Origin: Alphaproteobacteria bacterium
GTDB lineage: Bacteria > Pseudomonadota > Alphaproteobacteria > UBA828
NCBI GenBank assembly: GCA_965237415.1
Contig: CBDEFM010000002.1
Span: 3,424,001 to 3,488,000, forward strand
Length of the DNA stretch: 64,000 nucleotides
Direction of reading: 5' to 3'
The notes under the pieces are model-generated. The model did not search any database, was not told where the DNA came from, and saw only the letters and a list, made by a program, of their open reading frames with translations. Position numbers and translations under genes: made by a program. Below, piece by piece: positions 1 through 64,000 of this stretch (position 1 is the first letter of the stretch; every line of letters begins with the position of its first letter).

Positions 1-828
1 TCGATAGCCGTCGCGAGTCCAGAGGACCGGAAAGTAGTTCTCATCGATGGTGTTATCGCCGAGCCGCTTGTAGCGGCTGTAGATCGACCCGACACCTTGG
101 CCCAAGCGGTCCGGAACGTAGTGCGTGTCGCTTCGCATGGCGTGCAGCACCAGAGAACGGCGGGGGATCGTCGCGGTGTTGTCGCCTGAGCCGTGCCAGG
201 TCCAACCGTGATGGAAGGAGCCGCCGCCCCTAGGAACTTCCACATGGACGATTTCCGGCTCGACACCCTCCTCGGCGGCGGCCTGCTCCATGTACTTGCG
301 GTATTCCTTGGGGCCGTGAAACTCGCCTTCGGGCTGCGAATGGTGCCATCGGTGCGATCCGCGGACGAATTCGACCGTTCCTGCATCGGCCCGGGTGTCA
401 TCGAGTGCCATCCAGCAGCTCAGTAACTCCGTTGGCTGGAACCATTCCAAATACGCATTGTCCTGGTGATAAGCCAGCGGCCGTGTGCCGGGCGGCTTCC
501 ACAGCAGGTTATCGACCATCACGCGCGCGCCCGGCCATCCGCCGAGTGTGGCGATCGCCTTGCCCAAGTCGGCCCTCATGACCACTGACGCAATCGTTCG
601 ATCCGCCTTCCATCCGTTGCAGATTTGCCGAGTCAGGGAAGGGTCGCTCTCGCCCTCTTGCCAGTTGACCTCATCCGGCAGGATTCCGGTTTCGAATTCG
701 CCGCGAAAGAGTTTTCCGTAGCGCGCGTGAAGTGCCTCGACCGTCTCGTCATCGATCAGTTTATCGACGATCACAAAGCCGTCTTCGTTGAATTGGTCGA
801 TCTGTGCGGACGTGAGTTCGAAAAACAT
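1..828 (-). CDS. Phytanoyl-CoA dioxygenase (PhyH) family Fe(II)/2OG oxygenase, runs off window start
   Basis: Not in ORF track (no stop inside window). Hand translation from ATG 828: MFFELTSAQIDQFNEDGFVIV...LLWKPPGTRPLAYHQDNAY...SCWMALDD...GTVEFVRGSHRW...HHGWTWHGSGDN. HxD...H iron triad; GGAG upstream. Confidence 0.85.
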   Translation of the reverse strand, partial: MFFELTSAQIDQFNEDGFVIVDKLIDDETVEALHARYGKLFRGEFETGILPDEVNWQEGESDPSLTRQICNGWKADRTIASVVMRADLGKAIATLGGWPGARVMVDNLLWKPPGTRPLAYHQDNAYLEWFQPTELLSCWMALDDTRADAGTVEFVRGSHRWHHSQPEGEFHGPKEYRKYMEQAAAEEGVEPEIVHVEVPRGGGSFHHGWTWHGSGDNTATIPRRSLVLHAMRSDTHYVPDRLGQGVGSIYSRYKRLGDNTIDENYFPVLWTRDGYR

Positions 829-849
829 CTGCGATTCTCCATCACCCCG

Positions 850-1301
850 TCAGGGCAAGCAATCCAGATACATGTTCACATCCCAGTCTGAGACCTGCCA
901 GATGAACTTGTTCCATTCGTCGCGCTTGTACCAATCGTAGACCCTGTAGAGGTCCCCAGGGAGGGCGGATCTGATCACGTCGTCCTCCGCCAGCGCTTCG
1001 AGCGCATCGTGCAGGGTGGTGGGAATCCGTTCGATGGTTTTGCCCGAGTTCAGTACATCGACGAAGTTTCGGTCTTCAGGCTCCCCAGGATCGATCCGAT
1101 TCTTGATGCCGTCGTCGAGGGCCTTCAAAAGGGCCGCCTGCATGAGATAGGGATTGACCATGCTGTCCACGCAGCGGAACTCGAACCGATCCGGGCTCGA
1201 GACACGAATGGCGCACGACCTGTTCTGAAGGCCCCAACTCGCGCCGACCGGTGCCCACAGACCCGTGTCGTTCAACCGCCGGTAGGAGTTCACCGCGGAC
1301 G
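850..1301 (-). pseudogene. Glutamine synthetase family gene, C-terminal fragment only
   Basis: VNSYRRL...WGLQNRSCAIRV...RFEFRCVDSMVNPYL...PTTLHDALEAL are GS catalytic-domain motifs. The frame abuts an IS end at 1302 and the N-terminal two thirds are absent. Confidence 0.85.
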
Positions 1302-1475
1302 TGACCCGCCCCCGTTGAGTGGTCCTGGTTGAGTTTTAGTGCATCGCCGGTTTTTCCGCCAAGCCGGGCGGGCGGCGGAGAGGAGCGGAGCCAGGCGGCC
1401 AGCTTGGCGGAATGACCGTTTCCGGCGTCGGCGGTCAGTGTCCCAGGCTGCCATGTGGACGATTGCAGTGGATGT
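1302..1475 (-). mobile_element. IS3-family remnant: right inverted repeat plus decayed transposase C-terminus
   Basis: TGACCCGCCCCCGTTGAGTGGTCC at 1302 resembles IS3/IS407-group ends. Minus strand 1461..1336 reads RPHGSLGH*PPTPETVIPPSWPPGSAPLRRPPGLAEKPAMH* (RPHxSLG integrase tail with an internal stop). Confidence 0.75.
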
Positions 1476-1647
1476 GACGAGGGCCCACAGGCATTTGATC
1501 GAATCCACTTGTGTTTTGCTTGCAGAGCTTTGAAATGAGAAGTTGCGAGATTGGAGCGTGAGCGAAATATATCGCCAAAACAGTGGGTTATAGAATGTCT
1601 GAGAACAGGCCACCGAGTGAAATGTTAGGAGTGGTGAGAAATCCGGG
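1476..1647 (-). mobile_element. Probable IS1380-family-like terminal remnant
   Basis: Reverse complement from 1647 is CCCGGATTTCTCACCAC, matching the termini of the 58734-58996 element (CCCGCAWTTCTCACCAC). AT-richer non-coding interior. Family assignment is from memory of CCCG-type ends. Confidence 0.5.
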
Positions 1648-1888
1648 CTACCATCGGACTGGCAGGCGGAGAGGCGCGGGTGGAGAGCCATGAGCTACAC
1701 GATCGCCGAAAAGATTCTCGGGCGCGCGAGCAGGGCAGGCGTGCCGGTGCGGGCCGGCACGGAGGTCGAGGTCAAGCCCGACTATGTGCTGGGCTACGAC
1801 TTCCCCGGCTATCACGACCTCATCTTCAAGCAGATGAAGGAGGAGTTCGGCATTGAGCGCGTCGCCGAGCCGGAACGCTTCGCCCTCT
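1647..1888 (+). repeat. Direct repeat copy 1 (242 bp) of the leader and 5' end of the aconitase-family gene
   Basis: Aligns ungapped to 3836-4077 (offset 2189) with 6 substitutions counted by eye. Confidence 0.95.
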
Positions 1889-1947
1889 GTGTCGACACCA
1901 CGGCGGCCGGCGGTAACGCATCGCTGCTCGCCGAGGCGGGCGGCTAA
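1690..1947 (+). pseudogene. Chimeric remnant: LeuC-like N-terminus fused to a PutA-like C-terminal tail
   Basis: First ~66 aa duplicate the 3879 gene; the last residues LCVDTTAAGGNASLLAEAGG* resemble the conserved PutA C-terminus. Confidence 0.7.
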
Positions 1948-2143
1948 GGCCGGCAGTCTCGCCACCGAAGCTCATGGTGGACAACTTCGAGGGCCTGGCA
2001 ATGGTTCCCGGTTTGGAACGGCGGTACGCTCGTCTACATCCTCTCCGAGGACACCTTCAATTCCCTCCAGCGCACGCTCCTTCTGCTGTTTCGTCTGGAG
2101 GCTTCTTGACGTAGACCCGCGTCAATTCAAGTCTGCTCCGTGC

Positions 2144-3682
2144 TCATCGCGTGCCACCAAAGCCTGCGAGCAGCCGCACGTCCCGGTCGTCGAGAACGCC
2201 GGCCATCTCCTCATGCGCGGGGCCGAAGAACCCGCCCATAATGCGGCCCTCCTCGTCCGAAAACCCGTTGTCGGTGATACCGACAGCGTATTCCAGGTTC
2301 GGCATTTGAAAGGCGCGGGATACGCCATTTACGTCCACGATGAGGTTGTCAAAGCGTGCAGTGCCCGTGAGGACCGCCAGGTCCACGCCTAACGCTGCTT
2401 CGCCGAACACCGGCGGTAGAGCCGCGTGTCCGGTATCGACGCCCAGGAGAGAGCCTGTCCACGTGACTTCGCCCGTCAAGACTGTCGAGTCGGCGAGGTT
2501 CGTCGCGGGGTTCATACCGAACGCATCGGCGGCGGCCCGCAGCCTGTCGCTACTGCCACTCAGGCGGCGCTCCACCCCGACACCCCAGGCGCCATAGCGG
2601 CCCCAGGCGCCATACCCGTAGAGCTCCGGCTCTGACGCGCTTGCCTGGTCGAGGATCTCGTATCCCAGGTCGGTGAGGATCGCGAAGTCGAGCGCGCTCG
2701 GCCCGATCAGATTTCTGTCCCGGCTGCAATAGGCCATCACGGAGGAGCACACACCGGGATGGCCGTAATCGACCTCGGCGCCGCGCGTGCCAGGCGCAAG
2801 CGGCTCCAGATCCGCGTTGATCCATTGGAAGGGCAGAGGCGCGCCGCCGTTGGCCCGCATTGCCTCGGGACCGTCGAACGTGTTGTCGACATAGTTCGCG
2901 TAGCGTTCGAACGAGGGGAAGAACCTGCCCGGAAAGATTCCCAGGACATGCCCGATCTCGTGCGCCAGGTGGGAGGTGTCGTCATGACGTTGCCGAGACA
3001 GCAGGATCGAGCCGAGCCACGGCTCCAGGTCATCGAAACTGTAGTCGTAGTCCTGAAAGCCGCCCGATGAGATATCATCGGAGTCCGGCCCCTTGTCCAG
3101 CACGAAGATGAGGACGCCATCCGTCGTCACCGCTTCGTCCACAGGCATGTGGATATCTCCGTGATAGATGGTCGTCCCCCCCGGCGCATCATGCGTCCCG
3201 AAGTCGTCCAGAATTCGGTAGGACCAGGTCTTCCCCGCACGCTCCATCCGGGCACGCGTCGCCCTGTCGGCATTCTCCGCAAAGCGCCAGTCGAATTCGA
3301 TGTTCAGCGTGCCTGCCGGGCCGCCCTTCCACTGCCCGTAGGTGATCCCGTCCCGCTCGCCGATGATCTCGATGTCATCGGCGCGAATATTCCGCAGCTT
3401 GGTCCCGGCCCTGGCGGCATTGCCGCCTGCACCAGCCAGCAGAGAGCCGATCGTGGCCCGTCGGGCGTCAATGTCCTGCACAGCCACGAGGCCCAGTGCG
3501 CTCCGCAGACGCTCCGGGTCGTTCCAGTGATCGAGCAGGTCCTCCGCTCCCGGATTTCTACGCTCGTGGGCTCCGAATTGGGTTGCGACAGGGCCATCAC
3601 CACTGCCGCCACCGCCACAGCCGATCAGGCCCGGCGCGAGCAACACGGCGATTGCCGCCGTAATCAGCGGTCTGAAAGACAT
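2144..3682 (-). CDS. Lipoprotein with zinc metallopeptidase domain and C-terminal TbpB/transferrin-binding-like beta-barrel
   Basis: MSFRPLITAAIAVLLAPGLIG-C-GGGGSG lipobox; HEIGHVLG; DYGH and SVMAY (possible third ligand and Met-turn); C-terminal WTGSLLG...GGFFGPAHEEMAGV...AGFGGTR. ATG 3682 follows AGGGAGA. Confidence 0.7.
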   Translation of the reverse strand: MSFRPLITAAIAVLLAPGLIGCGGGGSGDGPVATQFGAHERRNPGAEDLLDHWNDPERLRSALGLVAVQDIDARRATIGSLLAGAGGNAARAGTKLRNIRADDIEIIGERDGITYGQWKGGPAGTLNIEFDWRFAENADRATRARMERAGKTWSYRILDDFGTHDAPGGTTIYHGDIHMPVDEAVTTDGVLIFVLDKGPDSDDISSGGFQDYDYSFDDLEPWLGSILLSRQRHDDTSHLAHEIGHVLGIFPGRFFPSFERYANYVDNTFDGPEAMRANGGAPLPFQWINADLEPLAPGTRGAEVDYGHPGVCSSVMAYCSRDRNLIGPSALDFAILTDLGYEILDQASASEPELYGYGAWGRYGAWGVGVERRLSGSSDRLRAAADAFGMNPATNLADSTVLTGEVTWTGSLLGVDTGHAALPPVFGEAALGVDLAVLTGTARFDNLIVDVNGVSRAFQMPNLEYAVGITDNGFSDEEGRIMGGFFGPAHEEMAGVLDDRDVRLLAGFGGTR

Positions 3683-3835
3683 GAGCACTTCTCCCTGCAT
3701 CGTCGCCTAACCCCGACGGGTCGGGCGCGCCCCGGCATTTGCGCGGGCTTGTTGTTCAAGGTGCTTCTTGGGACATGATAATCCTATCCACTCGAGGGAT
3801 TAATGGTGCGCATCCCCCGCCGCCGCCGAGACGGT

Positions 3836-4077
3836 GCTACCATCGGACTGGCAGGCAGAGAGGCGCGGGTGGAGAGCCATGAGCTACACGATCGCCGAAA
3901 AGATTCTCGGGCGCGCGAGCAGGGAAGGCGTGCCGGTGCGGGCCGGCACGGAAGTCGAGGTCAAGCCCGACTATGTGCTGGGCTACGACTTCCCCGGCTA
4001 TCTCGACCTCATCTTCAAGCAGATGAAGGAGGAGTTCGGCATCGAGCGCGTGGCCGAGCCGGAACGCTTCGCCCTCT
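3836..4077 (+). repeat. Direct repeat copy 2 (native position)
   Basis: Matches 1647-1888. Confidence 0.95.
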
Positions 4078-5162
4078 TCATCGACCACATGGTGCCCGCC
4101 AACACGCCGGAGGAGGAGGACCTCCACATCGTCACCCGCACCTGGTGCGCGGAGAACGGCGTGAAGCTGCACGAGCGCGAGGGGATCGGCCATCAGGTGG
4201 CGGCGGAGGCGGGCTATGCCGTGCCCGGCGGCTTCGTCGTCCACTTCGACGGCCACATCGCGCAGCTCGGCGCCTTCGGCACGCTCGCCATCGGCATCCA
4301 CACGCAACTGTTGGAGGCCTTCGTCCGCGAGCGGATCGACTTCACCGTGCCGGAGACCACGCGGGTCAACCTGAGCGGCACGCTCAGCCCCGGCGTCATG
4401 GCCCGCGACGTGTTCCATCATCTGGTGCGGGTGCTCGGCCCCCGCTCTTGCCGCTTTCAGGTGCTGGAACTGGGCGGGCCGGCGCTCGGCGCGATCTCGC
4501 TGGAGGGCCGCCAGACGATCACGGGCCTTGCCATGTTCACGGGCGCGCTCACCGCGATCTGCAACCCGGATCGGCTCGCGCTCGACTATGCGCATGCGCA
4601 CGTGACCCAGCCCTTCGAGCCGCAGGCGAGCGACGCGGACGCCACGTACGCCGCGGTGCACGAGGTCGATCTCACCGGCTTGGCCCCGATCGTCGTGGTG
4701 CCGCCCAATCCTGCGGCCACCGCCGATCTCGCCGACCATGCCGGGCTCGCGGTGCAGTCCGGCTATCTCGGCTCCTGTGCCTCCGGCCGGCTGGAGGATC
4801 TGCGGGCTGCGGCAGCGGTGCTCAAGGGCCGCCGTGTCGCGCCGGGGTTCCAGCTTCACATCGTACCGACCAGCCAGGCGATCATGGCGGCGGCGGCGCG
4901 GGAGGGCCTGCTCGAGACGCTGATCGAGGCCGGTGCCTTCGTCACCTCGTCGTCGTGCGATTACTGCTACGGACGGATCGCGACCATGACCGCGGGCCAG
5001 CGCGCGGTCTCCACCGGCACGCTCAACGTCACGGGGCGCATGGGGAGCCCCGAGTCCGAGATCTATCTCTGCAATGCCGCGGCAGTGGCGGCGTCGGCGC
5101 TGGAGGGGCGGATCGCCGATCCGCGCCCCTACCTCGCGGAGGCGGCGGAGGCTGGCGCATGA
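3879..5162 (+). CDS. Aconitase-family hydro-lyase large subunit (LeuC/HacA/DmdA-like, divergent)
   Basis: TIAEKIL, IDHMVP, GIGHQV, GSCASGRLEDL, SCDYCYG (three 4Fe-4S Cys), GRMG, AASALEG. ATG 3879 after GGAG. Confidence 0.85.
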   Translation: MSYTIAEKILGRASREGVPVRAGTEVEVKPDYVLGYDFPGYLDLIFKQMKEEFGIERVAEPERFALFIDHMVPANTPEEEDLHIVTRTWCAENGVKLHEREGIGHQVAAEAGYAVPGGFVVHFDGHIAQLGAFGTLAIGIHTQLLEAFVRERIDFTVPETTRVNLSGTLSPGVMARDVFHHLVRVLGPRSCRFQVLELGGPALGAISLEGRQTITGLAMFTGALTAICNPDRLALDYAHAHVTQPFEPQASDADATYAAVHEVDLTGLAPIVVVPPNPAATADLADHAGLAVQSGYLGSCASGRLEDLRAAAAVLKGRRVAPGFQLHIVPTSQAIMAAAAREGLLETLIEAGAFVTSSSCDYCYGRIATMTAGQRAVSTGTLNVTGRMGSPESEIYLCNAAAVAASALEGRIADPRPYLAEAAEAGA

Positions 5163-5680
5163 GCCTTGCGCCCCTGCGGGGTCGCGTCGCCTTCGTCTTC
5201 GAGGAGGCGGACTTCGACGTGGACCAGATCGTGGGCGTCGAGAACATCCGTCTCACGGACCCGGATGCGCTCGCTGCCTGCGCCATGCGCCGCTTCGACC
5301 CCGGCTTCGCCGAGAAGGTCGAGCCCGGCGATGTGGTCGTCGGCGCCGAGAACTTCGGCTACGGCCATCCCCACTTCGCGCCGATGATCGGGCTCCGCCG
5401 CTTGGGCATCCGCGCCGTCATCGCCGAGTCCTTCGCCACCGGCTACTGGCGGGAGGAGATCGCCGAGGGCTTCCCGCAGATCGCCTGCCCCGGCATCATC
5501 GGCCTTGCCCGGCGCTGGGACGAGATCGAGATCGACTGGGAGGCAGCGCAAGTTCGCAATCTGAGCCGGGGCGGGGCGCGCGCCATCGCCCCCTATTCCA
5601 GTGCCGAGCGCGGCATGCTGCAGGCCGGCGGGCTCATCCCCTACCTGCGCGAGAAGCTCAGCGCGGAAGGGAGCGGCTAA
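5159..5680 (+). CDS. Aconitase-family small subunit (LeuD-like, divergent)
   Basis: MSLAPLRGRV...DVDQI...PGDVVVGAENFGYG...AVIAESFA...AGGLIPY; ATGA overlap with the large subunit. Confidence 0.85.
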   Translation: MSLAPLRGRVAFVFEEADFDVDQIVGVENIRLTDPDALAACAMRRFDPGFAEKVEPGDVVVGAENFGYGHPHFAPMIGLRRLGIRAVIAESFATGYWREEIAEGFPQIACPGIIGLARRWDEIEIDWEAAQVRNLSRGGARAIAPYSSAERGMLQAGGLIPYLREKLSAEGSG

Positions 5681-5689
5681 GCCCGCAAT

Positions 5690-6154
5690 TCACGCGCGGG
5701 AGCGGTACTCTTCCGGCATCTGCGGGTTGTTGGCGGGGTCGGTGTCGTGCTTCGCGAGCCGCTTCACAACGCCTGCGCCGACGAGCGGCGTGAGCGCGGC
5801 TTCGAGGGCGTCCGCCCGATCCTTGGCGTAAACTTCCGCGCCGCCGACGTGGATCGAGAACGATTTCCGGTACTTCGCCTTCTTGGCCCGGTCGGCGATC
5901 ACCGCCTTGGTCCAGGCATAGAGCGGGTAATGCTCGATGCCACGCGCCTCGGCTTCCGCGCAATAGCCGGCGAAGGCGTCATACTGACATATGAGCTCTG
6001 CATTGTGGGCGGCGAGGATACGGCGCAGGGACCTGAGCCCCGGATGATCCGCACCCGTTTGCGCCGCTGCCGCGGCATCGTCCGCGAGATCGACGCGAAG
6101 CTGGTATTGCCACTCTCCGTCGGCTGCCCGAGGGGCCGGTAGTCCTTCTGGCAT
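5690..6154 (-). CDS. Conserved-looking hypothetical protein
   Basis: Coherent composition from MPEGL: WQYQLRVDL...CQYDAFAGYCAEAE...YPLYAWTK...HDTDPANNPQMP. Start uncertain. Confidence 0.65.
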   Translation of the reverse strand: MPEGLPAPRAADGEWQYQLRVDLADDAAAAAQTGADHPGLRSLRRILAAHNAELICQYDAFAGYCAEAEARGIEHYPLYAWTKAVIADRAKKAKYRKSFSIHVGGAEVYAKDRADALEAALTPLVGAGVVKRLAKHDTDPANNPQMPEEYRSRA

Positions 6155-6268
6155 CGCAGATGCCTTCCTGCGGCGCGTTCGGGACACGCGCACCACCCCC
6201 ATGGATACGCCCGCTGCCTCTGCGTGCCAATCGTTGCGTGCGTTCAGTCTGTGCTGGCCCGGCCTGTC

Positions 6269-6332
6269 TTTGCCGCGCCGGCGGGGGCGCGTAAGCTCTG
6301 CCCCCCGCGCGAAGGGGCGGAGGCCGCAGGGG
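6269..6332 (+). promoter_or_regulatory. Sigma70-like promoter/leader, copy A of a duplicated ~64-bp motif
   Basis: TTGCCG-N16-TAAGCT followed by CTGCCCCCCGCGCGAAGGGGCGGAGGCCGCAGGGG; similar to 7720-7783. Confidence 0.5.
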
Positions 6333-6357
6333 CCGGGCGCCGGGCGATACTGCACGA

Positions 6358-6969
6358 ATGGGACGAAAGGAGCACCTCGTGGAAAGAGAGGCGCGCTATC
6401 CGGATTACATCGGCATCTCGGATGTGAACACGAAATCCTTCGAGCAGATGCGTGTAGAGGGCTACTTCGACGGCCAGCCGTCAATCATGTTCGACGAGCC
6501 CGAAGGATTCGATATCGGCGATCCACCCGATCTGCAGGGGCGATCGCGGGGTTGGACTCCGGTTCATGCGCAGCTCTGTGCTCTGGCCTCCTGCACGTCC
6601 ATCACCATCACTGTGGTGGCCCGCGACCAGGGCTTCAAATATCAGGATCTTCGGACGAATATCCGCTCTCTCATCGACATCCGAGGCTTCTTTTTCGATC
6701 TGCATCTACAACCTAAATACGAGCAGATCAATTTCGACCTCTATGTGAAGACGCGGGAAAAGACGGAGCGGGTGAAGGACCTTGCGCGGGAAACGGATCG
6801 CCGCTGCCCGCAGATCGGCCTGTTCAGAATGGCAGGCGTTCCCATGATGATGAGCTGGTACCGGGAGGGGTCGAAAAGGCCGTTGTTCGTAGACAAATTT
6901 CATATTGGACGGGGCAAAACACCGGAGGAAAAACTGATCGAGCGGCAGAAAAAGGCCGCAGAGAAGTAA
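6358..6969 (+). CDS. OsmC/Ohr family protein
   Basis: DEP...G...TPVHAQLCALASCTSIT and TDRRCP: the two conserved OsmC cysteines. Confidence 0.75.
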   Translation: MGRKEHLVEREARYPDYIGISDVNTKSFEQMRVEGYFDGQPSIMFDEPEGFDIGDPPDLQGRSRGWTPVHAQLCALASCTSITITVVARDQGFKYQDLRTNIRSLIDIRGFFFDLHLQPKYEQINFDLYVKTREKTERVKDLARETDRRCPQIGLFRMAGVPMMMSWYREGSKRPLFVDKFHIGRGKTPEEKLIERQKKAAEK

Positions 6970-7145
6970 GCCGCATTCCAACTCCATCCTGCTGCTTCCG
7001 GCGAGGAGGAGGTGCTCAGCCTCCCACATCAGAGAGGATGTCTCCGCTGTCGCTACTCCTCTTTGCCACCGGCGGCTGAAGGCGAATCCGCGGCGCGCGC
7101 CGGGAGTCTCCAACCCATTGAGGCGTTATTCTAAGGGGGTAACGA

Positions 7146-7610
7146 ATGTCACGCTCATTCGGTCTCGATGCGGTTTCAGCGCTTGAGGCATTCAAGAGTA
7201 CAGCGGAGAGGTTTCAGGCCGACGACCTCAACGAAGACTTGGCGCGGGATTGCGCCACCAAAGCATGGCATCTTTGCGATCATACGTTCCCTGCCCTCCA
7301 CCCTGCCTCCCAATTTACAAATCTGCCGTATTTCCAAAGGCATGTCAGACAAAACTGCCCTGAACTCGGCTATCTTCAAGACATTTGCATTGAAACAAAA
7401 CACGGCAAGATTACAAATTATGTGCCACGAATCGATAAAACCCGCTATCACGGAGGTGACTTCTCGAAGGACGATTTTGATCACAACGACTTTGATGTTT
7501 CACGGCTTGAGATTACGTTGCCCAGCGGCCAGATAGTGCCATTCAGAAAACTCATCAGCTGTGCTCTCGACTATTGGTCTAAGTTCTTTCGAGATAACAA
7601 AATTACATGA
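7146..7610 (+). CDS. Hypothetical protein, low GC, possibly HEPN-like
   Basis: AT-rich 154-aa ORF after AAGGGGG; AWHLCDH...CPELGYLQDICIETKH pattern; acidic GDFSKDDFDHNDFD stretch. Confidence 0.65.
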   Translation: MSRSFGLDAVSALEAFKSTAERFQADDLNEDLARDCATKAWHLCDHTFPALHPASQFTNLPYFQRHVRQNCPELGYLQDICIETKHGKITNYVPRIDKTRYHGGDFSKDDFDHNDFDVSRLEITLPSGQIVPFRKLISCALDYWSKFFRDNKIT

Positions 7611-7719
7611 ACACGTTTCGCGCACACAGTTTGCACTGCAAGTGAATTTAACCCGCGCGGCATCGCCTCCATGTTCGGCCAAGGCGGACGGCGCGCCTGC
7701 CCGCGCGACCGAGCCAGTG

Positions 7720-7783
7720 TTTGCCGCTCCACCGGCGGGCGCGTAATCTCTGCGGCCGCGCGGAGGGGCGAGGGCCGCAGGGG
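7720..7783 (+). promoter_or_regulatory. Sigma70-like promoter/leader, copy B
   Basis: TTGCCG-N17-TAATCT followed by CTGCGGCCGCGCGGAGGGGCGAGGGCCGCAGGGG. Confidence 0.5.
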
Positions 7784-7818
7784 TCCTGCGCTGCGCTCCG
7801 CCGTCCCGGCGTCTGCCC

Positions 7819-8655
7819 GTGACCTCTGCCCGCTTTCGGACCCCACACGCGCTCGGCCTCGTGGCCGCATTGGTCTTCGCGCTCTTTCCGGTCTTCTGGA
7901 TGGTGTCGACCTCGCTCAAGCCGTTCGGCGAATGGGCGGCGGTGCCGCAGCCCTGGGTACCGCGGGACTTGACGCTCGGGAATTACGCGCCTCTCTACCA
8001 GCAACTGGAGATGAACTACGTCACGTCGCGGGGGACAGGCCTCGGCGCCATTCTCGATTCCTTCATCATCGGCGGCGCCACCACTGTGCTATCGCTCGTC
8101 ATCGGGCTCATGGCAGCGATCGGATTCTCCCGCTACCGCGCCGGCAGCGACCGGCTTGCCATCGCGATCCTCGCCGTCCGCGCCGTGCCGCCGATCACGC
8201 TGGCGATCCCGGCGCTCTTCCTCTTCACCTCCTTCGGCCTGCGCGACACCCATATTGGCGTCATCCTCGTGCACACCGCCTTCGGCGTGCCCTTCTCCTT
8301 CTGGATGCTGAAGAGCTTCATCGACGAGGTGCCGCCCGCCATCGAGGAAGCCGGCATGATGGACGGCATGAGCCGCTTGCGTGCGCACCTGGTCATCACC
8401 GTGCCGATGATCCGGGGCGGTCTCGCGGTCACCGGCCTCTTCATCTTCATCCTCACCTGGAACGAGTTCCTGCTGACGATGACGCTGAGCGACAAGATTG
8501 TCGTCACAGTGCCGCTCTATCTGCACCATCACACCGGCGTCTATGGCGTGCAGGCGGCGCTCGCGACCGCCGCGGCACTCCCCATCGTCTTCTTCGGCTT
8601 CCTGATTCAGAAGCACCTCGCCCGCGCGTTCACGCTGGGCGCGATCAAGCAGTAA
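7819..8655 (+). CDS. Carbohydrate ABC transporter permease (MalG-type), orphan
   Basis: FPVFWMVSTSLKP, hydrophobic TM segments, EAA loop IEEAGMMDGMS, WNEFL, C-terminal TLGAIK. Confidence 0.9.
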   Translation: MTSARFRTPHALGLVAALVFALFPVFWMVSTSLKPFGEWAAVPQPWVPRDLTLGNYAPLYQQLEMNYVTSRGTGLGAILDSFIIGGATTVLSLVIGLMAAIGFSRYRAGSDRLAIAILAVRAVPPITLAIPALFLFTSFGLRDTHIGVILVHTAFGVPFSFWMLKSFIDEVPPAIEEAGMMDGMSRLRAHLVITVPMIRGGLAVTGLFIFILTWNEFLLTMTLSDKIVVTVPLYLHHHTGVYGVQAALATAAALPIVFFGFLIQKHLARAFTLGAIKQ

Positions 8656-8716
8656 ACATTGGGGATTATATACCGGAGTCACAATCAATCATAAGGAGCG
8701 GATGATGGCTATCTTT

Positions 8717-8971
8717 TCAGTAAATTTGCGAACGCAGGTTCGCCGCGACGTTCTCAATGGTGCTTATGACGCCTCGTTCGAAAGACGGTTCGGCCTCAAA
8801 CTCGGCACGATAGCGGCTGCGCATAAGGCCCGGCAGGTCATCGAGGGTGCTGATGACATCGTCGACAAAGGCTCTATCTCGGTCGTTGCAAGCGGTGAGA
8901 AGAGTGATTTTCAAAAGAGTCTCCAACGCGAAGACAGTTCCACGTAGGTGTTCTAACTCTGCATCAGACAT
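8717..8971 (-). CDS. Hypothetical 84-aa passenger protein
   Basis: ORF overlaps the stop of the 53-aa gene by 8 nt and ends ~30 bp before the TIR. Confidence 0.55.
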   Translation of the reverse strand: MSDAELEHLRGTVFALETLLKITLLTACNDRDRAFVDDVISTLDDLPGLMRSRYRAEFEAEPSFERGVISTIENVAANLRSQIY

Positions 8972-9125
8972 CGGATTCGCCGACAGTCTTGACGGTCATG
9001 GGCTGAAGCGCCACCCGCGCAAGCTCTTCGGGCGTTGTGTCGATGGACACATCTTCCTCAAGCTCCGCCTTGCTCGGTTGATAGGTCGCGGGGCGCACCC
9101 GCACGGTGGGTTTGTCCTTGGTCAT
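8964..9125 (-). CDS. Small 53-aa protein inside the IS1595 element
   Basis: Below ORF-track cutoff. GGAGG RBS then MTKDKPTVRVRPATYQPSKAELEEDVSIDTTPEELARVALQPMTVKTVGESDV*; GC-rich codon usage like the transposase. Confidence 0.7.
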   Translation of the reverse strand: MTKDKPTVRVRPATYQPSKAELEEDVSIDTTPEELARVALQPMTVKTVGESDV

Positions 9126-9137
9126 GATCGCCTCCCT

Positions 9138-11711
9138 TCACACCAACGCGCAGTGGTTTTTCCTTGGTGATGGTTGTGGCCAATCAGCAGAACTTGCCGA
9201 CCGAACCGCATGGCCGAAATTGACCCTCCCACCAATTAAATCCTCCACTAGAACGCTAAGCCTATCTCTCTCGCCCCCAGCGGTCATTTTTGGCAGTACA
9301 ATATGAAGCATGTCCTCGGTTGCCACTTGGGCCAAACCATCAGAGCCGGTCGCGAGCGCTCTCATCTGTACCGCGAATATTTCAGAGCATAGACCAGCAA
9401 CAAGATCGACAAGCAGTTCGGAGCGAGTTGGTTTTACTCTGAATCGTGTGCAGCCGTTCGTTACTACCATTCCATCTTGCGCTTCGTATGGAACGATAAA
9501 CCACTTTCCAGCGCACCCCCACACATGTGCTATAAAAATATCCTTCAGATCGGCCTTCAACTTTGCCCTCCCCGGCGATTCCCAGCCTCTCATTTCTTTG
9601 AAGTCGTATGATCCATAACGCACATCTTCTATTTCGACGTATCGGTACACCGTGGAGGCTTCAGGCCTGAACTTCTCCCGCTCAACTTTTTCTAACACTT
9701 CTCCGATTGGAAAGTGGTCGATGGACCTGACCTCCCTTAGCAAACTCTTATACTTTGCGCAGTATCGCTTCGGATCGAGCATCATTCTTCTACTGCTTAT
9801 AATCTGCGCAACGGGCGTTGTCTCTGACTGACCACCTTCCGGCAACTCTCGATCACTGAGTATCCATGGATAAAGACCTGCCACAGCCGACCGCCTGTAT
9901 TCGTCTAGCATTTGGCTAAAATCGCTATCGAGAATAGGGTTGTTGTTAGCATCCAACACAATGTTCCCGGTTGTCTTATCGCGGAGGTACACTGGCTTAG
10001 CAGTCTTGTCGCCTGCCTGCCACCCAACTGACTCAATCATGCCAAAATATATTGGATAATCTTCACTGTTACAGGCATCGGCGAGTGGGGCTTTTCTACG
10101 CTCTAACACTACTACAGAGGCGCTCACATCTGCGCCCGACTTTTTGAATGTGAAGCGCGGGAATGCAACCACCGCCACTACTCTAGCATGGCGCAACATC
10201 CACTCACGTAATGCAAAATACTCGCTACTGGTATTACCAAGATAACCATTCGGTAAGATGATCCCAACACGACCACCTGGTTTAGCGAGCTTCACACATA
10301 ACTCAACAAATAATATCCCAGTCTGTTGAGCCTTCCTCGCGTCAAGGGTCTTCACGAAACGGCCATCGTCGCCGTGGTGCCACACATGACCCATGTCGAA
10401 GTTTCTCAAAACCTCCCATCGTTTTTCCACAATTCTCGTCCCAAACGGCGGATTGCACAACACCACGTCGTAGGAAGCTTCTGACCCAGGGTGGTTCTTC
10501 AAACTGTCATCTTCATGTATGCTAGTCTTCCCGTCGCCCTGAAGCATCATATTCAGGACACTTACTTGGACAGCTTGACGACTGTTGTCTACTCCGGTGA
10601 GAAAATCCACGGCCTTTCCCGGAGTTATAGGCATCGTGCGCAGAGCGCTAACCAAAAAATCAGCACTCCCGCAGGCGGGGTCACATACGTGCTCTAGTGT
10701 TGGGTTTGTCGCGCTCACGATAAAGTCAACGACTTCGTGTGGTGTAAAGTATTGTGCCAAATCCCATTTGTATAGGTCCTTAGCAAACCGCATGTAGAAT
10801 GATTGTATCACTTTCTGTTTAGAGTTCAAGATATTGATAGGAGCAATCACCTGCGAAAGGCGTCGCAGTGCTTCAGGATTCAGCGGACGAAAAGTCGACA
10901 TCACTTCATCTGGAAGAAATCGATTGTAGTGGCCGACTGCCTTAGAGAGAAACGAGTCCAATCGTTCAAGTACAACCTCGTCAGTTATAGGCATTGCGTT
11001 GAAGTCCTGGATACTCAAATCATTGTCTGGGCGATCCGAATGGGAGACCTCATCCCATATCTTCGCCAAAAGTAGCTGAAAAAGAATAGCGTACCTACGC
11101 GGCTTATCCGTCACGTATGGATGCAGGCAATTCTCCATCTTGTCAAAAGCGCCTGAAAGGTCTGGGGATGGCGTCAAGTCTGCATATGTAAGCAACGTAG
11201 AACCCACACCCTCCATCCATCGCGGCATTTTGCTGATAGGCGCCTCTCGGATGGTTGCTAAGGTCCCCTCCAATTCGCGATAGAAGAACCGTTGCTCCAT
11301 ATCATCCCAGTAGACGCCCAAGGCATTCATGTCTGGAAGCAAGGAAAGTGCCGGCTTGAGCTGTGAGTCAACCGCCGATTGTTTCGACGCATTCTCGCGC
11401 TTTATCTCAGCAACGACCACCGTTTTGGACAAACGCTTTTCATCAGGCCAATTTGTCACTTCTGACCACGGCACATCATATACAGAAAAGTCAGCACGCA
11501 AAGAATTGTGCCCCGCGTGTCCCAACTTCATGATTCTTGTTTCAATGCCGAAATGATCTTGGGGGTAGTCTTTCTGAAGAAGATATCGGATAGCGTCTAT
11601 GCGTCTCTTTTCTTCAGTAAAAGTAAACCCATCTACTGCCCGTTGGCGAACTTGTAGTTGGCCGCGAATGGGGCAGTGAAGGAACGCGGCTTCCGTCGAA
11701 TTCACGATCAT
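9138..11711 (-). CDS. Single-chain restriction-modification enzyme (HsdR_N-like nuclease + N6-adenine methyltransferase + specificity region; Type IIG-like)
   Basis: EEKRR...RADFSVY...AEIK (PD-D/ExK-like); QYFTP; DPACGSADFL (motif I); NPPFG (motif IV); HsdS-like C-terminus. ATG 11711 overlaps the transposase TGA. Visibly lower GC than flanks. Confidence 0.85.
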   Translation of the reverse strand: MIVNSTEAAFLHCPIRGQLQVRQRAVDGFTFTEEKRRIDAIRYLLQKDYPQDHFGIETRIMKLGHAGHNSLRADFSVYDVPWSEVTNWPDEKRLSKTVVVAEIKRENASKQSAVDSQLKPALSLLPDMNALGVYWDDMEQRFFYRELEGTLATIREAPISKMPRWMEGVGSTLLTYADLTPSPDLSGAFDKMENCLHPYVTDKPRRYAILFQLLLAKIWDEVSHSDRPDNDLSIQDFNAMPITDEVVLERLDSFLSKAVGHYNRFLPDEVMSTFRPLNPEALRRLSQVIAPINILNSKQKVIQSFYMRFAKDLYKWDLAQYFTPHEVVDFIVSATNPTLEHVCDPACGSADFLVSALRTMPITPGKAVDFLTGVDNSRQAVQVSVLNMMLQGDGKTSIHEDDSLKNHPGSEASYDVVLCNPPFGTRIVEKRWEVLRNFDMGHVWHHGDDGRFVKTLDARKAQQTGILFVELCVKLAKPGGRVGIILPNGYLGNTSSEYFALREWMLRHARVVAVVAFPRFTFKKSGADVSASVVVLERRKAPLADACNSEDYPIYFGMIESVGWQAGDKTAKPVYLRDKTTGNIVLDANNNPILDSDFSQMLDEYRRSAVAGLYPWILSDRELPEGGQSETTPVAQIISSRRMMLDPKRYCAKYKSLLREVRSIDHFPIGEVLEKVEREKFRPEASTVYRYVEIEDVRYGSYDFKEMRGWESPGRAKLKADLKDIFIAHVWGCAGKWFIVPYEAQDGMVVTNGCTRFRVKPTRSELLVDLVAGLCSEIFAVQMRALATGSDGLAQVATEDMLHIVLPKMTAGGERDRLSVLVEDLIGGRVNFGHAVRSASSADWPQPSPRKNHCALV

Positions 11712-12678
11712 GCCCCCGAACATAGACCATGCGGAGCGATCAAGTCCCGATACCGTAGAGGTGCCCCTTCCAAGCCCTTCACCATCGCGCCCATCATGTC
11801 GATGGTATCGGCTTCACGATCATTGTGCCGGCCGGCAAACTCGCCGACATACCGATCAAGGTGCTTTTCGCTGAAATGGTGGAAGGTGCCGTTGTAGCCC
11901 CGCTTCAACATGGACCAGAAAGACTCGACCCCATTGGTGTGGGCCATCCCGCGAACGTACTCACCGGCGGAGTGGCAAACCGCCTCGTGATCGAAGGGCA
12001 ATCCCTCGTAGGCGCTAGCGTCATCGGTGAACACCTTAGCGTCGGGCGCTGCGTGCTCGGCAACGAAGCCTTGGAGTGTCGGCTTGTCAGTCGCTGTCAC
12101 TGACCGGGCCACGACGCGATTGGTCGCCCGGTCCTTCACGCCTACGACGGCAGCCTTGCCTACCGCTCCGCGTCCTATCAGTGTCTTGCGCTTGGCCTTG
12201 GGCATGTTCTTCCGCTTCCCGCCGATGTAAGTCTCGTCTGCCTCTACGGGGCCGGTGAACATACCGCCGTTGCCGGCCTTCCACCCCTCGCGAAGCCGAT
12301 GCGCCAGATACCACGCCGACTTTTGCGTGATGTTCAGATCGCGGTGCAGTTTCATGCTCGACACGCCCTTGAGATTCGTCGCCAACAAGTAGATGGCGAT
12401 GGCCCATTCCCGATAGCCGAGCTGGGTGCGGTGCATCCAGTGCCGGTCTTCAAAGAGAACATGGCCCGATTCGGGCAGTCCCGGCAACGGTGCGTCATGG
12501 ACTTGTGTTTGATGCCGGCCTGGACGTTCAGGGAGCCGCAGTGCGGGCAAACCGGACCGTCAGGCCAGCGCTGCTCTTCGATCCACTTCTCTGCAGCCTC
12601 GTCGGTCGGGAACATGGCGGTGATCTCGATCAGCGAGATACCCTTGCGGTGAGCCTTCCCCGGTGCCTTGCTTGCCAT
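11708..12678 (-). pseudogene. IS1595-family transposase, frameshifted
   Basis: N-terminal RWPDGPVCPHCGS...RCRDC zinc ribbon (12352-12678 frame) and KGVSSMKLHRDL, VEADETYIGG, TDD, HTNGVESFW, YVGEFAGRHN (11708 frame). Frames join at ACT GG ATG near 12437-12438, one base short of a Val-like codon. Confidence 0.9.
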
Positions 12679-12781
12679 GTCCCTGTCTCCCTGAATTGTG
12701 ACTCCGTTGTAACACGGCTCAGGGCAGGGTGCAACAGGAAATTGTGACTCCGGTATATAATTCCCTAAACATTCTCGGCGT

Positions 12782-14104
12782 TCAGCCGAGCGCCGCGTCG
12801 ACCTCGTCCAGGATCGTGTCGAATATGCCGATGGCGTCCCCGATCTGCGCCGCGTCGATACAGAGCGGCGGGCCGATCAGGAGGCCGTTGAGGCAGGTCC
12901 TGGCTTCCAGCCCGTGCTCCACCAGCCGACGCTTGATGAGGTCGTTGACGGCCGCGTGGTTCGGCGCGGTCGAGAAGGGCGCGTCGGTCGCCGGATCGGC
13001 GGTGAGCTCGATCGACGCCAGCAGGCCGAGCGAGCGCACGTCCGAAACGCTCGGATGGCGCGCCTTCAAGTCCTCGAGGCCCTGCGCCAGTACCTTGCCC
13101 ATCCGGGCAGCATTCTCGATCAGCCCGTCGTTCTCGTAGGCGTCGAGCGCGGCGCACGCGGCGGCGCAGGCGATGGGATTGCCCGTCTGCGTCGAGCCGA
13201 GCGGGAACCACTCGTCGTCGAAGCGGGCGGCGACGTGGGGCCGCATGAGCACGGCGCCCATCGGTATGTAGCCGGACGTGATTCCCTTGGAGACCGCCAT
13301 CAGGTCGGGCACCACGTCCCAATGCTCGATGCCGAACCAGCGCCCGGTGCGGCCGAAGCCGCAGATGACCTCGTCGGCGATCATCAAAATGCCGTGGCGG
13401 TCGCAGATCTCGCGCAGCATGGGGAAATACTCGGGCGGCGGCTTGATCCCGCCGCTCGCGGCCGTCATCGGCTCGACGATGACCGCGGCGATCTGCCCCG
13501 GCCCCTCGCGCTCGATCACCTCTTCCACGCTCTTCGCACACTGCACGCCGCAGCCGGGGTAGGAGAGCGAGAAGGGGCAGCGATGGCAGTAGGGGTCGAG
13601 GAAACGGACGATGTTGGGGTGGTCGTAGCCGACGGCAAGCCGCCTGGGGTCGCCGCTCGCCGACAGCGAGCCCGAGGTGGTGCCGTGGTAGGAGCGGTAC
13701 TTCGCGAGGATCTTGCGCCTGCCGGTGACGAGGCGGGCGATGGTCATCGCGATCTCGGTGGCCTCGCTGCCGCTCCCGGTGAAGAAGGCGGTCTGGATGT
13801 CGCCGGGCGCGATCTCGGCAAGCCTGCGGCCGAGCTTCTCGCGCGCGGCGGTCGTGTGATGCGGGCCGATATAGCAGAGCCGGCCGGCCTGCTCCTGGAT
13901 CGCCGCGATCACCTTGGGATGCTGGTAGCCGAGATTGACGTTCACCAGCTGCGACGAGAAGTCGAGATAGCGTTTTCCGGCCGTGTCGTAAAAGTACGCG
14001 CCCTCGCCGCGCTCCATCTCGATCACGGTCTCGACCGCATTCTGCGCGGCCCAGGGGATGATGTCGTAGCGCCGGTTCGCGCCGGCTGTCGTCGCCTCGC
14101 TCAT
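12782..14104 (-). CDS. Class III (omega-amino acid) aminotransferase
   Basis: GKRYLDFSSQLVNVNLG, SYHG, IVEP, DEVICGFGRTG, SKGITSGY (PLP lysine). ATG 14104 after AGGAGG. Confidence 0.92.
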   Translation of the reverse strand: MSEATTAGANRRYDIIPWAAQNAVETVIEMERGEGAYFYDTAGKRYLDFSSQLVNVNLGYQHPKVIAAIQEQAGRLCYIGPHHTTAAREKLGRRLAEIAPGDIQTAFFTGSGSEATEIAMTIARLVTGRRKILAKYRSYHGTTSGSLSASGDPRRLAVGYDHPNIVRFLDPYCHRCPFSLSYPGCGVQCAKSVEEVIEREGPGQIAAVIVEPMTAASGGIKPPPEYFPMLREICDRHGILMIADEVICGFGRTGRWFGIEHWDVVPDLMAVSKGITSGYIPMGAVLMRPHVAARFDDEWFPLGSTQTGNPIACAAACAALDAYENDGLIENAARMGKVLAQGLEDLKARHPSVSDVRSLGLLASIELTADPATDAPFSTAPNHAAVNDLIKRRLVEHGLEARTCLNGLLIGPPLCIDAAQIGDAIGIFDTILDEVDAALG

Positions 14105-14152
14105 GTCTCCCTCCTGTGCCCCGCGTTCAAACGACGGCGGGCGCGGCACCCG

Positions 14153-14500
14153 CTAGCGTGCGGCCACCACCATGATCTCGACCGTGTAGGCCGGCGTCGC
14201 GAGCCTGCTCTCGACGCAGGCGCGGCAGGGCGGGTTCTCCTTGGAGACCCAGGGGTCCCACACGCTGTTCATCTCGTTGAAGGTCCCGATGTCGGAGAGC
14301 CAGATGTTGGCGGTGAGCAGCTGCTCCTTCGACGAGCCGGCCTTCTCCAGCAGGGCATCGATCTTGGCGAGGATCTGCCGCGTCTGGCCGGCGACGTCCT
14401 GGTCGGTGTCGTCCGCCACCTGGCCGGCAAGGTACACGCGGTCGCCGTGCACCACGGCCTGGCTCATGCGGGGGCCCTTCTGAATGCGTTCGATGGTCAT
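14153..14500 (-). CDS. RidA/YjgF family protein
   Basis: RMSQAVVHG, VYLAGQV, MNSVWDPW, PCRACVE, VEIMVVA. Confidence 0.92.
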   Translation of the reverse strand: MTIERIQKGPRMSQAVVHGDRVYLAGQVADDTDQDVAGQTRQILAKIDALLEKAGSSKEQLLTANIWLSDIGTFNEMNSVWDPWVSKENPPCRACVESRLATPAYTVEIMVVAAR

Positions 14501-14569
14501 GGCTGGTCTCCGTTTCCTGTTGTCGGTCGTTGGGGCGATGGTAGCGGGATTACTGCCTTCACGCAGTGT

Positions 14570-15862
14570 TCAAGCGTCGGCGCGGGTCTGGAGTGCCCGC
14601 GCCGCACCGGTCACGGCGTCAATTGAAGGGTAAGCCGCGGCGTTCACGAGCAGCTCCCGGCCGAGGAGGAGGGCAGGGCGCTCGCAGGCGGCGCGGCGGT
14701 CGGGGTCCTCGATCCATTCGAAATCGATGTTGTGGGCGATGCCAAGCAGGCGGCGAATCATCTTGGCGCCGGCGAACTGCAGCGTGTCGGTGAAGAGCGC
14801 GGCGATGGCGGCGTCCCGCGCTTGCGCGAGCGAGGCGGCACCCTCTTCGCCGGCGAAGAGCGCCGCCGGGTAGGCATCGCCCGTGCGCTCGGCCCAGAGC
14901 GCGCCGTAGCGCTCGGCGAAGGCGTGCCAGAATGCCTCGACCGTCTCCAGCACCCAAATCTTGTAGGCGGCGCGGTCGTCGGCCTCGGTTGCGTGGCCGT
15001 CCTGGCTGAAATAGTTGAGCAGAAGGTTGCCGACGAAGGCGCCGGTATCGAATCCCATCGGCCCGTAGAAGGCGAACTCGGGGTCGATCACCCGCGTGTC
15101 GTCCTGCGTCACCATGATCGAGCCGGTGTGCAGATCGCCGTGGATCAGTGCCTCGGCGCTCCCCATGAACTTGCACTTGAGGCGTGAGACGGCCCGCTTC
15201 AGCGGCGCATCGGCCCGAAACGCGGCGGCGATGTCGTCGAGCTGCGGCGAGGTCCAGCGGTTGTTGTCGTGAACCATGTAAGGCTCGGTGAAGATCAGGT
15301 CTTCGGTGATCTTGCAGAGCGACGTGTTGCCGCAGAAGACCGCGACACGCGCCTTCTTCTCCGCCGCGCCCGTGCCTAGATCCGAAGTGAAGAAGAGCGT
15401 CCGCGCCATGTATTCGGCCATGTCGGTGGCTGCGCGCGGGTAGCGAATGCCCTGGATCATGCCGCGCCGCATGATGATGTGAGGCTCCAGCAACTCCATC
15501 GCGGTCAGCATCAGCACGGGGTCGAAGTGGTAGACCGTGGGCGTAAGGCCCGGCGCATGGCGGCCGTGCTCCACCAGCGCCTCGTGCTCGAAATACGCAC
15601 GGGTCAGCGGTAGCGGCCAGCTTTCGCCGATCAGCCGCACGTAGGGCAGCGCCTGTTTCACGCAAAGGCCAGCCGCGGGTCCGCGCACGAGGAAGACGAG
15701 GTTGAGATTGCCGTCGCCGACTTCGTCCACCTGCCAGTCGTCCGGCGCGCCGCCCAGGCGCTCGCCGAGCGCGGGCAGCCCGGCGAGATAGGGAGCCAGG
15801 CTCTCCACATAGAGGGGCCGGTATCCCTCGGGCACCGAAATGGCGGTCTGGTCTGCACTCAC
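14570..15862 (-). CDS. mtnK: S-methyl-5-thioribose kinase
   Basis: EVGDGNLNLVF, KQALPYVR, LIHGDLHTGS, IDPEFAFYGPMGFD. GTG start estimated. Confidence 0.92.
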   Translation of the reverse strand: MSADQTAISVPEGYRPLYVESLAPYLAGLPALGERLGGAPDDWQVDEVGDGNLNLVFLVRGPAAGLCVKQALPYVRLIGESWPLPLTRAYFEHEALVEHGRHAPGLTPTVYHFDPVLMLTAMELLEPHIIMRRGMIQGIRYPRAATDMAEYMARTLFFTSDLGTGAAEKKARVAVFCGNTSLCKITEDLIFTEPYMVHDNNRWTSPQLDDIAAAFRADAPLKRAVSRLKCKFMGSAEALIHGDLHTGSIMVTQDDTRVIDPEFAFYGPMGFDTGAFVGNLLLNYFSQDGHATEADDRAAYKIWVLETVEAFWHAFAERYGALWAERTGDAYPAALFAGEEGAASLAQARDAAIAALFTDTLQFAGAKMIRRLLGIAHNIDFEWIEDPDRRAACERPALLLGRELLVNAAAYPSIDAVTGAARALQTRADA

Positions 15863-16000
15863 GATTCGGCCGATCCCTGCCGTTGGCGCACCCGACCATA
15901 ATCGATCGTCGCGGCGCCGCGAAGGCATCGCGCGGTCGCTGCTATCCCGGAGGGTGGCTGCGGCCTGCGAGTTGCGCTAGGAGTCCGCTGTCGTCCCCAG

Positions 16001-18100
16001 ATGAGTTCCTCCATGCCCGCGCCCAACTCTAATCCTTCTGTTGCGGCTCGAAGACCCGTCACGGCAACGCTGCACGGCACCCAGCGCAGCGACGATTACG
16101 CCTGGCTCAAGGATCCCGACTGGCAGCGGGTCATGCGCGAGCCTGACGCGCTCGACCCCGAGATCCGCGCCTATCTGGAGGCCGAGAACGCCTATACGGA
16201 GGCCTTCCTCGCCCCCTTTGCGGCACTCAGGGAGGCGCTCTACGCCGAGATGCGCGGGCGCATGAAGGAGGACGAGTCGTCGGTGCCCGCGCCCGATAAG
16301 GATTGGGCCTACTACGTCCGCTTCGTCGAGGGCGGCGAGCATCCGCTCTACTGCCGCACCCCGCGCGACGACGAGGCGGCGGAGGTGCTGCTGCTGGACG
16401 GCAACCGCGAGGCCGAAGGGGAGTCGTATTTCAGGATCGGCGCCTGCCGGCACAGTCCCGATCACCGCCGTCTTGCCTACGCGCTCGACCTAAACGGCTC
16501 GGAGCGCTACCGGCTCTTCGTCCGCGATATCGAGAGCGGCGCCGTTATCGACGGGCCCATCGAGGATGCCCGTGGCGATGCCGTCTGGGCTGCCGACGGC
16601 GAGACCGTCTTCTACACCGTGATCGACGAGAACCAGCGCCCCTACCAGGTGCGCCGCCACCGGGTGGGTGCCTCGGGCGCGGACCCGGTGGTCTACGAGG
16701 AGTCCGACCCCGGCTTCTTCGTCGGCATCGACAAGACGGAGAGCGGGCGCTTCATCTTGGTCTCGGCGCACGACCACATGACCTCCGAGGCGCATCTGAT
16801 CGAGGCGGCCCAACCCGAGAGCGCACCCCGCCTCGTTGCCGCCCGTGCGCGCGGCGTCGAATACAGCGTGGCCCATCGCGGCGGGCTTCTCTACATCCTG
16901 ACCAACGCTGACGGTGCCACTGACTTCAAGATCGTCACCGCGCCGGTAGAGGCGCCGGCGCGGGAGGCGTCGCGGGACTGGCTACCGCACGAGGCTGGAA
17001 TTTACGTGCGCACTCAGCTCCTCTTCGCCGGCCATCACGCGCGGCTGGAGCGGGTCGGCGGCCTGCCGCGCATCGTCGTGACCGACCTGGAGAGCGGCGA
17101 GTCGCACACCATCGCCTTCGAGGAGGAGGCCTACGACCTCGCGCTTGCGCCCGGCTACGAGTTCGAGACCGAGACGCTCCGCTTCGTCTACAGCTCGATG
17201 ACGACGCCGCGCCAGACCTTCGACTACGACATGCGCGCCCGTACCCGCACGCTGCGCAAGACCCAGGAGGTGCCGAGCGGGCACGACCCCGCCGACTACG
17301 TCACCCAGCGGCTGACGGCCGTGAGCCATGACGGCGCCGAGGTGCCGGTCTCCCTCCTCCATCGCCGAACGACCCCGCTCGACGGCACGGCGCCGCTCCT
17401 CCTCTACGGTTACGGCGCCTACGGCCACGCAATCCCGGCCTCGTTCTCGACGAACCGGCTGAGTCTGGTCGATCGCGGCTTCGTCTACGCCATCGCCCAC
17501 GTCCGGGGCGGCTCGGACTGCGGCTATGGCTGGTATCTCGACGGCAAGCTGGAGCGTAAGACCAATACTTTTGCCGACTTCATCGCCGCCGCCGAGCATC
17601 TGATCGCCGAAGGCTACACGACGAAGGGGCAAATCGCGGCCCACGGCGGCAGCGCCGGAGGGATGCTGATGGGGGCGGCCGCCAACATGCGGCCCGATCT
17701 CTTCGCCGGCATCGTCGCCGAGGTGCCCTTCGTCGATGTCCTCAACACCATGTGCGACGCCGCCCTGCCGCTGACACCGCCGGAATGGCCGGAATGGGGC
17801 AACCCCATCGAGGATGCGGAGGCGTGCCAAACCATCGCCTCTTACGCGCCCTACGAGAACGTGACCACACAGGCCTATCCGGCAATCTTCGCGACGGCGG
17901 GGCTCACCGACCCGCGCGTGACCTACTGGGAGCCGGCCAAGTGGGTGGCGAAGCTGCGGCGGCTCAAGACCGACGACAACCCGCTGCTGCTCCATACCAA
18001 CATGGAGGCCGGCCACGGCGGCGCCTCCGGCCGCTTCCGTCGGTTGGTGGAGGTGGCGATGGCCTACGCCTTCGTGCTCGCCATCGCCGGGCGTGTGTGA
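16001..18100 (+). CDS. ptrB: Oligopeptidase B (S9A)
   Basis: DDYAWL, LYGYGAYG, HVRGG, GGSAGG nucleophile, DPRVTYWEPAKW, AGHGG. Confidence 0.93.
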   Translation: MSSSMPAPNSNPSVAARRPVTATLHGTQRSDDYAWLKDPDWQRVMREPDALDPEIRAYLEAENAYTEAFLAPFAALREALYAEMRGRMKEDESSVPAPDKDWAYYVRFVEGGEHPLYCRTPRDDEAAEVLLLDGNREAEGESYFRIGACRHSPDHRRLAYALDLNGSERYRLFVRDIESGAVIDGPIEDARGDAVWAADGETVFYTVIDENQRPYQVRRHRVGASGADPVVYEESDPGFFVGIDKTESGRFILVSAHDHMTSEAHLIEAAQPESAPRLVAARARGVEYSVAHRGGLLYILTNADGATDFKIVTAPVEAPAREASRDWLPHEAGIYVRTQLLFAGHHARLERVGGLPRIVVTDLESGESHTIAFEEEAYDLALAPGYEFETETLRFVYSSMTTPRQTFDYDMRARTRTLRKTQEVPSGHDPADYVTQRLTAVSHDGAEVPVSLLHRRTTPLDGTAPLLLYGYGAYGHAIPASFSTNRLSLVDRGFVYAIAHVRGGSDCGYGWYLDGKLERKTNTFADFIAAAEHLIAEGYTTKGQIAAHGGSAGGMLMGAAANMRPDLFAGIVAEVPFVDVLNTMCDAALPLTPPEWPEWGNPIEDAEACQTIASYAPYENVTTQAYPAIFATAGLTDPRVTYWEPAKWVAKLRRLKTDDNPLLLHTNMEAGHGGASGRFRRLVEVAMAYAFVLAIAGRV

Positions 18101-18114
18101 AAGGGGAGCGCCTA

Positions 18115-19191
18115 TCACACCAGCGGGATCACCTCGCGGGCAAAGCGTTCCATCGAGCGCCGGCGGCTCGCGGCGGGGCGGCCGGGCTGCGCCGTGTTGA
18201 TGGCGAACTGGGTAACGCCGATCTCCCGATAGCGTCTTACCTGCGCCGCCACTTGCTCGGGCGTGCCGACAAGCTGGTGTTCGAGGAAGGGCGGCAGGTT
18301 GGCCGGATCGGCCATCGCCTCCATCCGCTCCATCTGCTGGACGTTGCGCTCGTAAGTGGGCACGTCCTTCCACGGGTTGGCATGGGTCTCGTAGTGGGCG
18401 ACCACCGCGCGGAAGAAGGCGGCGAGGTAGGTAATCGCCTCCTCTCTGGCGCGCGCCTCGCTGTCGGCGATGAAGCAGTGGATCCAGAGCGGGATGTTGG
18501 CGTCCACCCGCCTGCCCTTGGACCCCGTGATCGCCTTCCATGCCCTGATGGCATCGGCGTTCTGCTGGAAGGGCGAGGCCGAGGTGCAGAGCAGGCCGAG
18601 CCCCATCTCCGCCATGCGCTCGGCCGTGCCGGGATTGTTGCAGGCACCGTAGAGGTGGATGCGCTCCCGCACCGGCCCCGGACGGAGCGTCACCTCGCGC
18701 GGGATCGAGGCGTGCGTGCCCTCATAGCGGAAGGGCGCGCCGCTCAGCAGCCCCTCGGCAATCTCGTAATGCTCGCGAAAGAGGTCTCGGGAATGCGCCA
18801 TGTCGATGGCGCGCGCATCGTATTCGATGCGGGCCACGCCGCGCCCCAAGCCGAGATGCAGCTCGGCGTCGGTCATCAGGCTCAGCATCGCCACCTCTTC
18901 GGCAAAGCGCACCGGCTCATACCAGGGGAGCACGATGACCGCGGTGCCGAGGCCTAAGCCAGGACAGGCCGCTGCGACGTGGCTCAGGAAGAGGAGCGGC
19001 GAGGGCGAGGGGTAGTAGTCGGTAAAGTGGTGTTCCAGCACCCAGACGCTGCCGAAACCCAATGATTGCCCGTAGCGGCAGTCTGCCAGCATTTCGCGAT
19101 ATCGCTCGCGGTCGCCGGCAGCCCCCTCGCGCGCTGCGGGCATTACCGGGCCTACGGTGAAGCCGCAGGCCACGTCGGTGGGGTGCGTCAT
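18115..19191 (-). CDS. Luciferase-like (LLM) flavin-dependent oxidoreductase
   Basis: GFGSVWVLEHHF, LGTAVIVLPW, PVRFAEEVAML, LGLGRG, VGTPEQV. Confidence 0.9.
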   Translation of the reverse strand: MTHPTDVACGFTVGPVMPAAREGAAGDRERYREMLADCRYGQSLGFGSVWVLEHHFTDYYPSPSPLLFLSHVAAACPGLGLGTAVIVLPWYEPVRFAEEVAMLSLMTDAELHLGLGRGVARIEYDARAIDMAHSRDLFREHYEIAEGLLSGAPFRYEGTHASIPREVTLRPGPVRERIHLYGACNNPGTAERMAEMGLGLLCTSASPFQQNADAIRAWKAITGSKGRRVDANIPLWIHCFIADSEARAREEAITYLAAFFRAVVAHYETHANPWKDVPTYERNVQQMERMEAMADPANLPPFLEHQLVGTPEQVAAQVRRYREIGVTQFAINTAQPGRPAASRRRSMERFAREVIPLV

Positions 19192-19347
19192 TGCCGAGTC
19201 CTAGCGGACCCGGCGCGGTGCTCGCAAGCAGGAGAGCCGTTGCCGGCGGGTGAGGAGGGGGCTTCGCGGGCTGCGAGCCCCCTCGGCCCCGATGCGACTC
19301 GCGCCCGGCAAAGGTCGTTTCGGGGCGGAATCGGCCGGGCTACCGTC

Positions 19348-19761
19348 TTAGAAGATGCCGTTGGCCTTCTGCAGTTCGCGCACGTAGCGGGTGATCTTGA
19401 TCGCGTCCTCGTCCGAGACGCCTTCGACGGGCGGCATGTTGCCGAAGGGCCAGTGATGGGCGCGGACGCCCTTCCGGACCGCGAGGCGGAACGACATATC
19501 GCCGTGGTGGTTCGGCTCGTAGATCCTGTGCACCAGCGGCGGACCCTGGTCCGAGCCGGTTGCGTGGCGGCCGTGGCAGGTCATGCAGCTCTCCTCGAAC
19601 AGCGCGTGGCCCGCCGTCGCCTCGGAGGAGAACGTCGGAATCGTGAGGGTCGCGGCCGCGTCACCGGAGTGTGCCGGCTCGTCGTCGAACCACTGCATCC
19701 ACCCGACCACGCCCACGACCACCGCAGCCGCGATCAGGACGATGTAGGCCTTGTTCATCAT
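19348..19761 (-). CDS. Membrane-anchored c-type cytochrome, copper-cluster associated
   Basis: N-terminal TM; CMTCH; GPPLVHRIYEPNHHGD...HHWPFGNMPP. Confidence 0.85.
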   Translation of the reverse strand: MMNKAYIVLIAAAVVVGVVGWMQWFDDEPAHSGDAAATLTIPTFSSEATAGHALFEESCMTCHGRHATGSDQGPPLVHRIYEPNHHGDMSFRLAVRKGVRAHHWPFGNMPPVEGVSDEDAIKITRYVRELQKANGIF

Positions 19762-19826
19762 TCTCTTAAGGTTGGTTCGCCCTCTGGAGGCAGACCCGCG
19801 AGGTCGCCGAGGACTGGGTCCTTTTT

Positions 19827-20231
19827 TCATTGTTCGCCTCCGGGAGACGGGCCCGCGAGGTCCTCGAGGATCGGGCAGTCGGGCCGCTCGTCGCCGTGGC
19901 AGCGCGCCACCAGGCTCCCCAGCGTGCCGCGCAACCCTTCTAGCTCCGCGATCTTGCGGTCGATCCGGCGAAGATGGGCCTCCGCCACAGCCTTGACGTT
20001 GGCGCTGGCGCGGCTGCGGTCCTCGTAGAGCGAGAGCAGCATGCGGCACTCATTGATCGAGAAGCCGAGGGAACGGGCGCGGGCGAGGAACCTCAGCTTG
20101 TGCACGTCGGCCCCGGCAAAATCGCGATATCCGTTCTCGCCCCGCCCCGGCCGGATGAGGCCGATGTCCTCGTAATAGCGGATCGTCTTCGCTGTCAGCC
20201 CGCTCGCTTCCGCGACATCGCCGATCTTCAT
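19827..20231 (-). CDS. cueR: Cu(I)-responsive MerR-family regulator
   Basis: MKIGDVAEASGLTAKTIRYYE...RARSLGFS...CHGDERPDCPIL. Confidence 0.93.
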   Translation of the reverse strand: MKIGDVAEASGLTAKTIRYYEDIGLIRPGRGENGYRDFAGADVHKLRFLARARSLGFSINECRMLLSLYEDRSRASANVKAVAEAHLRRIDRKIAELEGLRGTLGSLVARCHGDERPDCPILEDLAGPSPGGEQ

Positions 20232-20249
20232 GGCCACCTCCGCGATCCT

Positions 20250-20280
20250 CTCATAAAGGTTCCCATCACGGGAAGGTCAA
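20250..20280 (-). promoter_or_regulatory. CueR-type promoter facing cueR/cytochrome c
   Basis: Minus strand TTGACC-TTCCCGTGATGGGAACCTT(19 nt)-TATGAG with dyad TTCCC-N5-GGGAA. Confidence 0.75.
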
Positions 20281-20294
20281 GACTATGAGACCCC

Positions 20295-20325
20295 TTGACC
20301 TTCCAGTCACTGGAATTCCTACTTT
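20295..20325 (+). promoter_or_regulatory. CueR-type promoter of copA
   Basis: TTGACC-TTCCAGTCACTGGAATTCC(19 nt)-TACTTT with dyad TTCCAGT-C-ACTGGAA. Confidence 0.85.
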
Positions 20326-20342
20326 ATAGTGAGGAGAGAGCC

Positions 20343-22664
20343 TTGAAGAGGCCAGCGGTGGACCCCCATACATCCGTCGAGCACGTGGCGCGCGACCCCG
20401 TCTGCGGCATGGCGGTGGAGCGCGCCGGCGCCCGTCACACGGCCCGGCACGAAGGGCAGACGTTCTACTTCTGCTGCGCCCGGTGCAGGGAGCGGTTTAC
20501 CGCCGCGCCGGACGAGTTCCTCGGCGACCGCCCGCAGACCCAGCCCGCGCCCGAGGGCAGCCTCTACACCTGCCCGATGGACCCCGAAATCGTGCAGGCC
20601 ACCCCAGGCGACTGCTCCATCTGCGGCATGGCGCTGGAGCCGATGATGCCTGCGGTCGATGCGGGACCTTCACCCGAGCTTCGCGACCTGCGCCGGCGGC
20701 TCTGGCTTGCCGCACCGCTCGCAGGCGCCGTGTTTGCGTTGGAAATGGGGAGCCACGCCGGCATTCCCTTCGACTTCTGGATCGGCCCGCGGCTCTTCAT
20801 CGCGCTGCAATGCCTGCTCGCAACGCCTGTGCTCTGGATCGCCCGCGCCTTCTTCCTGCGGGGTCTTGCGTCGGTGCGCAATCGCTCGCCCAACATGTGG
20901 ACCCTGATCGCGCTCGGCACGGGCGCGGCCTGGCTCTTCAGCCTCGCCGGTGTGATCGCACCGGGCGCCTTCCCCGCGACGGTCCTCGCCGCAGGCGGGC
21001 AGCCGCCGGCCTACTTCGAGGCGGCGGCGGTGATCCTCGTGCTCGTGCTGGTTGGGCAGGTCATGGAAACCGCAGCCCGTGAGCGGACGGGCGATGCCAT
21101 CCGCGCGCTCATGGGTCTCGCGCCGAAGACGGCACGCCGGTTGGGCGACGGCGGCGAGGCCGATGTGCCCCTCGACGCGGTCCGCCCCGGCGACCGGCTC
21201 CGCGTGCGGCCCGGCGAGAGCGTGCCCGTGGACGGCGTCGTGACCGAGGGCCGCGCCACGGTCGACGAGAGCATGATTACGGGCGAGCCCATGCCGGTGG
21301 AGAAGGCGCCGGGCGATCCGCTGACCGGCGGCACGCTCAACAAGTCCGGCAGTCTCGTCATGCGGGCGGAACGGGTCGGCGCGGAGACCACGCTCGCCCG
21401 CATCGTCGCCCTGGTGGCGAAGGCGCAGCGCAGCCGCGCGCCGATCCAGGCGCTCGCCGACCGGGTCGCCGGTGTCTTCGTGCCGGTCGTGGTCGCCATC
21501 GCCGTGCTCGCCGCTATCGGTTGGGTGGCGGCCGGACCGTCGCCTGCGTTGGCTTATGCGCTGAGCGCGGCGGTGAGCGTGCTGATCATCGCCTGCCCTT
21601 GCGCCCTCGGGCTGGCGACGCCCATGTCGATCATGGTGGCTGCCGGGCGCGGCGCCCAGGCGGGCGTGCTGGTGCGCGACGCCGAGGCCCTGGAGCGCCT
21701 CGCCAAGGCGGACCTGCTGGTCGTGGACAAGACCGGCACGCTGACCGAAGGGCGGCCAACCGTGACCGACGTCATCCCGTTGGGTGCCGCTGATCGAGAG
21801 CGCCTGCTTGCGCTCGCGGCGGCGCTGGAGCGGAGCACCCAGCACCCGCTCGCCGAAGCGGTCGTCGAGGCAGCCGAAGCGGCGGGCGCGCCGTACCTCG
21901 CAGCGAGCGACGCGGAGTCCCTGGCGGGCCGGGGCGTGCACGGCCGGGTAGCGGGCCACGCGGTTGCGCTTGGCAATGCTGCCATGATGCAGGCGCTCGG
22001 CATCCCGCTCGACGACCACGCGCACCGGGCGAATAGGCTTGAGGACGCCGGCAAGACGGCGATGTTCGTGGCGGTGGACGGCGTGCTCTCGGGCGTGATC
22101 GGGGTCGCCGACCGGGTGAGAGAGACCGCACCCGATGCCATGCGTGCCCTCGAGGCGATGGACCTCCGCGTCGTCATGGCCACCGGCGACAGCCCTCGCG
22201 TGGCCGGAATCGTCGCCGGCGCGCTCGGTATCGACGAGGTGCATGCCGCGCTCGGGCCGGAGGAGAAGGGCGCGCTCGTCGAGCAGTTCCGGCGTCAGGG
22301 CCGGACCGTCGCCATGGCCGGCGACGGAGTGAACGACGCGCCGGCACTCGCATTGGCCGACGTCGGCATCGCCATCGGTACCGGCGCCGACATCGCCATG
22401 GAGAGCGCGGGCATCACGCTGGTCAAGGGCGACCTCCGGGGCATCGTTCGCGCCCGCAGGCTGGCACAGGCGACCATGGGCAACGTGCGCCAGAACCTCT
22501 TCCTCGCCTTCGTCTATAACGCGCTCGCCATCCCCATCGCCGCGGGCGTGCTGTTCCCTCCGTTCGGCATTCTGCTCTCGCCCATGATCGCCGCCGCCGT
22601 GATGAGCCTCTCCTCGGTCTCGGTCATCGGCAATGCGCTCAGGCTCCGTGCGGCGCGCGTCTGA
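20343..22664 (+). CDS. copA: Copper-translocating P1B-type ATPase with YHS and heavy-metal-binding domains
   Basis: DPVCGM...YFCC, YTCPM, TGE, CPCALG, DKTGT, HP, GDGVNDAP, YN, MSLSS. TTG 20343 follows GAGGAG (GTG 20358 is an alternative). Confidence 0.93.
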   Translation: MKRPAVDPHTSVEHVARDPVCGMAVERAGARHTARHEGQTFYFCCARCRERFTAAPDEFLGDRPQTQPAPEGSLYTCPMDPEIVQATPGDCSICGMALEPMMPAVDAGPSPELRDLRRRLWLAAPLAGAVFALEMGSHAGIPFDFWIGPRLFIALQCLLATPVLWIARAFFLRGLASVRNRSPNMWTLIALGTGAAWLFSLAGVIAPGAFPATVLAAGGQPPAYFEAAAVILVLVLVGQVMETAARERTGDAIRALMGLAPKTARRLGDGGEADVPLDAVRPGDRLRVRPGESVPVDGVVTEGRATVDESMITGEPMPVEKAPGDPLTGGTLNKSGSLVMRAERVGAETTLARIVALVAKAQRSRAPIQALADRVAGVFVPVVVAIAVLAAIGWVAAGPSPALAYALSAAVSVLIIACPCALGLATPMSIMVAAGRGAQAGVLVRDAEALERLAKADLLVVDKTGTLTEGRPTVTDVIPLGAADRERLLALAAALERSTQHPLAEAVVEAAEAAGAPYLAASDAESLAGRGVHGRVAGHAVALGNAAMMQALGIPLDDHAHRANRLEDAGKTAMFVAVDGVLSGVIGVADRVRETAPDAMRALEAMDLRVVMATGDSPRVAGIVAGALGIDEVHAALGPEEKGALVEQFRRQGRTVAMAGDGVNDAPALALADVGIAIGTGADIAMESAGITLVKGDLRGIVRARRLAQATMGNVRQNLFLAFVYNALAIPIAAGVLFPPFGILLSPMIAAAVMSLSSVSVIGNALRLRAARV

Positions 22665-22671
22665 GAGCGCC

Positions 22672-23133
22672 GTGCGACGATCGGTACTCCCGATCGGCGC
22701 CGCGATAGCGGTCGTAGCCGGTTCGCTGTTGGCGGGGCCGCTTGTCTGGGCATCGGACGATTTCGCGCTCGGTGCCGCGCTCTACGCCGAACACTGCGCC
22801 TCGTGCCACGGCAAGAACCTCGAAGGCGCGCCGGACTGGCGAAGAGTGGGCGCCGACGGCCGCTATCCGGCACCGCCCCATGACGAGACGGGCCACACCT
22901 GGCACCACGGCGACCGGCTGCTGTTCGATTACACGAAGCTGGGCGGCGAGGCGACACTGGCCAATTACGGCGTCACCGATTTCGAGAGCGACATGCCCGG
23001 CTTCGGCCACATTCTCACCGACGACGAAATCCGCGATGTGCTCACCTTTATCAGGAGCACGTGGTCCGGCGCGGTGCGCCGTCACCAGGAGCAGATGACG
23101 CGGCAGGAAGCCGCGTCTCAACCCGGGGAATAG
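22672..23133 (+). CDS. Periplasmic c-type cytochrome
   Basis: Signal peptide; CASCH; PAPPHDETGHTWHH; MPGF. Confidence 0.85.
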   Translation: MRRSVLPIGAAIAVVAGSLLAGPLVWASDDFALGAALYAEHCASCHGKNLEGAPDWRRVGADGRYPAPPHDETGHTWHHGDRLLFDYTKLGGEATLANYGVTDFESDMPGFGHILTDDEIRDVLTFIRSTWSGAVRRHQEQMTRQEAASQPGE

Positions 23134-23141
23134 GAGCCGGC

Positions 23142-23585
23142 ATGGCGGATCGGCCCCCGCATCTGCGCTCTCGCGCGCTCTTCTACGCCGCCGCTCTGCT
23201 GTGGTTGCCGGCTGGCGTGGTGGCGACGGCAGTTGTCCGCTTCGGGCCCACCGCGGTAGTGCCGGGCGAGTGGCCAACGGCGATTGCAATGGCCGCGTCG
23301 TCGCTGATCGTGGCCGCCGTCTGCGGGTTTCCGCTTGCGTTCGCCTGTCGGCGGCTGGGGCGAATGGGTCATCCTCGTGCCGCTTGGATCGCGGGCGTTA
23401 TCCTCGGCGCCGCGACGGTGGCGGCGTCGCTCCCGGCCGGCTTGTTCGGCCCGCCCGGCATCGCCGTTGCGGCCCTGCTGCTGAGCCTGCCGGTCTGGAT
23501 CGCGGTGTTCTGGCTCGGCCGACGAGCGCGGAGGGGTGCCGATGCGGGGCGCCCGCCTCTGGACGGGCGGGATCGCCGTCCATAG
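23142..23585 (+). CDS. Hypothetical membrane protein
   Basis: AGGAG RBS, four hydrophobic segments. Confidence 0.6.
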   Translation: MADRPPHLRSRALFYAAALLWLPAGVVATAVVRFGPTAVVPGEWPTAIAMAASSLIVAAVCGFPLAFACRRLGRMGHPRAAWIAGVILGAATVAASLPAGLFGPPGIAVAALLLSLPVWIAVFWLGRRARRGADAGRPPLDGRDRRP

Positions 23586-23641
23586 GCTGGCCGAGCGCCA
23601 CCAGACCACGCCACCGTGGCGCGTCCAGCTGTGGAGCGCCG

Positions 23642-24847
23642 ATGGAAACGGGGCCGGGGGTGGCGTTGCGCCCGTACTTTCCGCTCGTTGCGGGAGTTCT
23701 GATCAACCTCTCGATCGGGATCCTCTACGCATGGAGCGTCTTCGTGGCCCCGCTCGAAGCCGAGCTCGGCGCCGACCGCGCGACGGTGAGCGGCGCACAG
23801 TCGCTCTGCCTGTTCACCGCGACAATCGGCTGCTTCGTGATGCACCGGTTGCTGCACTGGTTCACGCTCCCGCAGCTCACCCTCGTCACGGGCGCGGTGA
23901 CGGCAGCCGGCCTCGCGCTTGCAGGCTTCGGCCAGTCGGTCGCGGCGCTCTATGTGGGCTACGGCGTGCTCTACGGCTTTGCCGCCGGCATCCTCTATTT
24001 CATCGCGATGACGGCGGCCAGCATCGACGGGCCGGTGAGACCCAGCATCGCCATGAGCATCAACATGTCGGCGGTCGCCGCCGGCGGCATCGCCTGGGCT
24101 CCCGGCCTGACCCTCGTAATCGACACGGTGGGGCCGGCCACGGCCTTTGGCATGGCTGCGGCGGTCGTTCTTGCGGCTACCGCGATCGGCGCGGCGCTCA
24201 TCGCGTCTTCTCGAAAGGAGCCGCCTGCGACCGGCGCGATCGGTCTTTTCCAGGACATGCTGACCGATCGACCCCGCGTGGTGATCGCGATCTTTCTGGG
24301 TTTCTTCTGTGTCGCCTTCACGGCGCTTGTGGTCATCGGCCACGCAGCAACGATGATGGCCGCATGGGGTGCGTCCGCGGGCGAGACCCAATTCGCGCCG
24401 ATGCTGAACAGCGCCGGCTATGTGGCCGGCGCTCTGGTCGGCGGTCTTCTCACCGATGTGCTGACAGGCCGGCGGGTGCTCACGGGCGTTGGGCTCGTCA
24501 TGGGGGTGTTCCTGCTGGGGCTCTACTTCGCCCCGGGAGTCGTCATGGGGCTTGCCGCCATCGCTGCGGTTGGCGTCGCCTTCGGCGTGCTTGCGAGCGC
24601 ACATCCCGTGACCGTCGCGGGCTACTACGGGACGGCGGCGCTGCCGCGGGTCTTCGGCCGCATCGCTCTCGCCTACGGGCTCGGCGGCCTGCTCGGGCCG
24701 TTTAGCGCCGGCGCCCTCTACGACGCCGATCACCATTACGGCACGGCGGTTATCCTGATCGCCGTTCTCGCCTTCGTGGGCGCGGCGTTCTATGCCGGTC
24801 TGCCCCACCAGGAGCGGCTCGGCGCATCGGCCAGACGGGCGGCGTAG
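23642..24847 (+). CDS. MFS transporter (OFA-like)
   Basis: GILYAWSVF, about 12 hydrophobic segments, YYG...FG motif. Confidence 0.85.
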   Translation: METGPGVALRPYFPLVAGVLINLSIGILYAWSVFVAPLEAELGADRATVSGAQSLCLFTATIGCFVMHRLLHWFTLPQLTLVTGAVTAAGLALAGFGQSVAALYVGYGVLYGFAAGILYFIAMTAASIDGPVRPSIAMSINMSAVAAGGIAWAPGLTLVIDTVGPATAFGMAAAVVLAATAIGAALIASSRKEPPATGAIGLFQDMLTDRPRVVIAIFLGFFCVAFTALVVIGHAATMMAAWGASAGETQFAPMLNSAGYVAGALVGGLLTDVLTGRRVLTGVGLVMGVFLLGLYFAPGVVMGLAAIAAVGVAFGVLASAHPVTVAGYYGTAALPRVFGRIALAYGLGGLLGPFSAGALYDADHHYGTAVILIAVLAFVGAAFYAGLPHQERLGASARRAA

Positions 24848-24876
24848 GGCCGGACCGTCAGAGGGGGAGCAAGACC

Positions 24877-25704
24877 ATGCCGCATATCACGACGAATGAC
24901 GGGGTCCGCCTCAACTATGTCGAACGGGGCAGCGGCGCGCCCCTCGTCATGATCCCCGGCTGGTCGCAGACCGCCGCGCAGTTCGAGGCCCAGATCGAGG
25001 GGCTGTCGGCCAACCGCCGCGTCATCGCCTTCGACATGAGGGGACATGGCGACTCCGACAAGCCGGAGCACGGCTACAAGATTCAGCGCCTTGCCATGGA
25101 CGTACGCAACGCGATCGAGGCGCTCGGGCTGGAGCGAGTGAGCCTGCTCGGCCACTCCATGGGGTGCTCCGTGATCTGGTGCTACATCGACCTGTTCGGC
25201 GAAGCGGGGCTGGAGCGGCTCGTCCTCGTCGATCAGATGCCCAGCATTACCGCGCGGAGCGAATGGTCCGAGCAGGAGAAGCAGGACGCCGGCGCGATCT
25301 TCGATGGCGCGAGCCTCTACGAGACCATCGCCGCTCTCGCCGGAGCCGACGGTGTGGGGACCACGAAGGGCTTGATCAGCAGCATGTTCACCGGCACCTT
25401 TCCCGCCGAGCGGGTGGCGTGGGTCATCGAACAGAATCGCAAGATGCCGCGCCGCCACGCGGCCTCGCTCCTCCTCAATCACTCGACGCAGGACTGGCGC
25501 GACCTGATCCCCCGCATCACGCTCCCGACGCTCATCGTCGGCGGCCGCGCGAGCCTGATCGACTGGCGCTCGCAGGAATGGATGCACCGCCAGATCGCAG
25601 GCTCGCAGCTGGAGATCTTCGAGGAGGCCGACGGCGGCAATCACTTCATGTTTATGGAGAATCCCGAGCGCTTCAATCGCCTGGTGGATGCGTTCATGGG
25701 CTGA
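24877..25704 (+). CDS. Alpha/beta hydrolase (non-heme haloperoxidase-like)
   Basis: DMRGHGDS, GHSMG, C-terminal H in GNHFMF. Confidence 0.9.
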   Translation: MPHITTNDGVRLNYVERGSGAPLVMIPGWSQTAAQFEAQIEGLSANRRVIAFDMRGHGDSDKPEHGYKIQRLAMDVRNAIEALGLERVSLLGHSMGCSVIWCYIDLFGEAGLERLVLVDQMPSITARSEWSEQEKQDAGAIFDGASLYETIAALAGADGVGTTKGLISSMFTGTFPAERVAWVIEQNRKMPRRHAASLLLNHSTQDWRDLIPRITLPTLIVGGRASLIDWRSQEWMHRQIAGSQLEIFEEADGGNHFMFMENPERFNRLVDAFMG

Positions 25705-25707
25705 GCT

Positions 25708-26499
25708 TCAGCCAGGGCGCGCCGCCCTCGCATCCACGCGGATCGTGACGATATCGGTGTCGTGATACTGCTGGTGGTGGACCGAGGAGGCGAGGTGACG
25801 CAGGAGTCGTAGCGAAACCTCGCGTTCGGGTGCGTCGTCGGTCGCCGTCATGCCGCCGGCCGTCATGCCGTTCTCCAGGAGCCCGCCGGCGATGCCCGAG
25901 ACATGCTCGGGAAAGACCACACCGTTCTGGAAGCCGACCCCGATCCAGAAGGACACGCCGGCAATCAGACCCTTGCGGTAGTCGATCCCGTCCTGGATGA
26001 CGATCCTCTTGCCGACCACGAAGAGCAGCCCCAGCAGCACGGTGATGTAGGCCGCCGCAACCGGCCCCGGAATCGCCAGCACCACGGCGAGCGCCTTGGG
26101 AATGAACGCCACAACGACGAATGAGACCCCGAGCGCGATGCCCACACTACGGGCGCGGACCCCAGTGAGCGCGGTGACCGATATGCTGGTCGAATAGGTC
26201 GTGTTCGGCACCGTCCCCATCAGGCCGGAGAACAGGTTGCCCACGCCGTCTGCGCTCACCGCCCCTTGCACGGCCCGAAAGTCCACCGCCCGCGGCTTGC
26301 GCCAGGAGACGCGCTGGATCGCGATGCCGTCGCCCACCGTCTCGATGGCGCCGACCAGAGTCACGAACACGAACGCCGGCAGCAGGCCCCAGAAGACCGG
26401 CCCGAAGTCGAGGTCGAAGCCCGGCCATCCGCCCTCGGGCAGGCCGACCCACGACGCCGCGGCGATGAGGTGCGGTGCTCCGTGCTCCGGCGACGTCAC
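25708..26499 (-). pseudogene. NCS2 xanthine/uracil permease family fragment
   Basis: IETVGD, ADGVGN, PNTTYSTS signature region present; N-terminal TMs missing; abrupt junction MTAGGMTA/TDDAPERE. Confidence 0.7.
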
Positions 26500-27398
26500 A
26501 CGTCGTATTCGAGGCCGATGTCGCGGTAGCGTTCGGGGTCCTCAAGCCAGCGCTGACGCACCTTCACGAAGAGCCTCAGGTCGATCGGGTAGCCCAGGAT
26601 TTGAGAGAGCTCGGCGCGGGCTGCCGTGCCGATTGCCTTGATCTGCCGCCCGCCCTTGCCGAGGACGATGCCCTTGTGCGTCTCCCTTTGCACGTAAATC
26701 ACCTGCTCGACTCTGACGCCCCCGCTGCGGGCACTGGCCCAGCCTTCGGTCTCGACCGCGACGGCGTAGGGGAGCTCCTGGCGCAGCTGCAGGAAGAGCT
26801 GCTCGCGCGTGATCTCGGCCGCCAGCAGGCGCTCCGATATGTCGGTGAGCTGGTCTTCGGGATAGAGCCAGGGGCCCGGCGGCATCCGCGCCTTGAGCAA
26901 GTCCAGAAGGTCGTCGACACCGTCGCCATCGAGCGCCGAGACCATGAAGATCTCAGCCGCGAGCCCGGTTTCCCCGACCCCCGCCGCGAGCGGCAACAGG
27001 GCGTGGCGCGGCACCAGGTCGATCTTGTTGAGGGCGACCAGGGTCTCGCGCCCAGTCTCCCGGAGCCGGTCGATGATCGCTCTGGTTTCGCCCGTCAGAC
27101 CGCGCCGCGCGTCCACCAGCAGCAGGATGGCGTCGGCGTCGCTGGCACCGCTCCAGGCGGCGTGGACCATCGCACGCTCGAAGCGGTGCCTCGCGGCGAA
27201 GATGCCGGGCGTGTCGACGAAGACGAGCTGAACCTCGTCCAGGACGCGGATCCCGCGCAACCGGCTCCGCGTTGTCTGGACCTTGGGCGAGACGATCGCG
27301 ACCTTGGTGCCCACCAGCCGGTTGACCAGGGTCGACTTGCCGACGTTGGGCGCCCCCAGAACGGCGACGAAGCCCGCGCGGGTGCCGCCCTCAGCCAT
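26496..27398 (-). CDS. era: GTPase Era
   Basis: GAPNVGKS, QTTR, DTPG, NKID, KH domain GKGG, LFVKV. Confidence 0.97.
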   Translation of the reverse strand: MAEGGTRAGFVAVLGAPNVGKSTLVNRLVGTKVAIVSPKVQTTRSRLRGIRVLDEVQLVFVDTPGIFAARHRFERAMVHAAWSGASDADAILLLVDARRGLTGETRAIIDRLRETGRETLVALNKIDLVPRHALLPLAAGVGETGLAAEIFMVSALDGDGVDDLLDLLKARMPPGPWLYPEDQLTDISERLLAAEITREQLFLQLRQELPYAVAVETEGWASARSGGVRVEQVIYVQRETHKGIVLGKGGRQIKAIGTAARAELSQILGYPIDLRLFVKVRQRWLEDPERYRDIGLEYDV

Positions 27399-28110
27399 CG
27401 CTGTTGTCTTCGTCACCGGCAATTCGCGAGAGCAGCGCGCCGGCGGCGCCTTGCTCTGCGGCGCGCTTGGTGGCGCCGGTGGCCACCACCCTGCCGAGCC
27501 CGGTGACCTCCGCCTCGACCTCGAAGACCGGTGCGTGGGCGGGGCCGCTAGAAGAGAGCGTGCGATAGACCGGGAGCCCGCGCGCCCTCGATTGCGTCCA
27601 TTCCTGGAGCCGGGTCTTGGCGTCGCGCGGGGGTTCGGGGTCGGCCGTCATCGCCGACTCCCAGTAGCGGCGGATGAAGCGTTCAGCAGCTTCGAGTCCG
27701 CCGTCGATATAGAGGGCGCCGATCACCGCCTCGCAGGCATCCGCGAGGTTCGCCGGATTGTCGCGCCCGCCGGCTGCGCCCTCGCCGCGGCCCAAGGCGA
27801 GCCGTGGGCCGAGCGAGAGCGAGCGGGCCACGCCCGCCAACGTCTCGCGGCGGACGAGCGCGGAGTAGCGTTGGGAGAGGGCACCCTCGGCTTCGTGCGG
27901 AAACGCCTCGTACAGCATGACCGCCACGACCATGCCGAGCACGCGGTCCCCCAGGAACTCCAGGCGTTGATTGCTGCCGGCTTGTGTGCCTACGCTTGGA
28001 TGGCGGAGCGCGAGCGCGAGCAGCGCCGGGCGCGCAAAGCGGTGGCCGAGCGCAGCTTCGAGAGGCTCCGGCGGTGCGGCGGCGGCCTCCGCCTCGGACG
28101 GCGAAATTAT
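27391..28110 (-). CDS. rnc: Ribonuclease III (apparent non-canonical ATA/ATT start)
   Basis: Frame open upstream of the track ORF: IISPSEAE...LGHRFARPALLALALRHPS...NQRLEFLGDRVL; ADACEAVIGALYIDGG; dsRBD DAKTRLQE. Confidence 0.9.
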   Translation of the reverse strand: MISPSEAEAAAAPPEPLEAALGHRFARPALLALALRHPSVGTQAGSNQRLEFLGDRVLGMVVAVMLYEAFPHEAEGALSQRYSALVRRETLAGVARSLSLGPRLALGRGEGAAGGRDNPANLADACEAVIGALYIDGGLEAAERFIRRYWESAMTADPEPPRDAKTRLQEWTQSRARGLPVYRTLSSSGPAHAPVFEVEAEVTGLGRVVATGATKRAAEQGAAGALLSRIAGDEDNSDG

Positions 28111-28124
28111 TGCGTCCCCGGGCG

Positions 28125-28892
28125 CTAGTCGATCGCCTTGAATATCCGCTCGCCGCGTGTTGCGTCCGGCCAGTTCCAGACCTCCCCGATGCTGACTCCG
28201 TCGGCCAGCGAATGGAAGATGAACTCGGCCCGGCCCACAAGATTTTCCAACGGGATAAATCCGACCGACGGCACGCGGCTGTCGAGCGAGTTGTCGCGAT
28301 TGTCGCCCATGGCGAAGTAGTGATCGGGGGGCACGGTGTAAATCTGCGTGTTGTCGAGGCTGCCCGTGGGCGTCGCGTCGAGGATCATGTGGGTCACGCC
28401 GTTGGGCAGCGTCTCGCGATATTGGCGGAGGACGCGCTCGCGGCCGTAGCGGTCCTTGTAGCTGTAGTCATCGACTCGTTCGCGCTCGACCGGCGTGCCG
28501 TTGATGTGGAGCACGCCCTTGAGGACCTGGATGCGGTCGCCGGGAAGGCCAATGATCCGCTTGATGTAGTCGGTCTCGTTGTCCCGGGGCAGCTTGAAGA
28601 CCGCGACGTCGCCCCGATCTGGTGGGCTTTCGATAATCCGCCCGTCGAACAGGTCGATGCTCCACGGCAGCGAGTACTGGCTGTACCCGTAGGCGTATTT
28701 CGAGACGAACAGATAGTCGCCGACCAGAAGCGTCGGAATCATCGAGCCCGACGGGATGTTGAAGGGCTCGATGGCGACGGTGCGCACGACCAACGCGGCG
28801 ATTACCGCATAGATCAGGGTCCGGACGGTATCCCACAGGCCGCCGGACCAATTCTTGGCCGTGTCCTTGCTTTGAGTCTTGGCGCGCCACAT
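28125..28892 (-). CDS. lepB: Signal peptidase I
   Basis: IPSGSMIPTL, YIKRIIGLPGD, MGDNRDNSLDSR. Confidence 0.97.
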   Translation of the reverse strand: MWRAKTQSKDTAKNWSGGLWDTVRTLIYAVIAALVVRTVAIEPFNIPSGSMIPTLLVGDYLFVSKYAYGYSQYSLPWSIDLFDGRIIESPPDRGDVAVFKLPRDNETDYIKRIIGLPGDRIQVLKGVLHINGTPVERERVDDYSYKDRYGRERVLRQYRETLPNGVTHMILDATPTGSLDNTQIYTVPPDHYFAMGDNRDNSLDSRVPSVGFIPLENLVGRAEFIFHSLADGVSIGEVWNWPDATRGERIFKAID

Positions 28893-28952
28893 GTGCGGTC
28901 GGTTCGGTTCCAGCTGGTCGCGGCCCGCGCCGCCCGCTGCCTCTCTTTGCCG

Positions 28953-29357
28953 TCAGTCGGTTGCAGGGATTGCCGTGATTACCACGATGGCCTGGGCGAT
29001 GGGGGGCTCATCGGTCAAGGTCACGTCGATCCGGCACCTCATGCCCGAAGGCGTGAGCGATTGCAAGCGCCTGAGCGCGCCGCCGGTCAGCTCGATGGTC
29101 GGCTGGCCGGAGGGAAGATTGACCACCGCCATATCGCGCCAGAAGACCCCGTTGCGAAGCCCCGTGCCGAGCGCCTTAGCGCAGGCTTCCTTGGCGGCGA
29201 AGCGGCGGGCGTAGGTCTCCTCCGGCCTCAGCCGGCGTTCGGCGCGGGCACGCTCCACTGCGGTGAAGACGCGGTGGGTGAAGCGCGCGCCGAAGCGGTC
29301 GAGCGTGGCCGCGATCCGCCTGATGTCGACGATGTCGGAGCCGAGACCCACGATCAT
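28953..29357 (-). CDS. acpS: Holo-ACP synthase
   Basis: [25 protein letters not shown]; alternative ATG at 29390. Confidence 0.95.
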
Positions 29358-29445
29358 CGGCCACGCTTGCGGCTCGGCGGCGGCGCTCATGATGCAGGCA
29401 TCCGGGTCGTTCCAGGCCGCCGGTCGCACCGCTTCGGGCGTGCCA

Positions 29446-30129
29446 TCAGCGGCCGCGGTCCCCCATCACCTGATCGAGGTGGGTCACGTTTGCGGCGACC
29501 GGCTCAGCGGCCTGGGGGGCGGCCTCGGGGATGGTGATGTCGTCCTCCACCTCCTGCGTCTGCTCGAGTCTGGCGCGGCGCTCCTCGTCGAGCGCGCGGA
29601 GCCGGCGCAAACGCCTGGCCTGTCGGTGGTGCTGGTAGTTACCCACCACCCGTCGGATCGGAAAGTAGATCAAAACCCACACGACCACCCCTGTCGGCAA
29701 GCCGCCCACCAGCATGGGCAGGAGCACCGTCTCCGGCTGCTCGAAAATGGTGCTGATCGTGAGCTCTTCGGGCAGCTCCTGCCCGCGCTCGTAACCGAGG
29801 ATCCACGTTCCGAGCCACATGATGCCCGCCCAGATGAAGGGGAAGGTCCACGGGTTGCCGACCGCGGTACCGATTGCCGACGCAATGATGTTGCCGCGCA
29901 GCACCCATGCGAGCATCGCAGCGAAGATGAAGTGAAAGCCGACAAAGGGCGTGAACGAGACCGCCGCGCCGCAGGCGAAGCCGCAGGCGATGGCGTAAGG
30001 CGAACCTTGCAGCCGCTTGAGCTTGAAGGTCCAGTACCTGAAAATCCGGCCCCAGCCCATGCGAGGCCACACGAACCGTCGGACGCGCGCCCATCGGCTC
30101 AGCTTCTCGCGTCGGCGGAACAGGCTCAA
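29446..30129 (-). CDS. DUF2062 family membrane protein
   Basis: [32 protein letters not shown]. Confidence 0.85.
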
Positions 30130-30463
30130 GGGGGCCCTCGCGTCAGCCCGCGTTCGGCAGGAGTCTCCGCTCCGGCCGTGCGCGCCGCGCTGGGCCGTGA
30201 GCCGCCGACCGTCTCATCGCTTCCCTCCCAACCGCGGGTCCACCCTTCTTGTTTTTGTCCCCAAACCGGAGAGTTAGCCCAAGAAACGGCTGTCACGCAA
30301 GGTTTGCAGCATCCGTCCGCCCGGTCCTCAAATTAACGTTGGCGCGGATTGCCGACTGAGTCAGCGTTGCATTTAGTGTGTAATACTGTATATTGGGCTT
30401 TTAGGGCAAAACACTCCAAGATTTTGAACCGGTGTGCGCCCAGCACCGGACGGAGGATCGGTT

Positions 30464-30898
30464 ATGACAGCCTGGACACCGGAGAGGGTCGAGACCGTAA
30501 CCCGGCTGTGGAATGAGGGACTCACGACCGCCGAGATCGGGCGTGCGGTCGGCATGTCGAAGAATGCCGTCGTCGGCAAGGCGCATAGGCTTCAGCTCCC
30601 GCCGCGTCCGTCGCCGATCAGGCGCGGCACGAGCACCCCGAGCGTGCCGCGGGCGCCGAGCTATTCGAACGGGCGGCAATCGGCGAAGGCGCCGACTGGG
30701 GTCGTCGTTCGAGTCAAGCCAAGAGCGCCGCGACCGCCCCTCGCCGTCGGCAACGCAGCCTGCAAGTGGCCTATCGGTCACCCGGACGAGGCCGGTTTCC
30801 ATTTCTGCGGCGAGCACGCGCTGCTCGGCAAGCCCTACTGCCCGGAGCACTACAGCAAGGCCTACGTGGCTGTCAGGCCGCGCTCCGACGCAGCCTGA
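30464..30898 (+). CDS. gcrA: GcrA cell-cycle regulator
   Basis: WTPERV...LWNEG...SKNAVVGKAHRL; CKWPIG...FHFCG...PYCPEH; GGAGG RBS. Confidence 0.93.
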   Translation: MTAWTPERVETVTRLWNEGLTTAEIGRAVGMSKNAVVGKAHRLQLPPRPSPIRRGTSTPSVPRAPSYSNGRQSAKAPTGVVVRVKPRAPRPPLAVGNAACKWPIGHPDEAGFHFCGEHALLGKPYCPEHYSKAYVAVRPRSDAA

Positions 30899-30925
30899 TC
30901 TGCGCTTTCCTCTGGCGGGGCGCCG

Positions 30926-31279
30926 CTACGACGCCGGCTGGTCTGACTCTCCCGCGGCAGCCAGCCGCTCGATCTCGGCGTCCATGCGGCCCTGCCACAT
31001 CAGCGCCCACATGTGAAAGTCGCCGGCCAGGCTGAACAGCGGATAGGTGAAGGTGGCCGGTCGGTTGCGCTCGATCAGGAGGTGGCTGAGCCAGGCGAAA
31101 AGGTAGCCGCAGACGAGCGCGGCCGGCAGCAACAGCGGCTCGCCTAAGACCGCAGCCACCACAACCAGAGCGACGGCGCCCGTCGTGCCGACGAAGTGTA
31201 GTCGGCGTGTTCCCGCCCGGCTGTGCTCGGCAACATAGTAGTGCCAGAAGGCTCGGTACCCACGAATTCGCTCGCTCAT
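30926..31279 (-). CDS. DUF962/Mpo1-like membrane protein
   Basis: FWHYYVAEH...RRLHFVG...AWLSHLLIERNRPATFTYP. Confidence 0.88.
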   Translation of the reverse strand: MSERIRGYRAFWHYYVAEHSRAGTRRLHFVGTTGAVALVVVAAVLGEPLLLPAALVCGYLFAWLSHLLIERNRPATFTYPLFSLAGDFHMWALMWQGRMDAEIERLAAAGESDQPAS

Positions 31280-31565
31280 GGCGGCTGGACTATATAGCCC
31301 TGAGTCGCCGGGCGCTCGCCCCGCTCGCATCGCGAGCTCATGCGCGCGTTTCCGCGCGACGCTACGCGCCGAAGGCGCGCGGCGCGGTCGCGCCGTTGGG
31401 GACTGCGGCCCGATGCGCCGTGCGTTACGGTCGATGTCATCGCACGTATCGGACGTCATCTCGTCTTGCCTTATCCGTTTCGTTGCGTTTTCGGGCGATG
31501 TTTGTGATTCTACACCATAGTCCTTGGTTCTCGATCACGCGGCGAACCCCCGCGCAAGGGAGACC

Positions 31566-32129
31566 ATGCCCATGGCGGCGATGACCACACCGGTCTGCGA
31601 TTTCGGTTGGAAGGCGATCGACTTTCGGCTGGAAGGAACTGACGGCAAGATCCACACCCTCGCTGACTGCACCGGCGAGCGCGGCACGCTGGTGATGTTT
31701 CTTTGCAACCATTGCCCGTTCGTGAAGGCGGTCATCGACCGGATCGTGCAGGACGTGGACGAGCTCGGCTGCCACGGCATCGGCGCCGTCGCCATCATGC
31801 CGAACGACACCGCGGCCTACCCCGCCGATTCCTTCGACAACATGAAGCAGTTTGCTGCCGAGCACGGATTCGGCTTCCCTTACCTGATCGACCGGACTCA
31901 AGAGATCGCACGGGCCTACGACAGCGTGTGCACGCCGGACTTCTTCGGCTTCGACGGCAACCTCGGCCTGCAGTACCGGGGCCGGCTCGACGCCTCGCGG
32001 ATGGAGCCGGTGGCCGGCGCGCGCCGCGAGCTCCTCGAGGCCATGATCCAGGTCGCCGAGACCGGGCGGGGGCCCGAGGAGCAGCTGCCGTCCATGGGGT
32101 GTTCGATCAAATGGCGCGAGGCCGCCTGA
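31566..32129 (+). CDS. Thioredoxin/peroxiredoxin-like protein
   Basis: CNHCPFV, FPYLID, CTPDFF, YRGRLD, SMGCSIKW. Confidence 0.92.
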   Translation: MPMAAMTTPVCDFGWKAIDFRLEGTDGKIHTLADCTGERGTLVMFLCNHCPFVKAVIDRIVQDVDELGCHGIGAVAIMPNDTAAYPADSFDNMKQFAAEHGFGFPYLIDRTQEIARAYDSVCTPDFFGFDGNLGLQYRGRLDASRMEPVAGARRELLEAMIQVAETGRGPEEQLPSMGCSIKWREAA

Positions 32130-32186
32130 GCCGGGTTCCCGCGCCTCGCGGGACGGCACGGCAACGGCACTGACGGAGACGCAGGC

Positions 32187-32918
32187 GTGGTCGATATCTT
32201 CCGAGAGGTCGATGAGGACCTTCGGCACGAACGCTATCTCAAGCTCTGGCGGCGGTGGCGCTATTGGCTGCTGGGCGTGGGCGTGGTGGCGCTCGGCGCT
32301 GCGGTCGCCTACGTGGTGATCACCGACGCCAAGGAGAGCGCCCGCCAGGCGGAGGGGCGGCAGTTCGCAGCCGCGATTGCCGGGATCGAGGCCGGCCGCG
32401 GGAGCGAGGCCGTGGAACGGCTCGCAATGCTCGCCGCTGATTCGGAGAGCGGCTACGCCGCGCTCGCCCGGCTCGGAGAGGCCGATGCGCGCGCAAGGCG
32501 AGGCGACATCACCGGCGCCGTCCTGACGTACGATCTCCTGGCCGGGGACAGCAGTATCGACCCGCTCTATCGCGACTTGGGCGCCCTGCTTGCGGCGCAG
32601 CGCTTGGTCGATCGCGCACCTGTGGCGGAGGTCAACCAACGCCTTGCGTCTCTGCTTGCAGGCCATTCGCCGTGGCGGCCGCTCGCGGCAGAGCTTTCGG
32701 CCATTGCGGAGATGCGCGCCGGCAACGAGGAAGCGGCGCGTGCGCTCTTCGCAGAGCTCGTGAGCGACCCCGCCGCACCGCTCGGCCTGCGCCAACGGGC
32801 GGCCGAGCTGCTGACGAGCCTCGGCGGCGATCTGGAGGCGGCGCTGGCGGGCGGCGCCTCGTCCGTCGCCCGGGACGACGCCGATACGGCCGGCCCGGCC
32901 GGGGAGGCGGCGGAATGA
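32187..32918 (+). CDS. YfgM-like membrane-anchored TPR protein
   Basis: DIFREVDEDLR, single TM, helical repeats; precedes bamB-der. Confidence 0.85.
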   Translation: MVDIFREVDEDLRHERYLKLWRRWRYWLLGVGVVALGAAVAYVVITDAKESARQAEGRQFAAAIAGIEAGRGSEAVERLAMLAADSESGYAALARLGEADARARRGDITGAVLTYDLLAGDSSIDPLYRDLGALLAAQRLVDRAPVAEVNQRLASLLAGHSPWRPLAAELSAIAEMRAGNEEAARALFAELVSDPAAPLGLRQRAAELLTSLGGDLEAALAGGASSVARDDADTAGPAGEAAE

Positions 32919-34270
32919 CACACGTCTTGCCGAGGGGAATCGAACGGGGCGCCGCCCTGCTCGGACTCTGCCTCGCGCTCGGCCTTGGCGGCTGCGACAC
33001 CGTGTCGGACTTGTTCGACGATTCGGACGAAGCGCCGCTGGCCGGCGATCGGCTCTCGGTGATCTTCCTCGAACGGCAGCTGGAGCCGGACCCCGGCGCC
33101 GATCTGCTCACGGTGCGCCTGCCGCCGCCCTATGTGAACGAGGACTGGCCCCAGGCAGGGGGCTACCCCCACCATGCCATGCACCATCTCGCCGCGGCCG
33201 ATGTCCTCGCGGAGGCTTGGCGCGTCCGCATCGGTCGCGGCACCGACGATGACGGGCCCGCCCTGTCACCGCCCGTCATCGCCGGCGGACGGGTCTTCAC
33301 CATGGATTCGAGGAGCCTGATTTCGGCCTTCGACGCGACCACCGGTGCCAGATTGTGGACTGCCGACACCCGGCCCGAAGACGATGACGAAGGCGCCTTC
33401 GGCGGCGGCCTCGCGCTGGCGGGGGGCTGGCTGTTCGCGGCCACGGGCCTCGGCCACGTGCTCGCGCTGGATGCGGAGACCGGTGCCATGCAGTGGCGGC
33501 AACCCATCGGCGTGCCTGTGCGTGCAGCGCCCGTCATCTCCGGCGGCCGTGTCTTCGCCGTGAGCCATGACAACCGGCTCTGGGCGCTGGATGCCCGCAG
33601 CGGCGCCGTGCAGTGGAGCCATGCCGGGATCGAGGAGAGCGCCGGTTTTCTCGGCGGGGCGAGCCCGGCGGTGGATGGCGGCATCGTCATCGCGCCCTTC
33701 TCGTCCGGAGAGCTGACGGCGCTCCGGGTCGAGAACGGGCGCACCGTCTGGGCCGATATCCTCGCCGTCCAGGGTGTCCGCATCGGCGCCATCGCGACCT
33801 TCAACGACATCGACGGAAGCCCCGTGATGGATCGGGGCCTCGTCTTGGCGATCGGTCATGGCGGACGCATGGTCTCCATCGATGAGCGCAGCGGCCGGCG
33901 CGTCTGGGAGCGGGACATCGCCGGTCTCGATACGCCATGGGTCGCCGGCGAATTCGTGTTCGTGATGACCGCTGATGGCGAGCTCGTCTGCTTGAGCCGG
34001 GAGCGCGGCGCCATTCTTTGGGTCCGGTCGCTGCCGCGCTTCGAGGACCCGGAGGATCGAGAGGATCCGATTTTCTGGTCCGGTCCGGCTCTGGTCGGCG
34101 ATCGGCTGATCGCCGCGGGCTCGGACGGCAGCGTGCTCTCGATCTCGCCCTATGACGGCCGCTATCTGGGTGCGTACGACGCAAGAGGCGCCGTTCGCCT
34201 GCCGCCCGTGGTCGCCGATCGGACGCTCTTCATCCTGACCGACGACGCGGATCTGATCGCACTCCGCTGA
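32915..34270 (+). CDS. bamB: PQQ-like beta-propeller lipoprotein (BamB family)
   Basis: Lipobox LGGC; repeated A.DA.TG...W motifs; synteny with der; ATGA overlap. Confidence 0.8.
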   Translation: MTHVLPRGIERGAALLGLCLALGLGGCDTVSDLFDDSDEAPLAGDRLSVIFLERQLEPDPGADLLTVRLPPPYVNEDWPQAGGYPHHAMHHLAAADVLAEAWRVRIGRGTDDDGPALSPPVIAGGRVFTMDSRSLISAFDATTGARLWTADTRPEDDDEGAFGGGLALAGGWLFAATGLGHVLALDAETGAMQWRQPIGVPVRAAPVISGGRVFAVSHDNRLWALDARSGAVQWSHAGIEESAGFLGGASPAVDGGIVIAPFSSGELTALRVENGRTVWADILAVQGVRIGAIATFNDIDGSPVMDRGLVLAIGHGGRMVSIDERSGRRVWERDIAGLDTPWVAGEFVFVMTADGELVCLSRERGAILWVRSLPRFEDPEDREDPIFWSGPALVGDRLIAAGSDGSVLSISPYDGRYLGAYDARGAVRLPPVVADRTLFILTDDADLIALR

Positions 34271-34279
34271 GGCCCGCCT

Positions 34280-35620
34280 GTGGCCTTCACTGTCGCCATC
34301 GTCGGCCGCCCCAACGTCGGCAAGTCGACGCTCTTCAACCGGCTGGTCGGCCGGCGCGCCGCGCTTGTCGCACGGACGCCCGGCGTGACCCGGGACCGGC
34401 GCGAAGGCTGGGCGCGGATCGGCCCCCTCAGGTTCCGCGCCATCGACACGGCGGGGCTCGAGGAGGCGGCGCCGGAGACTCTCGCCGGCCGTATGATGGC
34501 GCAGACGGCGCGCGCGCTGGAGGAGGCCGACGCCGCGCTTCTCCTGATCGACGGCCGGGCAGGGGTGACACCGGCCGACGCGTTCTTCGTGAACCAGCTC
34601 CGGCGGCTGCAGGTCCCCATTATTCTTGCGGTCAACAAGTGCGAGGGCAGCGCTGCCGAGGGCGGGATCGCGGAGAGCCACGCCCTCGGGCTGGGGCAGC
34701 CGATCCCGATCTCGGCGGAGCACGGGGAGGGCCTTGCGGACCTCTACGACGCGCTGAGCCCCTTCGACTCCGAGGCGGCGCAGGGTGCCGCCGCCGCACC
34801 CGGCGCGGACGACGTGCTCCGGCTCGCCATCGTCGGCCGCCCCAATGTCGGCAAGTCGACGCTGCTCAACCGGCTGGTGGGCGAGGCGCGCGTCATCACC
34901 GGCGCCGAGCCGGGGCTCACGCGGGATTCGATCGCGGTGCGCTGGTCCTACGAGGGTCGGGCGGTCGAGCTGGTGGATACCGCGGGCATGCGCCGCCGGG
35001 CCAAGACCGTGAAGGCGCTCGACAAGCTCTCGTCGCGGGACGCCGAGCGCGCCCTTGGCCAGGCGGCGGTGGTGCTCGCCGTGTTCGACGCCACCGACCC
35101 CGCTAGCCGACAGGACATGGCGATTGCCGCCCGTGTGGCGGACGAAGGCCGGGCCCTCGTCATCCTGCTCAACAAGTGGGATCTGGTGCGGGACCGTACC
35201 GCCGCGCGCGCTGCCGTCGAGGATCGGCTGGAGGCGGCGCTCGCCCAGGTGAAAGGGGTTCCGCTGGTGACCTGCTCGGCGCTGACCGGCGCGGGTGCCG
35301 AGAAGATCATGCCGGCGGTGCTCGCCGCCTTCGAGACATGGAACCGCCGCGTGCCCACCGCCGCGCTCAACCGCTGGCTGGAAGGGGCGGTCGACCATCA
35401 TCCGCCGCCGCTCGTGGCCGGCCGAAGGCTGAAGCTCCGCTATATCACCCAGGTCAAGGCGCGGCCGCCGACCTTCGCCCTCTTTGCGAGCAAGCCGACG
35501 GCGCTGCCGGAGAGCTATCGCCGCTATCTGGTGAACGGGATCGGCGCCGAATTCGGCCTCGCCGGCGTGCCGATCCGCCTCATGCTGCGCGCGGGCAAGA
35601 ACCCCTATGCACCAGGGTAG
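34280..35620 (+). CDS. der: Ribosome biogenesis GTPase Der
   Basis: Two GRPNVGKS domains, DTAG, NKCE/NKWD, C-terminal KNPY. Confidence 0.97.
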   Translation: MAFTVAIVGRPNVGKSTLFNRLVGRRAALVARTPGVTRDRREGWARIGPLRFRAIDTAGLEEAAPETLAGRMMAQTARALEEADAALLLIDGRAGVTPADAFFVNQLRRLQVPIILAVNKCEGSAAEGGIAESHALGLGQPIPISAEHGEGLADLYDALSPFDSEAAQGAAAAPGADDVLRLAIVGRPNVGKSTLLNRLVGEARVITGAEPGLTRDSIAVRWSYEGRAVELVDTAGMRRRAKTVKALDKLSSRDAERALGQAAVVLAVFDATDPASRQDMAIAARVADEGRALVILLNKWDLVRDRTAARAAVEDRLEAALAQVKGVPLVTCSALTGAGAEKIMPAVLAAFETWNRRVPTAALNRWLEGAVDHHPPPLVAGRRLKLRYITQVKARPPTFALFASKPTALPESYRRYLVNGIGAEFGLAGVPIRLMLRAGKNPYAPG

Positions 35621-35780
35621 GGTGGAATTCTCGCCGCGGCCTCGGTATGCGCTGCCATCTGAGCGAAGAGCGGATAAGGCGCATCGAGCGAGGAAGGGAC
35701 GACAGCGAAAACATGAAATTACAAAACGAAGCCAATTTCACGTAACTCGTTGTTTCATAACACAACTTGACGAATTTCAC

Positions 35781-37313
35781 TCAGCCCTCCGCCTCCAGCT
35801 CTTCGCGGAGGGTGCGCTTCAGCACCTTGCCGTAGTTGTTCTTGGGCAGGCCGTCCACGATGCGGTAGTCCCTCGGCCGCTTGAAGCGGGCGATGCTCTC
35901 CAGGCAGAGCCGGTCGAGCCGCTCACCGGTGACGCTCCGCCCGTCGTGCGGCACGACGAAGGCGACCACCTCTTCGCCCCACTCGGGATGCGCGCGCCCG
36001 ACGACCGCGGCCTCGCGCACCGCCTCGTCCCGCAGCAGGACCTCCTCGATCTCGCGCGGATAGATGTTGGTCCCGCCGGAGATGATCATGTCCTTGGCGC
36101 GGTCGAGCAGGGTGAGGAAGCCGTCCTCGTCGAAGCGGCCGACATCGCCGGTGTGCAGCCAGCCGCCCTTGAGCGCGCTCGCGGTGGCCTCGGGGTTCTC
36201 CCAGTAGCCCGGCATCACCACGTCGCCGCGCACGATGATTTCGCCGCTCTCGCCCGCCGGCAGCGGGCGGTCGTCTTCGCCCACGACGCGCACCTCGACG
36301 TCGGTCCGCGCGATCCCGGCCGAGCCGAGGCGTTCGCCGAAGCGGGGGTGGGCGCCGTCGGCATGATAGGCCTGGGACAGCGCGGTGATGGTCATCGGGG
36401 CCTCGCCCTGGCCATAGATCTGGGCGAGCTTGGGGCCGAAGGCGGCGAGCGCGCGCTCCACGTCCGCGACGTACATCGGGCCGCCGCCATAGATGATGAG
36501 GTCGAGGTTGGTTGTATCGGCGTTGCTGAGCGCCGGGCTATCCAGCAGCCGCACCACCATGGTGGGGGCTGCGAACATGCTGAGCCCAGGGTGGCATTCT
36601 ATCAGGCTCAACACCTCTGCCGGCTCGAAGCCGCCGCTCTCGGGGATCACGTTGTTGGCGCCCTTGGCGATGAAGGGGAGCGCGTAGAGGCCCGAGCCGT
36701 GGGAGAGCGGTGCCGCGTGGAGCACGCAATCGGCGGCCGTGACCGGGTTGAGATCGGCGAAATAGCTCAGTGTCATCACCAGCAGATTGCGATGCGTGAT
36801 GGTGGCGCCCTTGGGTCGGCCGGTGGTGCCGCTGGTGTAGAAGAGCCAGGCGGGGTCGTCCGGCTCAGCCGCCGCGGGGTCTGCCGGATCATGGTCGAGC
36901 ATGGCGCGGTAATCGTCCGAACCAGCGACGAGCGGCGGCGCGAGCCCCGGCGCGTCAGCGCGGACGCTCTCGATCCCCTCCGCGTGGCCCTCGTCGGTGA
37001 TGCAGAGCCGGGATCCCGAATTGCCGAGGATGTAGGCGACCTCGCGCGGGTGCAGCTTGGCATTGACGGGGACCGCGACGAGGCCCGCGTACCAGATGCC
37101 GAACAGCGCTTCGAGGTAGTCCGGCCGGTTCGCCATGACGATGGCCACCCGATCGCCGGCAGCGAGCCCGTGATCGGCCCGGAGCGCACCCGCGATCGCG
37201 CCGGCGCGCCGGTCGAGCTCGCCGTAGCGCGTGGCAACCGCACTGCCGAGGGATACCGCCGGCCGTTCGGGCAGGGTCCGTGCTGACTTCGCCAACAGCG
37301 CTGCGATGTTCAT
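35781..37313 (-). CDS. AMP-dependent acyl-CoA synthetase
   Basis: [34 protein letters not shown]. Confidence 0.93.
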
Positions 37314-37406
37314 TGCTAAGCCCCGCTCCCTTTCTCCCGCGTGGCCGTCATCCTATACCGGCGGGGCGGGGGCGAGGCTACATCCGAACCCGTGCGCGCT
37401 GACAAT

Positions 37407-37425
37407 CGTCATAGTGCATATTACG
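37407..37425 (+). promoter_or_regulatory. Putative HigA operator overlapping the TA promoter
   Basis: Imperfect dyad CGTCATA-GTGCA-TATTACG just downstream of TGACAA and just upstream of the toxin ATG. Confidence 0.45.
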
Positions 37426-37432
37426 GCCATCC

Positions 37433-37711
37433 ATGATACGGAGCTTCAGAAGCCGCGCGCTTCGGCGCTTCGCAGAACGCGGAGACGAGCGGCGCATCCA
37501 CGCCGAGCATCGGGAGACCGTACGGGACATCCTGGTGCGCCTCAACGCCTCCGCCGCGCCGGAGGACATGGATCTGCCCGGCTTCCGGCTTCACCGGCTG
37601 AAGGGAGACTATGCCGGATTCTGGTCCGTCACGGTGCGCGCCAACTGGCGCGTGATCTTCCGCTTCCAGGACGGTCACGCCGTCGATGTCGACTATCTCG
37701 ACTACCACTAG
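37433..37711 (+). CDS. higB: HigB (RelE/ParE family) toxin
   Basis: MIRSFR...LHRLKGD...[15 protein letters not shown]...DYH. Confidence 0.92.
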
Positions 37712-37723
37712 AGGGGTTCCGCG

Positions 37724-38011
37724 ATGCTGGTGCACAACCCGCCCCACCCCGGCGCCTTCATCAGGCGCCAGTGCCTCGAACCCCTCGGACTGACGGTGAC
37801 CGAAGCAGCCAAGGGTCTCGCGGTGTCGCGCAACACGCTGTCCATGCTGCTCAACGGCCGTATCGGGATTTCTCCCGAGATGGCGATCCGATTGTCCCAA
37901 GCCTTCGGCGGCAGCCCGGAGAGCTGGTTGCAGCAGCAGATGCAATACGATCTCTGGCACGCTCAGCGAAACCGGGAAGACGTCGCAATTCGCAAATTCG
38001 TCGCCGCCTGA
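37724..38011 (+). CDS. higA: HigA antitoxin
   Basis: [28 protein letters not shown]. Confidence 0.92.
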
Positions 38012-38175
38012 GCGCGGCCGGTCGACGCCCGGACATCGGAGCGGGCGTTTCTTCCGAGGTCTGGCTGCCCGGCGGCCGCGCGGGAGCGCGAGAGCGCGGC
38101 ACAAACGCTTTGTCCGCCGTGCCGGTCGCGGTTATTCTTCCAGCGAAACGTGACCAACGGGTCGGGAGGGGCAGC

Positions 38176-38649
38176 GTGGCCCAAGCGCAGGTCAAGATCA
38201 CGGTCAACGGCGAGCAGGTGGCGCGCGAGGTGTCCACCCGCACCCTGCTTGTCGAGTTTCTGCGCTACGATCTCGGCCTCACCGGCACCCATGTCGGCTG
38301 CGACACGAGCCAGTGCGGCGCGTGCAACGTCCATGTCGACGGCCAATGCGTGAAGGCCTGCACGATGCTCGCGGTCCAGGCGGACGGCGCGGACGTGCTG
38401 ACCATCGAGGGTGTGGCCGACGGCGATACGCTCCATCCCATGCAGGCGGCGTTCAAGGAGCACCATGCGCTGCAATGCGGCTTCTGCACGCCCGGCATGG
38501 TGATGAGCGCGCTCGACCTGGTGAAGCGGAACGAGAAGCCGAGCGAGGCAGAGATTCGTACCTATCTGGAGGGCAATTTCTGCCGTTGTACCGGTTACCA
38601 CAATATCGTGAAGGCCATCGCCGCGGGCGCCGAGGCGATGGCGGGCTAG
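38176..38649 (+). CDS. CoxS-like 2x[2Fe-2S] small subunit of molybdenum hydroxylases, orphan
   Basis: [24 protein letters not shown]; GTG after GGAGG. Confidence 0.92.
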
Positions 38650-38741
38650 GGAGTGAAGGCGCACATTGCCCGGTGCAAGGCGGGCTTCAAGTAGTGTAGA
38701 GTGTCAGTGAGCGCCTGAGGGGCGCGGCGGAGGTTACGAAC

Positions 38742-39221
38742 GTGCAGAAATCGCTTCATATCGACCCGGACAAATGTACCGGCTGCCTGCAGTGCGAGCT
38801 GGCGTGTTCCCATGTGAACGAAGGGGTGTTCAACCCCGCCAAGTCCCGCATCAAGGTGTTCAACTTCCACGACGAGGGGCGGATGGTCCCCTATACCTGC
38901 ACCCAGTGCGACGAGGCGTGGTGCATGCAGGCCTGCCCGGTCGATGCGATCACGCTCGACGCCGCGACCGGCGCCAAGGTGGTCTCCGATTCGCTCTGCG
39001 TGGGCTGCAAGGTCTGTACCATCGCCTGCCCCTTCGGGACCGTGAATTACAACGCGTCCACCGGCAAGGTGATCAAGTGCGATCTCTGCGGCGGCGACCC
39101 TGAGTGCGCCAAGGCCTGCCCGACGGCGGCGATCACCTATGTGGACGCGAACTGGACCGGCCTCGACAGGATGCGCCAGTGGGCGGCCAAGACCGACGCC
39201 GGCGCGCAGGCCGAGGCTTAG
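38742..39221 (+). CDS. aorA: 4x[4Fe-4S] ferredoxin subunit of AOR
   Basis: CTGCLQCELAC, CTQC...CMQACP, CVGCKVCTIACP, CDLC...CAKACP. Confidence 0.9.
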   Translation: MQKSLHIDPDKCTGCLQCELACSHVNEGVFNPAKSRIKVFNFHDEGRMVPYTCTQCDEAWCMQACPVDAITLDAATGAKVVSDSLCVGCKVCTIACPFGTVNYNASTGKVIKCDLCGGDPECAKACPTAAITYVDANWTGLDRMRQWAAKTDAGAQAEA

Positions 39222-39233
39222 GGAGGGTTTGTC

Positions 39234-41078
39234 ATGGCGTGGGCAAGGAACATTCTGCGGGTGAACCTCACCGAGGGCACCTGCAAGAACGAGCCGTTGA
39301 ACATGGAATGGGCCCAGAAGTACCTGGGCCAGCGCGGGCTTGCGACCAAGTATCTGGTGGAGGAGACCGACCCGCGAGTCGATCCCCTCTCGCCTGACAA
39401 CAAGATGATCATGACGACCGGCCCGTTGACCGGTACGTGCGCGTCGACGGCGGGGCGCTATTCGGTCGTGACCAAGGGCGCGCTCACCGGCGCGATTGCG
39501 TGCTCGAACTCGGGCGGCTTCTTCGGCAACGAGATGAAGAACGCCGGCTACGACATGATCATCTTCGAGGGCCGGGCGCCGAACCCCGTCTACCTCCTGA
39601 TGGAGAACGACAATATCCAACTGATCGACGCCAGCGAGTTCTGGGGCAAGTCGGTCTGGGATACCGAGGAGGGGATCAAGGCCAAGCATCAGGACCCGCT
39701 GATCCGCGTCGCCTCCATCGGTATCGCCGGCGAGAAGGGCGTCAAGTACGCCTGTGTGGTGAACGACATGCACCGGGCCGCCGGGCGCTCCGGCGTCGGC
39801 ACGGTGATGGGGTCGAAGAACCTCAAGGCGGTGGCGATCCGCGGGACCCTCGGCGTCAAGGTCGAAGATGCCGGTGCCTTCATGCAGGCAACGTCCGAGG
39901 GCAAGAAGATCCTTGCGGACAATGCCGTCACCGGCCAGGGCCTGCCGGCCTACGGCACCCAGGTGCTGATGAACGTCATCAACGAGGTCGGCGCGCTGCC
40001 GACCCACAACCATCGGGACGTGCAGTTCGATGGCGCCAAGAACATCTCGGCCGAGGCGATGGCCGAGCTGCGCGCCGACGGCAAGCCCAACCTGGTGACC
40101 AACGCCGCCTGCTTCGGCTGCACCATCGGCTGCGGGCGCATCTCCACGGTCGAGCGCACCCACTACACGGTGGCCGAGCGGCCGCAGTATCAGATCGCCT
40201 CCGGCGGCCTCGAATACGAGGCGGCCTGGGCGCTGGGCGCTGCCACCGGTGTGGACGATCTCGACGCTCTGACCTTCGCCAACTTCATCTGCAACGAGCA
40301 GGGGATCGACCCGATCTCCTTCGGTGCCACCGTCGGCGCCGCGATGGAGCTCTATGAAGAGGGCGCCATCGGCGACGAGCAGACCGGCGGTCTCGAGGTC
40401 AAGTTCGGTTCCGCCAAGGCGCTGACCGATCTCGCCGAGCTCACCGGTAAGGGCGAGGGCTTCGGTGCCGAGATCGGCCTCGGCTCCAAGCGGCTCTGCG
40501 AGAAGTACGGCAGGCCGGAGCTTTCGATGTCGGTCAAGGGCCAGGAGTTCCCGGCCTACGATTCGCGCGGCATCCAGGGCATGGGCCTCGCCTACGCCAC
40601 GGCGAACCGGGGCGCCTGCCATCTGCGGGCCTACACCGTCTCGTCCGAGATTCTGGGCGTGCCGGAGAAGACCGACCCGCATGTGACCGAGGGCAAGGCC
40701 GGCCTGGTGAAAGCGTTCCAGGACGCGACCTCCGCGGTTGATTCGTCGGGGCTTTGCGTCTTCACGACCTTCGCGTGGTCGCTCGACGACATTGCGCCGC
40801 AGATAAACGCGGCCTGCGAGGGCGAATGGACCGCCGAGCGGCTGCTGGAAGTCGGCGAGCGGATCTGGAACCTGGAGCGGCAGTACAACAATGCGGCGGG
40901 CTTCACGGGCAAGGACGATACTCTGCCTGCGCGCCTCTTGAAGGACGCGGCGAAGACCGGCCCGGCCGAAGGTCTTACCAACGGCCTCGACAAGATGCTG
41001 CCGGAATACTACGAGGTGCGCGGCTGGACCGACGACGGCGTGCCCAGCAACGAAACGGTGGAGCGCCTCGCGCTCTAA
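39234..41078 (+). CDS. aorB: Aldehyde:ferredoxin oxidoreductase (W-bis-pterin AOR family), catalytic subunit
   Basis: ILRVNL, AGRSGVGTVMGSKNLKA, CFGCTIGC, EYE, RGACH, YYEVRGW. Confidence 0.95.
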   Translation: MAWARNILRVNLTEGTCKNEPLNMEWAQKYLGQRGLATKYLVEETDPRVDPLSPDNKMIMTTGPLTGTCASTAGRYSVVTKGALTGAIACSNSGGFFGNEMKNAGYDMIIFEGRAPNPVYLLMENDNIQLIDASEFWGKSVWDTEEGIKAKHQDPLIRVASIGIAGEKGVKYACVVNDMHRAAGRSGVGTVMGSKNLKAVAIRGTLGVKVEDAGAFMQATSEGKKILADNAVTGQGLPAYGTQVLMNVINEVGALPTHNHRDVQFDGAKNISAEAMAELRADGKPNLVTNAACFGCTIGCGRISTVERTHYTVAERPQYQIASGGLEYEAAWALGAATGVDDLDALTFANFICNEQGIDPISFGATVGAAMELYEEGAIGDEQTGGLEVKFGSAKALTDLAELTGKGEGFGAEIGLGSKRLCEKYGRPELSMSVKGQEFPAYDSRGIQGMGLAYATANRGACHLRAYTVSSEILGVPEKTDPHVTEGKAGLVKAFQDATSAVDSSGLCVFTTFAWSLDDIAPQINAACEGEWTAERLLEVGERIWNLERQYNNAAGFTGKDDTLPARLLKDAAKTGPAEGLTNGLDKMLPEYYEVRGWTDDGVPSNETVERLAL

Positions 41079-41080
41079 CC

Positions 41081-41186
41081 CGTATCATTCGTCATTCTCG
41101 TGACGGCGGGGGGCCGCGCGCACCGACAAGGGCGCCGGCCCCCCGGCTTGCATCGGGGGTGGCGGGAATGAACGAGATGAAACGAG
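41081..41186. repeat. Degenerate REP-like palindrome between aorB and aorC
   Basis: TCATTCTCG pairs with CGGGAATGA; resembles GTCATTCCCGCG...CGCGGGAATGAC elements. Confidence 0.4.
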
Positions 41187-41250
41187 CCGGGTCGGGCCGC
41201 GCAGGTGCGCGTGCCGCAGGAACGGCGCAAAGAGCCAAGCGGGAGCCAAC

Positions 41251-42498
41251 ATGCAGCATGTGATCGTGGGTGCCGGCCCGGCCGGCGTGGTCGCTGCCGA
41301 AACCTTGCGGAAGGGAGACCGGGCCGCCGACATCGTCCTGATCGGCGACGAGCCGGAGCCGCCCTATTCGCGGATGGCAATTCCCTATGTCCTCGAAGGC
41401 ATGATCGAGCAGAGCGGGACCTACCTGCGCAAGTCAGACGGGCACTATGAGGGGCTCGGCATCCAGTATCGGCAGGGGCGGGTAGAATCCGTGGCGGCAG
41501 GGGACGGCACGCTCACCCTCAGCGGCGGCGACAAGGTCTCCTACGACCGCCTGTTGATCGCCACAGGCGCGACGCCGCTGAGCCCGCCGGTGCCGGGCCG
41601 AGATTTGCCCGGCGTGCACAACTGCTGGACGTTGGCGGACTGCCGCGGGATCGCGGAGCTGCTGAACGCCGAGGCCAACGTCGTGCTCATCGGCGCCGGC
41701 TTCATCGGCTGCATCATTTTGGAGGCGCTCGCCAAGCGCTGCGGCACGCTCACCGTGGTGGAGATGGAAGAGCGCATGGTCTCGCGCATGATGGACGAGA
41801 CCGCAGGCGGCATGCTGGAACGCTGGTGCGCGACCAAGAGCATTCGGGTGCTCACCTCGACGCGGGTCGCCGCAATCGAGGCCGCGACCGGCACGGACGG
41901 CGACAAGGCCGTGGTGCTCGACAGCGGCGAGAAGCTCCAGGCTCATCTGGTCGTGCTCGCCGTCGGCGTCGCGCCGAATATCGGCTTCCTCGAAGGGAGC
42001 GGGATCAAGACCGAACACGGCGTGCTCGTCGATCAGCACCTGGAGACGAGCGCCGAAGGCGTGTTCGCCGCCGGCGATGTGGCCCAGGGCCTCGATTTCT
42101 CCACCGGCGAATACTCGGTGCACGCGATCCAGCCGACCGCGACCGAGCACGGCCGCATCGCGGCGCTCAACATGCTGGGGCGTCATGCCCACTACAAGGG
42201 CAGCCTCAACATGAACGTGCTCGCCACGGTGGGCCTGGTTTCCAGCTCGTTCGGCAGCTGGGACGGCGTTGCCGGCGGCGATAGCGGCGTCGCCGTGGAC
42301 GAGGACGGATACAAGTACCTCCGGCTCGAATTCGACGGCGACCAACTGGTCGGCGCGCTCGGCATCGGGCTTACCGATCATGTCGGCGTGATCCGCGGCC
42401 TGATCCAGAACCAGACGGCGCTTGCCGACTGGAAGGGAAGGCTGCTGGAGAACCCGCACCGCGTGATGGAGGCCTACGTCGCCCACAGCCAGGTTTGA
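41251..42498 (+). CDS. aorC: FAD/NAD-dependent oxidoreductase subunit of AOR
   Basis: GAGPAG, PYSR, ATG, GAGFIG, FAAGD. Confidence 0.88.
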   Translation: MQHVIVGAGPAGVVAAETLRKGDRAADIVLIGDEPEPPYSRMAIPYVLEGMIEQSGTYLRKSDGHYEGLGIQYRQGRVESVAAGDGTLTLSGGDKVSYDRLLIATGATPLSPPVPGRDLPGVHNCWTLADCRGIAELLNAEANVVLIGAGFIGCIILEALAKRCGTLTVVEMEERMVSRMMDETAGGMLERWCATKSIRVLTSTRVAAIEAATGTDGDKAVVLDSGEKLQAHLVVLAVGVAPNIGFLEGSGIKTEHGVLVDQHLETSAEGVFAAGDVAQGLDFSTGEYSVHAIQPTATEHGRIAALNMLGRHAHYKGSLNMNVLATVGLVSSSFGSWDGVAGGDSGVAVDEDGYKYLRLEFDGDQLVGALGIGLTDHVGVIRGLIQNQTALADWKGRLLENPHRVMEAYVAHSQV

Positions 42499-42554
42499 AC
42501 GGCGACGGCAGCGGTGACGGGGGCGATGGCGGCGACGCCAGCCGTGAAGACGCC

Positions 42555-42806
42555 ATGAAGGTGAGCGTCAAGCTCTACGCGCTCTTGAGCGACTATCTCC
42601 CCGCCGGTGCCGTGGACAACCAGGTCGAGCTCGAACTTCCCGAAGGGACGACGCCGGAAGACGTCTTCGCCAAGTTCAATCTGCCCCGCCAGTACTGCTC
42701 CATCGTGCTGGTGAACGGCGTCTACGTGGAGCCGAGCGAGCGCGGCTCCCTCGCGCTGGGCGAGAACGACACGCTGGCGATCTGGCCGCCCGTGGCCGGC
42801 GGCTGA
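42555..42806 (+). CDS. aorD: MoaD/ThiS family sulfur carrier
   Basis: VKLYA...LVNG...IWPPVAGG* di-glycine terminus. Confidence 0.88.
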   Translation: MKVSVKLYALLSDYLPAGAVDNQVELELPEGTTPEDVFAKFNLPRQYCSIVLVNGVYVEPSERGSLALGENDTLAIWPPVAGG

Positions 42807-42861
42807 GCTGCCGACCCGGCGGCGAGCCCCCGGCGCGCACGCCCCAGCGCGAGCCGCATCC

Positions 42862-43161
42862 GTGCCCGAGACGACGACCGAGACGCTCACCGTCGAGAAG
42901 GAGATGGCGATCGAGCGCCACGAGTTCCGGCGCACGCTGCGCCGCGCACTGCCGGAGGCCCGAATCGCCGAGGACGGCGACGCGATCACGGTTCGCGAGG
43001 GCCAGGGTACGCTGGAGATCACGCTCTCGTCCGAGCGCGAGCGCCGCATCGGCCTGCTCGCGTTGCCGGTTATCACGGCGCGGTTCCACTACAGCGGCTA
43101 TGCCGATCCCGCCGGGCACCTCGCCCGGCTCGACATCTCCTTCCAGCGGGGCGGCGGGTAG
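42862..43161 (+). CDS. aorE: Small AOR-associated protein ending in GGG
   Basis: EM...EFRRTL...RRIGLLALP...FQRGGG*; fifth gene of the aor cluster. Confidence 0.7.
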   Translation: MPETTTETLTVEKEMAIERHEFRRTLRRALPEARIAEDGDAITVREGQGTLEITLSSERERRIGLLALPVITARFHYSGYADPAGHLARLDISFQRGGG

Positions 43162-43239
43162 ACCCATCGCGCGTTGCGCTTGCCGCGCTTTCCGTCCACC
43201 ATTCGGGATCGCCACAAGAAGCGGATGGAGGGACTGGGA

Positions 43240-43683
43240 ATGGCTTACACGCGAGCGAAGGTCGTCGAGGAGATCAGCGCGACGGCTGACCGTGTCTTCG
43301 GCGAGATCGGGGCCTTCAACAATCTGCCCGTGATCATGGCCGGCACCATCACGAGGAGCACGCTCGACAGGAAAGGCGTGGTGCGGACACTCAGGATCAA
43401 GGGGATGAAGGGCTCGCTCGACGAGAGCCTGCTGAAGTACGACACGGCGGCGCGCGTGCAGATCTATACGATCACCGCCGACCCGAACGACTTGGCGCCC
43501 TTCAACGATTACACCGCCACGATCAAGGTGAAGCCGATCACCTCGCGGCGCTCTGGGGTCGAATGGACCAGCCGCTTCGTGCCGAAGAGGGGCAAGACCA
43601 AGGCGGAATGCATCGAGTTCGCGGAGGGCATCTACCGCCTCGGAATCCAGGGCACCAGGGATGTGCTCGGGGTCAAGAAATAG
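43240..43683 (+). CDS. SRPBCC/polyketide cyclase (MxaD-like) protein
   Basis: EISATADRVF..IGAF, GVVRTL, Y.ATIKV...VEW...F. Confidence 0.8.
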   Translation: MAYTRAKVVEEISATADRVFGEIGAFNNLPVIMAGTITRSTLDRKGVVRTLRIKGMKGSLDESLLKYDTAARVQIYTITADPNDLAPFNDYTATIKVKPITSRRSGVEWTSRFVPKRGKTKAECIEFAEGIYRLGIQGTRDVLGVKK

Positions 43684-43714
43684 CGCACACCGAGGCGTAC
43701 CGCAGCCGCGCCGG

Positions 43715-44467
43715 TCAACGGCGCGGCGGGGGATAGATCACCGCTTCGAGGTAGAGACCCGAGGCCGGGGCCGTCGGGCCGCTCAGGCTCCGGTCGCGGG
43801 CAGCGAGCGCGGCACCGACATCGGCGGGCGTCCGCCGGCCTTCGCCGACCTCGACCAGGGTCCCCACCATCGCGCGCACCTGGTGGTGGAGGAAGGACCG
43901 CGCCCAGGCACGGATCGCGATCTCCTCTCCGCTGCGGGTGACGGCGAGGCTCTGCAGGGTACGGACCGGCGAGGCCGCCTGACACTGGGCGGCGCGAAAG
44001 GTCGTGAAGTCGTGGGTGCCTTCGAGCAGACGCGCGGCCTCGGCCATGGCATGGAAGTCGAGCGGGCGGGGCAGGTGCCAGGCGCGCTTGTGCGCGAGTG
44101 CGAGCGGCGCCTTGCGATTGACGATCCGGTAGAGATAGACGCGCGCCGTGGCATCGCGCCTCGCATCGAAGGTGGGCGGTGCCTCCGCGGCGTCGAGGAC
44201 GGTGACCCGCGCTGGTCTCAAGTGCGCGTTGAGCGCGTCGCGCAGCACCTCGGGCGCGGCCTGCTTGGCGAGGTCCAGGTGGCAGCATTGGCCGAGCGCG
44301 TGAACGCCGGAATCGGTGCGCCCTGCGCCATGCACCCTGACCCGCTCGCCGCAGAAGCGCTCGACCGCGCGTTCCAGCGCCTCTTGCACCGACCGCCCGT
44401 CGCCCTGGTACTGCCAGCCGACGAAGCCGGTGCCGTCGTATTCGAGGGTCAGCTTGTAGCGGGGCAT
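43715..44467 (-). CDS. truA: tRNA pseudouridine(38-40) synthase
   Basis: EYDGTGFVGWQ, GAGRTDSGVHA, HDFTTFR, FLHHQVR. Confidence 0.97.
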   Translation of the reverse strand: MPRYKLTLEYDGTGFVGWQYQGDGRSVQEALERAVERFCGERVRVHGAGRTDSGVHALGQCCHLDLAKQAAPEVLRDALNAHLRPARVTVLDAAEAPPTFDARRDATARVYLYRIVNRKAPLALAHKRAWHLPRPLDFHAMAEAARLLEGTHDFTTFRAAQCQAASPVRTLQSLAVTRSGEEIAIRAWARSFLHHQVRAMVGTLVEVGEGRRTPADVGAALAARDRSLSGPTAPASGLYLEAVIYPPPRR

Positions 44468-45396
44468 GGGAGTTGCGTGCCGGCCTCGATCGGCCGACCC
44501 CGGAGGAAGGCGTCCGTCCCCATCGGCGTCTTGCCGGCGCGCTGCAGGCGTGTCGGGCGCAGTGCCGAATCACCGCCGCAGGCAATGGTGAGTGCCTCGT
44601 CGATGACTGTTCCCGGCGGCGCCTCCACAACCGGGCTCGCCTCCGTCGCGGCCAGAACCTTGATGCGCTCGCCGCCATGGCTGAACCAGGCGCCGGGAGC
44701 CGGCGCGAGCGCGCGAACCGTGCGCTCGATGTGCCTTGCCGGCGCGCGCCAGTCGATGGCGGCCTCGTGTTTCTCCAACTTAGCCGCGTAGGTCGCCCCG
44801 CCGCTCGGCTGCGGCGTTTCCGCGAGCGTTCCCGCCGCAAGGGCGTCGATTGCGTCCACCACCAGCCGGGCTGAAAGGGCGGCGAGCGTGTCGTGGAGCA
44901 TACCGCCGGTGGTCTCAGGTCCAATGGGCACCGCCTCCGCGGCCAGGATGGGGCCGGTGTCGAGACCTTCGTCCATTCGCATGATGGTGACGCCCGACTC
45001 TTCGTCGCCCGCCATGATCGCACGCTGGATCGGCGCGGCGCCGCGCCAGCGCGGCAGCAGCGAAGCATGGGCATTGATGCAGCCGAGCCTCGGCGCGGCA
45101 AGCACGGCCGGCGGCAGGATCAGGCCGTAGGCGACCGTGACCGCGAGGTCCGCACCGAGCGCCGCGAACGCCGTCTGCGCCTCCTCGCGCTTCAAGCTCG
45201 GCGGAGTCCTGACCGGAAACCCCGCAGCCTCGGCGCGCACCGCCACCGGCGTCGGCCGCACCTTGCGGCCGCGCTCCGCTGCGCGCGGCGGCTGGGTGTA
45301 GACAGCGGCGATGGAATGGCCGCTCGCGCAGAGCGCGTCGAGGGTAGGAACCGCATAGGCCGGCGTTCCCATGAACACCAGCCTGAGCGGCTTCAT
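44449..45396 (-). CDS. fmt: Methionyl-tRNA formyltransferase
   Basis: FMGTP, YTQPPR, HASLLPRWRGAAPIQ, GLDTG. Confidence 0.97.
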   Translation of the reverse strand: MKPLRLVFMGTPAYAVPTLDALCASGHSIAAVYTQPPRAAERGRKVRPTPVAVRAEAAGFPVRTPPSLKREEAQTAFAALGADLAVTVAYGLILPPAVLAAPRLGCINAHASLLPRWRGAAPIQRAIMAGDEESGVTIMRMDEGLDTGPILAAEAVPIGPETTGGMLHDTLAALSARLVVDAIDALAAGTLAETPQPSGGATYAAKLEKHEAAIDWRAPARHIERTVRALAPAPGAWFSHGGERIKVLAATEASPVVEAPPGTVIDEALTIACGGDSALRPTRLQRAGKTPMGTDAFLRGRPIEAGTQLPCPATS

Positions 45397-45436
45397 GACC
45401 TTCCGCGCAGGCGGGGACCGGCTCGCGACGGAAACC

Positions 45437-45955
45437 TCAGGCGCCGGCAGCGGTGCGGCGCGCCTTGGTCAACTTGCGCAGGATGATGCTGCGCTTGACC
45501 AGCGACAGGTAGTCCACGAAGAGCACCCCCTCCAGATGGTCGATCTCGTGCTGGAGGCAAACGGCGAGCGTGCCGACGGCCGTCAGCTCCTGAGAGGCCC
45601 CGGTTTCGTCCTGGTAGGCCACCGTCACCGACGCCGGCCGCTCCACTTCCGCATAGTGTTCGGGGAAGGAGAGGCAGCCTTCCTCGAGGCTCACGCGCTC
45701 GTCCGAACGCCATACGATCTCTGGATTGACCAGCTTGAGCGGTGCCGGCGGCTCGTCCGCCATGTGCACATCGGTCACGATGCAGCGCCTGGGCTCGCCG
45801 ATCTGGATGGCGGCGAGGCCGATGCCGTCTGAGGCGCACATCGTCTCCAGCATGTCGTCGAGGAGCGCGCGCACCTCATCGTCGACGACGTCGACTGGCG
45901 CGGAGCGCGCCTTCAGCCGCTTGTCGGGCGCGGTGATGATCGGGCGTTTGGCCAT
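45437..45955 (-). CDS. def: Peptide deformylase
   Basis: GIGLAAIQ, EGCLS, QHEIDHL. Confidence 0.97.
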   Translation of the reverse strand: MAKRPIITAPDKRLKARSAPVDVVDDEVRALLDDMLETMCASDGIGLAAIQIGEPRRCIVTDVHMADEPPAPLKLVNPEIVWRSDERVSLEEGCLSFPEHYAEVERPASVTVAYQDETGASQELTAVGTLAVCLQHEIDHLEGVLFVDYLSLVKRSIILRKLTKARRTAAGA

Positions 45956-46022
45956 CGCTGTGCGCGTAAGCAGAGCCGTTGCTTAGCTAAGACCGCGCAC
46001 AGCCGAGGTCAAGTGGCCGCAC

Positions 46023-46991
46023 TCACCCGTCGGCCTTGGGGCGCACCTCCTCGGCGAACTCCGTGATGGCGTCGAGCGTCTCCTCGATGGTCGCGCGCAG
46101 GAACTGGAGCAGCAGGTGGCGGCAGCCGAGCTCGCGGAGCGCCTGGATGTCGCTCGCGATGTCGTCGGCCGAGCCGGAGAGCAGCATCCGCTCGCCCGTA
46201 TCGGTCATGATCGGCTCCTGATCGGCGCCGTACCAGACGGCCCAGAACGCGAGGTCGATACTGGCCGGGTCGCGGCCCTCCGCCTCCGCCATGGCGCGAA
46301 GGTCGCCGAGGGAGGCGGCGAAGCGGCCCAGCGTGTCCAGCGGGAAGCGCGGGTTGCAGCCGATCGGGAACCAGGCATCGCCGTAGCGCGCGGTGCGGCG
46401 CTTGGCCGGTTTGCTCTCGCCGCCCACCCAGATGGGCGGGTGCGGCTTCTGCACCGGTTTGGGGTGGAACAGTATGTTGTCGAAGGAGGTGAACTCCCCC
46501 TCATACTTCGGTGCGTCGGCGGTCCAGAGCTCCTTGTAGATGCGGAGGTACTCGTCGGTCGCCCGGCCGCGGGCGTCGAACGGCGGTGCGCCGACGGGCG
46601 GGAACTCTTCTGCCATCCAGCCGGCGCCCACACCGACGATCACGCGTCCGCCCGACAGCAGATCGATGGTGGAGAGCAGCTTCGCGGTCAGCACCGGCTG
46701 GCGATAGGGAACCACCATCACCGAGGTGAGCAGCCGCATCTCCTGCGTGATACCGGCAAGGTAGGCCATGAGCGCGATCGGCTCCAGGCACTCGCCGGCG
46801 AGCAGGGTGGGGAAGTTCAGCGTGCCGTCGGGCGAATAGGGGTAGGGCGAATCGATGCCCTTGGGCACCACGATGTGGTCCGGGATGGCGAGAATGCGGT
46901 AGCCCAGCTTTTCGCCGTGCTGGGCGATGGTTCCGATGTGCTCCGGCACGGCCAGCGGCCCGCCGTTGGGTACGTTGAAGCCGTATTCCAT
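46023..46991 (-). CDS. LLM-class, probably F420-dependent oxidoreductase
   Basis: DHIVVP, D.LSGGR, GVGAGW..EEF, PKPVQKPHPPIWVGG. Confidence 0.88.
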   Translation of the reverse strand: MEYGFNVPNGGPLAVPEHIGTIAQHGEKLGYRILAIPDHIVVPKGIDSPYPYSPDGTLNFPTLLAGECLEPIALMAYLAGITQEMRLLTSVMVVPYRQPVLTAKLLSTIDLLSGGRVIVGVGAGWMAEEFPPVGAPPFDARGRATDEYLRIYKELWTADAPKYEGEFTSFDNILFHPKPVQKPHPPIWVGGESKPAKRRTARYGDAWFPIGCNPRFPLDTLGRFAASLGDLRAMAEAEGRDPASIDLAFWAVWYGADQEPIMTDTGERMLLSGSADDIASDIQALRELGCRHLLLQFLRATIEETLDAITEFAEEVRPKADG

Positions 46992-47130
46992 TCCCCTATC
47001 CCATCAGTTCGAATGTTCACCGTTGGCTGCCGCCCAGTCGGGCGATGGCGCTCGTTCTAGCGCCATCGTCGGAAGCGCGGCAAGGATCAATCCCGGCGAT
47101 CGGCCGCCTCGGCGTTCGCGCCCGGGCCGT

Positions 47131-48117
47131 TTACACGTAGCCGTTGGCCTGAAACCAGCGCATCGCATCGGCCAGCGCTTGGCTTGCGGGGCGGGCGGTG
47201 TAGCCGAGTTCGCGCTCGGCCTTGGCGGAGGAGAAGAACATCATCTTGCGCGCCATGCGCAGGCTGTCGCGGGTTAGTCTGGGCTCGCCGCCCGCGACAC
47301 GCGCCCAGGCTTCGCCGGCGGCGGCCACCGGCGCGAGCAGGCGGTGGGAGAGCCGGATTCGCGGGGCCCGGCGCCCCGTGAGCTGCGCCAGGCATTCGAG
47401 AATTTCGCGCAAGGACATGTTCTCGCCGCCGAGGATATAGCGCTCGCCGATGGCGCCTTGCGCGAGCGCCTGCAGATGGCCGGCGGCACAGTCGTCGACA
47501 TGGACCACGTTGAGGCCGGTATCGACGTAGGCCGGCATGCGCCCGGTCGCGAAATCGACGATGATTCGCCCGGTCGGCGTCGGTTTGATGTCGCGCGGGC
47601 CGATGGGCGCGGAGGGGTTGACGATGACCGCCGGCACCCCTTCGTCGCGGACGAGCGTACGCACCGCCTCCTCCGCCAGGAACTTCGAGCGCTTGTAATG
47701 GCCGATCATGGCGGCCTCGGTTACGGGGGTCTCCTCGTCGGCGGGCGAGTGGTCGGCGTTGAGGCCCAAAGTGGCGACGCTCGACGTGTAGACGATGCGT
47801 GTGGCCCCCGCAGATGCGGCGGCGCGCAGCAGGTCGCGGGAGCCATCCACGTTGGTGCGGTAGACCGTCGGCGGATCGGGAATCCAGAGCCGATAGTCGG
47901 CCGCCACGTGAAAGAGCGTGTCGCAGCCGCGCGCAGCCTCCTCCAGCGAGGGACGATGGGTCAGGTCGCCGGTTGCGCGTTCCACATCGAGGCCGTCGAT
48001 GTTGCGCGTATCGGCGCCGGGTCGCATCAGCACGCGCACCGCGTGGCCGGCGTCGAGCAACGCGCGGGCGACGGCCGAGCCGAGAAATCCGGTGGCACCT
48101 GTCACCAGCGTTGTCAT
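47131..48117 (-). CDS. hpnA: Hopanoid-associated NAD-dependent epimerase/dehydratase
   Basis: TGATGFLG, FHVAADYRLW, YKRSK, GPRDIKPTPTG, AYVDTGLNVV. Confidence 0.88.
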   Translation of the reverse strand: MTTLVTGATGFLGSAVARALLDAGHAVRVLMRPGADTRNIDGLDVERATGDLTHRPSLEEAARGCDTLFHVAADYRLWIPDPPTVYRTNVDGSRDLLRAAASAGATRIVYTSSVATLGLNADHSPADEETPVTEAAMIGHYKRSKFLAEEAVRTLVRDEGVPAVIVNPSAPIGPRDIKPTPTGRIIVDFATGRMPAYVDTGLNVVHVDDCAAGHLQALAQGAIGERYILGGENMSLREILECLAQLTGRRAPRIRLSHRLLAPVAAAGEAWARVAGGEPRLTRDSLRMARKMMFFSSAKAERELGYTARPASQALADAMRWFQANGYV

Positions 48118-48797
48118 GGCGCAGTCTCCGGCAACTTGCCGAACAGGAGGCGTCGCTCACGCCAGGCGAGCCAGATCACATAGAGCGGAGTCAGCCCGAC
48201 ACCGGCCAGCAGCAGTATTATCAGGCCGCCGCCCCAGGTGATGGGGCCGATGAAGTACATCGTGTCCTCCAGGTGGAACCCCTTGAACATCGGCTGCCGC
48301 GCCTGGCGCTCGCCGGCGCGCTGCTCGATCCGCCAGAACATGAGAAACAGCGTCGAGACCGAAACCCCGGCGATCAGGCCGAGATAAGGCGCCCAGCCGC
48401 CGATCCAGCTCCCTTGCAGGCCGATGCCGATGCAGACGAAGAGCGCCACATGGATGACGGCGTCGCTGTAGTTGTCGTAGTGATACCCGAATCGGCTGGA
48501 TTTGCCGGAAAGCCTGGCCAGCTCGCCGTCCATGTGATCGACGAAGTTGGACAGCATGAAGAGCCCCGCGGCATAGAGGATCTCCGGCCGCGTACCGGTG
48601 GCGAAGAGGCCGCAGGCCGCGAGCCCGAGGATAAGCCTGACCGTGGTGATGTGGTTCGGCGTGACCGGAGTGTGCACCAGCGGCCGCGCCGTCCAGCCGG
48701 CGAGCCGCTGGTCCCAAGCCCTGCGCGGCTTTGTTGGTTTGGGTTCGGCGTTCTCGTCGCCAGCCCCATCGCTTGTGTCCATCTTGTGTTCGACCAT
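48114..48797 (-). CDS. CDP-alcohol phosphatidyltransferase family protein
   Basis: TPNHIT; DHMDGELARLSGKSSRFGYHYDNYSD signature. Confidence 0.92.
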   Translation of the reverse strand: MVEHKMDTSDGAGDENAEPKPTKPRRAWDQRLAGWTARPLVHTPVTPNHITTVRLILGLAACGLFATGTRPEILYAAGLFMLSNFVDHMDGELARLSGKSSRFGYHYDNYSDAVIHVALFVCIGIGLQGSWIGGWAPYLGLIAGVSVSTLFLMFWRIEQRAGERQARQPMFKGFHLEDTMYFIGPITWGGGLIILLLAGVGLTPLYVIWLAWRERRLLFGKLPETAP

Positions 48798-48848
48798 GGG
48801 GCGTCATATAGCCCGAAACGGGGTCGTGACAACGCCGGACATTCCGCT

Positions 48849-49583
48849 ATGCGCGCCGTCATGCTTGCCGCCGGCGTTGGCCGGCGCCTGGCAATCGAGG
48901 AACCCAAGGTGCTGCTGCGCTTCGGCGGCCGCACCCTGCTGGAACGCCACCTCGCTATTCTCGCCGCGCTCGGCGTTCGCGACGTGGCGATCGGCATCGG
49001 CTACGAGGCCCTCACCATCGAGCGTGCGTTGACGTCGCTCGGGCAGACGGAGGTCTCCACCGTCTACAACCCCGACTACGAGCAGGGCAGCATCCTGACG
49101 CTCTGGTCGGTGCGCGAGGCGCTCACGGCGGGCGGATCGGTGCTCCTGATGGATGGGGACGTACTCTACGACCGCCGCGTGCTTGCGCCTTTGGTTGAGA
49201 CGCGCCACGCCGATTGCCTGCTGGTCGATCGCGCCTACGAACCGGGCGATGAGCCCGTCAAGGTCGGCGTCGTGGACGGCGTGCCCACCGACTTCGGCAA
49301 GACCATCGACCCTGCGGTCGAGGCCTACGGCGAATCGGTGGGTTTCTTCCGCCTCAGCGAGGAGATGGCGAAAGCGCTGGTCGAAACAGCCGGGCAGATG
49401 ATCGACGACGGCGGCACCGAGCGCCCCATGGAGGACGCCATCGCCGTCGTCCTCCGCGCCGCGAGCCCGCCCTTCGGCTTCGAGGACGTGACCGGCCTGC
49501 CCTGGATCGAGATCGATTTGCCCGAGGACGTGGAGCGCGCCGAGACAGTTGTCCTGCCGGGGCTCGCGGATGAAGATCGTTGA
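48849..49583 (+). CDS. Nucleotidyltransferase (phosphocholine cytidylyltransferase/LicC-like)
   Basis: LAAGVGRRL...PK.LL, MDGDVL, GESVG, WIEID..EDV. Confidence 0.88.
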   Translation: MRAVMLAAGVGRRLAIEEPKVLLRFGGRTLLERHLAILAALGVRDVAIGIGYEALTIERALTSLGQTEVSTVYNPDYEQGSILTLWSVREALTAGGSVLLMDGDVLYDRRVLAPLVETRHADCLLVDRAYEPGDEPVKVGVVDGVPTDFGKTIDPAVEAYGESVGFFRLSEEMAKALVETAGQMIDDGGTERPMEDAIAVVLRAASPPFGFEDVTGLPWIEIDLPEDVERAETVVLPGLADEDR

Positions 49584-49617
49584 GGCGCAGCCCCGACTAA
49601 TGGAGGCCTGTCCGGCC

Positions 49618-49851
49618 ATGGTCGTTGTGAATGTCAGTCGAGCGAAGAGCCAGCTCTCCCGACTGCTGGCGCGAGTCGAGGCCGGGGAGGAGGTCACGAT
49701 CACCCGCCGAGGCAAGCCGGTCGCGCGGCTTATCGCCTGTAAGCCCCGGAAGGAGCGGCGTCCGGATCGTCTCAAGGGCAAAGCGGTCATTCCCGACGAT
49801 TTCTTCGACCCGCTGCCGGAAGAGGAGCTTAAACTCTGGGAAGGCCGATAG
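49618..49851 (+). CDS. Phd/YefM family antitoxin, no toxin adjacent
   Basis: VNVSRAKSQLSRLL...GEEVTITRRGKPVARL...DDFFDPLPEEEL..WEG. Confidence 0.88.
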   Translation: MVVVNVSRAKSQLSRLLARVEAGEEVTITRRGKPVARLIACKPRKERRPDRLKGKAVIPDDFFDPLPEEELKLWEGR

Positions 49852-49989
49852 GCGGCGCGTAAGTCGCTCAGCGCCTATCCGTGTTTGTGGTGAGGAGAGC
49901 TCTTCCCCGCCCTGCGCCGATTCGACGCAGGCGCGCCGCCTCACCATAATGGCCGCCACCAAGAGAAATCGCTGCCCAGGAGATGCGCG

Positions 49990-51093
49990 ATGAAACTCGG
50001 CATGTTCATGCACCCGATCCAGGACTTTCGCCGGGGATATCACACGCTCCTCAAGGAAGACTTCGAGATCATCAAGTGCGCCGACGCGATCGGTTTCGAC
50101 GAGGTCTGGCTCGGCGAGCACTTCGCGCTTCCCTCGGAGCCGATTCAGTCGCCGCTCATGCTGTTCGCCGCGCTGGTGCCCCAGACGGAGCGGATCAAGT
50201 TCGGCTCAGGCGTCCTCTGCCTGCCTTATCAGCATCCGGCCATCGTTGCCGGCCAGGCGGCGCAGTTCGACCATATCTCCGAGGGCCGCTTCCTCATGGG
50301 GATCGGGCCGGGCGCCACGCCGCCCGACTTCGAGATGTTCAAGATCACCGACCTCGACCGCATGGAGATGCTGGTCGAATCGATCGACATGATCCACGGC
50401 ATCTGGGCGTCGGACCCGCCCTATGAGTTCCACGGCAAGTACTGGGACTTCGAGATCAAGGACAACGTGCTGCTCGACATCGGCGTCGGCGGGATGGGCA
50501 AGCCCTACCAGCAGCCCCATCCGCCGGTGATGATCCCGGCGATGAGCCGGGGTTCCGGCAGCATCCGTCTCGCCGCCCAGCGGGACTGGATGTGCATCTC
50601 CGCCAACTTCGTGCCCGATGAGGTGCTCAAGGGCCACTGGCGCGACTATCTCGACGAATGCAAGAAGCTGGGGCGCCAGCCCGACCCCTCGAAGTGGAAG
50701 GCAGGCCGCACCCTGCTGATCACCGAAACCGACGAGGAGGCGCGCCAGTATCTCCGGCGCGAGGACAACGCCTTCCGCTGGTACTTCGAGTACATCATCG
50801 GTATCACCCGCCACGGCGGCTTCGTCCACATGCTGAAGTCGGACCCCGACATGCCTGACGACGAGGTGACGCCGGAGTACTGCATCGACACCATCGTCAC
50901 CGCCGGCAGCCCCAAGACGGTCGCCAAGAAGATCGCAGCCTTCCGCGACGAGGCGGGGCCGTTCGAAACCCTGATCCTCTCGCACCACGACTGGGTTCAT
51001 AAGGATCTCTGGCGGCGCCACATGGAGCTCACGGCGACGGAGCTTATGCCGCGGCTCCGCGCCGAAATCGGCTGGCAGGCGGCGGCCGAATAG
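49990..51093 (+). CDS. Luciferase-like (LLM) flavin-dependent monooxygenase
   Basis: MKLGMFMHP, GFDEVWLGEH, GIGPG, PYQQPHPP. Confidence 0.9.
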   Translation: MKLGMFMHPIQDFRRGYHTLLKEDFEIIKCADAIGFDEVWLGEHFALPSEPIQSPLMLFAALVPQTERIKFGSGVLCLPYQHPAIVAGQAAQFDHISEGRFLMGIGPGATPPDFEMFKITDLDRMEMLVESIDMIHGIWASDPPYEFHGKYWDFEIKDNVLLDIGVGGMGKPYQQPHPPVMIPAMSRGSGSIRLAAQRDWMCISANFVPDEVLKGHWRDYLDECKKLGRQPDPSKWKAGRTLLITETDEEARQYLRREDNAFRWYFEYIIGITRHGGFVHMLKSDPDMPDDEVTPEYCIDTIVTAGSPKTVAKKIAAFRDEAGPFETLILSHHDWVHKDLWRRHMELTATELMPRLRAEIGWQAAAE

Positions 51094-51100
51094 GCCGAGC

Positions 51101-52588
51101 TTATTCGGTGACGATCTTGACGAGCTGACCTGGCTGCAGACGATCGCCGGGACGCAGGCCGTTCAACACCCGGAACCGCTCAGTGCGGAAATCATTGAAT
51201 GGCATGCGAGCCGAGAGCGAATCCACGGTATCGTCAGGCGCGACCTCGACAACACGAAGCCTGAGCGGGCGGAGATTGGCGGCCTGCCGCTGACTGAGCC
51301 GCCTGAAGCTGGCCATCATCTGGCGGAAGGGAGCCGCGAACGCCTGCGTCTGTCGCGGCGGGGTTACAAAGAAAAAGCGGTAGATCCGCTTGGGCGCGGC
51401 GCGGATAGCGACCAGCCGCACGTCGCGGACGCCTGACTTGGTCCGGACCCGGGTGCTTGCAGCCACCGCGTCGAGACCGTCGATGGCCAACCTTTCGATC
51501 CTTCGCAGCGGCACCTTTGACGCCCACTCGCCCCGCAAATAGCGCAATGTGCTAATCGCGGGGTCTGGCAGCCTGACTTCGTCGAAGCGCATGGAGGCGC
51601 CGGATTGGTGCGTGCCCACAACCGCTTCCGGGCCGTTGCGCAGGCGGAATCCGCGCGGGGCGGTGAAGGCGATCCGCAAGATCGGATGGGCAAATGCCCG
51701 GCCGCGGACAAATCCCTCTTCGGGGGAATCGCCGTAGATCATGCCGTCGATCTGCCTGAGGTAGATGTCGCGGGCACGCTCGCCACCGAATTCGGCCTGG
51801 GCCGCGGCGGCCGCCTTCCTCACCCGGTCGGCGGTGCGCGGATGGCTCGCGAAGAGGCCCCCCAGCGCTCCCTCGCCGCGCGAGCCGGCCTTCTGGCGTG
51901 CGAGCTCGGATTCGGCCCCCATCGTCTCGAGAAAGCTCGACATCGCTATCGCGTCGAAGCCGCTGCGGCTCAGATAGCGCACACCCAGCATATCGGCCTC
52001 CAACTCCTGGGAGCGCGAATAACCCTTCACGTAGGCACCGGCCGCGAGCTGCGCGATATCCGAGACGGTCCGGTTGTCGATGACCGCGCCGAGCAATGCT
52101 GCGCCGAGACCCGCGACCAGGCCGTGGCTGTAGCGCTCGGCGCTGTGGCGTGCAGTCACGTGGCCGATCTCGTGGGCGATCACGCCTGCGAGCTCCGCCT
52201 CGTCGTTGGCGAGCGCCATCAGGCCGCGCGTGACATGGACGTAACCGCCGGGCAGCGCGAAGGCATTGACCTCGGGGGTGTCGAGGATGACGAAGGTGAA
52301 GGGCGTTTCCGGCTGCTCGGAGGTCAGCTGAAGGAGCCTGCCGAGACTTGCAACGTAGCGCTGAAGCTCTGGGTCCTCATAGAGACCGCCGAAGGCCTTC
52401 ACCAGCTTGGGATGCTCGTGGGCGCCGACACGCCGCTCTTCCTCGGGCGGCATGAAGGCGGTGAACTGCTCCTCGCCGGTCGCCGGATTGACGTTGCATC
52501 CGCTGAGCAGAAGCGGCGCGGTCGTCGCAAGTGCGAGACCCAGCACCAAAGCCACGGGCACGGCCGCCAGGCGTCGGGACCGCATCAT
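51101..52588 (-). CDS. M48 family metalloprotease lipoprotein with C-terminal LysM-like region
   Basis: LSGC lipobox, NAFALPGG, HEIGH, YSRSQELEAD, SHP, PDDTVDSL...LNGL. Confidence 0.92.
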   Translation of the reverse strand: MMRSRRLAAVPVALVLGLALATTAPLLLSGCNVNPATGEEQFTAFMPPEEERRVGAHEHPKLVKAFGGLYEDPELQRYVASLGRLLQLTSEQPETPFTFVILDTPEVNAFALPGGYVHVTRGLMALANDEAELAGVIAHEIGHVTARHSAERYSHGLVAGLGAALLGAVIDNRTVSDIAQLAAGAYVKGYSRSQELEADMLGVRYLSRSGFDAIAMSSFLETMGAESELARQKAGSRGEGALGGLFASHPRTADRVRKAAAAAQAEFGGERARDIYLRQIDGMIYGDSPEEGFVRGRAFAHPILRIAFTAPRGFRLRNGPEAVVGTHQSGASMRFDEVRLPDPAISTLRYLRGEWASKVPLRRIERLAIDGLDAVAASTRVRTKSGVRDVRLVAIRAAPKRIYRFFFVTPPRQTQAFAAPFRQMMASFRRLSQRQAANLRPLRLRVVEVAPDDTVDSLSARMPFNDFRTERFRVLNGLRPGDRLQPGQLVKIVTE

Positions 52589-53382
52589 TCCAGAAGCTCG
52601 ATCTGCTCGGGATGGGTGGCCTCGATCATGGGGCCGTTGAACGACTCGATCCAGCCGCGCACGCGCACCAGACGGCCTTCGTAGTCTTCGACGGCGATGC
52701 CCGCGGCCTCGAACCGGCGGCGGTCGCGCGGCGCGATGAAGACGGTGAAGTCCTCGCGCCAATCCTCGCCGAAATTGAGATAACCGCGGCCGCGCACGAC
52801 TGCTGCTGACCTGACGCGTCCCTCGACCAGCTGGAAGCTGCGGAGGCCGCCCTCGGCCTCCCCTGCCGCCCGCACCCGGTAGTCGGGCTGGGACCAGATA
52901 CCGAGGCGGCCGGCGCGGGCCTGGCGCTCGAGGGCAAGCATATCGGCAACCGCCATCCGATCGTCGACGAGGCTATGGACCCGGGCGAGTCCCACGGCAA
53001 GCAGCGCGCCCTGTACCCAGGCCCCGTCGTCCGTCCGCACGAGATGGGCGCGCAGGCGGCCGTGCCGGTCCCGCCGGGTGTCGCCCAGTGCCAGGCCGAT
53101 CCGGCGGTCTTGCACCAGCGCTGCCAGCGCCTGTCGTGCGTCCATCGCAAACCGCGCGGCCGGCGAATCGGTCCTGCTACGGGGGACACTCGGTGTCTCG
53201 ATGCCAGCGAGGCGCACCGTCTCTCCGTCGTCGAGCAAGACCGTGCTGCCGTCGATGACTTCGACGACGTGTGCTTCCGCGTCGAGCGTAAGGCCCACCG
53301 GTGGCGGCACTGCCGGCCCGCCCGCGGCGCCCGCCGCCTTCACGGTGAGAACGAGGAGAAAGACCGCGGCGAGTCGAGCCAT
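52585..53382 (-). CDS. Thermonuclease (SNase-like) family secreted protein
   Basis: VIDG.T, VRLAGIETP, DRHGR, GLARV, AR....GIW. Confidence 0.88.
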   Translation of the reverse strand: MARLAAVFLLVLTVKAAGAAGGPAVPPPVGLTLDAEAHVVEVIDGSTVLLDDGETVRLAGIETPSVPRSRTDSPAARFAMDARQALAALVQDRRIGLALGDTRRDRHGRLRAHLVRTDDGAWVQGALLAVGLARVHSLVDDRMAVADMLALERQARAGRLGIWSQPDYRVRAAGEAEGGLRSFQLVEGRVRSAAVVRGRGYLNFGEDWREDFTVFIAPRDRRRFEAAGIAVEDYEGRLVRVRGWIESFNGPMIEATHPEQIELLE

Positions 53383-53488
53383 GGCGGGAGTATAGCGCGC
53401 CGCTCTCGCGCGAATGCGCGGCTTCTCAAGTAGACGGCAAGCCCGTAATGTCTTCGCGGCACACAGCCCAACGCGGGGAGGGCGCAGC

Positions 53489-55180
53489 ATGGACATGGTG
53501 ACGATGAACATCATCGATTCGTCGATGGTGTCGATCTGCCGGGAAATGGGAATCACCCTGATGAAGACGTCCTATTCGACGATCTTCAACGAGGGCCTCG
53601 ACTTCACGTGCGCCATTGCCGACACCGACGGCGAGATGGTTTCGGTCGCCGAGTTCTGTCCCGCCCAGATCGGCGGAATGCCGCTGGTCATCAAGACCTG
53701 CGCCGAGGAGATTCCGATCGACCAGATCGATGAAGGCGACGTCATCATCCACAACGACCCCTACCGGGGCGGCCTGCACGTGCCCGAGCACACGCTGTTC
53801 AAGCCCGTCTACGCCGACGGCGAGCTCTTGGCTTTCGTGGTTGCCATCGGTCACATCGCCGAGGTCGGCGGCATGGTGCCCGGCGGCTTCGCCGGTGAGG
53901 CGACGGAGATCTTCCACGAAGGCATGCGGGTGCCGCCGGTGAAGATCATGAAGCGCGGCCGCGATGTCGATGCGGTGTGGAAGCTGATGCTCGCGAACGT
54001 GCGCACGCCGCGATACAATTATGGCGACCTGCGCGCCATGATCGGGTCGCTGGACGTCGGCGAGGCGCGCCTGAAGGAGATGGTAGCGAAATACGGCCGC
54101 GACCTCTGGCGCGAGACCTGCCACGACCTCATGGACTATTCGGAGCGCCGCATGCGCGCCGAGATCGCGCAGTTCCCCGACGGCCGCTACCACTTCGAGG
54201 ACACTGTCGAGAACGACGGGATCGAGGACAAGCCCTATCAACTACGGGTCGACGTATTCGTCCAGGGCGACGAGCTGATCGCCGACTTCTCGGGCACGGA
54301 CGCCCAGGCAAAGGGGCCGATCAACGCCACCCTCGGCGTCACCTGGTCGGCGACCTACAACGCGCTCTTCCACATGACCGACCCGTCGATCCCCAAGAAC
54401 TCGGGGTGCTTCCGCCCGATCAAGATCGTGGCGCGACCCGGCACGGTCGCCAATGTGAATTACCCGGCGCCCGAGGTGGCGGGCAATACGGAGACCCACC
54501 CCAGGCTCGCGCTGATCGTGATCGGTGCGCTGGCCCAGGGCATGCCCGAACGCGCGATGGCGGCGGAGAGCGGCACCGGCGGCAATTTCGTCTTCGGCGG
54601 CCACCACCCCGACCATGACGAGTATTTCGCCTGCTACGATCTGATCTCCGGCGGTTGGGGCGGGCGCGACTACGCCGACGGCAACGACTGCGTGATCGCG
54701 ATCAACGGCAATTGCCGCTTCAACCCAGTCGAGGTGTTCGAGACCCGCTTTCCCTTCCAGGTCGAGGACTTCGCGATGACGCCGGATTCCGGCGGTCCCG
54801 GCCGCCACCGCGGCGGGCTCGGCTACCGCAAGACGCTGCGCACGCTGTCGGCGGAAATCACCGCGAGCCAGTGCACCGACCGGCACCGGATCAAGGCCTG
54901 GGGTCTCTTCGGCGGCAAGGAGGGTGCGGTCGGTGCGACCCTGGTCCGGCTCGAGGGCGCGGACGACTGGCGCCCGGTGACCGAGACCCACGGCAAGGTG
55001 TCGTCCTCCAAGTACGCCAACATCCGCCTTCGTCCCGGCGACCGGGTGCGGCTCATCGTGCCCGGCGGCGGCGGCTACGGCGAGCCCGGTGAGCGTGCGC
55101 CGGAAGCGGTGGCGGAAGACCTGGCGGAGGGCTACATCACGCCCGCGGCCGCGCGCCGCGACTACGGTTACGCCGGCTGA
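53489..55180 (+). CDS. Hydantoinase B/oxoprolinase family protein
   Basis: YSTIF.E..DF, NDPYRGGLH, DSGGPGRHRGG, PGGGGYG. Confidence 0.92.
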   Translation: MDMVTMNIIDSSMVSICREMGITLMKTSYSTIFNEGLDFTCAIADTDGEMVSVAEFCPAQIGGMPLVIKTCAEEIPIDQIDEGDVIIHNDPYRGGLHVPEHTLFKPVYADGELLAFVVAIGHIAEVGGMVPGGFAGEATEIFHEGMRVPPVKIMKRGRDVDAVWKLMLANVRTPRYNYGDLRAMIGSLDVGEARLKEMVAKYGRDLWRETCHDLMDYSERRMRAEIAQFPDGRYHFEDTVENDGIEDKPYQLRVDVFVQGDELIADFSGTDAQAKGPINATLGVTWSATYNALFHMTDPSIPKNSGCFRPIKIVARPGTVANVNYPAPEVAGNTETHPRLALIVIGALAQGMPERAMAAESGTGGNFVFGGHHPDHDEYFACYDLISGGWGGRDYADGNDCVIAINGNCRFNPVEVFETRFPFQVEDFAMTPDSGGPGRHRGGLGYRKTLRTLSAEITASQCTDRHRIKAWGLFGGKEGAVGATLVRLEGADDWRPVTETHGKVSSSKYANIRLRPGDRVRLIVPGGGGYGEPGERAPEAVAEDLAEGYITPAAARRDYGYAG

Positions 55181-55282
55181 GCGGCCGCGAAATCGCCCGG
55201 CACGGCACCCGCCGGCAGTAGAGGAGCCTCTGCCGCGGGTGCGCTTGCGCAGCGGGATGTTTCGGCCACAATTGGACAGGCG

Positions 55283-56923
55283 ATGAGCCGGGAATCGATG
55301 GAGTATGACGTGGTGATCGTGGGCGCGGGCCCCGCCGGGCTCGCGGCTGCCATACGCTTGCGTCAGCTCGCCGAGGAGTCCGGCCGCGAGATCAGCGTGA
55401 CCGTGCTGGAGAAGGGTTCGGAGGTAGGCGCCCACATCCTCTCCGGCGCCGTCTTCGAGCCTCTCGCGCTGGACGAGCTGATCCCGGACTGGAAGGAGAA
55501 GGGTGCGCCGCTTAACACGCCGGCAGGCAGCGACGAGTTCCGCTACCTCACCGCCAAGGGCAGCATCAGGATGCCGGGTGCGCTGCTGCCGCCGCAGATG
55601 CGCAACCACGGCAACTACATTATCAGCCTCGGCAATCTCTGCCGCTGGCTGGGTCAGCAGGCGGAGGAGATCGGCGTCGAAATCTACCCCGGCTTCGCCG
55701 CAGCCGAGGTGCTCTATCACGAGGACGGCCGGGTCAAGGGCGTCGCCACCGGCGACATGGGCATCGCCAAGGACGGCAGCCAAAAGGCCGGCTACGAGCC
55801 GGGCATCGAGCTGCATGCAAAGTACACGCTGTTCGCCGAAGGTGTGCGCGGTTCGCTGACAAAGCAGCTGGTCGAGCGTTTCGACCTGCGCGCGCGCTCG
55901 GACCCGCAGACCTACGGTATCGGTCTCAAGGAGGTCTGGGAGATCGAGCCCGACAAGCACCGGCCGGGCCTGATCCAGCACAGCTTCGGCTGGCCGCTTG
56001 ATAGCCGCACTTATGGCGGCTCCTTCCTCTATCACTTCGATGAGAACCTGGTCTCGATCGGCTTCGTGATCGCCCTCGATTACGAGAACCCGCACCTCTC
56101 GCCCTTCGACGAGTTCCAGCGCTTCAAGACCCATCCCTCGATTCGCCCCGTGCTTGAGGGGGGCCAGCGGCTGGCCTACGGCGCACGCGCGATCAACGAG
56201 GGCGGATACCAGTCGATTCCCGAGACCGTCTTCCCAGGAGGCGCGCTGATCGGCTGCGCCGCAGGCTTTCTCAACGTGCCCAAGATCAAGGGCAGCCACA
56301 ACGCGATGAAGAGCGGCGCGTTGGCGGCAGAGGCGGCGTTCGCCGCGCTGGGCGAGGCCGATGACGGCACGAAGCCGCTCGACGCCTACCCGGCGGCACT
56401 TCGTGACTCTTGGGTGGTCAAGGAGCTCAAGCAGGTCAGGAACTGCCGCCCAGCGTTCCGCTGGGGGCTCGCCGTCGGCACCGTGGTCAGCTTCATCGAG
56501 CTTTGGACCGGCGGCGTGCTGCCCTGGACGCTCCGCCATCGGCATGACCACGAAAGCCTGAAGAAGGCAGCCGATGCGCCGAAGATCGCTTACCCGAAGC
56601 CGGACGGCGTCGTCTCCTTCGACAAGCCGAGCTCGGTCTACCTTTCGAACACCAATCACGAGGAGGATCAGCCGGCGCATCTTACGCTCAAGGACCAGGG
56701 CGTGCCGATACGGGTGAATCTCGCGCTCTACGACGCGCCGGAGCAGCGCTATTGCCCGGCCGGCGTCTACGAGATCGTGGAGGACGCCGCAGGCCCGCCG
56801 CGCCTGCAGATCAACGCGCAGAACTGCGTGCACTGCAAGACCTGCGACATCAAGGACCCCACGCAGAACATCGAATGGGTGGTGCCCGAAGGCGGGGGCG
56901 GCCCGAATTATGCCAACATGTAG
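55283..56923 (+). CDS. Electron transfer flavoprotein:ubiquinone oxidoreductase
   Basis: [47 protein letters not shown]. Confidence 0.97.
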
Positions 56924-58715
56924 GGCAGGGGAGGGCGCGACCCAGAGTCGGCGGGGTGCACGCGGCCGCTGTCGCCGCACGGTCGGCTGGTTGAGCGGTG
57001 CGCTCGCCGTCTGTCTGACAGGCGGGATCTGCACGGGCGGTCTGTGGGCCGCCGATGAACAGACTCCGCCCCTGCCGCCGGAGCCCTCGGCCAGCGCCTA
57101 CCGCGACAACGGCTCGCCGATCGGCAGCTATCTCGTCGGGCGCTACGCCCACGCCCGCGGCGACTATGCCGCAGCGGCCAAGCATTTGCAGCGTGTCCTG
57201 AACACGGATCCCGACAATCCCTCGCTGCTGCGCCGTACTGTGTCGTTGCTGGCCGCCGAAGGTCGGATCGAGGCAGCGGCCGCGTTCGCGCGGCGCCTCG
57301 TCGAGGTCGACAACGACGCGCGGCTGGCCCCCTTCGTTCTCGGCTTGCAGGACGCGCGAAACGGCGACTACGAGGGCGCTCTGCAGCGCATCGACGCGAT
57401 CCGCCGCGACGGCGTCTATTCCCTCTTGATCCCTCTCGCCGAGGGGTGGCTGCACACCGGTACCGGGTCGGACGCCGCGGCTCTGGCGGCCCTCTCGCCG
57501 CTCGCCGATCGCGACGCCTACCGACCCTTCTATCTTCTCCATGCCGGCCTGATGCACGATCTCGCAGGTCGCGAGGCGGAGGCCGAGGCTCTCTTGCGGG
57601 AGGCCGTGGCGATTTCCGCCGGCTCCCACCGCCCGGTGGCGGCGCTCGGCAGCGTTCTGTTGCGGGCCGGGCGCACCGTCGAGGCCCGCGCGGTCTACGA
57701 GCAATACCGCGCGCAGAATCCCGAGAATATATGGGTTGAGCGTGTGCTCGCGGCCGCCGATGCCGGCATGTCGGTGCCGCCGCTCGTTGCCGACGCGCGC
57801 GGGGGGCTGGCGGAGGCCCTGCTCGGTGCAGCTGCCGCCCTGCCGCAGCGGGACAATGGCGACGCCGCTGTGATCTATGCGCGCCTTGCCCTCTTCCTCC
57901 GCGACGATCTGGATTCCGTTCGTTTTCTGATCGGAGAGATTCTCGAACAGACGGAGCGGGTGGAAGCTGCAGTAGACGCCTACCGGTCCATCCCCGCCGG
58001 GTCGGACTACGCCTGGGCCGCACAGCTTCGCGCTGCCTCCGGCCTCGCGGACCTCGACCGGCAGGACGAGGCGATCGCTGCGCTGAACGCCATGGCGGAC
58101 GAGCGCCCCGGGCGAATCGACGCCGCCTCTGCTCTCGGCGACGTGTTTAGGGTGGATGAGCGCTACGAGGAAGCCGCAGCCGCTTACGACATGGCGATCG
58201 GGCGGCTCGCGATCGTCGAGGACCGCCACTGGCGCCTCTTCTACGTGCGCGGCATCGCGTTTGAGCGTTTGGGGGAATGGCCCAAGGCCGAGGCCGATTT
58301 CCTGCGCGCGTTGGAGTTGGAGCCGGATCAGCCGCTCGTTCTCAACTACCTCGGCTATTCCTGGGTGGAACAGGGGCGCAATCTCGACGAAGGCAAGACC
58401 ATGATCGAGAAGGCGGTCGAGCTCAGGCCGGACGACGGCTACATCGTCGACAGTCTCGGTTGGGTGGCGTACAGGCTGGGCGACTTCGAGGAGGCGGTCT
58501 ACCAACTCGAGCTGGCGGTCGAGCTGGTGCCAGGCGATCCGATCATCAACGATCACCTGGGTGACGCTTATTGGCAGGTGGGCCGGCTGAACGAGGCGCG
58601 ATTCCAGTGGCGGCGCGTTCTTACCCTTGAGCCGGAGGACGAGCTCGCCGACCAGATCCGGCGCAAGCTCGCGGACAGCCTCTCCGCCGGGGCGGAGGCT
58701 GACGAAGCAGAATAG
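56910..58715 (+). CDS. TPR repeat protein (ETF-QO/ispE-linked)
   Basis: [28 protein letters not shown]; start uncertain. Confidence 0.88.
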
Positions 58716-58733
58716 AGTGCCCGCGGTAATTGA

Positions 58734-58996
58734 CCCGCAATTCTCACCACGGTCGTGGCCTGCGTCGCACCCAGGCGTTCGATCCGCCAGGAGCGGGCCG
58801 AAAAGCGTATCGGGGAATACGGTTGAGGCCCGCGACGCCGCGGGCGGGCGCCTAGGTGCGACCCGGAGGGCGGCGGTATCCGGCCGACAGTGTGCGTCAC
58901 TGCGCATGCCCGATGCCCCACATCGCGCTGCGCGCCGTTCCTTCCCTGTCGGCCGGATACCGCCGCGCAGACCATGACCGTGGTGAGAAATGCGGG
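58734..58996. mobile_element. 263-bp MITE-like, highly self-complementary element inserted in the ispE 5' end
   Basis: 31-bp TIRs CCCGCAATTCTCACCACGGTCGTGGCCTGCG / rc CCCGCATTTCTCACCACGGTCATGGTCTGCG (3 mismatches); two long internal hairpins; flanks TTGA and TTAG. Confidence 0.75.
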
Positions 58997-59898
58997 TTAG
59001 GGTCGGGGCGCCGGCCAAGCTCAACCTTTACCTCCATGTGACCGGCCGCCGCGCCGACGGCTATCACGAGTTGGACAGCCTCGTCACCTTCACCGGGCTC
59101 GCAGACACGCTGGAGATCGCGCCGGCCGGATCCCTCCGCCTCAGCGTAACCGGCCCGTTCGCCGGCGCCTTGGATGCGGGCGACAATCTGGTCGCGCGGG
59201 CGGCGACGGCGCTGGCGGAGAAGCTTGGCCGCCCCGCTAATGTGCGAATCACGCTCGACAAGCGCATCCCGATTGCGGCCGGCCTCGGCGGCGGCTCGGC
59301 CGATGCGGCTGCGGTCCTTCGCGGCCTCGCCCGGCTGTGGCGGCTCGGCGCCGGGCACGCAGGCGATCTTCGGGAGACCGCGCTCGGTCTCGGTGCCGAC
59401 GTGCCGGTCTGCCTCGACTCGCGCGCCGCCCACATGGCGGGCATCGGCGAGGCGTTGAGCGCACCGCCGCACCTGCCGCCATGCGGCGTGCTGCTGGTTA
59501 ATCCCGGCGTGCCGGTGCCCACCGGGCCCGTCTTCGCGGCGCGGCGCGGGCCGTTCTCGGCCGCGAGCCGCATCGATGAAGCCCCGCAGAATGCGGCGGC
59601 GCTTGCCGCGCTGCTGCGCAGCCGACGCAACGATCTGGAACAGCCTGCGCTCGCTCAAGTGCCCGAGATCGGCCGAGTGCTCGCCCGGCTTGCCGCAGCC
59701 CCCGGTTGCCTGCTGGCCCGCATGTCCGGCTCGGGCGGCACCTGTTTCGGCCTGTTCGAGGACGAGGCGGCGGCAGCCGGCGCAGCGGACGCCATCGCTC
59801 GCGACGATCCGGCCTGGTGGGTGCAGCCGACACGGCTCGTCCACGATGGTGGGATGGCCGAGACGGCGGACGAGGTGGCTACCCTCGGCGGGTCGTGA
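58990..59898 (+). CDS. ispE: 4-diphosphocytidyl-2-C-methyl-D-erythritol kinase
   Basis: APAKLNLYLH, GYHELDS, IPIAAGLGGGSADAA, GADVP, MSGSG. Confidence 0.96.
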   Translation: MRVRVGAPAKLNLYLHVTGRRADGYHELDSLVTFTGLADTLEIAPAGSLRLSVTGPFAGALDAGDNLVARAATALAEKLGRPANVRITLDKRIPIAAGLGGGSADAAAVLRGLARLWRLGAGHAGDLRETALGLGADVPVCLDSRAAHMAGIGEALSAPPHLPPCGVLLVNPGVPVPTGPVFAARRGPFSAASRIDEAPQNAAALAALLRSRRNDLEQPALAQVPEIGRVLARLAAAPGCLLARMSGSGGTCFGLFEDEAAAAGAADAIARDDPAWWVQPTRLVHDGGMAETADEVATLGGS

Positions 59899-59938
59899 GC
59901 GCGCGCCGGTTCCAGCGCAAGTTGGCGGGAGCGAGGCG

Positions 59939-60370
59939 ATGGCGAGGATGCAGCAGCCGACGGCGCAGGATGTCCGGGACCTGCTAGCCTTCTTGCCCAA
60001 GCTCTATGTGGACGGTTTCGTGCCGATCAAGCGCGTGCACAGCAAGGACGAGGACGGAGTCGTCGCCTTCCCCTGGCCCGAGTATGAAGGGGTCGTGGAC
60101 GAGTTCATGGACTGCATCCGCCGCGATTGCTGGATCGATTGCGACTATGTTCCTCGGGAGGAGGAAAAGCCGATCGAGAGCGAGGAGGCGATCAGGCGGG
60201 CGACCCTGCGGCAAATACGGGCCATGCTCACCTATGTCTTGCGGGGAGAACGCTTCTGCGATGGCTGGTGGGGCCACATGATCGAGGGCGGCTACGTTCG
60301 CCGAATCCTCGAACGCCTCGCCGAACTCGAAGGGGAACTCGATGAGAGGGGAGGACGCTCAAGGCGGTAG
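59939..60370 (+). CDS. Hypothetical protein (DUF6508-like)
   Basis: LT...RGERFCDG.W......G....ILERL pattern; GAGG RBS. Confidence 0.65.
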   Translation: MARMQQPTAQDVRDLLAFLPKLYVDGFVPIKRVHSKDEDGVVAFPWPEYEGVVDEFMDCIRRDCWIDCDYVPREEEKPIESEEAIRRATLRQIRAMLTYVLRGERFCDGWWGHMIEGGYVRRILERLAELEGELDERGGRSRR

Positions 60371-60811
60371 GCGTACTGCCTCCAGCCAGTGCGCCTTCAC
60401 GATCTGCGCGAACGAGACCAATTCGTCGAAGGCCGATGGCTTGACCATATAGGCGTTCGCCCCGAGCGCGTAGCTCGTCGAGATATCCCGTTCCTCATCG
60501 GAGGTCGTGAGGATCACCACGGGGATGCGGCTGAGCTCGGGCTCCTCGCGCAGCCACTCCAGCACTTCGGTGCCATTAATTTTCGGCATGTTGAGGTCGA
60601 GCAGGATCAGGCTCGGGCGGGGCGCCGCCGCCGGATCGGCGTAGTCGCCCTCGCGCTTGAGAAAGTCCATCAGCTCGGCGCCGTCGTGGACGACATAGAG
60701 CGGACACGTGATCTGCGCCTTGCGCAGCGCCTTCTCGGTGAGCAGGCAGTCGGCGGGGTCGTCGTCCGCCATCAGGAGGACAGTGCTCTCGCTGATATCG
60801 GGCCTCGCCAT
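60359..60811 (-). CDS. Single-domain response regulator (Rcp1-like)
   Basis: ADDD, ILLDLNMP, ILTTS, GANAYMVKP. Confidence 0.93.
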   Translation of the reverse strand: MARPDISESTVLLMADDDPADCLLTEKALRKAQITCPLYVVHDGAELMDFLKREGDYADPAAAPRPSLILLDLNMPKINGTEVLEWLREEPELSRIPVVILTTSDEERDISTSYALGANAYMVKPSAFDELVSFAQIVKAHWLEAVRLPP

Positions 60812-60828
60812 CCTCTTCCTCCAGGCGT

Positions 60829-61752
60829 CTACGGGGCGCCGCCAGTACCGGCCGACTCCTCGGCTGCGGTGATAAGGCGTAACGCCAATGACGGAAACGC
60901 CGAGACCGCGCCGGCAAACGCGCCGAAATCGATCGGCTTTGATACGAACACCCGCCCTGCCTCCCCGGCGGGCGGCAGATCGGGAGGGTCCGCCTTGGAC
61001 GCGCTCAACACGATGACCGGCAGGTCATGAAGCGCCGGCGCGTCCGCGATCTCCGCGAGCACCTGGCGCCCGTCGATCTCAGGGCCGTCGAGGTCGATAA
61101 GCACCAAATCCGGCCGCGGTGCGGGCACGTCGCCGCCGAAGACGTGCCGCCCGTGGAGGTGGTCCATCAGCGCAGCGCGGTTCGTGACGTAGGTCAGCGG
61201 GTTGCCGAGGCCCGCGGCTTGCAGTGTCTTGGTCGCCTCCAGGCAGGCCTCGGGGTTGTCGTCCGCCATGACGATGACCGCGGGCCGCGCCGCATCGCCG
61301 GAGTCCGCAGGCACCGAAAGCTCGTAGCTGCAGCTCTTGAGCCGCAGCACGGCCTCGTGCAGCTTGGGGAAGGTGACCGGCTTCACCAGATAGGCATAGG
61401 CGCCGAGATTGTAGCTGCCTGAAATATCGAGGTTGTCCTCCGAGGCTGTCAGGATAACGATCGGTATCTTCCTCAACGCCGGCCTGAGGTTGATCTCCCA
61501 GAGCGAGGCGAGCCCGGCCATGTTGGGCATGTTGAGGTCGAGCAGGATCAGGTCCGGGCGCGGCGAGGAGGCGGGGTTGGCGAACCTTCCTCGCCGCCCG
61601 AGATAGTCGAGCAGCTCCTGGCCGTCCTGCACGAAGCGCAGCTCGTTCGCGAGCCGCGCCTTCTGCAGCGTCTTCTTGGTCAGCAGGCAGTCTTCGGGAT
61701 CGTCGTCCGCCATCAGGAGGAGGACCGGCCGGGTGTTGGGTGCGGTGGTCAT
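60829..61752 (-). CDS. Tandem two-receiver-domain protein
   Basis: REC1: ADDD...DLNMP...VKP; REC2: ADDN...IDLDGP...SKP. Confidence 0.88.
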   Translation of the reverse strand: MTTAPNTRPVLLLMADDDPEDCLLTKKTLQKARLANELRFVQDGQELLDYLGRRGRFANPASSPRPDLILLDLNMPNMAGLASLWEINLRPALRKIPIVILTASEDNLDISGSYNLGAYAYLVKPVTFPKLHEAVLRLKSCSYELSVPADSGDAARPAVIVMADDNPEACLEATKTLQAAGLGNPLTYVTNRAALMDHLHGRHVFGGDVPAPRPDLVLIDLDGPEIDGRQVLAEIADAPALHDLPVIVLSASKADPPDLPPAGEAGRVFVSKPIDFGAFAGAVSAFPSLALRLITAAEESAGTGGAP

Positions 61753-61759
61753 TGGCCGC

Positions 61760-63400
61760 TCACCGGGGCTGCCGGCGCGGCAGGGTCACCGTGAAGGTGG
61801 CGCCCGCGCCCGGTGTGCCGGACGCGGTGATCCTGCCGTGATGGCGCAAGACGATCTTCTCGCAGATTGCGAGGCCGATCCCGGCGCCCTCGTACTGGTG
61901 GCGAGCGTGCAGACGCTTGAAGGGCTGGAACAGCTTGCTGCCTTGCGACAATTCGAAACCGATTCCGTTGTCTGTCACCACGATGGTGTGCGCGGGCCCC
62001 GGGACCGCATCGATCGGCTGCGCTTGGGCCGCCACCTCGACCGTTACGTGCGGTGGCACGCCAGGCCTGCAGAATTTGAGCGCGTTGCCGATGAGGTTGC
62101 GGAAGAGCTGCTCCATCTGAGTGCGGTCCGCCTCTATGGTGGGTGTGGCGCTGACCTCCACTTGGCCCCCGGCCTCCTCAAGCCTGACGGAAAGGTCGGA
62201 GAGCACGGTGTCGAAGACCTCCGCGAGTGAGAGATCCTCGAAGGGATGCGCCGCCGTGGTGACGCGGGAGAGCGCCAGCAAGTCGCTCACGAGCGTCTGC
62301 ATCCGCGCCGCAGCGTCGGTCATGAAGTCGATATATCGCTGTCCTTCGTCGTCGAGGCTCTCGCGCTTCTCGTCCGCGAGGAGCGCGCCGAAGGCTCTGA
62401 TCTTGCGCAGCGGTTCCTGAAGGTCGTGGGAGGCCACGTAGGCGAACTGCTCGAGCTCCTCGTTGGAACGGGCGAGGTCGCGGGCGTGGCGCTCCAGCGC
62501 TTCCTTCGCCTGCTTCTGCTCGGTGATGTCGCGCACGATCCCCATGATCCGCACCGGCGCCCCCGTCTCGTCGCGCACCAGGATGGCGCGGACGGCGACG
62601 GGGAAGACCGATCCGTCATTGCGGATATATTCCTTCTCGTATTCGTCGGTATAGCCGCGCTGAAGAAGCTGCTCCGCAACGATGTCGGCTTCCATCTTTG
62701 CCCAGCGGGGCGGCGTGAGCTGCTGGTAGGTCATGCCGACGAGCTCATCGAGCTCGTAGCCCAGCATATCGAGATAAGCGGGGTTCGCCTCTTCCACGGG
62801 GCCATCCAGGCCGACGAAGACCACGCCGTCGTGGCTGAGGTCGAAGAGGCTCCGATAGCGCCGCTCCGAGGCCTTGAGCGCCTCTTCCTTCTCCTTCAGC
62901 TCGGCGATGTCGCGCACGATGCCCATGAAGCGGATCGGCCGCCCCTCCAGGTCCCGCACCAGGATGGTGCGCAGGCTGATGGGGGCGATCGAGCCGTCCT
63001 TGCGCACGTATTCCTTCTCGTATTCGTCCGAGAAGCCGCGCTGCATGACCTGGGTCTCGATGATCTCTGCCTCGATGGCACGCCACTTCTCGGGCGTAAG
63101 GTCCTGATAGGTGTGCGTGGTAATCTCGTCGCGGCCGTAGCCGACAAGGTCGAGATAGGCTTGGTTCATCTCCTCGATATGGCCATCGAGGTCGACGAAG
63201 ACGATCCCGTCCCGGCTCATGTCGAAGAGGGCGCGGAACCTGTCCTCCGAGGTGCGGCCTGCGTCGCGGGCGCGCCCGGCTTCGGCCAGGGCCTGCTCCA
63301 GCGCCGCCACCTGCTGCCTGAGCGCCTGCGCGCCGTCGTCGGGATCGCCGTCCAAGTCGGTTCGGCTGGCGGCGCGCACCTCAGCCGTCTCAGCCGTCAT
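61760..63400 (-). CDS. Cytoplasmic PAS-PAS sensor histidine kinase
   Basis: Two similar PAS/PAC units; H-box YVASHDLQEPLRKI; NLIGNALKF, DNGIG, GIGLA; no TM segment. Confidence 0.93.
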   Translation of the reverse strand: MTAETAEVRAASRTDLDGDPDDGAQALRQQVAALEQALAEAGRARDAGRTSEDRFRALFDMSRDGIVFVDLDGHIEEMNQAYLDLVGYGRDEITTHTYQDLTPEKWRAIEAEIIETQVMQRGFSDEYEKEYVRKDGSIAPISLRTILVRDLEGRPIRFMGIVRDIAELKEKEEALKASERRYRSLFDLSHDGVVFVGLDGPVEEANPAYLDMLGYELDELVGMTYQQLTPPRWAKMEADIVAEQLLQRGYTDEYEKEYIRNDGSVFPVAVRAILVRDETGAPVRIMGIVRDITEQKQAKEALERHARDLARSNEELEQFAYVASHDLQEPLRKIRAFGALLADEKRESLDDEGQRYIDFMTDAAARMQTLVSDLLALSRVTTAAHPFEDLSLAEVFDTVLSDLSVRLEEAGGQVEVSATPTIEADRTQMEQLFRNLIGNALKFCRPGVPPHVTVEVAAQAQPIDAVPGPAHTIVVTDNGIGFELSQGSKLFQPFKRLHARHQYEGAGIGLAICEKIVLRHHGRITASGTPGAGATFTVTLPRRQPR

Positions 63401-64000
63401 CGATCAGGTCCTCGGCGTAGGCGAAGAGCGCCGGCATGCCGCCGGTATGGACGAAGACGACCGTGTCGCCCGCGCCGACGGTGCCGCGCTTCACATGATC
63501 GATAAGGCCGGCCATGGCCTTCCCTGAGTAGACGGGGTCGAGAAAGATGCCTTCCGTCTCGGCCACGAGCTTGATGGCGGCCCGAGCCTCCGCCGAGAGC
63601 ACGCCGTAGTCCTCGCCGACATGATCTTCGTCGGCGACGAAGTCGCCCGGCTGGATCGCGAGGTTCAGGTCGAGCGCACGCGCCGTCGCGGTGGCGACGC
63701 GTGCGATGTCGAGCTCCCGCGCCTCTTTCCAGCGGATCGGGCTGATCGCCGTCACCCGCGCCTCGCGGCCCAGTGCGCGCAGGCCTGTGATGAGCCCTGC
63801 CGGCGTGTTGTTGGCGCCGCAGATGAAGACCTGGGCGGGATCGATCCCGACGTCCTCGAACTGGGCGTCGAGCTCGATCGCGGTGCCGACGTAGCCGAGC
63901 GCCGCGAGGACCTGCTGGTCGAGGGCGAAGGGGGCGATCACGAAGGGGCGCCGGCCCGCCGCCTCGAGAGCGCTGGCCTTCTTGTCGAGCAGCGGCTGGA
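63390..64000 (-). CDS. D-cysteine desulfhydrase/ACC deaminase family PLP enzyme, 5' end outside window
   Basis: EGIFLDPVYSGKAMAGL, VFVHTGG.P.LF. Confidence 0.88.
   Translation of the reverse strand, partial: QPLLDKKASALEAAGRRPFVIAPFALDQQVLAALGYVGTAIELDAQFEDVGIDPAQVFICGANNTPAGLITGLRALGREARVTAISPIRWKEARELDIARVATATARALDLNLAIQPGDFVADEDHVGEDYGVLSAEARAAIKLVAETEGIFLDPVYSGKAMAGLIDHVKRGTVGAGDTVVFVHTGGMPALFAYAEDLIDDG

Follow-up and report, generated by a model that had tools for sequence, protein, structure and literature searches.

What kind of mobile element lies behind the ABC-permease gene at this locus, and does the long gene inside it encode an entire restriction-modification (R-M) system in a single chain? 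Within the window, by which we mean the whole 64,000-nucleotide stretch of alphaproteobacterial DNA that was analysed, positions 8661-12765 (4105 bp) constitute a transporter IS (tIS) of the IS1595 family. The reading that we prefer, and hold to be probable, is that this tIS belongs to a lineage whose core consists of a DDE transposase (tnp) and a conserved acidic protein of 53 aa (orf53), with a cargo slot in between, and that the slot is here occupied by a single-chain, Type IIG-like R-M enzyme.

Boundaries, target site and empty site

The element is delimited by terminal inverted repeats (TIRs) of 25 bp, one distal to the transposase gene (8661-8685, plus strand) and one proximal to it (12741-12765, minus strand, with the transposase ATG 62 nt inward), which agree at 24/25 positions. 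The 25-mer occurs in two places in the window, both at the ends of the element, while 100 shuffles of the sequence yielded none, and the 25-mer of the distal TIR also terminates the related elements in L119 and L120. Outside the TIRs lie two identical copies (8/8) of TAAACATT, the target-site duplication (TSD), at 8653-8660 and 12766-12773 (neither assigned to a strand), where the first three bases of the left copy, TAA at 8653-8655, are the stop codon of the ABC-permease ORF at 7819-8655. Between the proximal TIR and the transposase start, the inner 12 TIR bases, CGGAGTCACAAT, recur as a subterminal direct repeat (12695-12706, minus strand); this 12-mer has 3 matches in the window, in both TIRs and at the repeat itself, versus 0.15 expected, and the repeat may be a second transposase-binding site. 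The cargo has a G+C content of 0.47-0.52 and the flanks of 0.64-0.69, and only one copy of the element is found in its genome. Among the related elements for which both ends were located (n=7), the TSD copies agree at 8/8 positions in 4 and at 7/8 in 1.

An empty site is found in a sister species of the same genus (genome G004, locus L012), where the left and right flanks meet at one copy of TAAACATT. The same joint is present in contigs from public sequencing runs (X1 to X4), which connect 8652 directly to 12766, skipping 4113 bases and sharing 8 letters. The joint occurs in an X1 contig of depth 192.8 (22 letters on one side; element depth in that run ~24), in an X2 contig of depth 73.4 (168 letters; element depth ~14) and in an X4 contig of depth 22.5 (25 letters; element depth 5-10), such that in 2/3 of these joints one side is shorter than 31 letters. 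An X1 contig (8631-9009) also spans the occupied left junction with 0 differences, and empty and occupied sites are thus both present within the same runs. Because the runs are metagenomes, the empty-site contigs, like the frame-restoring contigs described below, may stem from related strains.

TIRs of ~25 bp and an 8-bp target duplication, which the accessible part of PMC5704250 gives for IS1595 elements, are both found here. Together with the matching empty site and with zinc-ribbon and DDE_Tnp_IS1595 domains that score above their curated cut-offs, they bear out the preliminary description, which had proposed 25-bp TIRs, an exact 8-bp TSD that takes in the permease stop codon and membership of the IS1595 family. 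The element would have inserted, probably recently, into TAAACATT at the extreme end of the permease gene, duplicating the 8-mer and keeping the permease frame and its stop intact.

Domain architecture of the 857-aa protein

The cargo gene lies on the minus strand at 9138-11711, and an alternative start, ATG at 11723, would lengthen its product from 857 to 861 aa. From its domains and its profile and structure matches, the product is a candidate single-chain R-M enzyme of Type IIG-like organization, with a putative PD-(D/E)xK nuclease domain (residues ~8-170, including D74, E102 and K104), an HsdM-N-like helical domain (residues ~180-290), a gamma-class N6-adenine methyltransferase domain (residues ~300-610, with the motifs DPACGSADFL and NPPF, the latter at 420-423) and a C-terminal TRD (residues ~663-837). 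Pfam matches are to N6_Mtase (PF02384, 3.4e-29) and PF07669 (2.3e-8), and a PDB profile search with the protein returned HsdM, BsaXI, BpuSI and an S-subunit TRD; the TRD (663-837) matches the S subunits 5ybb_D (E 4.5e-4) and 3okg_A (E 4.9e-4). At E<=0.001 the protein has 783 homologues among 8000 scored candidates, most of them ~855 aa long, while in a plasmid collection the nearest relatives, annotated 'N-6 DNA methylase', reach just 34% and 32% identity. In alignments of 43 and 49 sequences, D74, E102, K104 and NPPF (N420-F423) are invariant. Median identity is 0.55 for the nuclease domain, 0.63 for the methyltransferase domain and 0.48 for the TRD, and the nuclease domain is conserved as much as the rest of the protein.

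Structure prediction places the N-terminal domain in the PD-(D/E)xK fold, as the preliminary description had assumed. The two models have pLDDT values of 84.4 and 89.7, the latter for the N-terminal model, which aligns with the HsdR nuclease domain 3h1t_A (Z 9.4, rmsd 3.0 over 119 residues), with BsaXI 8w0p_A (Z 8.6 over 248 residues) and with BpuSI (Z 7.6), and for which Foldseek also finds BsaXI (E 9.4e-7). The whole model aligns with BsaXI 8w2p_A over residues 8-615 (Z 24.6) and with BpuSI over residues 183-857 (Z 19.9), with CamA and M.TaqI covering 320-847 (Z 19-22).

A Type IIG enzyme combines an N6-adenine methyltransferase bearing AdoMet and NPPF/Y motifs with an endonuclease domain and a TRD in the same chain, independent of a separate S or M partner. 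Both DPACGSADFL and NPPF are invariant in the methyltransferase domain of the 857-aa protein, an endonuclease domain is indicated by the predicted fold and the invariant D74, E102 and K104, and the TRD is fused to the chain, with no conserved partner gene of the family found in 87 loci. A Type IIB assignment, which calls for a separate S subunit with two TRDs, does not apply, since the element contains no S gene and the TRD is fused. The proposal of a single-chain R-M system is thereby upheld at the level of predicted architecture, and from this architecture we infer DNA cleavage. In such a mechanism, the TRD and the gamma-class methyltransferase would recognize a short DNA motif and N6-methylate one adenine there, with the N-terminal domain cleaving unmethylated DNA close to such sites. 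Incoming phage or plasmid DNA would be restricted because its unmethylated sites are cut, and cells losing the element while the enzyme persists would be at risk, a form of addiction.

Core genes, cargo slot and lineage

The transposase gene (11708-12678, minus strand) encodes a zinc ribbon, an HTH and a DDE domain. The DDE domain is of the ISXO2/IS1595 type (PF12762, 133.6 bits, cut-off 27; NF033547, 180.9 bits, cut-off 75), and the N-terminal zinc ribbon (PF12760, 45.1 bits, cut-off 25.4) lies on 12352-12678; a further NCBIfam domain, NF050000, stays under its cut-off (18.8 vs 28). Transposases of this IS1595 type are presumably those gathered in COG3677. As assembled, the gene is split over two frames, encoding 108 aa (12352-12678) and 280 aa (11708-12550), and the frame is broken by the loss of 1 base near 12437/12438, as seen against the intact, 94%-identical homologue at L119, an element whose TIR is identical to that in the window. 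An extra A behind 12437 restores the frame (G-T-V-M-H) in contigs of X1, X3 and X4, that is, in 3/3 of the covering runs, X2 having no cover at the site; the X1 contig has none of its other listed differences near 12437. The claim of four co-oriented genes therefore holds for orientation, all four lying on the minus strand, and needs amending for the transposase, which is frameshifted in the assembly and intact in the contigs of the covering runs. If the frameshift is real for this strain, ribosomes would stop at 12352, coupling to the R-M start would be impossible, and transposase would have to be supplied in trans. A programmed -1 frameshift was considered and rejected: its direction fits, but there is no slippery heptamer, the relatives are single ORFs and the extra base is present in the contigs.

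The preliminary description had also pointed to an overlap of the transposase stop and the R-M start, and this is present as ATGA at 11708-11711, with the TGA at 11708-11710 and the ATG at 11709-11711. Such overlaps recur in the lineage: ATGA is found in 5 of the 8 tnp-cargo junctions inspected and a 7-nt overlap in 1, with gaps of 10-12 nt in the other 2. Downstream, orf53 (8964-9125, minus strand) starts 12 nt past the R-M stop, and its own stop overlaps by 8 nt the start of orf84 (8717-8971, minus strand). We infer from this packing that tnp, the R-M gene, orf53 and orf84 form one operon, which would begin at the transposase end and be translationally coupled. A promoter and terminator scan gave counts not above those in shuffles. 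Contigs from an RNA library of X4 cover the 857-aa gene at 97-98% likeness, which may be DNA carry-over and is not a sign of transcription.

The acidic product of orf53 carries the motif YQPSKAELEED..TPEEL and has 131 homologues at E<=0.01, which were aligned. In many loci, members of the family are neighbours of an IS1595 transposase and of TIR-like ends, usually lying next to the distal TIR, and a minimal IS of 1256 bp (L128) consists of tnp and orf53 alone, with no cargo. On the evidence of these neighbourhoods, orf53 is best described as the conserved second gene of an IS1595 lineage and not as part of the R-M system. The family is patchy, as the orf53 profile matched 0/400 other genomes in a phylum-wide sample. 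A complex prediction from the transposase and orf53 alignments scored 0.00 and offers no evidence either way. The small helical protein encoded by orf84 belongs to a rare family: a word-indexed search gave 0 matches, while an exhaustive HMMER search gave 7 at E<=0.001, the best with 60% and 56% identity. Its gene falls within a variable stretch of 298 bases (~8688-8985) missing from other copies of the IS: contigs of X2, X3 and X4 have 26-27 letters in its place, and L119 lacks it. Neither small protein has a match in Pfam, NCBIfam or PADLOC, and in the ESM Atlas both fall in unnamed clusters only.

R-M cargo recurs within this IS lineage. A methyltransferase and/or restriction gene occupies the slot in 13/27 elements with the order tnp-cargo-orf53, and the remaining 14/27 have no recognisable R-M gene (1 with no cargo, 13 with other or unknown cargo). 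One slot holds a full BglII-like pair (REase PDLC03442, 1.1e-83) and another an EcoRI-methylase-like pair (REase PDLC03418, 3.1e-143); altogether the cassettes on this backbone include BglII-like, NotI-like and EcoRI-methylase-like systems, methyltransferase-HNH fusions and a C5-methylase with Vsr. The 857-aa family has a wider distribution of its own. Among its 56 loci with at least 1000 nt upstream, a directly upstream, co-oriented IS1595 transposase is found in 5 and is absent in 51, so that the gene is mostly outside recognisable ISs. Three of the 5 transposase-linked loci have a decayed transposase beside a whole R-M gene (truncated in L005, with internal stops in L009, with deletions and a stop in L010), and a TIR search around the 857-aa gene in these three gave no clear ends.

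A broader proposal, which we put forward tentatively and would not yet back, is that this hitherto unrecognised IS1595 lineage is a dedicated shuttle for compact R-M cassettes. Its core would be tnp and orf53, with a slot running from the transposase stop (ATGA) to the orf53 start, in which the methyltransferase comes first and the nuclease second, with all genes expressed together as a single operon under translational coupling. Here, the orf53 product would be a new factor that either adjusts transposition or lets a naive genome survive when a restriction enzyme arrives, while the R-M system would punish loss of the IS.

Competing readings and known systems

The 857-aa protein might in practice be a solitary DNA adenine methyltransferase whose nuclease-like domain is inactive or only binds DNA; what the IS spreads would then be epigenetic marking, or a shield from restriction by other systems. 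Its relatives are indeed publicly named just 'N-6 DNA methylase' or 'type I restriction enzyme M protein', its top curated family match is a methyltransferase model (MADS MAD2), a methyltransferase with no recognised nuclease fills the slot at L201, and tIS with methyltransferase passengers are on record in the accessible part of PMC11891212 (IS220, IS1380 family). However, D74, E102 and K104 are invariant across the diverse members of both alignments, the domain that holds them is as conserved as the others and resembles the nuclease domains of HsdR, BsaXI and BpuSI, and sister elements carry complete methyltransferase and restriction pairs in the same slot; we regard this reading as rather unlikely. 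A related view takes the protein for the methyltransferase of a multi-gene defence system (MADS, BREX or Type I) with its remaining components encoded at other places, and draws on weak matches to MAD2 (1.1e-52; PADLOC mad2 1.5e-31), PglX (4.8e-4) and hsdM (3.4e-4). The scores fall far below the curated cut-offs for MAD2 (NF047738, 179.3 bits vs 720), BREX PglX (NF033452, 18.1 vs 500) and Type I HsdM (TIGR00497, 19.4 vs 242.75), the IS ends enclose the gene with just a transposase and two small ORFs and no brx, hsdR or hsdS genes, and a conserved neighbour is missing from the family's loci, which leaves this view disfavoured and exceedingly improbable.

The remaining alternatives concern the genes around the cargo. 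Should the frameshift be real, this copy would be a dead relic, unable to move by itself, in which the R-M gene persists as a domesticated chromosomal gene. The 1-base deletion, the single copy in the genome and the decayed transposases beside whole R-M genes at L005, L009 and L010 all lean this way, but the frame-restoring base in X1, X3 and X4, the perfect TSD and nearly perfect TIRs, the empty and occupied sites side by side in the same runs and a related tIS present in two copies within one genome (L178, L179) make a relic quite unlikely. Alternatively, orf53 and orf84 might serve the R-M gene and not the IS, whether as a controller, as an antitoxin-like pair or as an anti-restriction factor, and so set the time at which restriction begins once the element has entered a new genome. 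Their position directly downstream of the R-M gene, with the short gap and overlap given above, the small size and acidity of orf53 and the occurrence of its relatives behind R-M cargo in many elements would suit such a role. Yet orf53 homologues adjoin IS1595 transposases in many loci, orf53 also occurs in elements whose cargo is unknown or not of the R-M type and in L128, which has no cargo, tblastn placed neither gene beside the 857-aa family in 86 other loci, similar copies do without the orf84 stretch, and neither protein belongs to a known family. We accordingly do not regard orf53 as an R-M accessory and judge this alternative very unlikely. We thus retain the IS1595 tIS with a single-chain, Type IIG-like cargo as the preferred account.

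That R-M genes can move is known; the way in which their smallest units do so is mostly obscure. At this locus the vehicle is explicit, being an ordinary DDE IS with clean ends and a clean empty site, in which one gene would hold the whole R-M system. That such different R-M cassettes are found on the same IS backbone points to a general path along which modules for defence or addiction are reshuffled and planted in chromosomes at the scale of a single gene. The ~855-aa family of single-chain enzymes is itself uncharacterised and widespread in soil, sediment and gut metagenomes, and two further features stand out, the conserved 53-aa protein and the start/stop overlap, by which expression of the cargo would be linked to that of the transposase.

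The IS1595 tIS is itself a known kind of element. According to the accessible part of PMC5704250, tISCpe8 and MTnSag1 likewise combine an IS1595-type DDE transposase, 25-bp TIRs and an 8-bp target duplication with passengers inside the ends, but their cargo is lincomycin resistance and mobilisation, and it is the R-M-type gene and the conserved 53-aa gene that set the window element apart from them. IS220 resembles it as an IS with a DNA-modification-type passenger and belongs to a different IS family (IS1380; accessible part of PMC11891212). Among characterized enzymes, the best structural matches, BsaXI (Type IIB; 8w0p/8w2p) and BpuSI (Type IIG; 3s1s), resemble the predicted 857-aa protein in that a single chain comprises an N-terminal PD-(D/E)xK domain followed by helical and gamma-class N6-adenine methyltransferase domains, at a sequence identity of 12-24%; whereas BsaXI needs a separate S subunit, the 857-aa protein has a single S-like TRD fused at its C-terminus and no S gene in its element.

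Within the literature searched, no IS1595 tIS with R-M cargo was described, the nearest case being in PMC2853133, whose supplementary tables may list more such units. This case, reported by Furuta, Abe and Kobayashi (2010, PMC2853133) from Neisseria gonorrhoeae NCCP11945, is an R-M unit that resembles a transposon, with inverted repeats that match at 26/26 positions, an 8-bp target duplication and an empty site in a relative; within it lie a transposase-like gene (COG3677) and a Type IIG R-M homologue. The authors considered the transposase-like gene likely inactive and left open what moves the unit. The two units are alike in their short inverted repeats, 8-bp duplication and empty site, but the NCCP11945 unit has a truncated Type IIG gene with a separate S subunit, whereas the window element has an intact gene for a predicted single-chain enzyme with a fused TRD, and here both the IS family and a whole lineage with the same cargo slot are identified.

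Ends, target site and polymorphism of the insertion

The element at 8661–12765 is a bounded IS1595-family transporter IS (tIS) whose insertion created an 8-bp duplication. Its terminal inverted repeats (TIRs), at 8661–8685 and 12741–12765 in inverse orientation, are 25-mers with one mismatch, and neither the rest of the window nor any of 100 shuffles contains the 25-mer. Copies of the target-site duplication (TSD) TAAACATT adjoin both element ends (8653–8660 and 12766–12773), and an ABC-permease ORF (7819–8655, PF00528) takes its stop codon from the TAA of TAAACATT, with a class-III aminotransferase gene (12782–14149, minus strand) on the other side. G+C drops from 0.64–0.69 in the flanks to 0.47–0.52 in the cargo. 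A search of 30 relatives recovered orthologous permease genes, and in the closest of these, locus L012 of the same-genus genome G004, the end of the left flank and the start of the right flank meet on a single shared TAAACATT, an empty site. The 25-bp TIRs and exact TSD including the permease stop, as read in the preliminary description, are therefore borne out (24/25 and 8/8 positions, and an empty site).

Logan contigs of four public runs (X1–X4), all metagenomes, were placed on window positions 8400–13000. A joint from 8652 to 12766, skipping 4113 bases and sharing 8 letters, is found in contigs of three runs: X1 (depth 192.8, the shorter side just 22 letters), X2 (depth 73.4, 168 letters) and X4 (depth 22.5, 25 letters), where in X2 a single 364-base contig spans 8485–8652 and 12766–12961 with 5 differences. 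For the element's own contigs the depth is about 24 in X1 and 14 in X2, and the left junction (8631–9009) is spanned by an X1 contig with no differences. As the runs are metagenomes, empty and filled sites may come from different close strains; whether or not they do, the insertion is polymorphic. In its own 4.75-Mb genome the element is single-copy, alongside three other IS1595 transposase genes with 67–76% DNA identity.

Upstream of the permease gene, a second low-G+C patch (6400–7800, 0.48–0.58) may be another insertion or variable region. Positions 6400–6977 are kept in same-genus genomes at about 86%, and the rest, including an ORF of 154 aa without a Pfam family (7146–7610), is unmatched in the fetched relatives, bar short pieces in L012.

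Predicted architecture of the 857-aa protein

The R-M candidate is the 857-aa ORF (9138–11711, minus strand). Family libraries recognize solely its middle part, an N6-adenine DNA methyltransferase (PF02384, 3.4e-29, residues 318–607), with matches to MAD2, hsdM and PglX falling far under curated cut-offs. At E<=0.001 (8000 candidates scored) 783 homologues were found, mostly of 850–857 aa and from several phyla. Residues D74, E102, K104 and N420-P-P-F423 are invariant in 43 aligned members, and D74, E102 and K104 also in 49 aligned N-terminal regions; compared with the window protein, the N-terminal domain has a median identity of 0.55, the methyltransferase 0.63 and the C-terminal domain 0.48.

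AlphaFold models (pLDDT 84.4 for the whole protein, 89.7 for residues 1–290) supply most of the remaining assignments. Residues 28–168 resemble the HsdR nuclease domain (3h1t_A, Z 9.4, rmsd 3.0, 119 residues), while residues 6–290 match BsaXI (8w0p_A, Z 8.6; Foldseek E 9.4e-7 for the 1–290 model), residues 17–288 match BpuSI (Z 7.6), and residues 180–290 match the helical N-terminus of HsdM proteins (Z about 6). Over longer stretches, residues 8–615 align with BsaXI (8w2p_A, Z 24.6), residues 183–857 with BpuSI (Z 19.9), and residues 320–847 with CamA and M.TaqI (Z 19–22); a profile search relates residues 663–837 to Type I S subunits (E 4.5e-4). All domains of a single-chain R-M system, and its conserved catalytic residues, are thus present in the cargo, in agreement with the earlier single-chain reading: at the level of domain architecture, the protein is predicted to join nuclease, methyltransferase and target-recognition domain (TRD) in one chain. 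Such a combination in one chain defines a Type IIG enzyme. The architecture is similar to that of the BcgI/BsaXI-type R-M subunits, but the 857-aa protein differs in having its own fused TRD.

Across 87 loci of the family, no conserved neighbour gene was found except within near-identical contig clusters and for the IS1595 transposase. Of the 56 loci with 1000 nt or more of upstream sequence, 5 have this transposase immediately upstream, intact in two (L021, L065) and decayed in three; in L021, a related TIR pair surrounds the R-M gene and transposase along with two further ORFs. In locus L006 (OZ252253.1, 9686–13117, minus strand), besides an 856-aa homologue, an 817-aa distant methyltransferase ORF lies on the other strand and immediately follows another IS1595-type transposase (324 aa), which is an independent transposase-methyltransferase pairing.

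Transposase, orf53 and orf84

The transposase (11708–12678, minus strand) is the first of four head-to-tail ORFs, and its stop shares an ATGA (11708–11711) with the 857-aa start, so that the four co-oriented genes and the overlap stand as first described. IS1595 membership is likewise corroborated, by the zinc ribbon (PF12760, 45.1 bits), the ISXO2-like DDE domain (PF12762, 133.6 bits) and NF033547 (180.9 bits, cut-off 75). The two transposase pieces, however, occupy different frames, so in the window the gene has its domains but no single frame. Locus L119 of genome G323, a 2492-bp element with an identical TIR, has an unbroken transposase that is 94% identical, and alignment to it leaves the window short of one base in the T-V-M codons. 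Contigs of X1 (depth 26.9 of 26.9), X3 (13.4 of 13.4) and X4 (6.16 of 6.16) cover the place and carry an inserted A behind 12437, which on the minus strand restores G-T-V-M-H; X2 does not cover the position. The lack of a slippery site, and the single ORFs of the relatives, make a programmed frameshift unlikely; an assembly error or private mutation, rather than a feature of the element, is the more likely account. The missing base (12437/12438) lies outside any homopolymer run, and if the assembly is from long reads, one could purely speculate that a modified site there led to systematic errors in base calling. At 12695–12706, in a subterminal position, the TIR's inner 12 bases recur and may serve as a second transposase-binding site.

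Neither orf53 (8964–9125, minus strand, 53 aa) nor orf84 (8717–8971, minus strand, 84 aa) matched a known family in family-library searches. The former has 131 homologues of about 52–54 aa with an invariant QP.KAE core, and shows no link to the 857-aa family, tblastn having detected it in none of 86 further loci of that family. Its homologues adjoin IS1595 transposases and TIR-like ends, as in L118 of the window's own genome (3982 bp, TSD 8/8), in L119, and in L128 of G013, a 1256-bp IS of transposase and orf53 homologue alone (TSD 8/8). The distribution is patchy: a class-wide sample has the family in 10 of 401 genomes, a phylum-wide sample in 0 of 400 others, and the window's genus in 17 of 20 other genomes. 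The orf84 stretch (about 8688–8985) is absent from L119 and replaced by 26–27 other letters in X2, X3 and X4 contigs. At E<=0.001, orf84 has 7 relatives among 1.84 billion representatives and is therefore probably a real but rare gene. Both small genes are present as first noted, though orf53 belongs with the IS lineage and the orf84 stretch is variable; with these corrections and that of the transposase frame, the original observation is confirmed and its interpretation supported.

A recurring cargo slot and its relation to known systems

Lineage elements were defined as an IS1595 transposase followed by an orf53 homologue on the same strand. Twelve were found among 18 loci, window included (L120, L135, L139, L141, L142 and L145 fall outside the definition), and 35 further loci from an order-level search gave 15 distinct elements and a second copy of one (L179, of L178), the transposase being missing or fragmentary in the fetched flank of the remaining 19. 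Slot ORFs, between transposase and orf53 homologue, were scanned with Pfam and PADLOC, and 13 of 27 elements carry a DNA methyltransferase and/or restriction endonuclease. Besides the window's nuclease-methyltransferase-TRD fusion, these are N6_N4 methyltransferase-HNH fusions (L119, L210), methyltransferase with HNH (L136, L195), C5 methyltransferase with Vsr (L133), an EcoRI-methylase-like gene with REase_II (L137; PDLC03418, 3.1e-143), methyltransferase with REase_II (L140, 6.9e-51; L177, 1.3e-13) or with a BglII-like REase (L200; PDLC03442, 1.1e-83), a NotI-like REase (L188), a methyltransferase only (L201) and an Eco29kI-like fragment (L143). In elements with both enzymes, the methyltransferase comes first and the nuclease second. 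The other 14 comprise L128 without cargo, L197 with a dCTP-deaminase-like gene, one each with an EamA transporter (other strand), a nested IS and DUF1508, and nine with no recognizable cargo. At eight transposase-cargo junctions, from the elements with intact transposases then on hand, there are five ATGA overlaps, one 7-nt overlap and two gaps of 10–12 nt. R-M cassettes thus recur on the lineage backbone, and the first cargo gene often overlaps the transposase stop.

Individual elements add further observations. A second tIS of the lineage in the window's own genome, L118 (G000:C1:155500-162500; element at locus 1696–5677, TSD CTAAATTG, 8/8), has an intact 325-aa transposase, an orf53 homologue, about 1.4 kb of cargo of no recognizable family and a 76-aa coiled-coil ORF at orf84's position. 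A 3.46-kb tIS with cargo of no known family occurs twice in one genome (L178, G425:C5; L179, G425:C7) with identical transposase matches, which suggests that a member with cargo transposed recently. The L197 gene (G014:C108, locus 3328–3921; PF22769, 2.8e-33) hints that the slot takes other defence-type genes as well, and SocA/Panacea antitoxin-like genes follow the orf53 homologues of L143 and L142. In L133 (G411:C1, locus 5640–6449) a Vsr-like ORF and an orf53-like stretch share one long open frame, the wider frame having one TAA inside by genome search, and this may be a fusion with the small gene or read-through. L119 (G323:C4) lacks a target duplication; outside its IS end at 5789, less than 1 kb from this related IS's insertion site, lies a distant N6-adenine methyltransferase homologue (locus 6594–7435; 26–44% over parts of the 857-aa protein).

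Mechanistically, the four genes would be expressed as a single operon starting at the transposase end, and the 857-aa enzyme would methylate host sites and cut unmethylated DNA, with phage protection, element stabilization or both as the effect; orf53 would serve the IS as a regulator or establishment factor.

Known IS1595 tISs such as tISCpe8 and MTnSag1 have 25-bp TIRs and make 8-bp duplications (PMC5704250), and in another family IS220 is a tIS with a methyltransferase passenger (PMC11891212). Furuta et al. (2010) describe transposon-like R-M units bounded by short inverted repeats and 8-bp duplications. A Neisseria gonorrhoeae unit among them combines an S subunit and a transposase-like gene with a Type IIG homologue that is truncated, and the authors leave open what moved it (PMC2853133). 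No description of the lineage, its 53-aa gene or the 857-aa family's specificity was found in the literature searched, and earlier cataloguing is possible. The element is a transporter IS with mobile R-M, a variant of what is known, to which the lineage's recurring R-M slot and its conserved small gene are added.

Follow-up and report, generated by a model that had tools for sequence, protein, structure and literature searches.

A MITE that supplies the start codon of ispE in an alphaproteobacterium and may carry a stop-restart cassette for gene starts

The ispE gene in the window, the whole 64,000-nt stretch of alphaproteobacterial DNA analysed here, very probably starts inside a mobile element. 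Comparison with relatives points to a 265-nt MITE that entered the gene just behind its native start codon and now provides, from one of its ends, the in-frame ATG at which IspE begins. How is a gene expressed when its ribosome-binding site is buried in the stem of its own insertion? We favor a relay of four steps. Ribosomes would still begin at the native GTG at 58717, coupled to the stop of the upstream TPR-repeat gene; they would translate the 86 codons of a leader across all three helices of the element, which would be unwound; they would terminate at the TGA at 58975, on top of a GGTGA; and they would re-initiate at the ATG at 58990 to make IspE. We consider the mechanism itself, which we infer from sequence and folding, to have close to an even chance of being right. 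Taken as a whole, insertion plus relay appears to be the best explanation of the locus, and for this combined reading we regard the case as evenly poised.

Results

The insertion at ispE

Re-reading of the sequence bore out all the coordinates of a preliminary description of this locus and gave its count of a net insertion of 267 nt, or 89 codons (Table 1). That description had put the insertion behind the native GTG, within codons 5/6 of ispE, and the empty sites agree.

Table 1. Features of the TPR-ispE locus (positions in the window)
Feature	Position	Strand	Remarks
Upstream TPR-repeat gene	56910..58715	+	Stop TAG 58713-58715; from the ORF list
Leader ORF	58717..58977	+	GTG start 1 nt past TPR stop; terminal TGA 58975-58977
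Left copy of target duplication	58731..58732	.	Degenerate, TG instead of TA; placed from family consensus ends and empty sites
MITE, 265 nt	58733..58997	+	Forward orientation, left end toward upstream gene
Left terminal inverted repeat	58733..58763	+	5' arm of outer helix
Internal hairpin 1	58764..58862	+	Family-consensus helices 2-4
Internal hairpin 2	58870..58966	+	Perfect basal stem of 21 bp; arm missing from short family derivatives
Right terminal inverted repeat	58967..58997	+	3' arm of outer helix; holds two in-frame TGA, GGTGA and ATG
Shine-Dalgarno-like GGTGA	58982..58986	+	Pairs with UCACC of 16S rRNA 3' tail; 3 nt before ATG
ispE, current form	58990..59898	+	MRVRVGAPAKLNL...; element contributes first 8 nt
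Right copy of TA target duplication	58998..58999	.	

The TPR-ispE neighborhood is kept across the loci of genus relatives. Among 20 of these, 18 lack the element at ispE, G004 has the same insertion and G018 has an independent one, seated at the TPR stop codon; the empty sites on which the earlier reading would depend thus exist. In G007, G019 and G020 the empty site reads TAG-N-GTG CCN GCN ... GTC GGN GCG CCG GCC AAG, and ispE starts at the GTG 1 nt past the TPR stop. The register of these sites matches the pre-insertion sequence proposed earlier, GTG CCC GCG GTA ATT AGG GTC, but an empty allele on environmental contigs has ATC CGG where ATT AGG was expected. The element therefore appears to have entered at a TA in ispE codons 5/6, in an event common to G004, the closest of the sister species. 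The target TA had its T at a third codon position, which puts the ATG of the element in the ispE frame.

Read outward, the right end of the element runs ...TGA CCG TGG TGA GAA ATG CGG GTT/TA. The leader ORF, in frame with ispE, has 86 sense codons, 5 native and then 81 across the element; it is unbroken in the G004 orthologue and stops 12 nt upstream of the ATG, with a second TGA in the ispE frame at 58984-58986. The 16S 3' end (...GGATCACCTCCTTTCT) was located in the genome under study.

The product is 4-diphosphocytidyl-2-C-methyl-D-erythritol kinase. Its predicted N-terminus is now MRVRVGAPAK..., replacing the native MPAVIRVGAPAK.... Ahead of the conserved PAKLNL motif, the lysine of which is catalytic, the ATG at 58990 is the sole usable start, and the next in-frame start, codon 16, lies past the motif; the earlier assignment of the ispE ATG to the terminal repeat is upheld. 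Both Pfam domains, GHMP_kinases_N and GHMP_kinases_C, are found in the product (E 1e-14 and 4e-14), and the alignment with solved IspE chains (PDB 8qcc/1oj4, E ~1e-36) spans residues 1-263 of the product and 1-255 of the chains, residue for residue at the N-terminus including the PAKLNL lysine. The gene is single copy; IspH was found in the genome, and a search of it for HMG-CoA reductase found none. Between G000 and G004, 25 of the 37 differences in ispE fall at codon position 3, as do 40 of the 52 mismatches in the TPR gene; the ispE frame is intact and under purifying selection.

The element family

In the genome under study 24 matches reach 250 aligned bases or more, the ispE copy counted, and there are 167 end-like matches. 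Near-full copies occur in 18/20 other genus genomes and in 0/20 genomes from other genera, and a plasmid collection yielded a single partial match, with 84% identity over 26% of the element. Twenty aligned copies give the consensus ends TA/GCCCGCATTTCTCACCA...TGGTGAGAAATGCGGGC/TA, also given as TA/GCCCGC...GCGGGC/TA; TA flanks both ends in most of them, the left TA of the ispE copy being TG. Inverted ends, TA duplication, empty sites and dispersed small copies identify the element as a MITE. The preliminary description had called it one and had raised the question of further copies, which are plentiful.

At 265-266 nt, the element is below transposase coding length. TA target duplication is a trait of the IS630/Tc1-mariner family; the element shares it, and a transposase-bearing autonomous partner with the same ends was not found in G000. 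The genome has 11 DDE_3 matches. An IS630-type element (five copies, 1190 bp) was rejected as a partner, its ends (CTAGTCACCTGG...) being common only up to CTAG. Likewise, C1:408727 is a 75-nt remnant adjoining an unrelated IS, C2:131709-133029 is an acyl-CoA-ligase-like gene, and long-range pairs of ends enclose ordinary genes. Between co-directional genes, about 15 copies lie forward and 3-4 reverse. The lptD copy in G004 is without the arm of internal hairpin 2, and joints that skip this hairpin (58870..58966) are present among the environmental contigs.

Recurrence of start-codon donation

The ispE copy had been taken for a single, unusual domesticated element. Instead, donation of start codons recurs throughout the family. 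In the genome under study tpiA, lptD, a livH-type permease gene and a metE-like gene also start at an end-borne ATG, the empty sites of relatives have native ATGs for all four, and a single TA or related sequence stands at the empty orthologous sites of these genes and of ispE. Five sister species have further genes starting at the ATG of an element.

We scored the exit frames of coding-like ORFs at the ends of 76 elements from 6 species. Frames 0/1/2 hold 20/5/0 such ORFs at ends with the ATG (n=78) and 4/4/2 at ends without it (n=74). Six of the 21 fusions are in reverse orientation, and Pfam supports the fused ORFs in 17/21 and 15/15 cases. A long ORF was rejected as the sole criterion, since stop-free runs of at least 250 codons leave the 167 end-like matches at 32/43/4 and 13% of random ATGs open the same. 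Pfam, empty sites and a GC3 filter were used instead of ORF length alone; 'fused' status thus rests on a GC3-based gene heuristic, and its initial GC3-GC2 filter, which passed antisense frames too, was replaced by a tightened version.

A buried start site and an open frame through the element

The minimum-energy RNA fold of 58717-59005 is -195.7 kcal/mol (z -10.2), against a mean of -135.1 and an sd of 5.9 for 200 shuffles, 0/200 of which are as low. It is a three-way junction formed by an outer stem (58731-58764/58966-58999), a hairpin (58765-58861) and an unbroken stem of 21 bp (58870-58890/58946-58966), and it agrees with the earlier proposal that the ispE start is hidden in the outer stem. 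The minus strand folds nearly as well (-190.6, z -10.8) because the repeats are inverted. The new ribosome-binding site is predicted to be locked within a stem of ~31 bp. With a duplex of -63.0 kcal/mol between the left and right arms and a cost of 44.6 kcal/mol for opening 58978-59003, the start site would need unmasking.

What could unmask it? Across the family, the frame set by the TA target and read through the element stops between -25 and +3 nt of the exit end in 19/21 fused copies versus 22/57 unfused ATG-bearing ends (Fisher p 3e-5). Reverse-orientation ends alone show the same contrast (5/6 versus 6/32, p 0.005), and right-end fusions taken by themselves give a weak association (14/15 versus 16/25, p 0.06); all of these Fisher tests overstate significance, the copies being related by descent. 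The contrast favors re-initiation after translation of a leader. In 16/21 fused copies a native in-frame start precedes the entry TA by 1-9 codons, none was found nearby in the other five, and the lptD copy of G000 has its leader stop 116 nt downstream, away from the ATG. Most forward copies, fused or not, have an open through-frame, as do 45/61 unfused elements. Such openness might have arisen by chance in a GC-rich master copy, for which we estimate ~0.2 per frame over 81 codons. In reverse, the frame of a 265-nt copy stops 167 nt short of the exit end. Contigs from 3/3 RNA libraries run from the 3' end of the TPR gene on into the left arm; they are assembled contigs that may contain DNA, and none among the listed pieces spans the right junction. 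The earlier suggestion that reading of the leader melts the stem and is followed by re-initiation has thus gained support across the family, statistical and indirect, for a mechanism that itself stays inferred.

On sequence grounds, a cassette of stop, Shine-Dalgarno and start, joined to an open through-frame, appears to be a property of the whole family, and it would explain why the family occupies the first codons of essential genes. We further propose, tentatively and with slightly less conviction than the relay itself, that the family is built for gene starts. Its ends would bring two stops, GGTGA and an ATG 8 nt before the TA, its interior would be open in the phase of fusion, and an insertion within the first 1-9 codons would create a two-cistron relay with a leader of ~86-92 codons. 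Copies in ispE, tpiA and lptD would thereby persist across speciation, perhaps aided by spread of filled alleles through recombination.

Discussion

Why prefer a relay to other routes by which the start site could be freed? Cleavage of the RNA is an unlikely alternative. It keeps the insertion and the element ATG; RNase III or another endonuclease would cut the duplexes, freeing the ribosome-binding site, splitting the TPR and ispE messages and leaving ispE with a short, unstructured 5' end. It is favored by the 29 consensus pairs of the outer helix (97.9% of cells paired in 15 copies) and the 21 unbroken internal base pairs. Compensatory changes affect 24/105 pairs of the family fold versus 9.2 +/- 1.9 in shuffles. 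Five wobble pairs are fixed in the family consensus on the forward strand only and orientation is aligned with transcription, so structure at the RNA level seems to matter. An Rfam covariance search gave no match at gathering score, the sole candidate being MIR1437 (23 bits, with 168 required; E 0.37). The outer stems of fused copies are not weaker, as might have been expected, but if anything stronger (median -59.7 versus -55.8 kcal/mol), which fits cleavage at least as well. Correia/nemis repeats of Neisseria are reportedly RNase III substrates, and RNase III is said to be needed to expose the ribosome-binding site of E. coli adhE. However, cleavage leaves the clustering of fusions at ends with an open through-frame unexplained, and after a cut the basal 10-15 bp, which include GGTGA and ATG, would stay paired to the upstream fragment.

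Improbable, in our view, is the reading that no dedicated mechanism exists, the leader being incidental and breathing of the stem, helicases, or co-transcriptional initiation before the right arm pairs being sufficient. A low level of IspE may be enough for the cell. Coupled transcription and translation is double-edged here, as the right arm emerges last, when the left arm is already free to pair. The opening cost of 44.6 kcal/mol would make initiation at equilibrium negligible, highly expressed genes such as tpiA have the same arrangement, and the family-wide link with an open through-frame has no place in this account.

Transcription of ispE from a point within the element and past its left arm would keep the masking stem from ever forming; we hold this to be quite improbable. 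An outward promoter close to the right end would likewise be consistent with the orientation bias, and MITEAba12 from Acinetobacter has an outward promoter in one orientation (PMC6382973). Yet a consensus scan of 58400-59200, weak for alphaproteobacteria, found 0 sigma-70-like sites (and 0 terminator-like sites), six of the 21 fusions are reverse, dependence on the through-frame is not accounted for, and at empty sites ispE lies 1 nt after the TPR gene, which suggests an operon.

We give almost no credence to removal of the element from the RNA, as once suggested, or to a pseudogene or an artefact of assembly. A join of 58730 to 59000, the sole one across the element, occurs on a single contig in each of RNA libraries X1 and X3, but it reads CC where TA or nothing would be expected and has 4 more flanking differences, the marks of a related strain's empty allele; on the other side, contigs of 4/4 runs have the filled left junction, the independent genome G004 has the filled site, and the ispE frame is intact and under purifying selection.

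A real relay would mean that transposable elements can enter the 5' ends of essential genes without killing the host, by bringing their own stop-restart cassette, and that bacterial mobile DNA has more safe landing sites. Gene starts of the type MRA... or MRV..., which otherwise resemble annotation errors, would be explained. The element would be a natural, portable module of translational coupling with an extremely stable masking stem, making the use of ribosome-binding sites buried in very strong structure directly testable. For annotation of these uncultured alphaproteobacteria it matters that an overlap with real start codons is seen in about a fifth to a quarter of the copies.

Several parts of this arrangement have precedents. 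In termination-reinitiation coupling, an upstream ORF ends a few nt from a downstream Shine-Dalgarno and start that are otherwise paired; here, by contrast, a transposable element would bring the coupling cassette ready-made, and a remnant of the same gene forms the upstream ORF. Correia/nemis of Neisseria and ERIC/YPAL of enterobacteria are TA-targeting MITEs that are co-transcribed with flanking genes, form long hairpins and, according to orientation, influence how mRNA is processed and how stable it is. What is known of them chiefly concerns promoters, IHF sites and RNase III/E effects; they are not known for start-codon replacement in essential genes. A literature search over the main texts of a limited library found no description of a MITE with a through-ORF and re-initiation.

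In MITEAba12, the terminal inverted repeat, read outward, gives the start codon and first residues (MQQS) of the adjoining coding sequence in three reported insertions (PMC6382973). It differs in length (113 bp), in its weak structure (about -24 to -27 kcal/mol) and in having stops in all frames; its fusions come from annotation only, with no empty sites, essential genes, through-ORF or masking stem described. Neisseria REP2, a start-donating repeat treated in the Delihas 2011 review (PMC3184786), is without terminal inverted repeats and has a promoter of its own. In the present family the ends are inverted over 31 nt, TA is duplicated, empty sites exist, the host start stays upstream as a leader and the scan showed no promoter-like site, so that the likeness is functional only. 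Rickettsia palindromic elements (2024 MITE review, PMC10969869) are mobile palindromes tolerated in coding genes when in frame. They are translated into the host protein, whereas here stops end the reading and the ATG of the element would restart the protein.

The element at ispE and its family

The ispE gene of the source genome begins at an ATG carried by a MITE, and a re-reading of the coordinates agrees with the preliminary description as to the leader open reading frame that crosses the element, its stops and this ATG. The limits of the element follow from 20 aligned copies, whose similarity breaks off exactly at shared ends, TA-GCCCGCATTTCTCACCA ... TGGTGAGAAATGCGGGC-TA. The three-way junction described earlier was recovered on folding: the RNA of 58717-59005 is predicted to form an outer stem, a 97-nt hairpin and a hairpin with a perfect 21-bp base at -195.7 kcal/mol, compared with -135.1 +/- 5.9 for 200 shuffles, none of them as stable (z -10.2). 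The opposite strand folds almost equally stably, and an Rfam search with the element region returned no family match.

Features of the ispE site and of the IS630-type insertion sequence
Feature	Position	Extent	Remark
TPR gene	56910-58715		stop TAG
Leader from native GTG	58717 to TGA 58975	86 sense codons	ispE frame; GTG 1 nt past TPR stop
Second in-frame TGA	58984		before ATG
ispE ATG	58990
MITE copy	58733-58997	265 nt	TA duplication, left copy TG at ispE
IS630-type IS copies	source genome C2:3661899-3663087; L064-L066, L068; C1:409235-410423

Further copies and empty ispE sites, to which the preliminary description had looked, both exist. A blastn search of the source genome (2 contigs, 4.75 Mb) gave 77 matches, 24 of which, the query included, span at least 250 aligned bases at 70-91% identity, and 167 further places resemble the 19-nt end. 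The copies in this genome are 86-96% identical, which argues that the family is old. Within the genus, at least 18 of 20 other genomes hold near-full copies (E <= 1e-50), compared with none of 20 genomes from other genera; 18 candidates were scored per genome, so that these counts are lower bounds. All genomes are MAGs, that of the source being 96% complete with 6% contamination.

Duplication of TA is a hallmark of IS630/Tc1-mariner elements. No transposase-bearing partner with the element's ends was found in the source genome: a five-copy IS630-type element (1190 bp) was rejected because its ends (CTAGTCACCTGG...) differ, and distant end pairs because they enclose ordinary genes. This IS has a DDE_3 domain and a 379-aa ORF, its copies are 96-99.9% identical, and fragments like its ends adjoin two MITE copies (right flanks of C2:3148781 and C2:2072097). 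A solitary right-end repeat (TGGTGAGAAATCCGGGCTA, no ATG) at window 1632-1650 lies beside an AT-rich stretch, ~40 nt upstream of ATG 1691, with no left partner within 520 nt. Short derivatives without hairpin 2 (173-207 nt) occur in the source genome and its relative G004 (e.g., 1336-1508 of L096, the G004 lptD locus); their deletion end points fall in the hairpin 2 stem, and joints in environmental contigs (58872 to 58965 and 58879 to 58972) match them. On the smaller replicon, identical 450-nt variants in opposite orientation (C1:14891-15340 and C1:257961-258410) both adjoin identical 403-codon open frames; the flanking ORF has no Pfam match, and the pair would represent a large inverted duplication spanning ~243 kb or a repeated segment.

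Empty and filled sites at a functional ispE

We retrieved ispE from 39 of 41 searched genomes, the source included, and read the upstream sequence in 29 relatives. The locus is element-free in 18 of 20 genus relatives. G004, with an IspE 96% identical, carries the same insertion at the identical position, and in G018 an independent 321-nt variant (L044, 1165-1485) has inserted precisely within the stop codon of the TPR gene, at its TA. There the element's first G and the target TA restore the TPR stop TAG. A mini-ORF of 7 codons runs from the end-borne ATG, and its TGA shares bases with the native ispE GTG (GTGA). The three nearest empty genomes (G007, G019 and G020) read TAG-N-GTG CCN GCN NNN ANN NGG GTC GGN GCG CCG GCC AAG, which places the native start where it was proposed earlier, at the GTG separated from the TPR stop by 1 nt. 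More distant members of the genus have no GTG at that site, and an inner GTG is probably their start (MIRVEAPAK).

The target TA spans codons 5 and 6 of ispE. Because its T occupies a third codon position and the element end reads ATG CGG GTT/TA, the element ATG is in frame with ispE. Past 58990, no further in-frame start comes before codon 16, beyond the PAKLNL motif, whose lysine we take to be catalytic. Residue 1 aligns with residue 1 of solved IspE chains (MRVRVGAPAKLNL versus MRTQWPSPAKLNL), ispE is single-copy, IspH was found while HMG-CoA reductase was not found in this 96%-complete genome, and 25 of 37 ispE differences from G004 fall at third codon positions. Together these observations argue that ispE is functional and that 58990 is its only credible start.

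Removal of the element from the RNA, as suggested previously, fares poorly. One search found 18 runs containing part of the window, 11 of them recorded as RNA, and we compared assembled contigs from four runs, three of RNA libraries and one whose type is not recorded. In all four, contigs extend from the TPR 3' end into the left arm (to 58786-58817); among the pieces listed, none crosses the right junction, as one would expect of an assembler at a repeat. Runs X1 and X3 each have one contig in which 58730 is joined to 59000 through CC, giving GTA ATC CGG GTC, which reads as an empty-site allele and not as an excision product. Since RNA libraries may include DNA, these contigs are no proof of transcription.

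Donation of start codons to other genes

The ispE copy is not the single unusual domesticated element envisaged at first, because tpiA, lptD, a metE-like gene (Meth_synt_2) and a livH-type permease gene likewise start at an element ATG. In each, a protein begun at the next start would lack conserved N-terminal sequence, and orthologues in G007, G019, G020 and G009 are empty and have a native ATG. The target TA lies at coding nt 9-10 in tpiA, metE-like and livH and at nt 6-7 in lptD, and the element ATG replaces the native one nearly in register (e.g., MAPES to MRAKF, MKLST to MRVST). The tpiA and lptD insertions are present in G004 too, whereas those at metE-like and livH are absent from it.

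Across the source genome, 63 of 167 end-like sites have the ATG, read outward. A long open frame is weak as sole proof of fusion, since runs of at least 250 codons from the 167 ends fall 32/43/4 in frames 0/1/2 and 13% of random ATGs have one; Pfam recognized real families in 17 of 21 frame-0 ORFs. For a wider census, 60 copies were fetched from G003, G004, G008, G011, G017 and G020, 56 with both ends, making 76 elements with 20 from the source genome. Coding-like ORFs (at least 150 codons, GC3-GC2 >= 0.25, GC3 > GC1+0.05; heuristic gene calls) run in frames 0/1/2 from ATG-bearing right ends as 14/2/0 (n=40) and from left ends as 6/3/0 (n=38), versus 3/3/2 (n=36) and 1/1/0 (n=38) where the repeat lacks ATG. 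Frame 0 is thus favoured only at ends that have the ATG; the counts cover copies, with independent insertion events not separated. All 15 ORFs submitted to Pfam from other species were real genes, among them CbiJ, a HisZ-like protein, a GalU-like NTP transferase, an ABC ATPase, Hda, a formyltransferase, an amidase and SodC. Many left ends coincide with the stop codon of the gene upstream, and many right ends lie directly before TAAGGAG-type sites, because TA in a ~70% GC genome concentrates in stop codons and beside Shine-Dalgarno sequences.

How the masked start may be used

How could a start codon buried in such a stem be used? The arms pair at a computed -63 kcal/mol, and holding 58978-59003 single-stranded would cost 44.6 kcal/mol, which makes unaided initiation on the folded message implausible. 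A consensus scan, weak for this group, found no promoter-like site. We favour a relay in which ribosomes would start at the native codon (the leader GTG at ispE), translate and so unwind the element, stop on the Shine-Dalgarno sequence and restart at the element's own ATG. GGTGA (58982-58986) complements UCACC in the 16S 3' tail of the source genome, with a gap to the ATG of 3 nt, or ~6 nt when GGAGG-aligned.

The TA, with A as first codon position, fixes a phase that is also the one carried into the element from the native start. In all twelve 265-nt copies of the source genome and in a 322-nt copy, this frame runs without a stop for 81 or 100 codons until the TGA 23 nt before the exit; in the 292-nt metE-like copy it ends at the second TGA (-14). 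Read in reverse orientation and the same phase, these copies stop 167-248 nt before the exit. In 266-nt copies the frame ends at the duplication's TA(A/G), 8 nt past the ATG, often in both orientations. Of 21 fused ends, those whose ATG is in frame with a coding-like ORF by the heuristic calls, 19 have a leader that ends between -25 and +3 nt from the exit, versus 22 of 57 unfused ATG-bearing ends (Fisher p 3e-5), although shared ancestry of copies means that such tests overstate significance. The figures are 5/6 versus 6/32 for left ends (p 0.005) and 14/15 versus 16/25 for right ends (p 0.06), and the association is the same without the ATG restriction. Sixteen of 21 fused copies have a native in-frame start 1-9 codons before the TA of entry, and the G004 ispE, tpiA and lptD orthologues retain such leaders despite a 1-nt length change in tpiA and loss of hairpin 2 in lptD. 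Between co-directional genes, ~15 elements of the source genome lie with transcription versus 3-4 against (heuristic gene calls). Leader ends, retained native starts, G004 leaders and orientation all favour the relay.

Against it, the forward frame is open in most copies, fused or not, which chance in GC-rich DNA could produce, and the lptD leader of the source genome runs 116 nt too far. Nor are fused stems weaker (median -59.7 versus -55.8 kcal/mol, p 0.02); such strong stems would suit an RNase III route, in place of the relay, equally well.

Conservation of structure and history of the filled site

The consensus fold of 15 source-genome copies has 105 pairs, with 97.8% of cells paired. Both sides have changed in 24 pairs, compared with 9.2 +/- 1.9 in 500 shuffles (none reaching 24) and 1-4 when partners are slid; 10 of the 24 lie in the hairpin 2 stem. 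The paired changes may stem from co-evolving transposase sites in the outer helix and from hairpin-templated repair in the internal stems. At five positions G-U pairs are fixed on the forward strand, which may be due to selection for an RNA or single-strand fold.

Between the source genome and G004, 57500-59858 holds 91 differences, ~4-5 per 100 nt in both genes. A trough centred on the element (58572-59070) has 5 mismatches in 499 nt, and the element itself 2 in 265, both at unpaired positions. An empty allele in the contigs has 4/349 flanking differences from the source genome; G004 has 13/349. The trough would be explained by unusual constraint on the ispE copy or by a ~500-nt tract with the filled allele that moved by recombination between lineages. 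The reverse holds at tpiA, where the element (C2:1986885-1987149 versus L091 of G004) differs by 24 mismatches and 1 indel (~9%, including compensatory stem changes), with flanks at 2/200 and ~10/300 (1-3%; counted by eye), which suggests conversion from other copies or hairpin-templated mutation.

Comparison with known systems

A literature search of limited reach, covering main texts only, found no counterpart of this start-replacing, leader-bearing family. MITEAba12 is reported to have end-borne start codons fused to neighbouring genes (three cases, MQQS; PMC6382973), in-frame palindromic elements are known in Rickettsia (PMC10969869), and Neisseria REP2 provides many ORFs with an ATG, together with a ribosome-binding site and a promoter (PMC3184786). 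REP2 is without inverted ends, unlike the family here. What is new is a previously undescribed, genus-wide element family in uncultured alphaproteobacterial MAGs; the repeated replacement of start codons of essential-type genes, backed by empty sites; and an arrangement in which the native start is kept, a leader ORF spans the element and stops fall at the start site that the element brings, for which the statistics across the family point to the relay.
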